A stretch of 59,895 bases of DNA, the filler included, from Sphacelaria rigidula (Eukaryota): NCBI GenBank assembly GCA_964200075.2. It is 8 parts of 8 records of this genome, joined end to end, with 100 filler letters (N's around TTAATTAATTAA, not from the genome) between each part and the next. Parts side by side here need not be neighbours in the genome. Positions count along the whole stretch, not along the records: positions 52,498 to 59,895 come from CAXNAA020015102.1; 7 more parts are not named here. One strand, written 5' to 3'. Below the pieces are notes generated by a model that worked only from the letters and a program-made list of their open reading frames with translations, had not been told where the DNA came from and searched no databases. Positions 1 to 59,895 of this stretch are shown piece by piece (position 1 is the stretch's first letter; each line of letters opens with the position of its first letter). The position numbers were made by a program, and so were the translations under genes.

Positions 1-190
1 TCATGAGTACCCCCCCCCCCCCCTCACCTGGACAATGGTCAAATGACTAAGGCAAGCAACAAATGAGTACGCCCCCCCCCCTCACCTGGACCGGCGAGAA
101 CCCGGCGTAGTCCGTCCCGGCTTTTGTAGGGGGGCGAGGTCAATGGTCTTGTGACTACGGCAAGCAAGATCATTAGTACAATTACCCCTC
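1..190 (+). mobile_element. Tandem 3'-end modules of the LINE family (ATGAGTAC-C-tract motif)
   Basis: Matches the reverse complement of 42250-42350 and 42770-42860. Confidence 0.7.
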
Positions 191-838
191 CTCATCTGCG
201 CGCTGCGGCCCCGTTCATCCCCCAACAAACGCAAACGCTACGCTAGGTGGAGCTTTTTACGCACTGCTTTTGCGTACAGAATTTGGTCCAGCGACTTTTG
301 AAAGAAGACGTCCGACTGGCCGCTGTACACCTGGTGGATGCCTACCATTGTGGGTAAGGGGGAGTGAAAAACAACTCTTGGCCTTCAGTATATGCTGTGC
401 AGTCAAGGCTGTTGTTGAACTGAGCTGCGGAAAAAGGGAAAGTGATTATCTTGCGAACGTGGTCGTGGTTTTTCGGAACGGAACGGAGAATTTTTGGTTT
501 CCGTTAACTTCTGAGCTGCCCGCGTATTGTAGTGCGTTCCCGACTGTGACGTTTTTTGTTGCTGTTGTAGAGTTAGTCCATGCAGACAAGTGTCTCCGCA
601 GGGCATCACATCTCCGCTTTTTCTATTCTTCGCGGTACCTTTCGGCGTCAACGCAGGCCGTTTGCGTTGTGACTGACATCTAGCGCGTTTTCGAGGTCTC
701 CCCCTCCTTCCCGTCTCGTGTGCTTCGTTCCCTCAAGGGCGCATGGTTAAAAGCTCGATAGCAACAGGGCAAAACTTGAGCACGCCTCCTTCCCCCTCGT
801 ATCGCGCGCTTCCGAATAATTGTCTTTGTGCTGTGCAG

Positions 839-2845
839 CAATCCTTCTCTGTTCATATCTGCTGCTATGCTGTCGCTAATGGTAATGCTGAGGCTGGAAT
901 TGCCTCACATCAACGTGCTCTCCAAGGTGGGGTCCGAGCGACTGCTGTACCTTTTACATATAACTACATACAAGGACGTGTCGAGTCGTTGCCCGGACGG
1001 GGAATATCCCCATCGTGCTCACATTGCCATAATCGATTTTGCCCTCTTGCTGTAGACCTCGCCTGTTTTCCGTTTTCTGGCTGTTCAAATATCTCAGAGA
1101 GACACAATTTTCCCGCAGAACTACTGACTATACCCCGGCAGTCCGAGTTAGACTTAGTGCTGCCCCCTGCTCCTCAGCTGCCTCCGCTGCAGCTGGCGCA
1201 ACACAGCCAGCTACTGTTCTGGTGTGGGATTTTTGGATCTGATAGACGAGAAATGAAACGCAACGCCGTTTACGTGTTTGATTCTCTGATGCGGATACTA
1301 GATACTCGATATTATCCCCGACCCTCGCTGGCGCTGCTACCGGTGTCGCCCACCCCGTGGGTGTTTCCCTCCATCAGGTCGACCTGGTCGAACAGATGGG
1401 GCCGCTCCCATTCAACCTCGAGTTCTTTACGGAGTGCCAGGACATGCGTCAGCTCTTGGCCTATCTCGACGCCCCGCCTGACACTGGAGAAGGGGGTGGC
1501 GATAAAGAAGAATCGTCCGTACTAGCAGATACACAGCCACGAGATGGATCACCGCGATCAGGTACGTGGTGTACTTTTGGGCATCTCATCGCGCAGGGCA
1601 GCCGATGCGGTAACAGGGAGATGCAGCTGCTAGAGGGGTGGAGAAATGATGTTGTGTTTAAAAAAAAATGATGAAAGATGATAGCTGTGCAAGCCAGCCC
1701 ATAAGACACGCATGCAAAAGTTGGAGTATATACACGTAATTTCCACGCGTTGCTTCCGTGTACGTACCTTTTGCGTGGTCGTCCGTGTCACGTGTGGAGT
1801 CGTTTCCCGTTGAGGTCCGGAGGACGAGGTAGTAGTGGCACCGTTTCACTTTGGCACGTACTTTTGGTTGATATTCCGTTCTGTTGATGAACAGCGCCCG
1901 GGGGGACCCATCCATCGTGATCGCATGCTTTTCCCCCAATCTCGCTGTGGTGTGGTAAATTATGTGCGGGTGAAGGCGAGCCCGAGCCGGGAAGACGAAA
2001 GAACGAGCGCTTTGCGAAACTGACGGAAGAGATCTGCGATGTGGTGGATAGCTACGGGCTCGTCTGCTACTACCCTCTCAACATACAGGCGCGTACAAAA
2101 GAGTGATGTTCCCAGCCGTATCTTCCTTGTCTGCTGACGGTAGCCAGACCCGCTGTTCTGGCGAGAACTCGAAGCGGGCGTGACCTTACCTGCCGATTGC
2201 CGCCGTGTTCCTCCCCGCCCCTCAGCGCCGACTGTATACGACCAATTCTCCATACCCTCGAATACGCGCGGTTAACAGCACGGTAAAAGCGAAGGCTTGC
2301 GAAACACGAGTATGACATTGTGTGTTGAACAAAAAGAGTAAAGTAAAGCCCCTGCCCGTATTATTGCCCTCCTCCTCCCTCCGTCGGCAACTAGTCTTGA
2401 AACTACGGCATGCAATATCCTGAGTGCACCCCCTCCACCGCCACCACGGCCCGCCCTCTCTACGTTGTTGCTGTATCCCGCCCTCAAACGGCATCTGCTT
2501 GCGCAGGACGCTGAGACAGTAGGGCGCGTCCTCGCGCAGATCGACAAATGTAATGGCTACATACTCGGTGCCCACGACACCGCTCCCATGACTGGAGGCG
2601 TCGGGGCTGGTGGGGCAGCAAGTGCGCGCAACCTCTTTCGCACGGCGTTCAGTGATACACACGAACCGATGTTCGAGAAAGTCGGGGGCGTGCAGGAACG
2701 ATACATGCCTAACTCATACGGAGAGGTGCCGCCGGAGTTTCTCATTAATGGGGCGCCGATGCCTCACGGGGTAGATGTACGTAAGAGCAAGTCTGCGATA
2801 GATGAGCGTCGGTTAGAATCGCCCGCTACAGGCGAAGGTACATAG
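839..2845 (+). CDS. GPN2: GPN-loop GTPase 2, C-terminal half; exons 839-926, 1378-1561, ~1976-2088, 2507-2845 (5' exons lie outside the contig)
   Basis: Spliced translation NPSLFISAAMLSLMVMLRLELPHINVLSK|VDLVEQMGPLPFNLEFFTECQDM...|...RFAKLTEEICDVVDSYGLVCYYPLNIQ|DAETVGRVLAQIDKCNGY matches the GPN2 motifs ELPHxNxLSKxDL, FNLxxxTE, PLNIQD and DKxNGY. Splice phases are compatible. The exon 3 acceptor (AAG ending at 1975) is the least certain boundary. Confidence 0.92.
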
Positions 2846-2880
2846 TGTTTAGTGCGAAGGGGGGATTTGCGTGTTGGAGA

Positions 2881-2950
2881 TGGGGGAGACGGGGGGGGGG
2901 GGGGGGGGGCCGGCTTGGTGTTTGGTTGGTTTTGTTGGGGGGGGAGGGGG

Positions 2951-2982
<32 letters not shown>

Positions 2983-3100
2983 TGGGGTGGGGGGTGGGGG
3001 GGGGTTGGGGGGGGGGGGGGGGTGTGGGGGGGGGGGGGGGGGTGGGGGGGGGGGGGGGGGGTGCGTACTCATTTGTTGCTTGCTTTAGTCGTGTGACCAA
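2881..3100 (-). repeat. Long G-rich tract abutting the LINE 3'-end motif
   Basis: ~180 bp of G runs followed by GCGTACTCATTTGTTGCTTGCTTTAGTCG, the reverse complement of the motif at 41-80. Confidence 0.75.
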
Positions 3101-4719
3101 TGGGGAAGACGGGGGTGGCGTGTGTTTGTACTTCGTATTGCCGTGGTTTTTGTCAACAAAATTGTAAGCCCAGTCGAGGCGTGCGTCAAGGTGAAAATGT
3201 GTGGTTACTGTCTCGTGTATGCTGTACAGTTTCCCCCGGCGCCGGCTTTGGCGATTCGGCGTACTGAGGTGGTTGCCCTGTTGGAGTTGCTGGTATTGTT
3301 GGTGGCTGTAAGGCCACGACTGCGTAAATGCTTATATAGTGCAATCTGTAGAGTGCAATACATCGTGTCGGGTAGATGACTTGTTGCTCTGTTGCAACGG
3401 CTGAACCAAGTACCTCTACTATTCGAATTCCGCGTGCTGACTCATTTTAAACCTCTCCTCTTCCTGTCTGGTGGCTGCTTACGGGCTTGTACGTCTTACT
3501 CAGTGGAGAGAAGGGCGGTCGGTAGTTTTCCCAGTCGTAGTCAAAGTACTGCAGCAGCAATGGCCTGGTGTGGCACCTAAAATCATCTGTGAGTGAGCGT
3601 GTGTGTGTTCTCTCGTCGCATAGAAACGATGTGTGTGTGCTCCGTGAAGAAGGGGAGCTTCGAGGCTGCTTAGCGGTAACTTGGTTGATGGTGACGTGTG
3701 CATAAGCTACAACCCATGCAGGATGGGTGCTCTGCGAGATGTACCATTCGCGTGCGGTACGATTGTTTGTGCCCGTGCTCCCCATTCGTGCAAGCCCGTG
3801 AAAAAATGGAGATTTTCAATTCGTTTACTGGTTAGTTGAAGATCAAATAGTGATGGTACCGACCTGATCCGCTACGAACCCAGCCGCGGTCACAAAATAG
3901 ACCTTCCTAAGGTGAAGAATAGGAAACACTCGCGCAAGCAAACTCGAGAAAACGAAGATTCCTGTTGACTCGAATTTAGCTCAAGACTTGGAGCTGGGGA
4001 AACGCACACCGGCTTTATACAGAAAGCTATACGTGAATTATGGGAGGTATCTCACACTCGGGTTTCCTGGTATATTTGACAGTAAATTACTGTTGAATAT
4101 ACGGGAAATCTTGATTTTGAGATACCTCCATGGGTCCGCCTGGAGTTCCCGTTGTTGACACCATACTTCGTACACGTATAATACATGCACCTTTTTCAGT
4201 TTTACGCTGGATAGAGAAACATTGCAACGATCGTAGGCACTGAGCAAAAATGTGTCGTACATACCCAGCGACTCATCATCCCCTAACCGTTGCATGCACG
4301 GGTAGATACTCTGCACAAAAACTCGAATTTTTCATTCACGAAGACGTCGGTTTGATTGGTGGCTCGCGAAGAACGGCACCGCGCAAAACCTGTGTATGTA
4401 CAAACCACCGACCTACTTGTACGATGATATTCAAGTGATGGATTCGAAATTCCGGGTACGTGGCTATATTGTCGGCCGCCCCCGTCGGCGTCCTTGTATC
4501 GTGAACCAATGGAGTTGAGGTGAATTGGTTTTCATGGGTTAAGGAAAAAAAAAAGTGTTCGCCTCCACGCCCGCCTGGGCGGGCTATCTATTGAGTCGGT
4601 ATTATTTCACTTGAATAATGTAGCACCCAGATGACCCACCGCTCCGTTATCCATCTCCTTCATTATTCGTTTTCCGCGGTTCTCGAGTTTTCTTCAGCTG
4701 TTGTAACCTCTTATACAAA

Positions 4720-5100
4720 GTTCGACCTCGCCGTCGACGAGGGACAGGGGCCACTGAACCCTTCTTGCGACGAGAAGGAAAAAGACAAATTCTTATGCTA
4801 ACCTTCCTCCTATGTGGCCCCGACTGATACCCTTTTTCGTGTGCTACACCCTACATTACTCCCCCCTCCCCCCCCCAACCCCACCCCCCCGCGCGCCTCC
4901 TCACTAGTAGTCTATGGTCTCGAGGGATCAATCCATGTCTCCCCGGTGCACGCCTGGCATTGTGATCTTCTCGCGGATTGGGTCCGCACTTCCCCGCACC
5001 GCGTCAAACGAACCCCCTCCGTCAGCAACGTTATTTTTTCGCGCCCACACATACCGAAAGGTGTAGGCTGGCGTCCAGAATAGATGGGATGGCAATACAG
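4720..5100 (+). mobile_element. Degraded, interrupted SINE body and 3' end
   Basis: GTCGACGAGGGACAGGGG...TGTGGCCCCGACTG and CCCACACATACCGAAAGGTGTAG...CGTCCAGAATAGATGGGA match the SINE at 27562. Confidence 0.65.
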
Positions 5101-5228
5101 AAACAAAATACGTACCTTGGATACGACGACGATCTAGTGACCACGATTAGATTTGTAGCGGATCAGCCAATGTACGACAATACATTATTCGTCAATGAAC
5201 TACGACAGTATTCAGTTCAGTTCAGTCT

Positions 5229-5295
5229 GTGTTGTGTGTGTTGTCGTCCCATTTATTCTGGGCGCCAGTCTACCCCTTTCGGGATATGTGGGCCC
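5229..5295 (-). mobile_element. SINE 3' end fragment, inverted relative to the copy at 5040-5100
   Basis: Reverse complement reads CCCACATATCCCGAAAGGGGTAGACTGGCGCCCAGAATAAATGGGACGACAACACAC. Confidence 0.7.
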
Positions 5296-7299
5296 ATCAG
5301 CCTGGAGACCCGAAACTCAGTCTCGATATCCACCACCGGTCTGAGAAGGATGATAATGAAGCATTATGCAACGGGGAAATGACGAATCAGCCCCGAAATG
5401 AAGTAGACGCCTCCTGATTCCGTGCCGGCACGAAACAGCGATGCAGCGTTGTTTGTGATCTGTTGAGGAGAGAGGACCTCCTAGCGCAGCGGAGCAGCGG
5501 GGGCTTAGCTGTTTGTGATCGCGTCGTGTGTGGGTAAGTTGTGAAGCCAACCTGTTTCCTGTACGGTGTGTGCGTGTCTGGTTATGTGCACTGTCGTGTT
5601 CTCCACCCCCATCCGTTTTGTTCCTCGAAGTTCCAGCACCAGCCCATCCCAGACTGAGGGGTTATGGATGTGGAATGCTTTGGGGTTTTGTTGTGATGTG
5701 AGGGTCACATATGGGCTGGGGGTGGGGGGAGAGCGCGCGAGGGAAGACATTTGAGGCTGATGGTTGCACAGGGCCGTCATGTGGGGAGTTATGCATATTG
5801 CATAGGGCAAGCAATGCGTATATCATGGTTGTTGAGTTGTTTGTGGGTATGTTTGCTTCCGGGAGGGAATCGAAACCCTAAACCTGTGCAAAGCTTTCCC
5901 AGTCGCGCAAAGTTCCGTGATTGCATGGCAAACTTTTACTGGGCCATGGCTCCGGCTCTATACTGTATTAGATCTGTGCAATGAGGTGCAGTGTACGATG
6001 CCTTGGGGAGCCTACTCCAACCGCTTGTTGAGTCGTCCTTTGTTGCTTGGGTCCCTACCAGTGATGAGGTTTGATGCGCTTGGTGTAGTCACGACACACG
6101 AGACGGCAAGCACATCGTATCAGCACGCTTCTTTTGTTCTGGTGTCTGAGATTTGATGTGGACCGCCCAAATGCCGACAGATGGACCGCACTCGGTTGCT
6201 GTGCATGTTCCTAGCATCATCCTTCGCAATTTCGCCATGGCTATCGCCTGCGCGGTGACAAAGGCTCTGTTCATATGCTGCTTTCCTCGTACACGGTATG
6301 GTATGTCCCTGTGTGCCCTACAACGGTACAGTACAGCAGTACCGTACAGAACTCCCGTGTATCCCTCCGCCATTTTATACTACGGAGTGAGAGGGTACAC
6401 TGCCATGCGGTATGATTTAGAGTATGACAAAGGTACCTGCGTGCAGCTCGCCCCGTGTTGCAGGCATACCGCGCCGCTGCTTCCTGCTCTCTGGACGGAC
6501 TTGACCGCTGTCCAGCTTCGCACTATTGCTTTGTTGCTTAATTTTATTACTTTTACCCGAAGACATGAGTGGGTTTTGTCATGAAACACTACTGCAGTGC
6601 TAGTCTGGGTTGCTAATTCGTAAACTCTGGTATTTCTCCATCACGCCAGGTACAACGCACGAACGGTACATCAGTACAGTAGTTTCGAGTAGAGCACGCT
6701 GCCGTGATCGAGGGAAGCACGTTAACTGCTCCCTACTACTGTAGTGTGCACGCAACGTGTTATCCACATACTTCACACACCTCCCGTATTTACTGTACAT
6801 ACATGTTCACTACTGTTGTAGGTGGTCAGTGGCGGCGAAATCGAAAAGGCCGACCGGCTCCAACAAGTACACATGCCTTTCTCTGAAAGGTCTCGACCGA
6901 AATGCATCCGTTCTCGAGTGATTTTCGCTTCTTCCCTACTGTGTACCAGATTTCGCTTATCCTGAAATTCCCTCAGTGGTATGCTCGACAGTACAGTAGC
7001 ACAGCGCTATCCATACTGTATTATACTGTACTGTACTGTACTGTAATGTAATCTGCTGCATGGCGAGTTCAAGGTAGCACCGTATCTACAGTCGAGCGCT
7101 TTCACTCATTTGATGACGAGGCAACGAGAAGGCAACAGTAAATCAATTCGTGTACTGAATCATGACAAAATACGGTACAGCATTCTCTCTCTGAAAACTT
7201 GAAAACAGTACGGATACGATCAGTGTTATTTTTGGTTGTTGGAACAACTCGCGTTTGCTTTCTCTTATTTACTGAAAAGCTTTCACGGTTAGGACGAAT

Positions 7300-7400
7300 A
7301 ATCACGACTAGGAATCATCAAATCCACGATTTTTTCGGCCTGATTGCCCAAAAGGGAGCGAGAGGTTGACCGCTGGTCTAAGGGGTATCCACGCAACTTT
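7300..7400 (+). mobile_element. Truncated TIR segment of the long-TIR family at 25535-26444
   Basis: Near match to 26213-26312; cut by the contig end. Confidence 0.75.
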
Positions 7401-7500
7401 NNNNNNNNNNNNNNNNNNNNNNNNNNNNNNNNNNNNNNNNNNNNTTAATTAATTAANNNNNNNNNNNNNNNNNNNNNNNNNNNNNNNNNNNNNNNNNNNN
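7401..7500. other. Artificial contig linker (N44-TTAATTAATTAA-N44)
   Basis: 100-bp N spacer with a core that has stops in all six frames. Confidence 0.97.
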
Positions 7501-10500
7501 TGACGGCTTGCCTTACCCCTACTCTCAATCGTATCGAAGATTCTCAATCTCACGAAAACATTGTTTGTAGCAGCTTGCCACTGAGGCCCTTTATATCCCT
7601 GAGTAGGATGTCGACGTGTAGCTGTAAGCACACGCCAATGATGGAGGCAAATCAAAGCACAACCGGAACGGAAAAATGGCTAAGTCAAAGCGAATGATCA
7701 AAGCCACTCCTAATCAGCGCTCTACTCTCAAGAAAACGTTGTTAACGACAACTAACTGACGGTGAAGTGTCCATGCATGACGTGGAACTTTCCCGACGTT
7801 CATCCTCCAAAAGAAATACATCCTCAATTAGTTAGTAAAATCCCGCGTTCTTAGCGCCACCACTACGGTCTTTAACGAAGCCTGTCTATGTCACTTTCTT
7901 CAGTTGCCCATGGTGGTCGGTATGATACCATGCATACGATAATAATTGAGTACAAATGGTATAACAGAATCGCGAGAGGTATTGATCGAATTTTGGGTCG
8001 AAAGCAATAACCGTGAGCCAGTTCATTTTTTTTTTATTATTATTATTATTTCCGCACATTAGTCTATCGCGTTTCAATTAATTGTTCGTGCACGCCCTTG
8101 ACGGTGGATTGCGTGTTGTAAAAAAAAATCACTGCGTATAGTATGTAACCTGTTGTTGTCTATTGCAATAGACGCGATAGTCGATATTGCATGCAGTACA
8201 CTTACTTTCTGACATTGCCATGAATAATGTCCAGAGTGTGAATTGTTGCTAATCATGGTTGGTCGTTCTCCCACCGCGGGTCTGTCTGTGGATCAATGTG
8301 GTTATTATAAAGGTAAAGATGTTAACCCCACCATGGCCTGTTGCGAAACACCCCATACCGTACCATACACCTCACTTCTCCGAGGTAAGGGTCCCTTAGC
8401 AATTGCGATGCCGCGTTCCGTTGAAGAATATCTGCACTCTATTGATTGGCTGAGCGGCGGCTTGGCTTTGCAATCCCCTTATAATTAGCACGTTTCAGCA
8501 ACTGATGCCAGCATTGCCGAGTTGGAGCTCTCTGATACTCCAGACGGCACGATTGATATATAGACATATAGTAGAGCTCTCTGCATAGAGCGCAGCACAG
8601 TGCGCTGTGGTACAGACTAGGGATGAGCATGTCTTGCTTGATTTTGTAGTTTACCTCTGATCTTGTATACGCCAACTGGAAGTCGTGGTTGCTGTTTTAC
8701 CCAGTCAGCAGTCAGTGCAGAAATGATTGTCGTGAGCACCGAATATATCTGTATCATACGTAGGCAGCGCAGCACAGCTGGAAGTTGGCCGTTGGCGAAC
8801 CTTATTACTGAGTACATTAGTTCAACGTTTCGTCCTTCAACCGAACACAAACAAGCCGCAATGAGCACCGTGTACATGGAAGTGCATCACGTTCAGCGTA
8901 TTTGCATTCTAATCTGTGTCAGCTTCACTGTGCATCTGCCTGTGTCCCTTGGAAAGATGTGCGCGTGCGCGGGATTCCGCAAGTAACTTGCGGTTGGGTT
9001 CTGAAAAAGCATGTCATTTTGAAAAATTAGGTTTGTCCGATACTCGCCATTTGAATTACTGCCCATCGTATGACTTACCTCAGCCTATTATGAACCAACG
9101 TGGGTCAACCTGGCTGCTCATTGCGCATGCACTCCTTTACCGCTCTTCGTTAATTTATAGTGTTGCCCACTTCTTGATTGGACTCGCTATTTGCCTAAAT
9201 TTGTACGTGCCTTCACTGGGTAGTGTTTCAGAGGTTCCCAGATTGATGTAAGACCTGCCTCCCGTATCTACTACTGTACTGACGTATCTTTTCTATTTCC
9301 GCCAGATTCTCTGAGGTTCCGAAGTGGTGTGTACAAAAGGAAGCATTTGGCACATGGTTCGTTGTGGTCTCGTGTAGGTCTACCCCGTAATAGAACGATC
9401 AAAAACACAAGACTCAAGACTTCGCTAGATGGTCACAGCATGCGATACGATGCGATTGATGAAGTTTTCATCCCCCGTCCAATTTTGTAATCCACCATCC
9501 ACGCCATGTTCAGGGTCACGTCTTCATGTGAAAGGGCGCGGATCTTTCCCCAAGTCCATGCCGTACCCCCCCCCCCCCCCCGCGTGCGCGCGCGCCATTA
9601 GAAAACGGTTCGTGGAATACTCATGCCCGCTTTTTGTATGTCGATGCTTCGAAGTCGTGAATGTAGTCAACAAAAATGGAATCAATTCATCACCGAGTTT
9701 TAACTCCTTTACGTGAAGGTGGTGATGCACAATGCTGTTCTGTTCTCTCCTCTAAATAAGGATTCTGAGCCTGGACTCCTAGTTTATATTTATCTCGAGG
9801 ACGGCAACCCAATACTCGTACTAGCTTGGTGGCTATCGTGGTCGATGTACCAGTGAGGCCACAATAGTCCCTCTCCAAACCAACCCCAAAACTATCACGA
9901 AGAAATGGTCATACAGCGCGTGATAACCGATCTCGTACAGGGAGCGATGGGCGACATTACCGAAAACGATCCCAAACGTGAGCGTTCCCAGCTGCTCGGT
10001 GTTCTCGGCTTTCGTCGTTGTGATCCAATCAACATTTTGTCTCCTCAAGCCAGCTACTTTCCCAGGGGGATGCTATCACAGAACCATTCGTACGTACCTT
10101 TCAAGAAGACCTCCGACATGTTGGTATTGTACAATACGCGCACGGCAGACGTTGAAACGAGATTTCGTTACCGTACAGTCAACAAGGTATTGTAGCCGTT
10201 CGCAGCCGTTCATGATTTATGCTGAGGCAACCCACGATGCTGTCCGTTCGACTCTGCAGTACAAAGAGTGAGTGCCCCTATGTTTTAACTCCACAGCGAT
10301 TTGTATCGAATCGTACTTTTCCTGCAGCTGCATTTTTAGCGTTAGATATCCATGATAATTACTGCGGCATTAAAGCTGCATTTTCAACACCGAAAAAGTA
10401 AAATGATGGTGGAATTCCGACAACACACGATGCAGTCAGTATAGGTGGTACATCGCACATCATACTGCAGTACACACCGTACAGAAGACTCCGGCGCTGA

Positions 10501-10880
10501 GATGTGACATCGCGTCGAAGCTCTACCATATTTTCGGAGAGAGGACTCCGGAGGCGTTCTCATCTACCCTTTGTTTCGCTCCGTGAATTCACACATTAGC
10601 TTTCATCGAGACGTTTTTTTCCTCATTATTTTCTCTTTGATCGTATTTTCCGATATGTTCCATTCCTTTTTCGGCGTCGTTTCATTTCAGTTTTCCCCTC
10701 TATTTTTGTATTTTTAGTTATATCCGTCTCCTATACGACTATTTTACGTCTTTTCGTTTCTCGTTTTTTCCCCTGCTTTTCGTTTTGTTCATCTTGGGCC
10801 CATCTATTCTATGACCACGACTGGATCCCTCGTAGATCAACCAATGAATTCATGCACGGCGATAAAAAATCATATATATA

Positions 10881-11476
10881 CCTCCTCTGTCCCACAAGAA
10901 AAGGTACCTAACGGCGATAGATTGTTTAGGTATCTCAGTGGTGGCGACGATGTTGTGGTTAGGTTCGTTAGAAAGGCAAAGTGCAGACGATCTGATAAAA
11001 AAAACGAGAAGATAAATTGTTTACGTCACTAGAACTATGTCGAAATACACCCATTTTGACTCTTTTTTATCCATTTTCCCCCCATCTTTGACCGATTTTG
11101 GACGTTTTCACGCCGAGCACTAGCAATTACATGCTAAGAAAATGTTGGATGGGGCGTGCGTAGACTAATGTCACGGACATGTCCAAAATCAATGTTGGTT
11201 TCGCGATTTTCACATTTTTTGGCCCATTTTTCGCGATTTTTCGTGCTCCCGGGTCTATCCTGCTTTCCTGGGAAAACGAGCGAAAAATGGCCGTTTTTGG
11301 ACGGACCTACTTTTCTCGGCCGCGCGGCTGCATGGTTCAAGCACGAGCTGCACATTTTAAACACATTTTCTTGACCCAAAAAACACCGTAGAGTTAATCA
11401 AGAACAAAAAAACACGATCGGACATCGTCAAGGGCCCGTACAAATCGAGGTACCTTTACTTGTGGGACAGAGGAAG
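10881..11476. mobile_element. Stowaway/Tc1-mariner-like MITE
   Basis: TIRs CCTCCTCTGTCCCACAAG..AAGGTACCT / AGGTACCTT..CTTGTGGGACAGAGGAAG, with TA on both flanks. A homologous copy lies at 24891-25496 in the opposite orientation. Confidence 0.85.
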
Positions 11477-11819
11477 TATATATATATCTATATATTCAAA
11501 TGTAACCTTGCTCAATTTTCCAACTCCCACGAGTACCACCTCCCCTGCCGCTGCCGCCGCTTTATTTGCCTGCAATTGCGCGGGGTTCCTTCGTAATAAA
11601 ACTTGCAAATCCCACCTTCGGGAAATCGAGCAAAGGCGTAAACTACCGAGAGCGGCAGCTACAAGACTCCAAGGACACTGGCGGCACGACAAGGCAGAGA
11701 CAGGCATGAGATACTGTACGAGAATCTGAACCAGCATATACGGAACAACGCGAGACTCACACAAAAGCAACTGTGCTGCAAAGGCGAGGACGCGGAAATA
11801 CAAACAAGACGAAAAGGCC

Positions 11820-14234
11820 ATGCCGCCGAATCGCGCGTACGACGTTCTGGACGGCATGGGAGAGGCCATATTATCCCTCGCGAGGGCGCACTGTACCCCT
11901 CAGCAGTGGTCGGCTTGGCTGAAGGTTCCCCTGCAGGCAGGGGCGGCGGTGGGAGATTTAACCATGGTGGAGGCCCTCTTGAAAGCAGGGGCCGGATCTT
12001 CCGGCGAGCGTGAACGCGATGGACAGACTCCACTCCACGCTGCAGCAGAGGGCGGTAGGTAAGATCAGTCTCGAGTAGGTGTTTCCTGACAACAACAACA
12101 ACAACAACAACAACAACTAAAAGGGGTCAAGCGCAGTACGTACGAAAACATTTTATCTTGAAAGCGAGCAATGTTTAGCAGCACCGTTACGTAGCGTTGG
12201 CGGTCAGCATCTTGAGAAAGTTGCCAGGCTTGTAAGTTTCAAATCTGCAAGTGTTTTTTTTGCCGCGGCGGGGGATGGAGAAGGTGATGGTATTTGCTAC
12301 TGCAGGATATCGTATGTCTTCGCGCGAAGCATTATGAAAGGCCGGGGTCATTCCTGGTCGAAGCGGGAGTACGGATTTCTCGGGTTCCTCACATGCACCG
12401 AAAGCACCCGCCAACCTCGCAGAAAATACGTTCACAGCGTGGTCTGCGTGTACAGTGTTCTTGTGATGACCATGAGGTGTTCCACGACATCCGTGGTGGT
12501 GAGCGAAACGTAGTTTGGGCCCGTCCCTCGGTGCCTCCGAAATTTGGGGAACTGGAATTTTCGCTATGTTTCCGCCACAAGGAAGGCCAACTCTAATGGG
12601 AGCCGTTCAAAATTGTATTTGTTTCAAAATATTATCGCCCTTTTCTTTTCCTGCCGCCATTCTGAACGTGGACCAAAAAACACACTATTGTGCCATGAAG
12701 TTGGAGTTGCACATGTATATCTTGAAGTTGGCGTGACCTAGGAGTTGTGCACCTGTACAACAGCACCCAAAGAAGACATCACGGCTGCACAGCCATCATG
12801 TGACTTTTCCAACTTTGCGTCATCAGCACGTGGTTCTCACCCATCTGTACAGACCAGACCAGGGGCACTTCAACATCTCAGGCAATCTCCGGCTTAGGTC
12901 AAACCGTTCTCGTAGGGTTCAAACGTATTGCAGGCAGTACAGCGACAACTGCAGCATAGAAATGATGGACGTGGGCGCGAACTGCATTGCTGGTTTTATA
13001 AACGGCAGTACGCATCCGACACACCATGATGGTGACGCTTTCGGCAGTTTCCAGACTTGTGCACTGACCGGGACGCAACAACAGTACAGCAGTTCAGGCA
13101 ATCCTCAGCGCAGATCAGATCGTCCTTGCGGGGCACCACACTACCTACAGGACAGGAATTCTGCGTCTGCGTACGAAGGACCTTGTTCGTTGCAAAAGAC
13201 ACAACATCCAACATCTACTGTAAAGTATTTTTAGCTTCGACAAGACAGCACTGCTTGTCGACTGCAGTTGTTCGTAACACAATAGCAGTACCAGACAGTT
13301 TCGGCAAGGTCTAAACACACGACTGTGCAGTGACAGGTACAGCACACGAGAGAGCCGTCTGTGTGGCTTCAGTATAGTAAAACATGGCATGTCTTATTTT
13401 ACTTCTTGTGCCAAATGTGAAACAGATCCTCAAGCGTTTAGAATCGTCTCCCGATTCTGAGCGCTTTGCCGGAGTGTAGGGTCTGTTCAGACTTTGGGGG
13501 GTCACTTTTATTCAAAATTATCACGATTCTGTTCGATAGGAGTGGTTCTTGTGACGACGCGTTAAAAAAAATCGAAAAATTAATATTTTGAACGACTCCC
13601 ATTAGATTCGGTCTAAATCAAATGTATACATCCGCCTTTCCGATGCCTCCAGGGAGGAACGTTGGAGCTGGACGCGGGTTGTTGTCTTGTAGAGATGTGG
13701 CAGTCACTAAGAGAAGCGAATTGCCCCAATGGCTGCTTTATTTGCTTGTCAACAAGTTGATTCAATTGTGACGGAAACGAACTCTCACAGAGTTCGCGCA
13801 ATGTATATTGAAGCCAGACACGCGGGTAAAAGTGAGTCACAGGTGTTGCTCTCTTTTTTTTTTTGTCTCTTCTATTTCTGTTTCATCGCGGACTGGCGTT
13901 GCTCTCTCGCAGCCTAGCAATCGTGACGACCCTCCTGAAAGGCAGAGCTCGACGGGACGTCAACAAGCTCACCCGCGGCTCGAGGCAATCCCCGCTTTAC
14001 TTCGCCGTCAAGCGCGGACACGGCGACGTGGCTTTGGCTCTCATCAGAGCCGGGGCCGACGTGAACTACATGAACGCGGCGGGGTGGACCCCGCTCATGA
14101 GAGCTACGGCCGACGGTCGCGCGGATCTCGTCAACAACTTGCTGTTGAGCGGGGCGATGGTGAATGCGAGAAGCAAAGAGGGCAGCCGGCCTCTGCACTA
14201 CGCTGTCGAGAATGGTCACCTGGAAGTCACCAAG
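11820..14234 (+). CDS. Ankyrin-repeat protein, 5' part; exons 11820-12058 and 13913-14234 (3' exons missing)
   Basis: Ankyrin motifs GQTPLHAAAEGG, SPLYFAVKRGH, GWTPLMRA and RPLHYAVENGHLEV. Donor AG|GTAAGA (phase 2) joins acceptor CGCAG|C in frame. The next donor is AAG|GTAAGG at 14235. Confidence 0.88.
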
Positions 14235-14514
14235 GTAAGGAAAATTCCATTCAATTTTATGCTGTGAGTGTTCACTGTCTAGGTTTTGTTCCAGCCTTCG
14301 GCAGCATGTGTTGAAAAACTAGAGATGCTGCTTCCTCCCCTCCCCCTGCTTTTCCGCTGCTGGTTTTTGTAGCTTTCCATACACCACAACGACCTTATCC
14401 TGAACCTGTAATAGGTATACAGTATGAGTTAACGTTTATCCTCACGGCAGTACTTTCTGGGTTCGAGACTACCCTTGATACCGAATAAAGAGCTTTGTTT
14501 TTCTCATCTTTTCC

Positions 14515-14769
14515 CGCGTCGGACAGATCATGATCCGTCTGAAAATTACTTGTTCTCGGTATTTCGATCTGGATCATGATCCGGATCATCTGCCCCCTCT
14601 TTTCCATGTTGCTCCTGACAGCGCCGGACGCCGAGCACACCGTGTTGCGCAAAAGGTTACGCCTTGGCTTTTCTGACTCAACGATCATATATTTTGTGTT
14701 TTTGGACAAACGGATACGAGAATCTTCTTTGATTAGTTGTTTCCGACGGATCATGATCTGTCCGCCGTG
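14515..14769. mobile_element. Small MITE in the ankyrin gene intron
   Basis: Inverted ends CGGACAGATCATGATCCGTC / GACGGATCATGATCTGTCCG. The TIR resembles the CAAGGGTCGGAC family. Confidence 0.7.
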
Positions 14770-14835
14770 TGCATCTTCTTGTTCCCCCCCCCTCTTTTTC
14801 TGGCGGACTGAGTGCTGGGTTGTGCAAAAACGTTT

Positions 14836-14900
14836 CAAGGGTCGGATAAAACATGATTCGTCTGAAAATTACTTGGTTTTAGTATGATGAGTCGACTCGT
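14836..14900 (+). mobile_element. Left TIR of the CAAGGGTCGGA long-TIR family, truncated by the contig end
   Basis: Near identical to 25535-25600. Confidence 0.8.
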
Positions 14901-15000
14901 NNNNNNNNNNNNNNNNNNNNNNNNNNNNNNNNNNNNNNNNNNNNTTAATTAATTAANNNNNNNNNNNNNNNNNNNNNNNNNNNNNNNNNNNNNNNNNNNN
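14901..15000. other. Artificial contig linker
   Basis: Same 100-bp N/TTAATTAATTAA spacer. Confidence 0.97.
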
Positions 15001-15086
15001 CCCCGCCCCCTCGCGCCCCGTTTGCATGCCGCTGTCTGCCTGATCATGGTTTGAACACAATCAACCATGAACCCTTGCCACCGCAG

Positions 15087-18000
15087 TTTCCGCTCTACCT
15101 GTCGCCTCTCACGTTAACACGTGCCTGAATAACCGTGTGGGGTGGCAAGACCTGATGAAGCAACTCGAGATGATCCGAGCGTGGAATCCCCGTCGAACTG
15201 TTAGCCGCATCACTCTGGGGTTCAAAGTAAAAATCGGTAGCCTCGAAACCCTCGCCTTCACTTCGGGCAACCTCATCACACACCTGGACCTCACGTACTC
15301 GAAGGGCTCCAAGAACCTGGACTTTAAGGTTTTAGCCAAGCAACTGCCCAACCTCAAGGGGCTCGCGGTGAGTACGGGCATGCAGTTGGTTCCGGTGTTC
15401 GGGCGGCTTGTGTAGCGAAAATTTCATCGCCATTTAGTGCTTCGCGGCCAGCTACAGCCAGTCGGGTATGAGCGAATCCGTGCGGTCATCCCTAGCCATG
15501 CGGATCATGGAGGATAAAAGGATATCCAGTGTGTCCAATGACCTGAGCTGACTAGGTATCCCAGGTCTCAAACCAGAGACTCCATTTCCCAACCGCGGGA
15601 AAAACAACATTGTAAAGGTTTCGACGGGGTAGGTTGGAAGTACAGTATACGTTGTAAATGATGTGCCATCTATGGATACAGGATACAGACCTAACCGGCT
15701 TTGTGTCGCAGAGACAGATGAGCTAGATCTCGACCTATATATGAACACAGGTTAGTCTGGAAGACTCAGTTGACTGTGTCAATGAAAGAAACTCTCGTAG
15801 AGGATGCAGAGTGGTGGTTAGGATCTTTAGCGCCTTGCAGGAAAAGAAAGAACGTCGATAGTATCCACAGGCGCTTGTTTGAGCAACACAGAATAAAACA
15901 CTCATGCTCTTCTTAATACAGGGAGCTGATAAAACATAGGATCCTGGAAAATGGGGTTGAATTCTCAGATGGGGGTGAACCCGCCTTCCGAAAATCACGT
16001 TTTCCCCGCAACAGTGTTGCAAAACGAAAGCTTTTGCGGGTCTTTGGTTTCTGTTGCAATCACGCAAGCGTGGCTAGGTGCACCCAATGAGTGCGGTGTA
16101 CTCGCGTGTCTATGACGATACCACCGGAGGAATAATGGCACGGAGGAAGCTCTTCGCCCGCGTCCTTTGGGCGTCCTCGTTCGGCGATTCACAATCGCTG
16201 GAGAGATAGGCATCGCGTTCCGAACACATACCCAATTTTCCGGCCCTTTCGTGGGCACAAGAACGGCAGGTGGTTGCTGTACAGCTCCCCTAAAAAAACA
16301 GGGGTGCCCAGGGTTGCCCCATCTTGACCGATACAACCGTCGCTTCCTGTCTGTGGCGCTGATCAATTCAAATGTTGATTCCTGTCTGACTTTCTTCTCG
16401 GACAGGACGCGTCCCTGTGCGCTACAGAACACATCGTAGAAAAACAGGGCGATGTTTCTTGGGGGGAAAGCCGCTACCCCTTCATGAGATATGCAGAGAT
16501 AAGTGCTCAACTGTTTTGAAGACAGGAGTTTGCTCAACTTATGTCAAGTGACAAGAGAACTAGGCTCCACTGTGTTGGTAGCAGTGTAACCTCCGCAAAG
16601 GGTGCACATTAACTGTCAAATTACTATCGATGTGCGAAAAAATAACGAAAGTTCGATGCTTTTTATAGGCGCTTCACTCAGCCAACACAGAAAAGAAACC
16701 CTTGGTCGCTTTTTAGCACAGAAAGCTGATAACAAGTCGATGAAGCTTTTGGGGTGGGAAGCCGTGGAGAGTAATAGCGAAGGGCTATCTCGACCTGCAA
16801 ATTTTATCCGTAGACCATTCGTACCCTAAAACTGTACGTTCAAACTCTCGATACTACTGTACAGGTAGGCTCTTCATTTGACTGTACGTACCTAGATTTT
16901 CGATATTCTGACATTATCCTGACTTTCTGCACATGACCCTTGCAGCGCTTGAGCTATTGCTCTTGGCCTCTTGTTCATTCTACGACGAATGTTTCACCTC
17001 TTTCGTTACTATGACCTTTATTTCTTCGTTACGTCTCAGCTCAACCGGAATTAGTGGTTCCGCCAGACATAAATATACGTAAATATTTCAAAACATATTT
17101 CCCATTCCCAATGATGTTCCCGTCACCATTCCTGTTCTCTCACACATGCGCGAGCAAGGACAGTTGCACCAAGATTCAATCACAGGTCGAGGGGTTGTTA
17201 TCATCGTCGTCGCTGATTTTGCCCGACCTTTGGCACAAGGGCATGAGTAGTACACATCCCAGTTCGAGGGGGGTATGAGGAATCAAACGCTCATGGAGAC
17301 CTTCTTGGTATGCGGAGTGAAACAAAATACCTTTGCCGGTGACTTCGTTGATGCTGGTGTGACCCACATGGGAGCTGACTGTAATGTGTGAGCTCATGTT
17401 ATGTGATGTACAGTTGGTCGCGTGCTCAGAGGGGTGTGTGTGCTTCTTTCGAAACTTTGACTCTGAGGAGGTGATCGCAAGCGGAGGCGACATGTGGTTT
17501 CGCCAGGAACAATGGTGCTCTATTTTCAACAAGTGGCCGTTTCATTTGTGACCCACGCCGTCAAGATCTTTACAGAAATGTCTTGCCGGACATACTTTGT
17601 TGACTCAGCTTTCAAGCAGCGTAGTCTGCAATAGCTGAAAGAAGCCCTGACTTTTCGTTGTCGCACTGGTTGCCGGCAACAGCTCGATGCTTACAATTGC
17701 ACAAGTACGAAAGCTCTCATATTCCAGTTTCATTCTTTACCAGATTCCAAGCGGCTCTCACATGCTCAGAACACGCCATTTCCCGGGCTTCCGCCAGATA
17801 TAAAACAAGTGACACCACGGTAGTTTACGCGAGCCCTACGGAACATTACTGAGAACAAGGAGTTTCCTTCGGATAAAATTCCGCTTTTTTCAACCCACAA
17901 AACGTTTCCAGGAAAAGCTTGACATTCCGAACATGAACGGATACATTTCACCGAGCTTCTATACCAAACGCTCTGTACCAATTTCAGAGCTATCTGGCAA

Positions 18001-21000
18001 AACTTTGGCATCGTTCTTCTTACATCTGACCAAACCGAAATCGAGCGCTTTCTCGCAGCGTTCAGGCCAACGCTTAGTGCGGCGCAAATTCTGTCGAGGG
18101 ACCGCAAACGGATTGTTCCCGTGGTTCAGACGGTATCAGAAGCATAAATTGATGATCTTCGGTGTTTCCCGCGCTGGCAGCGCCTCGTAAAGATGAGTGG
18201 GAGGTAGACAGGCTTGAACCAATCCATAGGTAAGCAATCGTGGAACGTCTGATACAAGTACAGGGAAAATGGTGCAATGAGGTTGTCGAGCTTGTGCGTA
18301 AGAATCAGGAGAGGATATAAAGTGTTGAAACTACAGGGGTATTACCCGACTTCGCGGTAGGAGACGCCGTGTTTTAGCACTGGTCAGACAGCCCCGCACA
18401 CCGAAACTCATGGATACGTAGACTTGGCCATGGAGGGTTGTGTAAAAAATTGGAGGGCATGTGTTCAGTGTTGAAGACATCGTCACGGGAGGTACACATC
18501 GCGAGAATGCGCTCATACATAGATGCATAATTGCATGTGACCGTCAGCCGAAGGGAGTATCCAACACCCTTGAAAGTCAGGGGAAGTCTGACATAGAAAC
18601 CTTGAGGTAGTGGGCTTCGCGGCTGGTATTGAGGAGTACGTCGCCAAAGTTAAGTAGGTTGGATTAGATGATAAGAAGTCAACCTGGGAGCTGCTTACAA
18701 GATGCGCCGAAGTAGCTGGTTTGTCAATCGCGGACACTGAACTTGTCGAGGGAGGTTTATCTGGGATACCGTAGAGTTTGACGGCAATATCCATTGGGGA
18801 CGTCCATCTGGGACATCCACCTGAGACGTCCATTTCGGGCGTCAATTTTGGATGTCCCTCCGGGATATTGCAGGATCCGTTTGGGATACCCATCTGAGAC
18901 GTCCACCTGAGAGGTTCTTCTGATATATCCGTCTAGGGCGTGAACATCCGACTGGGATATATTCATCTGGACATGGTCTGTTGCCCCGGTGGCTCACTCG
19001 GTAACCTTGGAACCCTCTGACGGTTGGGTCGTGCGTAAGAATCTTGGTGCAGTCACACGATCTGGAATTTTTCTCACATCATGCCCAACAGTGGAGAGCG
19101 ACTATGTCGTGGGTACACAAATTCCAGGTGAATGTTGAGCGATTGTGCAAGCCGTGAATTCGTTGCTCGGTCGGTAATTATGCCTGGGTCCAGCTTTCCG
19201 CTCATCGTAAACCAACTCATCCCAAAACCCCGACCGAAACTCTCACGGAACCTAAGCCTAGCCCATGAAGGGCGTGTGCTCTGGCGGCAATGCATCTGGG
19301 TGCGTGGGCGCTAATAATGCGCGGTGTCGAGTGCGCTACTACTAAGGCGTGCACTGCATGGGGAGGGTTCCGCGGTGGAGTGCTGTGAAGTGTGATGATA
19401 GAACATATATTTGTCCCGGATGGATGAGAGACACCAGATAGATGTAAGGTTCCAGCTGGACATCCGAGATGGATGTTCATGTCCCAGAGTCATGAACAAA
19501 AGGCAGGTAGAAAGTGGGATGGTTGATAGTCAGGTGTTTCGACAAAATGAAAGAAATGGAACACGTGCTCGGCACGCCCGCTAACATTATACCAGTTTCA
19601 TTGGCTGGGCAAATACAGATGAAAGGCGAACTGGAGATTCGCGGAGGATCTCTCGGATGGATGTCGACGTTTCAGGTGGATATCCCAGATGGGCGTTCAT
19701 TTCCCAGAATGACACCCTACGTTGAGCTTGCACAATAATGCAAGTATCTACTCGTGTTGCGCTCTTGTGATATCGCCACACGCCAGGCTAACCTCTCCAT
19801 CGTTACCGCTCACCCTTCAAACTCTTCTCGTGTCAGGTGTCGGAAACCTTTTACGACAACGAGTTCGTGAATGATTGGCTGCACGACCTCGCAAACCTCG
19901 CTCGCGAGGTATCACTGGAGTCCCTTCGCCTCAAAGTCCGCCAATACTCATGTGCATTTAACCCCAAGCTCGACGGCAAGGACCGGTGGCGGAGCACAGA
20001 TGTCTCTGGAGTTACGGACAGCTTCCTCCAAGACCTCTCCAACCAGAACCCAGCCCAAAACTGCGATGATGTTGTTATTGCCGATGAACCCCTCAACAGC
20101 ATGTTATTTCTCCTTCTCGGCACCGGCGGCACCCGCGCCGGCGCTCGTGGTGCCCGTGGGGGCTCCAGCGGCGGAGGCGGCGACAACAGCGATCCTTCAC
20201 GTGGCGATGCAAGGGAAGCGGGTGAAGCAAGGAGCAAATGGTGGGAAGGTGTGCGCGCGTTCCCCCGCCTCCCAACGTCCAGCATCCGGAAGCTTTGGCT
20301 GTCAGCCCCTCCAGATGGTCCAATCATCACGGCGGGTATGGCCGCGCTGGGGCTGGGTATGCCGAAGCTGGAAGAGCTAGTGATCGACCGGCTAAAAGTC
20401 ACAGATGAGGGCTGGAAGAGGTTTGCCTCGGCGCGAACCGATCTCGCTGCTTCTGCCGCCGATGGGGCCGGTTCTTCCTCGTCTAGCTTCGCGACTCGTG
20501 ATGAGGCTTGCGGCTTCGGCGAAAAAGCAACCGAAATGCCCATACTGCGCAGCATCGTGATTCGGGTGAACGGCTCCCGTTTCCTGCCGTCGACAGCAAC
20601 GCGCGGCCTGCTCGAAGCCACGGTGAGCGAGAGCGTGACCGTATGCATAGACAGCCGTTCCCAGGTATATGTTACGGCAGTGACGACAAACGAGGCGGGC
20701 CCGTCTAAGGATTCGAGCATGCCAGGGGGGACAGGACAAGAATCGGCGGGGAAAGGGATGGCTTGCTGCGGGTTCTGCGCGCATGCCGGTGAAGCGAGTG
20801 CTGTGCTTGATTGCGAGGGTAAACTGGTTAAGCTCGAAGGCGGGTGTGGCAGACTTCCTTGGACGGGTGCGAGTAGGAATGTTGAGGGGAAAATGAGAAC
20901 CTGTGACGGGCAGCAGGGTGCGGTCGGTGGTGCACCGAAGAAGACTCGCGTCATATTCCGTGGTTGGCTGCGCTCCGATCTCACCGCCATGGATCTCTGA
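15087..21000 (+). CDS. LRR/RNI-like protein, 3' part; exons 15087-15367 and 19837-21000
   Basis: The first exon has LRR-like segments ITHLDLTYS and LAKQLPNLKGLA, then donor GCG|GTGAGT (phase 0). Acceptor TCAG at 19836 opens a 387-codon terminal exon with IRKLWLS and MPKLEELVIDRLKVTDEGW. The family assignment is an inference. Confidence 0.7.
15942..18080 (+). repeat. Unclassified dispersed repeat family R1, interrupted copy
   Basis: Segments 15942-16480 and 17180-18080 are homologous to 37500-38055(-), 46301-47045(+), 47690-48600(-) and 48790-50137(-). No ORF. Confidence 0.7.
18100..18750 (+). pseudogene. Degenerate Ty3/Gypsy integrase C-terminus plus chromodomain
   Basis: Frameshifted, stop-interrupted translation GVLPDFAVGDAV..PKLMDT*TWPWRVV..HVFSVEDIVTG..VHIARMRSYID and EYVAKVK*VGLDDKKSTWE..DAP, i.e. 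a GPY/F-type integrase tail and a chromodomain. Confidence 0.7.
18980..19125 (+). mobile_element. tRNA-derived SINE, 5' fragment
   Basis: GCCCCGGTGGCTCACTCGGTAAC... head followed by the TTTTTCTCACA..GAGCGACTATGTCGTGGGTACAC body. Confidence 0.75.
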
Positions 21001-22038
21001 CAGTGTTGTGCTATCAATCGCTGTTGACGTTAAGGCTTGGTTGTTGAATATGACATTGATGCTGATGCGCATTTCGAACATTGTAGTAGAGCGCACTTGT
21101 GAAGGCACAGCAGCAGTGGTGTGTGTCGAGCGCTGTTAACGCAGGCGTATCCGTAGGTCACCATCAAAGTACGTAGGCTTCCCAAGTTGATGCTCGGTTT
21201 TGTTTTCCGTGGCGCGGACAGTGTAGTCGGTATACAGCGAATGTCGCCCTCCGTATGTGCATAGAGATGATGTCCATGTTTGATATCCTTTGCTCGGTGA
21301 CAGCATGGTAACCTAAGGGTATGAGAGTTTTCGTGCGGAGCGGGAACTACTTGGGTTATAAGGACCTTCATCACCTACTTCGCTTCAGGATGAAAGCAGT
21401 AACTATTGGATTTCAGTGCATTGGAAATATCTGAGCAATGCGACGGTAGGGTTGAACGTCTTGTTTATGGGTCTCTTTTTTGTAGGAGTCCAAATATATG
21501 GGGCTTACTGTGCAACCCAAATCTCCGGGGACCGGACTCCCAGAAACATGGAGTTTGCACGCAGGGGCCTTTTCGTGAATCGGGCAGAATTTTCAATATT
21601 TTTCAAGTCAAAATGATGCCGATTCTCCACATGATTCGCCCAACACCCCGAGTAGCCCCGAGGAACGTTTTCGCTCAAAAAGGTACAACCCTTACCGTAG
21701 CACTGCTCATCTGCTTAATTTCACTACTGTGCGAGAAACGACTTGGTTTCAATCTGACATCATATCGTGGTGAAATTCAGGATGGGGCCAGTATCTATTT
21801 AGAACAAGAGCGATCAAAGTGTCTGTTCAGTGTGATATTTTTGATGTCAACTTTGACGTCCCGGGCTGCGTTGTTTCAGGTATTCTCTTTGGTGTCACGG
21901 TTTGCTTGAGCTCACTGTCGTGTGGTTTTCACGACCACTATTTCTTCATCTGGGGTAACTATCTACTTCATTCATCCGTAGTACTTTTCCCCAACCTCTT
22001 TGCCATCCATAACTTGAAATTTCCTCCCCGGAGGAAGC

Positions 22039-22400
22039 GTGGTCTGGCGAGAACCCGGCGTGCTCCGTCCCGGCTTTGTAGGGTGGACCCCCGACGGGGT
22101 TGGCGTCGGTTGGCGATGACGCTGTAAAACACGACACCCACTGCGGCAGCTAGGCAACCAGGTTACCGATCCTTTTGCGCGCTTGCCTTTTTTTTGCGGT
22201 AACCATGATGGTAGTCGAGCCCCATCATGTTGTGCGGCGTGGGAGAACCTCAACCCCGCACAATGGGGATGATCGTACTACGTGGTGCTTGAGTGGTGAG
22301 ACACCCATGTGGCAGTGTATAAGCCGTGGCTGTCTCTGAAAGTGACGATACCGGAAAACAAAGCAACTCATTGTAGGCTGTCATCCAAATGCAAGATAAT
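22039..22400 (+). mobile_element. LINE 3' UTR fragment
   Basis: Homologous to the reverse complement of 42480-42800 and 41110-41375. Confidence 0.75.
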
Positions 22401-22500
22401 NNNNNNNNNNNNNNNNNNNNNNNNNNNNNNNNNNNNNNNNNNNNTTAATTAATTAANNNNNNNNNNNNNNNNNNNNNNNNNNNNNNNNNNNNNNNNNNNN
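22401..22500. other. Artificial contig linker
   Basis: Same spacer. Confidence 0.97.
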
Positions 22501-23276
22501 GTTGATTAAACCCCATGTCTAGTAATTCCTATACCTAAGGGAAATAGCGCCCATAATAAAATCTCTATGAAACCGCCGATCCATGCATTTAGCGGATGGC
22601 GACGAATTTTGGTGTGGACATTCTCTGGAGCAAGGGGAGACGACAGATACCCTCACATTCACCTAATTTATTATCTATTCCGAGATATGGCGCACATAAT
22701 TTTCCATACTAAAATCAATATATTACAAGCAGAGGCATTAGATGCCCTAAATCTGGATATCGCGTCTCAGTTTTTGAGAGTTGTTCCATAAAATTTCGTG
22801 TGGTGAACCGCTAGTGTATAATAGATAATAGAAAAAAATAGAAACAGTTTGTTACCTTTTTCATATTTTTCACATATTTTTTTCAATTTTTTTTCCAATT
22901 TTTTTTCGTGTTATTAGTGGAGTTTCGAGGAGAAATGTACATCACTGTTAGGTCTTATCTCAATGTTTTAGCTCAAATTTTAGAATTTTGATTTAAAAGT
23001 TAGAACGGAGGACCACAAAACAGTGCCGGATGAAAAAAAATGGGCCTTCAATTTTTTTTTCCATGGAGGTTAGAGCGTTCTCGTGAAGAAATGGTTTTTA
23101 CCATACAAAAACGCCCTCAACCAGTGGAAAAATGAATTAAAAAAAAATCTGGACGACTGAGTTTTGATAATTATGCGCTGACGAGGGCCCACACAACATT
23201 TCAATACACAACAACCAAACGTGGGCCCGAGAGTGGCCTGCAAAATATTATTCCGAATTTATACCGATCCGATTCT

Positions 23277-23563
23277 TGAAGGGCGAACGCGCCGGGCAAT
23301 ATTTAGAGTTGGACCCTGAAATTTGGTATGGGCAATGCATAGAGCATAATAAAAAATCGGGGAGAAGCACCACAAGTTTTTTTTTTTCGTGAGTTAAGGG
23401 CAATAATCAGTTTTCAGGTTTCGGCAAAACGGCCTTAACTCACGAACAAAACAAGAACAAAACCTTCCGGTGCTTCTTCCCGATTTTTTATTATGCCCTA
23501 TGCATTATCCATACCAAATTTCATGGTCTAACTCCAAAAATTGCCCGACGCATCCGCCTGCAA
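23277..23563. repeat. Imperfect foldback with ~125-bp arms
   Basis: GGGCAATATTTAGAGTTGGACCCTGAAATTTGGTATGG...CGTGAGTTAAGG versus CCTTAACTCACG...CCATACCAAATTTCATGGTCTAACTCCAAAAATTGCCC. Confidence 0.75.
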
Positions 23564-24890
23564 ACTAACTCCAAATAATGCCCAGCTCGTACGCCACCTT
23601 CCTTCTGCGGTGCTTGCCTTTATTTTTCATCGCGTACTGTGCAATTGAAATATCCGGGGACTGGACATTGAAATGTACGCAGGGGACTTTTCGTGAATCG
23701 GCGTCATTTTCAGTCTTTCTCAAGATAAAATTATGCCGATTCTCAAAGTGACCCGTCCAACACCCCAAGAAACATTTTCGCCAAAAAAGTGAATTTCTAC
23801 CATAGCATGGCTCCGATGTACACCTTTCCGTATATATATCTGTGGGCGCACCAGTCACACAGGAGCTTGTTCTTTTTTATTTGTTTTCAGTACGCCACCT
23901 TGACCTTGCTTACCATGGCAAACAAAGAAGACTGAAAGCAAGACACAGGAGAAGGTCGTGGGAGTTGACCGGAACAGAAAGCAGGTACTACCGTCTATTA
24001 CGCGCGAACTTTCAAACATTGACAGGCTGGGTCGTTCACACAAATGTGATGTCTCTTGTGTATTTTTGTATGCATGTTCCCGTTTTTCGTAATCAATTTT
24101 CCGTCTTTCAGAATTAAAAGTGTCGGATCCACGATCAGGGTTCCGCGTATTGCCCATCACGCGCAAACTTTCAGGCACTCAGAGGCTGGGTCGAAGGTCG
24201 AATCTCGCCCTCGTCTATGGTGACCGGTGATGGAAAAAAACATTGCACTATCTCATCAAGCTTTCGAAAATGAAGAATGTCGCAGGGTGAAGTAGAGCTG
24301 AATGGTTTTGTGAAGTGTACTGTTTTAAGAGTAGGTCTAATTGACCCGCTTGCACGGGAGCGTTCACACGTAATCTTAGTTAGACATATTCGGGTTGTTT
24401 GCGAGTCAGTACCACGCGCAAACGCGAAAAACAACTTAGGCGACATAACTGGGGTGGGTGGGAAGCACACGCAAGAAAGAGCAGTCCAATCCCGCGCTTC
24501 GTTGCCGAGATCTAAGCGTTGCGCGATCGGCACTTTTGGGCTGAGGATCAGTAGCGTCTTTCGAGGTCGAAGATGGCAAATTAAAAAAAAAGATGCGCGT
24601 ATATACTTTTTTGCCGCAAGCAAGCTGTGACGACATGCAGTTTGGTTGCGTGACACCAGGCGCTACTTTGTTCTGTGCGGCTGTGCACAAAGGGCAATTT
24701 CGCCTTTCAATCGCGAGCATCCTTCAAGTGCCGAACTACAGAGGGAGAGATCACAGACGAAAGACAAAGCTGGCGGCTGCTTCGTGTCAGGGCTCCAGTG
24801 CAGAAGCCAAGGCGTCTAGCGCGATTTTAGTGTGTGCACTGCCTTACATCTGCTGGCGACTGCAGTCATGTATTTAGTACCTGTCTTATA

Positions 24891-25496
24891 CTTCCTCTGT
24901 CCCACAAATCTGTGCCGTTTTGTTTGTATGAGCCCTTGACGATGTCCGATTTGATTTTCGATTTTTCGGTTGCATTCGTTGGCGTTTTTTTAGCTAAGAG
25001 CAATACTCGTTCTGCAACGTGGGTGCTTGGCCCGTGCAGCCCCGCGGTCGAGAAAGAGTGGGTCGGTCAAAATACGACCATTTTTGGTTTTTTCCCCAGT
25101 AGAGCATAACCGATCCGGGAACCGCGATAAATCGGGGAAAAAATGTGAAGACCGCAGAACCACCACTGATTCGGATATCTCCGTGACGTTAATCTACGCA
25201 CGCCCCATCTCACAAATTTTCAGCATGTAATCGCTTGTCCTCGACGTAAAAACGTTCAAAATCGGTTGACATTGAGGTGTGAGTAAATAGACCAAAAAGG
25301 GCCAGAATGGGGTCGGGTACATTTTGAACTAATTTTAGTATTGAAAACAAGTTTTTTTTTTTCTCTCTTCTTGTTTTGAGTCAGCTTCGTCTGCGCGTTA
25401 TCCCTCTAACGAACCCAACTGTAGGATGATCGTCAGCGTTGAAATACCCAAACGATCAAACGAACATAACGGCACAGACTCAAGGGACAGAGGAAG
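24891..25496. mobile_element. Stowaway/Tc1-mariner-like MITE, second copy
   Basis: TA|CTTCCTCTGTCCC...GGGACAGAGGAAG|TA; the interior matches the reverse complement of 10881-11476. Confidence 0.85.
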
Positions 25497-25534
25497 TATA
25501 ATATAGATAACATGAGAATAAGATGCAAACTATG

Positions 25535-26444
25535 CAAGGGTCGGACAAATAATGATTCGTCTGAAAATTACTTGGTTTTAGTATAATGAGTCGACTCGTG
25601 ACGAATCAATCCCTAGGCTTTATTTTAGCGTTGCAACCCAGGTACACGCAGCCCAGACAGGTGGAAGGAATGGCGCAAACGTTTCGTGGATACCCGTTGG
25701 ACCAGCGATCAGCTTTTGTCTCCCTTTTGGGCAATCAGGCCGAAGAAATCGTGAATTTGGTGATCTTGAGTCGTGATGATTTGTCCTAACCGTGAAACTA
25801 TGCGACGTTCGACAAGGTTCGTTTTGGACTGCGTGTTGTTTTTTCTTGCGGCGAGCAGTGTGTGACGAATGGCATTTCACTTTGTTGCATGCCACCAGGT
25901 GCTGCTTCGTTTTGTACGGCTGTGCACGAAGGGCAAAACTTGCCTCACAACAGCGACTACACTTCATGTATCAAGTTGCGGAGGGCGAGGTCACACATCA
26001 ACTTCGGCCGTTGTGTCTGAGGGTTCCAGCGGAGAAGCCAAGGCACGAATAGTGATTTTTATTTTAGACTGCGCACTATGTATGCCCAGGTCGGCACAGC
26101 CACGATGTTTCAAGTGACTGCCTGTACGTACATACTGAAAATAATGCGTAAACCATGCGATTTGCGCCAACTCGCATCTTCGACCCGAATGTTACACGGC
26201 TAAGACGAACCGTCACGACTAAGCATCACCAAATTCACGATTTCTTCGGCCTGGTTGCCCAAAAGGGACAAAATAAATTGATCGCTGGTCCAAGGGGTAT
26301 CCACGCAACTTTCGCGCTATTTCACGTGTCTGGGCTGCGTTTACCTAACGCTGAAATAAAGCCCAGGGACTCATTCATCACGACTCGACTCATAATACTA
26401 AAACCAAGTAATTTCCAGACGAATCATTATTTGTCCGACCCTTG
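25535..26444. mobile_element. Non-autonomous DNA transposon with ~245-bp TIRs (CAAGGGTCGGACAAATAATG...)
   Basis: 25535-25780 is the reverse complement of ~26210-26444. No clear TSD. The interior is related to 24650-24850 and 26480-26790. Confidence 0.85.
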
Positions 26445-26982
26445 GAATGTTATTTTTTGGCACCAATCAGTGTCATGACGCCTGCTTCGGTGGCGGTCCG
26501 CCACGTGCTGCTCTGTTTTGTAGGGATGTGCACAAAGGACAACCTCACGTATCATGAGTGAAGACCCTTGTATCCCTTGACTTGTAGAGGACGAGTTCAC
26601 CGATGAAATACGGCTGTCTTGTGGCAGGCGGTTTCGAGGCAGAACCCAAGGGGTCTCCTGTAGAGCGATTTTTTTTTTCGATGGCGCCCTGGCCATGCAT
26701 GACCGGGGGGGCAGAGCAACGATGTTTCACGTGACTGCCTGTTCATACTGCAAAGAACGTGTAAGGTATGCGACTTTAGCCAACTTGCTGTTTAAACGGG
26801 ACACGGCACAGGCGGGAAGGAGCGCCGCCGGTGACTAGCCAATTCACCTCATTCGAGGAGCGTCGCCCCCTCCCATGTCACCATCCATCCCGTCTCTGCC
26901 GGCCTCACAATTGTTTTCTGTCACGTGTGCCCAACTTCGTCCCTTACGAGATTTTGAGTTGAAAATAGGAGAAAATTGACGT

Positions 26983-27267
26983 TTAAGATGTTGATCTGGA
27001 CAGAGCGTACCAGATCGTGCCCAGGCGACTGACGAGATGAGATTCCTTCTGCTCATGCCATGACCCTGTCCCCATGGGACCCATGAAAAAATCACTCTCC
27101 AATCCCGCAGTCACAGCTGTGTGTAGGACATGCAGCGCGCAGCCAATCCTCACAGCGTGAATCTCTTGATCGTCAACATCACCAACATCGTTATCAGTAG
27201 TTTTCGCATGCGCGACGCTGCTGCTCATGATTTCCAAATCTCCGTACTTTCCCGTTCTAGCACTATG
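26983..27267 (-). pseudogene. hAT-like transposase relic
   Basis: HSART...AKTTDNDVGDVDDQEIHAVRIGCALHVLHTAVTAGLE has a TTDN motif (second catalytic Asp) followed by CxxHxL at hAT-like spacing. Flanked by stops. Confidence 0.55.
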
Positions 27268-27561
27268 TCAGGCACGCCTTTCACTACAGTTACGTTGGGG
27301 TGTGGCGGCCACAACAGCTGCTGTTCGTGTTCTTGTGTTGTTATCTTCACAATGACGATAAACGTGGGGTGGCAGCTCGGGGGCGTGTGCTTCCCGAGTG
27401 GTACAGACAGAAGCAGGACACCAGCTATTGCAACAAGATTGTCTATCTACTGATGTAGCGCGAGCTCTCCGGAGGAACAGTATAACCTCAACACCGACCA
27501 CTCTCAGGCTTGAACAAATGTGCTAAAAATACAGTTCATGAATATGTGCCAGATGTACCCG

Positions 27562-27938
27562 GTCGCCCCGGTGGCTCAGTTGGTAACTTCGACTCCTTCT
27601 GACGGTTGTGTCGTGGGTTCAAATCTCGGAGCGATCCTGGGATTTTTTCTCACATCATATGCCCAACAATGGAGATCGAGTATGTCGTGGGTACACCACA
27701 TTCGATTCAACGATCGACGAGGGAAAGGGACTGCTGGACCCCTCTCGCGATAAAGAAAAAAAGGCAAGCACCGCAGAAGGAAGGTGGAGTACTAAGAGCG
27801 AACAAAATTTCAACAACAACAAAAAATTCCTGTGTGTTGACCTTCCTCCTGTGTGACCCCGGCTGGTGCGCCCACGTATACCGAAAGGTGTAGACCAGCG
27901 TCCGGAGTAGACAGGACGTCAGCACACACACACACACA
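27562..27938 (+). mobile_element. Full-length tRNA-derived SINE with (CA)n tail
   Basis: A box TGGCTCAGTTGG, B box GGTTCAAATC, conserved body, 3' hairpin and (CA)n tail; several copies in the window. Confidence 0.88.
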
Positions 27939-29426
27939 GGTCGTTATTTGTAGGTCACGCGTGTATTTTCCATTGATATGATTCGTCGGAGTACGGACCA
28001 CTCCTGACGCATATAGCGTTCAGCTTGCACTTTCCCGTAATATAGTACCCAAAATCGGTCCCTATTCCTACCCATAACTGTGATGCCCGTGGATGAAGAT
28101 CCTAGCGATGAGAAATCCGTGGTCAACAGACGATAAAAAGAAACGCGGAAGAATAGTGAGGAATAGTGAAGACGTCATGCACTGTTCGGACCTGTGTCGA
28201 TTCTCTGCCGAACCTCTGCAGAACAGAACACATGCTCCATCCCAAGTTACCCAGGTTTAGTATGCGACAGCTGTCATTTTTCCATCGTTTTTTTCTCGAG
28301 ACAGGAAGCAAACCGGCCTGTGGCACTTCACAGCCTCCCGCACACACACACTGCACCTGCTCAGTGTGACTGCGGACTTGCTCAATTCGCCACAGCGGAT
28401 CCGACAAGCCCCAGAACGTTTAAGGGGAAGCGTCTTTTAGTACATTTCGTGTTTGGTGCAGCGGTTTACAGAGTACCGTGGCCACACTGACTAGTTCTGG
28501 TGTGTGGGGAGCGCACGCATCAAACCGCAGGCCAATCCTCTGCTTTGTTGCCGAGAGCGTTGCGTTGAAAGATTAGCACAGCAACTTACTGTGACAAGAT
28601 GGGGCTCAACAACAACACGAGCAGCAGCTTCCATCCCTCCTGTTGTTGTAACCCTGTGTACAGGTGTACAGCAACGTCAGTCACAGGTTTGTTGTAGAAT
28701 GTACTGTTATAGCAATAGTGCCTTGTGTATGAGCGTCGTCTTCACTTCGAGTGACGCGTATACTTGTGATCGATACTGATTGGCTAATTTTGGTCTAACT
28801 TGTTCTGAATTCAACTCACTGTGTAGTTGGTCGGTCCATTTTCCCGACATATAGTGCCCAAAACCTGACCCCATTCACGGGCAAAACTGTAGTACTGTTG
28901 TGCTGAACATACTGCTCTATTTACTACACCGTCCTGTACTGCCAGTATCCACGCAGGTGTACTGTAGCGTGCTGTTCTCTACAAAGCAAAGAATTGCACG
29001 GGACATGGATACCTTCAGGACACGTAGGTCGGACCGAAACGGAGGCTGATCATGCACGCCAACATGGTCGCCTTAGGGCTGCAATATGCCTCGCATCACT
29101 TGCAGCCCCTGTGCATTGCGGTGTCTGTGCTTAACAGTCTGGAGGGGTGTGCCATGATTACTGATTGCTGTCATGTTGGACAGTCCGAGCACACATGCAG
29201 CGGACGATGCAATCAGCCGGGTCCTTGTGCCGGTCCATGTATTGATTGAGCAGCTCATGTATGAAGTCTTTGTGTCGGCGGTGCGTGACGAAAAAACACA
29301 GCCCGGAGGGGTTAGTCGTGATGTCAACTTGTCCCGACTGCCATCTCAAAAACAGCCGATTCTATAAATGAGATTGTTCACAAGAATGGTGTTGAAGCCC
29401 GAAACAGTGCTTTCCTCACGCCTACC

Positions 29427-29732
29427 GTCGCCCCGGTGGCTCAGTTGGTACCCTGGTAACCCACTGATGGTTGAGTCGTGGGTTCAAATCTCGGAGCGAT
29501 CCTGGGACTTTTTCTCACACCCTTTGCTCAACAGGGGAGAGCGACTATGTCGTGGGTACACAACATTCGACGAGGGAAAGGGACTGCTGAACCCCTCTCG
29601 CGATAAACAAAGAAAAAGGAAAAAAACTCCTATGCTGACCTTCCTCTTATGTGACCCCGGCTGAATGCGCCCACATATACCGAGAGGTGCAGACCGGCGT
29701 CCAGAATAAATGGGACGACAACACACACACAC
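29427..29732 (+). mobile_element. tRNA-derived SINE copy
   Basis: Same head, body with internal deletions, (CA)n tail. Confidence 0.88.
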
Positions 29733-29900
29733 GTACTACAGGGAGTATGGCTATGATTGTTTATCTCGGCATTATGCCCATGAATCGAGTATACAGTTTC
29801 TCATGGTATTTTAGCGTAATATCACCCCCCCCTATACCCCGCACCAACCCCTACACCCGACCATCCACAGAAAAAACAGCAGAAAGAAACCCACCACACC

Positions 29901-30000
29901 NNNNNNNNNNNNNNNNNNNNNNNNNNNNNNNNNNNNNNNNNNNNTTAATTAATTAANNNNNNNNNNNNNNNNNNNNNNNNNNNNNNNNNNNNNNNNNNNN
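29901..30000. other. Artificial contig linker
   Basis: Same spacer. Confidence 0.97.
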
Positions 30001-30325
30001 GGTGCTGCATGCGGTGTTCCGGTAAGCACAGAAGTGGGGTGAGATCAAAGTGCTGTACACTAGCTACTGTCTGTACACAAAGGTGAAACGATGAAACGAT
30101 CACGTGACGACTGTTCAGCTGTCTGTTGCGTCTCCGTCCGTACTTCAGCTGTAGTCGGGTGCTGGGATCGGAGAAGACACACAAGACGGACGCGTGCACG
30201 TTGGAGCGAACAAACTGATCCAGCACGGAGCTTCTCTATCCCAAGCGTTTGATGACAGGAGCTGTCTGCCTTGATTTCTCATGTAATGGTTCTTTCCCCC
30301 ATTTCAGACGGGTCCTCACCTGGGT
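30001..30325 (+). repeat. Direct repeat, near-identical to 34053-34378
   Basis: GTGCTGCATGCGGTGTTCCGGTAAGCACAGAAGTGGGG...CCCCATTTCAGACGGGT occurs twice; a further diverged partial copy lies at 34875-35060. Confidence 0.85.
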
Positions 30326-31475
30326 GCTCCACAAATATAGAGAAAATACTACGGGAGAAACCCCCACGACTTTACACCCACCCGCGCTCAAAGTACGGAC
30401 AAAGTCAGTATCAGTTGTACATCTTCGCTGGACTCAGCCGCAAGAAACAGTGAGCGTGCATCGTTCTGCCCTGAACATAGTGTACTGCACGCTACTGGTG
30501 TCTCTGGTTAGTGTTCCACAGCAATACTACAGTGTGAAGCTATGTGGGCAACACAAGAGGGGTCAGGCAGGCGGCAAAGACAGGCCACGAGTAAAACGTA
30601 CGTCGTGTGTGCCCATGTGGTTCATGATCTATGATCAAAATGATTCTCCTGGTCTGCAACAACTTGTGTGCAAACCGGATACACGGCACGTCAATCGCTG
30701 TCGGTGTCAAGTTGTGCTCAAAATACTACCATTTCTTTGTGCATATGTTGCTGTGTTGACCTCAAAAGAACATCGCAGCCACACCATCACCCGTTGATTC
30801 GCCATGTTCTGGGCGTGTGCTCTGGTGCTTGCGCAAGCAGCGAGGTGGTTGGTGTGGTGTGTGTTGTCGGGAGGAAGGTTACACGTTACACGTCACGCCT
30901 GTTGGTCAACAGCATCTCCTATTAAAAGTACAAATCGAGCGAAACGCAACCATCGGACTTTGGACTGACTTTGGACTTCGGGGGAATCAAAAGGTCCAAG
31001 TCCTGATCCGAATTTGGTCTTCGCAAACACCGTCACTACTGTACTCTCTGTGTTTTATAGACTCTAGCCATCACTGTTACCTAAGGTTAGGGGCATTGAA
31101 GGTGGAGTTGCGGGTCTGATTGCCGGACTCTGTGATGGTGACCTCCATGACGAGTAGCCCCGGTTTTGCTACTCTGGTGGAGAGAGGCTATGGTCCTGTT
31201 ATCCTGTACTGTGCTGAGGGTTAATACATAAATAACTAAAGCTGCTGAAGCCCATGTGCTCGTGATGGGAGGAGTCCACTTGGCAATCTGATCTTGAGTG
31301 ACAGAAGTCTACAGCTTGCGGAGTACAGCCTATCCTCGGACAGGGCAGGTGAAAAGCACGCACATACTTCACATGAACACAGCTACAAACATAGAGAACA
31401 TGCTCAGCGAGCAGGATATATTTGTAACGTTGTACTACTGCATGTCCGAGTACAGGCTGTACTATCCCGATTTTT

Positions 31476-31715
31476 GGCCAAGAACGAAACTGTGACCTAC
31501 GGAAAACGCAAAGGTGCTCTAGAACGGTCTCAGCGAGTAGAGCAAGTCATTCGAAGGTGTCAACATCCGCTGAGCCCTCTTTCCGGGGCAAAAACGATGG
31601 AAAAGGGTAAGAAAAACCTTTTCAACAAGTTCTATTCTTCGATACATAAAAAGTAGCCTAACAAAAGAAAAGGAAAAAGAAAAATTGGAAGCGCGATCCA
31701 AAGTAAAGCAATCTA
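31476..31715 (+). repeat. Dispersed repeat, homologous to 45216-45590
   Basis: Shared GTGACCTAC..AAGGTGCTC..GCGAGTAGAGCAAGTCATTC..AGTAGCCTAA..AATTGGAAGCGCGAT. Confidence 0.75.
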
Positions 31716-32467
31716 TTCAACAAGACGGCGAGTATGATGCACATACAGTCAGTGTGCTTGAATGAGCAACATTTGCACGATCGTCCGAAGAATCATCTCT
31801 CGTTCTTATTTTGTTTTGCGCCTCCCCATTCCAACTCAAAGCACTGTGCCAATTCAACGACGCCCGGGTTGGAAATTCAGTGAATACGCTCGCTGTTTTC
31901 AAGTCCACCCCCGGGCGGTACCGAATGAAACCACAGCGGCCTCACTACACTGCTGCTGTATGCCGACTCCGCGTGAACTTCGCACACGGTTGCCACGTAG
32001 ATGAAAACGAGACAGCAACGTAGAGGGTCGGAGGATGGGGGCACGGAGGGAGAGGATGAGGATGAGGGATGAAACATCGGCAATTGAAGATAGATTGCCC
32101 TGTGCCCAAGGCGCTTCCAATTTCAATTTATTTCGGTATTTGTGACGTTGCGGTCTTGGATTGCGGCGGTGGAACCGGAGTGGTATCGGCTGCGCCCTTG
32201 TTGGAAGTGGCTCTGAAATGAAGATCTGCCGCACGCACCCGAGGTAAGGTGATGTGTCGTCGTTGTACGGAAGCGTATAGCTGTATTGACGCATAAACCG
32301 TGTTCGTGTTTTCGCCGTCACCCTACATTCACAAGGGCCCGGAGCAAGCCGGCGCTTAGACGCGAGCCGTTTCCCGGCAAATTCCCGCTAGGTGGTCCCG
32401 CACTAGTCCCAGTCACTACCGTGCCTGTTTTCAAGTACACGTACAGGCCTTACTTCCCGGTATGCCA

Positions 32468-32760
32468 CACGGGTGGCCACTGGGGTCTGTAACCTGGCCA
32501 TTTTGGGATCTTATCCACCTTTGGCAAGGTCCGCGGGTTGGGTAGACAACTGATGAGCATTCGCACAGCATGGACAGGATCGAAACAAAGCATGTTCCAG
32601 TCTACAGGGGAGTCTCCCGCCTGTAGACTGGGACATGTTTTGTTTTGATCCTGTCCATGCTGTGCGAATGCTATTCAGTTGTCTACCCAACCTGCGGACC
32701 TTGCCAAAGGTGGATAAGATCCCAAAATGGCCAGGTTACAGACCCCAGTGGCCACCCGTG
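32468..32760. mobile_element. 293-bp near-perfect foldback MITE (CACGGGTGGCCAC termini)
   Basis: ~143-bp arms with few mismatches around a short loop; CA dinucleotide on both flanks. Confidence 0.9.
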
Positions 32761-33155
32761 CATAGATCATGAGTTGCAAACTGCTGTTTCTCGGGCTGCC
32801 ACAAGATGACGTCAAGCTTCAAGCAGCTGCACGCTGGGCCGAGGGGTCCCACGTCGTCTTATGCAGCATCCATTCCAATTCCAATTTCACAAAGGGAAGT
32901 TGGTTTCTGCTGCGGGTAAAACATCGACGAAGAGATTTTTTGCGTCTTGGTTCTTGCGTTGTGGTTCTTGCGTCTTGGTTCTTGTGATATTTTGTTTGTC
33001 GTGGCTCCTGCGTCGTAGTTCTTGCGATATTTTTCTTGCTAGATTTTTCCAGTCTAAAGCCCTTATCGATTTCGTTTTTTGGGGGATAACTTCGTCAAAC
33101 GGACACCAAACGCATTCTGCTCCAAGGGGCACCTGGACACACAGCAGTTGCCGCT

Positions 33156-33340
33156 GCCTACCTAGTATCATCCTCCAAATCGAAGTCTTGAGTGAGAAGC
33201 CCAGCGTTTCGTGTCCATGTACAAGGATGATGTACATCGCACTCGAAATCCCGCGGCCTACCAAGTATCATTCTCCAAATCGAAGTCTTGAGTGAGAAAC
33301 CCAGCGTTTCGTGTCCAAGTAAAAGGGTGATGTACATTGA
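33156..33340 (+). repeat. Tandem duplication of ~100 bp
   Basis: GTATCAT.CTCCAAATCGAAGTCTTGAGTGAGAA.CCCAGCGTTTCGTGTCCA occurs twice. Confidence 0.8.
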
Positions 33341-34586
33341 TACTAGGGTGTTTTCTTGGTGTCAGCACAGCAGCATATATTATGCACAAAGAACGAGTGC
33401 TGAGCACAACTTGACACAGACGGCGAGTAGCTCGAACAACACGAAACAAACGCGACATGCATACGGCTTGCACGAAAGTTCAGAGCACGGGAAGGGAGCA
33501 ATCATGTGATACAGCGAGCAGGAGACGTTTGTTTACTCACTTCCCACAGATGAGGGTAACTCAAGGTGAAATGCAATTTTTTTGCGAGAAACGCGATTAT
33601 GGCCGAGCGTTCAAAAATTGGTGCTCGGCAAGAATTGAGGATCCGTCCAAAATGAGGGGAAGAACTATGGTATGGGACATTCGCTATTTCACCGTGCTGT
33701 GGCACAAACATACTCACGCTCTCTCATGTGCTGTAGCTATCACTGTGGGTTGGTGTGGTGTGGTCGGACCTTCACGAAGATGGTTTGGTGTCCGCTGGGA
33801 TTGCGTCAGTTGCCTTACTGTCACTGCCTTCGTCCTTCCAGAAAATGATGAAAAATATGTTTTTCGGTACGCAGTGCTATCTACACACTACTATTGTCCG
33901 TTGTGTGTTGGCTGTTTCATCTTCGATGAAACGAATAAGGCGCTTCCCACACCCACCATTTCTATGCTGTAGTTGTCGCTGTGCTGTTGTGCATATGAAC
34001 ACTCTACGACGAACATGATGTGATGTGCCCTGGAGAGTGCCTGGACAATTGTAGTGCTGCATGCGGTGTTCCGGTAAGCACAGAAGTGGGGTGAGATCAA
34101 AGTGCTGTGCACTAGCTACTGTCTGTACACAAAGGTGAAACGATGAAACGATCACGTGACAGGTGCATAGTTGTTCAGCTGTCTGTTGCGTCCCCGTCCG
34201 TACTTCAGCTGTAGTCGGGTGCTGGGATCGGAGAAGACACGCAAGGCGGACGCGTGCACGTTGGGGCGAACAAACTGAGCCAGCACGGAGCTTCTCTATC
34301 CCAAGCGTTTGATGACAGGAGCTGTCTGCCTTGATTTCCCATGTAATATTTGTTCCCCCATTTCAGACGGGTGCTCATTTTTTCCCGAGTGTCAATTTTT
34401 GAACGCTTGACCATGATCGCGCTTTGCGTGAAAAGCGCAATTATGGCCCAGCGTTTGTAAACCACCATTCCGTCAACATCGAGCTCATCCGAAATCAGGG
34501 GGGGGGGGGGGGCGGACCCTTTTATTTTTTGCCTTNNNNNNNNNNCTCTCTTGTGCCTCGCCCGTCCTCAATCCCGTGGTGGAGAG

Positions 34587-34678
34587 TGGGGGGGGGGGGG
34601 GGGGGGGGGGGCGTACTCATTTATTGTTTGCCTTAGTCATTTGAACATTGACCACGCATCCCTTTCGAGACGGAGCAA
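34587..34678 (-). mobile_element. LINE ORF-end fragment terminating in a poly(C) tract
   Basis: G-run followed by CGTACTCATTTATTGTTTGCCTTAGTC...ATCCCTTTCGAGACGGAGCA, which matches 42811-42879. Confidence 0.75.
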
Positions 34679-35203
34679 GGATTATCACATGGGACATGTT
34701 CTATATCACTGAGCTGCAGCACAAACACACTCGTGCACTGTCTCTTGTGCTGTAGCTGCCGCTGCGCTGAGGTGTCCCCAGATCTTTCGAAGTCGGCTTG
34801 GTCGTTCGCCTCATCGAAAAATCAAGCTGCCAACACGTAGTACCCTGCCAACACCGTTCTTATTGACACCTTCATGGTGTGTTGGCTATTTCGTCTCGAG
34901 TCAAACAAACAAGGCGCTTCCCAAACACACCATTTATATGCTGCAGTTGTAGCTGTGCTGTTGTGCATCTAAACACTCGACGATCACGGTGCGATGGGCG
35001 CTCGAGAGTGCCTGAACAGCTGTCGTGCTGCATGCGGTGTTTCGGTATGTACTGTACAGCGTTGGGGTGGCACCAAATCATTGATCGCCTTTGGAGGAAA
35101 GATACTTCGTTTGAGCCTGAACACCGATAATATGATACAAACAGGCGGTGTAGTACCTCTCTTGCTCGTCCGTGCACTGGTTCGTTTTTACTACTGTCTC
35201 AAT

Positions 35204-36500
35204 TGTTATGGTTACCATGATCGCTGCTCAAGCACTGTGATGACGGATCTTCACAAGACGGGGCATAAAGGGAAATTTCCTACTTCAACCAAACATGCGG
35301 CATATTCATCTATGTGCAATACAGCATGCAATGATTTGTACGTACTCGCTCACCATTTATCGCAGGGAAAAACAGTTTTCCAGCACAAGGGATGTTCAGT
35401 TTAACGAGGAACAGCTCATCCTGAATGTCAGGGTGTCTTGATCTCAGCTTTAGGATCGATTCAGTTTCTCTCTTTCAGTGGTGGTTTTGAATCTCATGTC
35501 TCAGACCACTTCGTTCCCTTCCATGGAGTAAACACCAGGGGGCTGGCTTTCACCGATTCTGAAAGAACCGAGTTCAAGCCGGATGTAAAGAGGCATGTTT
35601 ATGTAACCGTCTGTGTACGGGCTCAAACATCCTCCCCCGTGACTGCGGCACATTGCCAGTTCCCACAGTCAGCCCTCCGGGACTTTTCCATCAGATTAGA
35701 TGGGCCCATCATTGTACTGCCCTTTCGCCATGTATGCCGCGATCCATAACACCCCCCCTCAGGCCTAGGGTTGACAAACCCTGGGGCTGAACGTGGTTCG
35801 ACGATGGACCGCCGCGTTACCACCTTCCTCGTCCTCGAGTATTCGGCGTTGGTTTCGTGTAGCCGTCGATCTTAGTCCGTTTTGCCGAGTTAGACCGCAT
35901 AGGGAGTTTAAACACCGTGCAGAACAATCTCACACAGTCTCGGCGACTCCCGCTCTTGGAGATCTCTCTGCCGGGTTAGACCACGTAGGGAATTTGAACA
36001 CCGTACAGAAACGATCCCATCCAGTCCGGAGAAGTCCTTGATCTTGTTGACCGCTCTGCCGGGTTAGACCGCGTAGTAAATTTAAACATCGTACAGAAAC
36101 GATCACATCCAGTCCGGAGAAGTTCTTGATCTTGTTGACCGCTCTGCCGGGTTAGACCACGCAGGGAATTGAAGCACCGTACAGAAATGATCCCATCCAG
36201 TCCGGAGAAGTTCTTGATCTTGTTGACCGCTCTGGGCTGTCCGTAAACCGTTTGCGGGTCTTGGTACATCGGGGAATCTACCGCGCAATTGAGCCCCTTT
36301 CTGCTCGAGATGGGGTATCAGATGGACGTGGCCTGGTCTGCGGTTGATATAATTCCCACAAGGCATGGAACACATCCAACTGTAACGCAGTGCATTACAA
36401 TCTCCATGATTCAAGAGTCACGAGGACGGTGTCTGGAAGAAACATTCTCAGTCATCAGCGGCGTGAGAAACGATGGAACCAGTAACATGAATAGCAGCGC
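35204..36500 (-). mobile_element. LTR retrotransposon 3' end: LTR 35204-35751, PPT 35752-35760, and adjacent internal region
   Basis: A 548-bp segment is bounded by perfect 8-bp inverted termini TGTTATGG/CCATAACA and is immediately preceded on the minus strand by the purine tract GAGGGGGGG. The extent of the internal region is uncertain. Confidence 0.65.
35884..36235 (+). repeat. 88-bp tandem repeat, about 4 units
   Basis: GCCGGGTTAGACC at 35970, 36058 and 36146, with a degenerate copy at 35884. Confidence 0.9.
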
Positions 36501-36649
36501 TTCACCAGTATAACGATAGCGAACAAGACAAATAGAGGGGAAGGAGAACGAAGGAAACAACAATAAAATCGGACAAAACAGGTTCACGCGTGTGCATTTG
36601 GCCAGGGTATCGCGTGTCGGGGGCAACCAGGTATAAATTCATGGACTCC

Positions 36650-36935
36650 CAAGGGAATTCTGACTCCATGTCAACCTGTTTGGACAGCATGGGAAAATCC
36701 TGGCCGCTTGTCAACCTGTTCGGACAGCATGGGAATTCATGGATGCCTGTCAACCTATTCGCACGCGAAAGGGAAACTCCTGGCCCCCTGTCAACCTGTT
36801 CGAAAACATATGGGAAATCCTGGCTCCCTGTCAACCTGTTCGAAAACATATGGGAAATCCTGGATCTCTGCCAATCTGTTCGCGCGCACAAGGGAAACTC
36901 CTGGCCCCCTGTTGACCTATTCGAAAACACATGGT
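36650..36935 (+). repeat. ~40-bp minisatellite, about 7 units
   Basis: Unit GGGAAATCCTGGCTCCCTGTCAACCTGTTCGAAAACATAT. Confidence 0.9.
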
Positions 36936-37240
36936 CTTGACATCTTGAGCCTTCGTCCTCGCCCATTTTCCTGTATGCAATAAAATCCTGCTTGTTCGCT
37001 GTATGGTGCAAGCATATATATATATATATATGGTTCATACAACTTTCTCGTTCTGTCCGACTTGTATGTTGGCAACTTGCATAGTCTCCACGATAAACAC
37101 ACGAGTCGTTCATTACAAGTCAACCACTTTCATCATATTATTTGCGGTGTAAATCTCGGCAAAAAAATGTGTGGAACCCATGAACTTTCAAGACCAGAAG
37201 AATGTAGCCTTGCCTCCGGGACGGTCATAGCGCGCAGACA

Positions 37241-37370
37241 GGTAGAAGGTCATCTTCGAATTGATTGTCGGAGCACGCGCATGTAGACGGTCATCTTTGA
37301 ATGGATTGTCAGAGCGTGCACAAGTAGACGGTCATCTTCGAATTGATTGTCGGAGTGTGCACGAGTATAG
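37241..37370 (+). repeat. ~41-bp tandem repeat, 3 units
   Basis: Unit GTAGACGGTCATCTTCGAATTGATTGTCGGAG... Confidence 0.85.
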
Positions 37371-37399
37371 ACGAGTCATCCTACGATAGGGGGGGGGGG

Positions 37400-37499
37400 N
37401 NNNNNNNNNNNNNNNNNNNNNNNNNNNNNNNNNNNNNNNNNNNTTAATTAATTAANNNNNNNNNNNNNNNNNNNNNNNNNNNNNNNNNNNNNNNNNNNN
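37400..37499. other. Artificial contig linker
   Basis: Same spacer. Confidence 0.97.
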
Positions 37500-50137: not shown

Positions 50138-50356
50138 GACTGTTGACGTCCGTACTCCGGAATAAACTAGATATGCAATCCTACACTCGTACAGCCGAGT
50201 AGGAGTCCCAACACCAGGACGTCAAATCAGCGAATCAGAGCTTACTTTCGTGTTGACATCACGACTCCCTTATAGCATCTTTTCGCTGCCTCGACGCGTA
50301 CGTATCAGGTACGTGCTCGCGGGATCGTCAACAGTATCTTCTTCGTACTGAGTACG

Positions 50357-50700
50357 GTCGCCCTGGAGGCTCAGTTGGTAATCTCGAAACCTCCTGAGGG
50401 TTGGGTCATGAGTTCGGATCTCTGAGCGATCTGAGATTTTCTCACACAACGCCCGACACTGGAGGGCGACTATGTTGTGGTACACAAAATTTGACTGGAC
50501 GGTCGACGAGGGAAAGGGACTATTGAACCCCTCTCGCGATACAAAATAAAGCCAAGCACCGCAGAAGGAAGGTGGAGAACTACTACAAATAAAATAAAAA
50601 CAAATCGTGTGTTGACCTCTCTCCTGCGTGACCCCGGCTGGTGCGCCCACATATACCGAACGGTGTAGACCAGCGTCCAGAATAGATGGGATACCAACAC
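50357..50700 (+). mobile_element. tRNA-derived SINE copy
   Basis: GTCGCCCTGGAGGCTCAGTTGGT head, GAGTTCGGATC B box, same body and 3' end. Confidence 0.85.
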
Positions 50701-51364
50701 TGGACGTTCGTCCGATCGAACAGTTTGCCTGTAAACCGCAGCCAGCCGTTGTCGCCTCGATATCCATCTTGGACGCGCTGTAGGGACAGCAATCACTCCT
50801 ACAAACAAATCTTCACCAAAGCAACACACCGTTTATATGACGTTCTTACCCCAAGGACACCCATTTCTTTTTCAGAACACTACGAGAAAAGCCCCGAAAG
50901 ATTCATTTTGGTGATCTTGAAAGCGAGGGCTGATATCCGGCGAATTTCGTGCCCAGTTATTCTCGACGAAGGGGCGGTATACCCCCCCCCAGTGATGCGC
51001 CGGGGGCAGTTTTCTTTTTGTTTATAGCCTTTTGAACGCTCTGCGAATAACGGTGAAAATCGGTAGATGGTGGCAACTATCCCGATTTCACAAGGACGGT
51101 CCGCACCAGCTGTGCATGTACCGGCGGCCCAGACAGCATCGCCCAGGCTGAAGAAGCTCGCGCGTGGAGGAGCAAGGTGTGTTGATATATAGACAGTCAG
51201 TTCGTGTCGCAGATTGCAACGGCAACAGTTCCGTATGCAACGACTTAGGGCGAAATCCGTGCAGCCCAGGGTGAACACCACCCCTCTCGTGAAACCTGAC
51301 CTCCGGTGTAAAGGGAGAGCACGGCGCTCGGCCTACACCACCAGTAAAGATACGGAGAAATTTT

Positions 51365-51595
51365 CAGGGTCCTTTACGTTACACGTCAAAAAAATCGTTA
51401 CACGTCGCAACTTAACGTTACCCATCACAAAATTCGTTACACGCGGAGCCCCGTGTAACGTCAAGTCAAATCAAATTAAGCCCCGGGCCTGGCTAGTACT
51501 ACGGTGGGGGACCCCGTAGGCGCTTACCGTAGTACTAGCCAGGCTTAACTTGTGACGTGTAATGAAGTTTGTGGCGTGTAACGTAAAGAGCCCTG
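51365..51595. mobile_element. hAT-like MITE containing inverted 5S rRNA-derived segments
   Basis: ~50-bp TIRs CAGGGTCCTTTACGTTACACG / CGTGTAACGTAAAGAGCCCTG; possible decayed 8-bp TSD GAAATTTT/GAAGCGTT; internal TTAAGC..GGGCCTGGCTAGTACTACGGTGGGGGACC. Confidence 0.75.
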
Positions 51596-51719
51596 GAAGC
51601 GTTTCACCATGTAGACTTCTGTTGCAAAAGGGTTTACTGGAATTCATCAGGGTCGAAAAATTAACGACTTGACTAAACTTTGAAAAAGTTCCCCCGTCGG
51701 ACAGATCAGCTTCCTGTAG

Positions 51720-52172
51720 CTTGAGCTAGCTCCTTTTCATCGTAGCTCCTTAGTGAGCTATGAGAGCTACATGAGCTACGCATGTTTTTCCCGAGTGAGC
51801 TACGAAAGCTGTATGAGCTTTACATGTTTGCCCTACGTGAGCTACCAACCCGTAGCTCATGATCGTCCCGGGTGAGCTATAGGAGCTGTATGAGCTACAC
51901 ACGTTTGCCATAGGTGAGCTACCAACCCGTCGTTCATCAGCTCATATTCGTCCTGGGTGAGCTATGAGAGCCGCATGAGCTACGCAGATTTGCCCTGGAT
52001 GAGCTATGAGAGATACATGAGCTACACATGTTTGCCCTGGATGAGTTGTGATAGATGCATGAGCTACACATGTTTGCCCTCGGTGAGCTACCGGACGTAG
52101 CTCATCCGCACATGTTTACTTTGGGTGAGCTATGAGGGCTAGATGACCTACGCATGATTGCCCTGGCTAAGC
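51720..52172 (+). repeat. GAGCTA-rich ~41-bp minisatellite
   Basis: Approximate unit TGAGCTATGAGAGCTACATGAGCTACACATGTTTGCCCTGGG; irregular. Confidence 0.85.
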
Positions 52173-52397
52173 TAAAAATGTGAGAGAGCTACGCCGATCT
52201 TGGAGTTTTTTCTGTTCCCATGCTCATACACGTTGATATTGTACGTACGTGACGACGGTTCGATGTGCACACACACCTGTGTTCCGTTTCGTGTAGCGAT
52301 GGATTTGCTTTTTGTAAACATCAACATGACTGCATCAGAAGTTATCCCCATCATCGTCACCACACACACACACAACCACAGACGCACGCACAACCAC

Positions 52398-52497
52398 NNN
52401 NNNNNNNNNNNNNNNNNNNNNNNNNNNNNNNNNNNNNNNNNTTAATTAATTAANNNNNNNNNNNNNNNNNNNNNNNNNNNNNNNNNNNNNNNNNNNN
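52398..52497. other. Artificial contig linker
   Basis: Same spacer. Confidence 0.97.
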
Positions 52498-53793
52498 GTT
52501 TGACGATTGATCACGCATCTATTTCGAGACAGAGCACCGTTCCTACTCCTAGTAGAGGCAGCTCCAACATTCCGGCGCTCATTACGTTTCGTCCATAGAT
52601 TTCATAAAGACATTTTACATATCTTATCCCCGTCCTGTTTCGCCATCTGTGACCACCATCTATCTCCTTTTATTGCCATCGTTCTCTCGCTTCTGTCTAA
52701 TGCATCAAACGATTTCATGCTATCTTCGTTTACGTCCCGCATTTCCCCCTCTAGCACGTCCCGTTCTTCCCTGTATCGTTCACATTATGCCGCTATATGA
52801 CTTCTGCTCTCTATTGCTTTGCCACAGGGACAACTCTGTGCATCTACTTCCTCCTCTTCTCTACGACTACTATATATTTTCCTTTTCCTTTTCCTTCCCC
52901 TTTCCCTTTCCCTTTCCCTACCCCTTCATCCCCCNNNNNNNNNNTTTTTCGCAGCGTCCATTCGGCCACGCAAATATGCTTTCATCCCTATCCCCTCTCC
53001 CTACCACCCGTATATCTCCAGGTGTCCTTCCTCGTCTACTATGCGTCTGAGCGCTCCTTTTTCCCTTATTTTTTTAATGTCTCTTACTTTTGTCTAGTAC
53101 CCCGCATCTTCATCTATGAACAGTATTTCAGGTATTTCAGCTTGGTTTCCGCCCATCTCCTTCCACACTTTATCCACTTCTTCATTTCACCTTAGTTCTG
53201 CCCGCCTTCTCGTAGTTTCCTTCCATACAGCCCTATCAACTATAGGTGGCAATCTCTTTCTCTGCATGTTCTTTACGCTATATTGCCATCGCAATTTCCT
53301 CATTTCTCCATTTGTTTTTAGTGAGTGCATTCCCAACTCTGCTCTCAAAACTGTATTACTCGTCGTTTTCGAGCATCCGAGTATTTTCTTAGCTGCTTCC
53401 ATCTGCACTGTTTCCAACTTCTCCACTAACTTCACGTTCCCGTTCCATACTTCCCCTGCATATTCCAGCTTTGGTACGATCACGTTCATCAGGATACATC
53501 TTGTGATCCTAGTGTCTAGGCGCGGGTCTCTGAGGATCACGTCCATCCTACATATCTGTTCCACACCCTCTTCTATTACTTTTTTTATGTGTGCATCCCA
53601 CAAACAGGTTATTGAGATATCTACGCCAAGTTATAAAAACTGGTCTACGATCGGCAATTCCTCTTCTCCCCACTTCCACTTGAACTCTACCGGATTTTTC
53701 TCTCCTTCGTTACAGACAAGTACCACGCATTTGTTAACGTTCGCCGTCACTCTCCATTTCGCAGTAATCTAGCGCCTTGTCTATCTGTTTCTG
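52498..53793 (-). mobile_element. 5'-truncated LINE (RT C-terminal region), same family as 42226-44898
   Basis: KWRVTANVNKC..WKWGEEELPIVDQ..LGVDIS..WDAHIKKV..PKLEYAGEVW..LETVQMEAAKKILG..VLRAELG; nucleotide similarity to 42840-43740. Confidence 0.88.
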
Positions 53794-54108
53794 TGCGAGG
53801 GGGAGGGAGGGATATGGACCACTCCCAGGCCCGCGTGTTTTTCAGCCCATGTGATGCGGTCCATTTTGTTTACTTCACTCTTTCGTTGTATATTTCTGTT
53901 CGAGCTGCCGTTGAAACGCTTGTGCTCGTTTGCTTGCCTTGGTGGCGGCTACCTTCATGTCATGAATGCATTCGAAGCCGATCAGTCAACGTTGGTCAAG
54001 GATAGCTACAGGGCAGCTACAATCCAGGGCATCGCATATTGGAAGTTGTTGGTTCACAACAAGTATGTGAGGACGATAGCGCTTGTCGTCGCATACGAAA
54101 ATGGTCCA

Positions 54109-55054
54109 CACCCTGGACAATACAAAATGTAATATATATATATATATATTGCCCGCTCAATATATCGACGCGTCGGGTGGTCAATATATATTGGACGAGC
54201 AATATGATGACACGAGAGAGGGTCAATATATTGTGCCATCAATATATCAAGGCTCGCGATATGCAATATATATCGACCGAACAATATATCACGACACGCA
54301 CCACCTCAATATATATTGGCCGAGTAATATTTTGGTGCGAGAAGGCACCAATATATATTTGTCGAGTAACATATTGGCTGCCACCCGAGGTCAATATATA
54401 TTGACGATTCAATAGACTCGACACCCGAAGCGCCAATATATATTGCTGCCCCAATATGTCGTGCGTCGATGCGTCCAATATATACTGTGCGGACAATACA
54501 CGAGGGAACCGACGGTCACAATACATGCTGGTGTAGCAAAATGTACTGATTTGCAACATGTAGATTGGAAAGTGTAATGGAATTAGTATGGTGGGCAGTT
54601 CTATGTTCGCGGGCGCCATTCAAACACGTATTTTACATGCCGAAAACGCTCAATGTATTCCTCCGCAAGCGTGTTCAATATATATTGGCTGGACAATAGC
54701 TATCCGATCAACGTGCGCAATATATATTGGAAAAACGATACTTCTGCATGGTTTGCATTCAATATATATTATGGTAACAATATGCTACGCATCGCCTCGA
54801 CTCAATGTATGTTGACACTTCAATACACACACGGCCGGCATGCACAATATATATTGAATGTTTTATTCTCGGAGCAACTGCATGTCCGATACATATTGGC
54901 ATAAATTACTTCATGATCATGACACGAGCAATATATGTTGCTTCAATATCTCCGAGGACATCTCAACACAATATATATTGAAAGGACAATATTTGCGCTG
55001 GCTCCAATGCGGAGTATTGGTATCATATTGGAACATATTGTATTGTCCAGGGTA
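54109..55054. mobile_element. TIR-bounded element filled with a 42-43-bp phased CAATATATATTG repeat/spacer array
   Basis: Left end CACCCTGGACAATACAAAATGT, right end ACATATTGTATTGTCCAGGGTA|TA; about 17 phased palindromes. Confidence 0.8.
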
Positions 55055-55410
55055 TAAGCAACACAGCCCCGGTGACCACCGGGGTACCAAAAGGCGCATA
55101 TCGACCCGCGTTTCCTGTCATCGTGACGTTTAGGCAAGATATATCAATTACATGCTGGAAAGGGGATGGGCGACCCCACACCGGTGGCCAGATAGGTATC
55201 AGGAGGCATCTTTACCGGGTCGCCTCTTCTGTCACCATATTTTCTTATCAGAATGCATATATATATATATATATATATATCAAACGCATTCGACAACTTT
55301 CCGGAATAATGCACGCAAACTTCTGCGACTCCCTTTGAAGCTTTTTCCAATCTGCACGGGCTCCGGCATCCATCGCGTTTGGATCTTTCTTGAAGTGGAC
55401 TCCATACTTA

Positions 55411-55738
55411 TATAACATCCAATACATATTGACCGGCCAATACATTATCACCAACGCAGACCCAATATATATTGGCCGGCCAATACGTTCTCATCGATGC
55501 GACCGTAATATATATTGGTCGTGCAATATGCCGTCGCCCACGCTGCCCTAATATATATTAATGAGACAATATGTGTGTAACCCAATAGTACCAACATATA
55601 TTGGGCGGGCAATATGTATGCAGTCCCACGACATCGATATATATTGGGTGCGCAATACATGTGCAGTCTCAGGGTACCAATAATTCCAACATGATCGGCT
55701 AATATATATATTGGAAACATGTTGTATTGTCCAGGGTG
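55411..55738. mobile_element. Second, left-truncated copy of the CAATATATATTG-array element
   Basis: Palindromes at 55420, 55463, 55506, 55549, 55592 and 55635; right TIR ACATGTTGTATTGTCCAGGGTG|TA. Confidence 0.8.
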
Positions 55739-55928
55739 TAGAATGGTCATACGTACCTTGCTTTTCTTCTTCTCATTTTGTGCTGTGTATGTACCTCGCT
55801 TACCCTAAAATGCGGTCTCGTATATATTTGGGATACGTGCAGCGAGCGGTGGATATGCCAATCAAGGGAGAGAGCACCTATTAACTTCCAGAAATGCACA
55901 TCACTTATATCCGGAAAGCACGTTGCTC

Positions 55929-58668
55929 ATGTGGACCCTTGCCGTCGTCATTGCTGGGTTGATGTCGCTTCTCTGTGTTTTCTGTTTTGTTGTCGGCGCC
56001 CAGTCGTCAAGCAGCAGCAAAGCGTCTTCATCCTCCAGCAGTAAAGCCACAGGCAAAGCAAAAGGCGTGAAAAAATCGACGGCATCATCATCGAAGGACA
56101 AGTTGAAGAAGAAGAAAGACAAGCCCCGAAAGCCGACATTTATGACCACCCTCAAAGCCTTCTTCCACTCCTTGGTCAACCCTCAGTGAGTATCGTATAT
56201 ACTTGTCTCTGCGTCTGTTGCGTACCGGAACCATTCCAAGGACCACACCCTTCCCCGCCCCCCCCCCCCCCCACCTATTTCTCCTTCAAGACTTTTTTCA
56301 AACATGAGAAGAAACCACGACAAGAGCAGCACGAAGGCCTTCGTGTAATGCGTGAGAGAATCGCGTGCTTAGAGGACCGCGCTGTAGTTCAAAACACCTC
56401 AGGATCGACGTTTTTCAATACCAATCGGGGAAGTCTCTGCAGAGACCACGCCCCTGACCATAATCCCAACACCAACCCTGACCCTAACCGTAACCATAGG
56501 GATGTTCAAATTCCGATGCGTTCCTCTAAGCGCGCGGTCCTCTCACGCATTACACTTCGCACAAGCAGCTGCATGAGCTCCGGAAGCGATGTTCAGTGCA
56601 TAGGCAACGGGAATTGAAGTACCCTCATTCTACACCCTCCCTGTAAGGTGCTGTGCGGTCTTCAGGTAACTCCAAGAACCACGCACGTCACTCGTATCTT
56701 ATCAATCATCACGTCGGATCGATCTTTCTGGCCCACGGTCAACTCGTACCGATAGTTCAAAAACAGAACTATCCATTCCTTGAAGTCCAGCAACGTACTT
56801 TCATCACGTGAAATAATTTCATCTTGAGACGTCTAACTACTAAATGAATTCAGAATACCCGACCACCCCCCCCCCCACAGACCCACTCCCCGGCAAATTT
56901 GGGCTCATAAATAACATTTGAGTGTGATCCCCGAACTGAGAGAAACGGACCTTGAACGTACTATAGTTAGTGTACCGTACCGCTTGTTACAGCAGCGGCA
57001 CCGTTGTGCGGAGTACAACAAGTTGCCAGGCATACCTATCGCGGCTTTCCCGAGGGGCCGAAACCAGGGATTTGTCGCCAAAAGTTCAGGTGTCAACGAA
57101 ACTCATTACCGCTCTCGTTGCTCTTGTGACTATTGGTTATCGGTACAGAGTGGTGCGTGTCACACGTTCCGTGATTTTGACGAAGGCAGCAGTAGTTGGG
57201 TTATGGTGATAGGGTTGCGCGACCAAAACATCGGGTGTACTCATGATCTTGAAAAACGTCGGATGGAGCGGGGGAGGTGCAATCTTGATATATCTTTTGT
57301 GATGATGGAAAGTGCGTGCCCCTTTGAGAAACTCGTGGCCGCTTGTTTGCAGCGATCAGACGAGCATGCACTTTCGTTCGTCATCTGTGGCGCCATCACG
57401 TGGCGTCTCCGAGGGAACACGAGAAAAACTGATACGACAACTACGGTTGCATGTCTTTTTTCTCGCCACCGCAAAAAGTGTGTGTTTCTGCGTATTATTT
57501 ATCATTCGCACTCTCTTTCTACCCATGCAAACGTTTGTTCTGCATGCACGGAAGCGCGTCCGCAGTTAGGATACCCTCCATTGTTTTGGTAGTACCGTGT
57601 GCTGTATTACATGCAGTGCCGGCTCGCTATTAGTATTACGAGGTGACTGTAAAAGGGTCTGAGGGCGAAATGTTCGTTCGTGTAGCGTAAGGCAAGGTGT
57701 CCAAGAAATAGGGGTTATCCGCTTCCATGGGATGAGACAGAAGTCAGATAAAGTATCGCGTCGCAAAGGCGCCAACGCGGATACAATGAGAGTACAAGCC
57801 TGGCAGGCCATAGCCTTGAATCAAAAAGATTAACCCATCTCCGGCGCTCATCGGGTCTGAGAAGTCCGTGGCGGGCATCCGCAATTTTCCAGCGCATCCA
57901 TATGGGGCGTGTGTGATCAGTCACCGAAAAAAAAACGAAATTTTTCCCTGTTGGATCGGTTAGGGTGTATTTTCTACTGCATACTATCGTCCATGTTATC
58001 CAGGAGGGGCCAAAAGGGGTTCGCCGGCGAGGCCGACTCTTCGTGAAAAACGAGAAACAAGAAACCGCCGATTTTTTTGTGTTGTTGGGAACATGAAGTC
58101 CCCGACTAGGATTTTTTTTCAGCTGAACCTTTTGCCAAAGTCAATATTGAGCTGGATCTAAATATGTTGTTTCTTACTGGCGGGCTGGTAATGCAATGCG
58201 TTCACACCAGAGCGCACCCCGCGACGCTTGCAGATCAACCAGAGCCGAAGACGGTAGCACACGAGTCTCGGGGGTGCGGTTCATGATGACGGTATTATCC
58301 CCCAGTCATGATATTTTTCAGGGTTAATGACCTCATATCGTACTTATATCCGTTCACTTTCGCGCAAGAGAAACCATTTGTCGTCGGACCGCTTGTGATT
58401 ATGGCTGGACCGTTCGTTCTTCACCGTCCGTTTTTCTTGGAGTTTGTTCTGCGGTCATCACCGGGCACGCTGCACTGAATTTCGAATGTTTCTCCCATTC
58501 CTTGAAAATATTTGGTTTTTTCTGTCTCTCCGTGCCACGTCTTCTATGTGCCGGTCGACCGACTCTTCCGCGAACGTGTGTCCATGCAGCTTCGCGTTGA
58601 AACTGGAGGCGAAGAAGGCGAATCAGGTGCACACCGTGCACGGAACAGCATCCACCACGAAGGCATAG
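55929..58668 (+). CDS. Small (~111 aa) protein with a hydrophobic N-terminus and a Ser/Lys-rich linker; exons 55929-56185 and 58590-58668
   Basis: MWTLAVVIAGLMSLLCVFCFVVGAQSSSS...KPTFMTTLKAFFHSLVNP, then donor CA|GTGAGT (phase 2) joins acceptor ATGCAG|C to give HFALKLEAKKANQVHTVHGTASTTKA*. The frame is also open upstream to a possible acceptor at 55842, so the true start may lie further 5'. Confidence 0.6.
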
Positions 58669-59895
58669 CGAGAGCGAACATGAAGTTTTGAACCTGATGT
58701 ACGGGATGGATGGCACGTGGAAGAAAAAGTAGAAGGTCCAATCTTTCGCGCTCACCCAAATTCGGCGGGGAGGTGGAGCGGGCAGTCTAGATTCAAGTAA
58801 TTTGGCTGTCAGACGTATTCACAACACTGAAACTAAAGTTAGTTGAAGTGTTGCGAGTGCTATGAACTGGTTGACAGGGATGTACACTGATTTGGGAGAC
58901 TAGTGGAAGCTGAGTCAGAAATTCCGAACTGGTACGGTGAAAAAATAAACGGAGAGACCTCCGAGTGTTGGAGTTGCCTGGGATTGTTCGCGCCACCAAT
59001 GGAAGTGGTGTAGGAACACGCCAGTTCACCTTACGGTATGAGTCATTTTTTTCAGTTGGGTTCCTCCTTCGGCCGATACAGTTACATGCTGAGGGCTTGA
59101 TATTATTCTCAAGGTGGGTTTGACAGCTGCTGTGATGGTTGGGCAATGTACAAAAAAGGGTACACCCTGGTGCTTTCGGAACAAAAAAGGGTAACGCTGT
59201 TTCGCTTTGGGGGCGACGCTGCACGCTGGCTGAACACCTCGAAAACACGTTCCAGCACCTCAGCCCCACGCCCAAGGTGTCTGGGCAGCAAGCATACCCG
59301 TCCGTATGTTTTCATTTGCACAAGTGTTGGTGGGCTGAACTACGGCGCCATAAATGAGAGCCTGTGAGAGTACCCTTTTTTGTGAGCAAACCAGGAGGGT
59401 GCACCCTGCCCTCTGTTGAAAAGTGATATCTACCCTTTTTTGTTTTCCTGTTGACCCTCTTTTGTGAAGTGGTGACTGTACCGCCGTCTCAGCACAAGTT
59501 ACGCCGAGCAGTCACAGCCATAGCCATTTCGGTGAATTCGGTAAAATTATATCCCACCAAAAAAGGCCGAAACCGAACGACCGGAAGAGTGTAGCCCCCC
59601 TGTTGGTCGGTCCGAAGACCAGGAAGATCCATTGATGCATATAGATTGCTTGTGTGCCGGAGCTCACAAAGATCCAACGACCATGGGTGAGCATCTTGCC
59701 GACACACCAGCCCGAACGGCATCATGCGGAGACAACGTCAGACCGTTAAACCTTTCTACGATAGCCCCCCCCCCAAAAAAAACCAGCTACAAGTGTCACG
59801 AAAAAAATGGCCACACAGCGCCTGATTTTCGGGTTCAGGCTGCATGAAGCGCCTCATATTGGCGACATTGGCTAGAACGAACCCAAGCGTGGGAA

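Follow-up and report, generated by a model that had tools for sequence, protein, structure and literature searches.

A CACAC-ended non-autonomous hAT transposon with 42-43-bp repeat arrays in the genome of Sphacelaria rigidula

Results

The element and its boundaries

The window analysed here is a stretch of 59,895 nucleotides, filler included, which joins eight parts of eight records of the Sphacelaria rigidula assembly GCA_964200075.2. Within its last part (positions 52,498 to 59,895, from CAXNAA020015102.1) lies a 1634-bp element, at positions 54107-55740, with CACAC…GTGTG termini. It carries three terminal inverted repeat (TIR) copies, three arrays of tandem units and a remnant of a transposase gene, and is flanked by a target site duplication (TSD):

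54099-54106, plus strand: left TSD copy, 8 bp, 7/8 identical to the right copy
54107-54130, plus strand: left TIR, starting with CACAC; the 3' end of the element, judged by the orientation of the transposase remnant
54140-54560, plus strand: array 1, 10 units of 42-43 bp; 3' subterminal lattice
54676-55010, plus strand: array 2, eight units; a lattice with the polarity of a 5' end, lying behind the internal TIR copy
55033-55056, minus strand: internal TIR copy, with TATAC in place of the CACAC start; directly oriented with respect to the 5' end and not seen as a free end
55057-55283, minus strand: shared stretch of about 230 bp, present in all subfamilies, with no detectable transposase homology
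55284-55410, minus strand: remnant of the first exon of a hAT transposase, which stops just past the Cys-x4-Cys half of a BED zinc finger
55420-55690 (end approximate), plus strand: array 3, six clear 43-bp units in the window copy; 5' subterminal lattice
55717-55740, minus strand: true right TIR, the 5' end of the element; its first base is T in the window copy
55741-55748, plus strand: right TSD copy, 8 bp

The initial annotation had delimited a shorter element with two arrays (54109..55054), whose right TIR was placed at 55033-55054. That repeat is an internal copy, since the same flank continues behind it in 29 of the 29 loci scored (from a set of 30), whereas a third TIR match, ending at 55740, together with array 3 (55420 to about 55690), had been overlooked. 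Among 48 distinct two-ended copies, identity between the two flanks peaks at 8 bp, with a mean of 0.854 against 0.40 or less at 2-7 and 9-12 bp. The duplication is perfect in 23 of these copies and has one mismatch in 14 (37/48 with one at most), two in five, and four to six in the remaining six, and the target sites follow an A/T-rich consensus, R-AATATT-Y. An assignment to CACTA/EnSpm, suggested by the CAC start, was ruled out by a TSD of 8 bp rather than 2-4. KDZ/Zisupton elements, whose termini are complex and for the most part asymmetric and which encode a KDZ transposase, would fit the 8-bp TSD, but the simple symmetric TIRs are unlike those in the KDZ rows of the table in PMC12477816, and a remnant that is a hAT-type BED exon also speaks against them; the KDZ profile PF18758 gave no match, in a search where the control likewise matched nowhere.

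A search of the same genome with the 950 bp first delimited returned 603 candidates, and among the 40 scored the other copies were 86-92% identical over nearly their full length. The exact TIR 15-mer was counted 355 times genome-wide (control, 0), and the copies of the family probably number in the hundreds. The 34 full copies differ by 2.8-7.4% from their majority sequence, with the closest pair 4.8% apart, a divergence which would point to an old burst in a sample that favoured window-like copies. There are longer subfamilies too: one measures 3.63 kb, and others, which are older, show 71-77% identity. About 2 kb of the 3.63-kb form are missing from the window copy at 55409-55419, a deletion that joins array 3 to the BED remnant.

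Several other features were recorded around these copies. About 450 bp to the left of the element, a minus-strand reading frame (53190-53660) had no Pfam match and resembles by eye what we take to be the C-terminal portion of a reverse transcriptase from a LINE; some 190 bp from the 5' end of the element, what is probably the first exon of a host gene, encoding a hydrophobic N-terminus, lies on the plus strand at about 55935-56189. A separate high-copy repeat of about 770 bp (L063:2915-3680) is fixed within the 3.63-kb subfamily and also occurs near two hAT genes, and three loci (L022, L023 and L076) hold copies with a second 5' end 540-740 bp past the first. CACAC-type elements frequently sit inside one another or inside their own arrays, as at L073, L075, L069, L090, L210, L211, L217 and L218, with 135-bp MITEs within hAT introns among the cases, and the target consensus of this type of element resembles the lattice motif. 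Another CACAC-type TIR-like end lies on the minus strand at window position 8240.

A transposase remnant of the hAT type

No transposase gene had been recognised in the contig, yet a fragment of one lies inside the element on the minus strand (55284-55410). It matches the first exon found at locus L139 (E 3e-12, 61%); since this half-exon had no score against an independent HMM made from the exons of other families, its assignment as a BED finger runs through L139. The L139 exon encodes the full C-x4-C…H-x4-H finger, which carries the Atlas label of a BED finger with very high confidence, and it matches, with an E value of 2e-17, an HMM derived from 11 exons that belong to other families, that of L172 (below) among them, while Pfam zf-BED matched none of the four BED pieces scanned, L139 included. 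At the DNA level this exon is 69% identical to a decayed reading frame inside the long subfamily. It is the sole complete exon 1 found for the family, and contains a stop, with a Gypsy insertion after it.

Related genes occur elsewhere in the genome, where PF05699 has 139 matches. The gene at L172 combines PF05699 with a BED-like first exon that matches L139 (E 6e-8, and 2e-8 in a second comparison), and its end shares the 14-nt TIR of the window family; PF05699 is likewise present in a second relative (L190), and in a sister family, named here family S, hAT core motifs were recovered by tblastn. A midpoint-rooted tree of 22 exon pieces, based on a short alignment, sets L139, seven remnants of the window family and family S apart from the other CACAC genes, with 93/91 support.

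No intact transposase of the window family appeared among the 20 candidates scored, only L139 being close, and the family's arrays were absent from 30 loci of the 139 PF05699 matches, from 20 extended regions, from 18 regions drawn from 39 matches to the catalytic exon and from C4634. Contig numbers follow length, and contigs numbered side by side were mostly not neighbours. The element itself lacks the DDE core and the C-terminal dimerisation domain. Its shared stretch (55057-55283), which by eye had looked like a transposase exon, was rejected as such when 114 aligned pieces had no score against the clade HMM, and is probably non-coding. Pfam returned nothing useful for nine ORFs of the long subfamily, none of 19 candidates among longer proteins held a homologue of the L139 exon (a weak negative), and a PDB sequence search gave chance matches only.

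hAT transposons generate 8-bp TSDs and move by a hairpin-forming cut-and-paste chemistry. The window family shows the 8-bp TSD, subterminal repeats at both ends, a BED finger in its cognate exon and a TIR in common with elements that carry hAT genes (14 nt with the end of L172 and 16 nt with family S). By these sequence characters it is classed as a non-autonomous hAT transposon of the CACAC-ended kind. The Ectocarpus hATs in the table of PMC12477816 are also entered with an 8-bp TSD.

Organisation of the arrays

The 17 palindrome starts listed in the initial annotation were all located where it placed them, in steps of 40-43 bp, and its observation that every unit across the element points the same way was upheld. 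A CAATA half-site had been described 18 nt after the start of most units; the third half-site at this distance is exact in nine of the 17 and near-exact in most of the others. When up to three mismatches are allowed, the bipartite motif occurs 26 times in the window, where chance would give 0.10 (0/100 shuffles), and the regular array is real, not a product of chance. In array 1, each unit consists of a 12-bp palindrome, a 6-bp linker, a third half-site and a spacer of about 19 bp, an architecture in which an inverted pair of half-sites is followed by a third 10 bp on. Array 3 has seven units in 25 of the 34 full copies, against the six clear ones of the window copy. At 10.5 bp per turn, 42 bp correspond to four turns of the helix, and the 42-43-bp period may have a role in helical phasing.

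The combination of a constant motif with unit-specific spacers of about 19 bp had evoked a CRISPR-like array that acquires spacers while riding on a transposon. We regard this as extremely improbable. The spacers vary between the units of one element, not between copies of the element: all 18 spacers tested occur in the same order in 18/18 close copies, the spacers of arrays 1-2 keep their order in 8-10 of the 9-10 copies from the long subfamily and in the majority of 12 old ones, and orthologous spacers of near copies are on average 77-98% identical. No gain of units at one end was seen in arrays 1-2, and acquisition of a CRISPR-like kind is largely ruled out by the fixed order. Moreover, no Cas family was found among the 37 window ORFs scanned against Pfam (from 69 ORFs of at least 120 aa), Rfam gave two chance-level matches only, and the whole element used as query matched no phage, a search for which 19-nt spacers would be too short. 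The TIR was not found in viral contigs either. The arrays are not a eukaryotic analogue of CRISPR.

The alternative put forward in the same annotation, in which a non-autonomous DNA transposon carries a phased lattice for protein binding, is backed by the TIR, the 8-bp TSD, the hAT BED remnant and the stronger conservation of motifs than of spacers between masters, the binding itself being a prediction.

Motif conservation and spacer drift

Evidence on the history of the units comes from their spacers. Non-orthologous spacers are 0.379 identical, against 0.353±0.005 after shuffling (0/500 shuffles reach this value), and such a faint common consensus is what an old tandem repeat would be expected to leave; neighbouring units of arrays 1-2 share an identity of 0.41. 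The masters, meaning the majority sequence of each subfamily (53 rows for the 1.63-kb one and nine for the 3.63-kb one), differ at 11 of 301 motif sites and at 48 of 440 sites in spacers and linkers (Fisher p 3e-4, with similar results at two other clustering thresholds). Between the same masters, the terminal TIR has changed at 0/23 sites, the internal TIR at 1/24 and the BED remnant at 15/119, and unit lengths are exactly kept across subfamilies. After insertion, decay is nearly uniform (5.4-5.8% in motifs and 6.6% in spacers, with no CpG excess).

These figures bear on a neutral reading, in which the arrays would be an old minisatellite inside a MITE and the A/T-rich motifs would persist only by mutation bias, slippage or conversion. 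The residual consensus among spacers would agree with it, as would the young homogeneous 42-bp arrays of another family (family T, below) and the weak contrast between motif and spacer when 12 older single copies are compared (0.141 for the palindrome, 0.164 for the third site and 0.159 for the spacer). However, neutral decay is about equal at A/T (5.9%) and G/C (6.9%) sites, against a three-fold difference in divergence between masters, the exact unit lengths are constant across subfamilies, and one period recurs in four families with differing motifs. The uniform decay expected of a neutral minisatellite is not what separates the masters, although the contrast is weaker against the old copies, and we hold this explanation to be improbable. 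The initial annotation had named uniform decay and subterminal repeats of a described kind of element as what would account for the pattern; the latter largely do so, while the decay is not uniform. The best reading of these comparisons is an old 42-bp tandem unit whose putative BED-binding sites would have been kept by selection; gene conversion among A/T motifs, or their slippage, could leave a similar pattern.

Sister families with the same period

Three further CACAC families, S, T and U, share the 42-43-bp period of the window family and have other motifs. Two of them are represented in the window:

38089-39491: family T element with two young 42-bp arrays; its right TIR ends at 39491, its left TIR was not found
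51752-52136: family U array; its identity with the two terminal arrays of L190 is about 72-77%

Family S (L210-L214 and part of L219-L229) is about 7.8 kb long; beyond the 16 TIR bases already mentioned, which are the first of its end, it has no blastn match to the long element at E 0.01, and its unit combines a palindrome with a third site at both ends, like that of the window family, with a different palindrome centre. In family T, which occurs in the window and at L210, the palindrome is CAACTAGTTG, and in family U, found in the window and at L190, the motif is TGAGCTA; both have a period peak at 42 bp. L190:724-8755 is an 8.0-kb CACAC hAT gene with family U arrays at both ends, the end of L172 shows a weak period peak at 43, and at L171 a CACAC end stands beside a hAT gene with no 42-bp period. 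The identity of neighbouring units runs from 0.82-0.85 in T to 0.40 at the 5' end of S, a range that looks like an ageing series. A single public protein, labelled brown alga, is homologous to a sister transposase exon.

A complete 1.08-kb relative of family T, with a near-perfect 8-bp TSD, lies at L210:707-1788, and two more arrays, with periods of 40-41 bp, occur in the window at 36656-36934 and 37238-37367.

Internal TIR copies

The signature of the internal TIR has 113 matches in the genome; among the 100 of them that were listed, inspection by eye found 96 with the fixed flank or a slipped form of it, three true 5' ends and one ambiguous case. One locus holds two internal-type copies on opposite strands (L235:820 and 852), one of them with an unusual flank. 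Hypermutation at CpA found no support as the cause of the TATAC start, CpA sites not being hypermutable here.

Family S also carries a TIR copy with a lattice, in this case inside a spliced intron of its transposase gene. Contigs from four runs of one study, which we guess to be RNA, join across it at GT..AG and leave out 1357 bases, giving a spliced frame that aligns with the protein of L172, which is uninterrupted. For the window element no RNA data set was listed as a carrier, a result with no bearing on its expression. In L217/L218 a short intron sits at the codon position of the S intron (L210:4288-5645), which L172, L190 and L200-L202 lack.

The junctions of both internal ends, of the window family and of S, share the same seven non-terminal bases, while their polarity differs (5'-end type in the window family, 3'-end type in S), and the flanks before the two internal TIRs have no significant homology (19, 11 and 283 of 300 shuffles reach the score). 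On these sequences, the two internal ends may share a common ancestry or may stem from independent nested insertions.

The internal TIR could be a relic, the 5' end of a complete mini-element of about 950 bp inserted into a gene of its own family, instead of a functional part of the present transposon, and we give this origin an even chance. Its 5'-end polarity would suit such an insertion, as would the complete 950-bp unit that it delimits with the left end; self-insertion was seen in 2/48 copies, the arrays have a 2.7-fold higher density of the target consensus than the remainder of the window, and the S internal end has the opposite polarity and wider flanks that are not homologous. On the other side stand the seven junction bases common to both families, the single change in 24 sites between masters (alone not significant), the membership of the array 2 motifs in the constrained set and the lack of any free 950-bp copy among the 100 listed of 113 matches.

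Discussion

A non-autonomous hAT with subterminal repeats is ordinary. In the literature searched, which covered few subscription journals or Repbase reports, we found nothing apt on a phased 42-bp hAT lattice or on an intronic TIR, and have not found in print a long lattice of fixed period common to families with different motifs, nor internal TIR copies of this kind.

The closest named relative would be hAT-2_Ec32 (Repbase hAT-2_ESi) of Ectocarpus sp. 7, which in supplement 1, row 124, of PMC12477816 has CACAC-GTGTG termini, a TIR of about 21 bp and a spliced hAT gene. That element is 8.9 kb long, against about 7.8 kb in family S and 8.0 kb in family U, the relatives that carry a gene here, and is represented by one intact copy with an assumed TSD, whereas the 8-bp TSD and the target consensus of the window family were measured. 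Its table row, with which we compare by description only, makes no mention of a subterminal lattice or an internal TIR.

Hermes and Tol2, also mobilised by BED transposases, offer a structural parallel. In Hermes, three BED domains, contributed by three dimers, are bound by a quasi-palindromic pair of subterminal repeats (STRs) together with a third one, and in Tol2 a palindrome is followed by a third STR 10 bp on, so that both have a palindromic pair of short sites with a third about 10 bp further (PMC10368747). As each unit of the window family has this geometry, the arrays may be read as iterated BED-binding modules. The STRs of Hermes and Tol2 are scattered and asymmetric, three being bound at the left end of Hermes, and the 7-10 units per end found here exceed the known need of three STRs per end in the Hermes structure (PMC10368747). 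In the window family, by contrast, each end has 7-10 repeats of the three-site module, spaced at a constant 42-43 bp and all pointing one way across the element, and a lattice also lies behind the internal TIR copy. Additional conserved TIRs are known from non-autonomous MULEs, where those with one solo extra TIR hardly amplified (PMC3310237), unlike the three-TIR hAT family described here, with at least 113 internal-TIR copies and a sister family that has one in a transposase intron.

We consider it probable that the element is a CACAC-ended non-autonomous hAT derived by deletion, whose arrays are subterminal repeats with sites kept, most likely, for cooperative BED binding. Internal deletions of an element carrying a transposase gene would have produced the non-autonomous form, whose cut-and-paste movement into A/T-rich R-AATATT-Y sites would have been driven in trans. 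The 42-bp unit would have been amplified in tandem long ago, its free positions drifting almost to saturation while the three half-sites per unit and the four-turn period were retained, most likely through the cooperative binding of transposase BED zinc fingers during the assembly of the transpososome.

The main rival reading of the lattice, which we find rather unlikely, gives it a mostly regulatory function, with the transposase, or a BED-only splice form of it, coating the arrays and controlling its own transcription or chromatin in the manner of VANC. A lattice within intron 2 of family S, 2.5 kb from the end, and a BED finger encoded on a separate exon 1 would be in keeping with such a role, and the motifs recognised by VANC are family-specific tandem repeats that have grown in the introns and terminal non-coding DNA of VANDAL elements (PMC5735166); a 2026 preprint also deals with transposases as regulators. 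However, motifs are constrained between the masters of non-autonomous subfamilies that have no gene, and the TIRs adjoin the lattices. VANDALs belong to the MULE superfamily, encode a separate anti-silencing protein and gain or lose repeat units rapidly (PMC5735166), whereas the window family is a hAT, its unit number is fixed, and no obvious second gene was seen in a simple ORF listing of S and U, which spliced genes may escape. Roles in synapsis and in regulation may coexist.

More speculatively, and we hold this to be unlikely as a whole, a 42-43-bp lattice could extend clade-wide through the brown algal CACAC hATs, with a three-site BED module at every fourth helical turn, the period set by the architecture of the transposase and the motif co-evolving with the BED finger of each family; the transpososome would then be of a higher order or filament-like over about 400 bp per end, and the uncut intronic TIR copy with its lattice would act as an internal enhancer or an autoregulatory decoy.

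The favoured reading, of subterminal arrays kept for cooperative BED binding, touches on why hATs need 100-200 bp of subterminal sequence and on how many BED domains engage. The periodic families with differing motifs form a natural series for spacing, valency and the co-evolution of BED finger and motif, and one sister transposase, apparently spliced in public contigs, could serve as a test enzyme. A measured TSD and a target consensus are now available for a hAT lineage whose Ectocarpus representative was without both.
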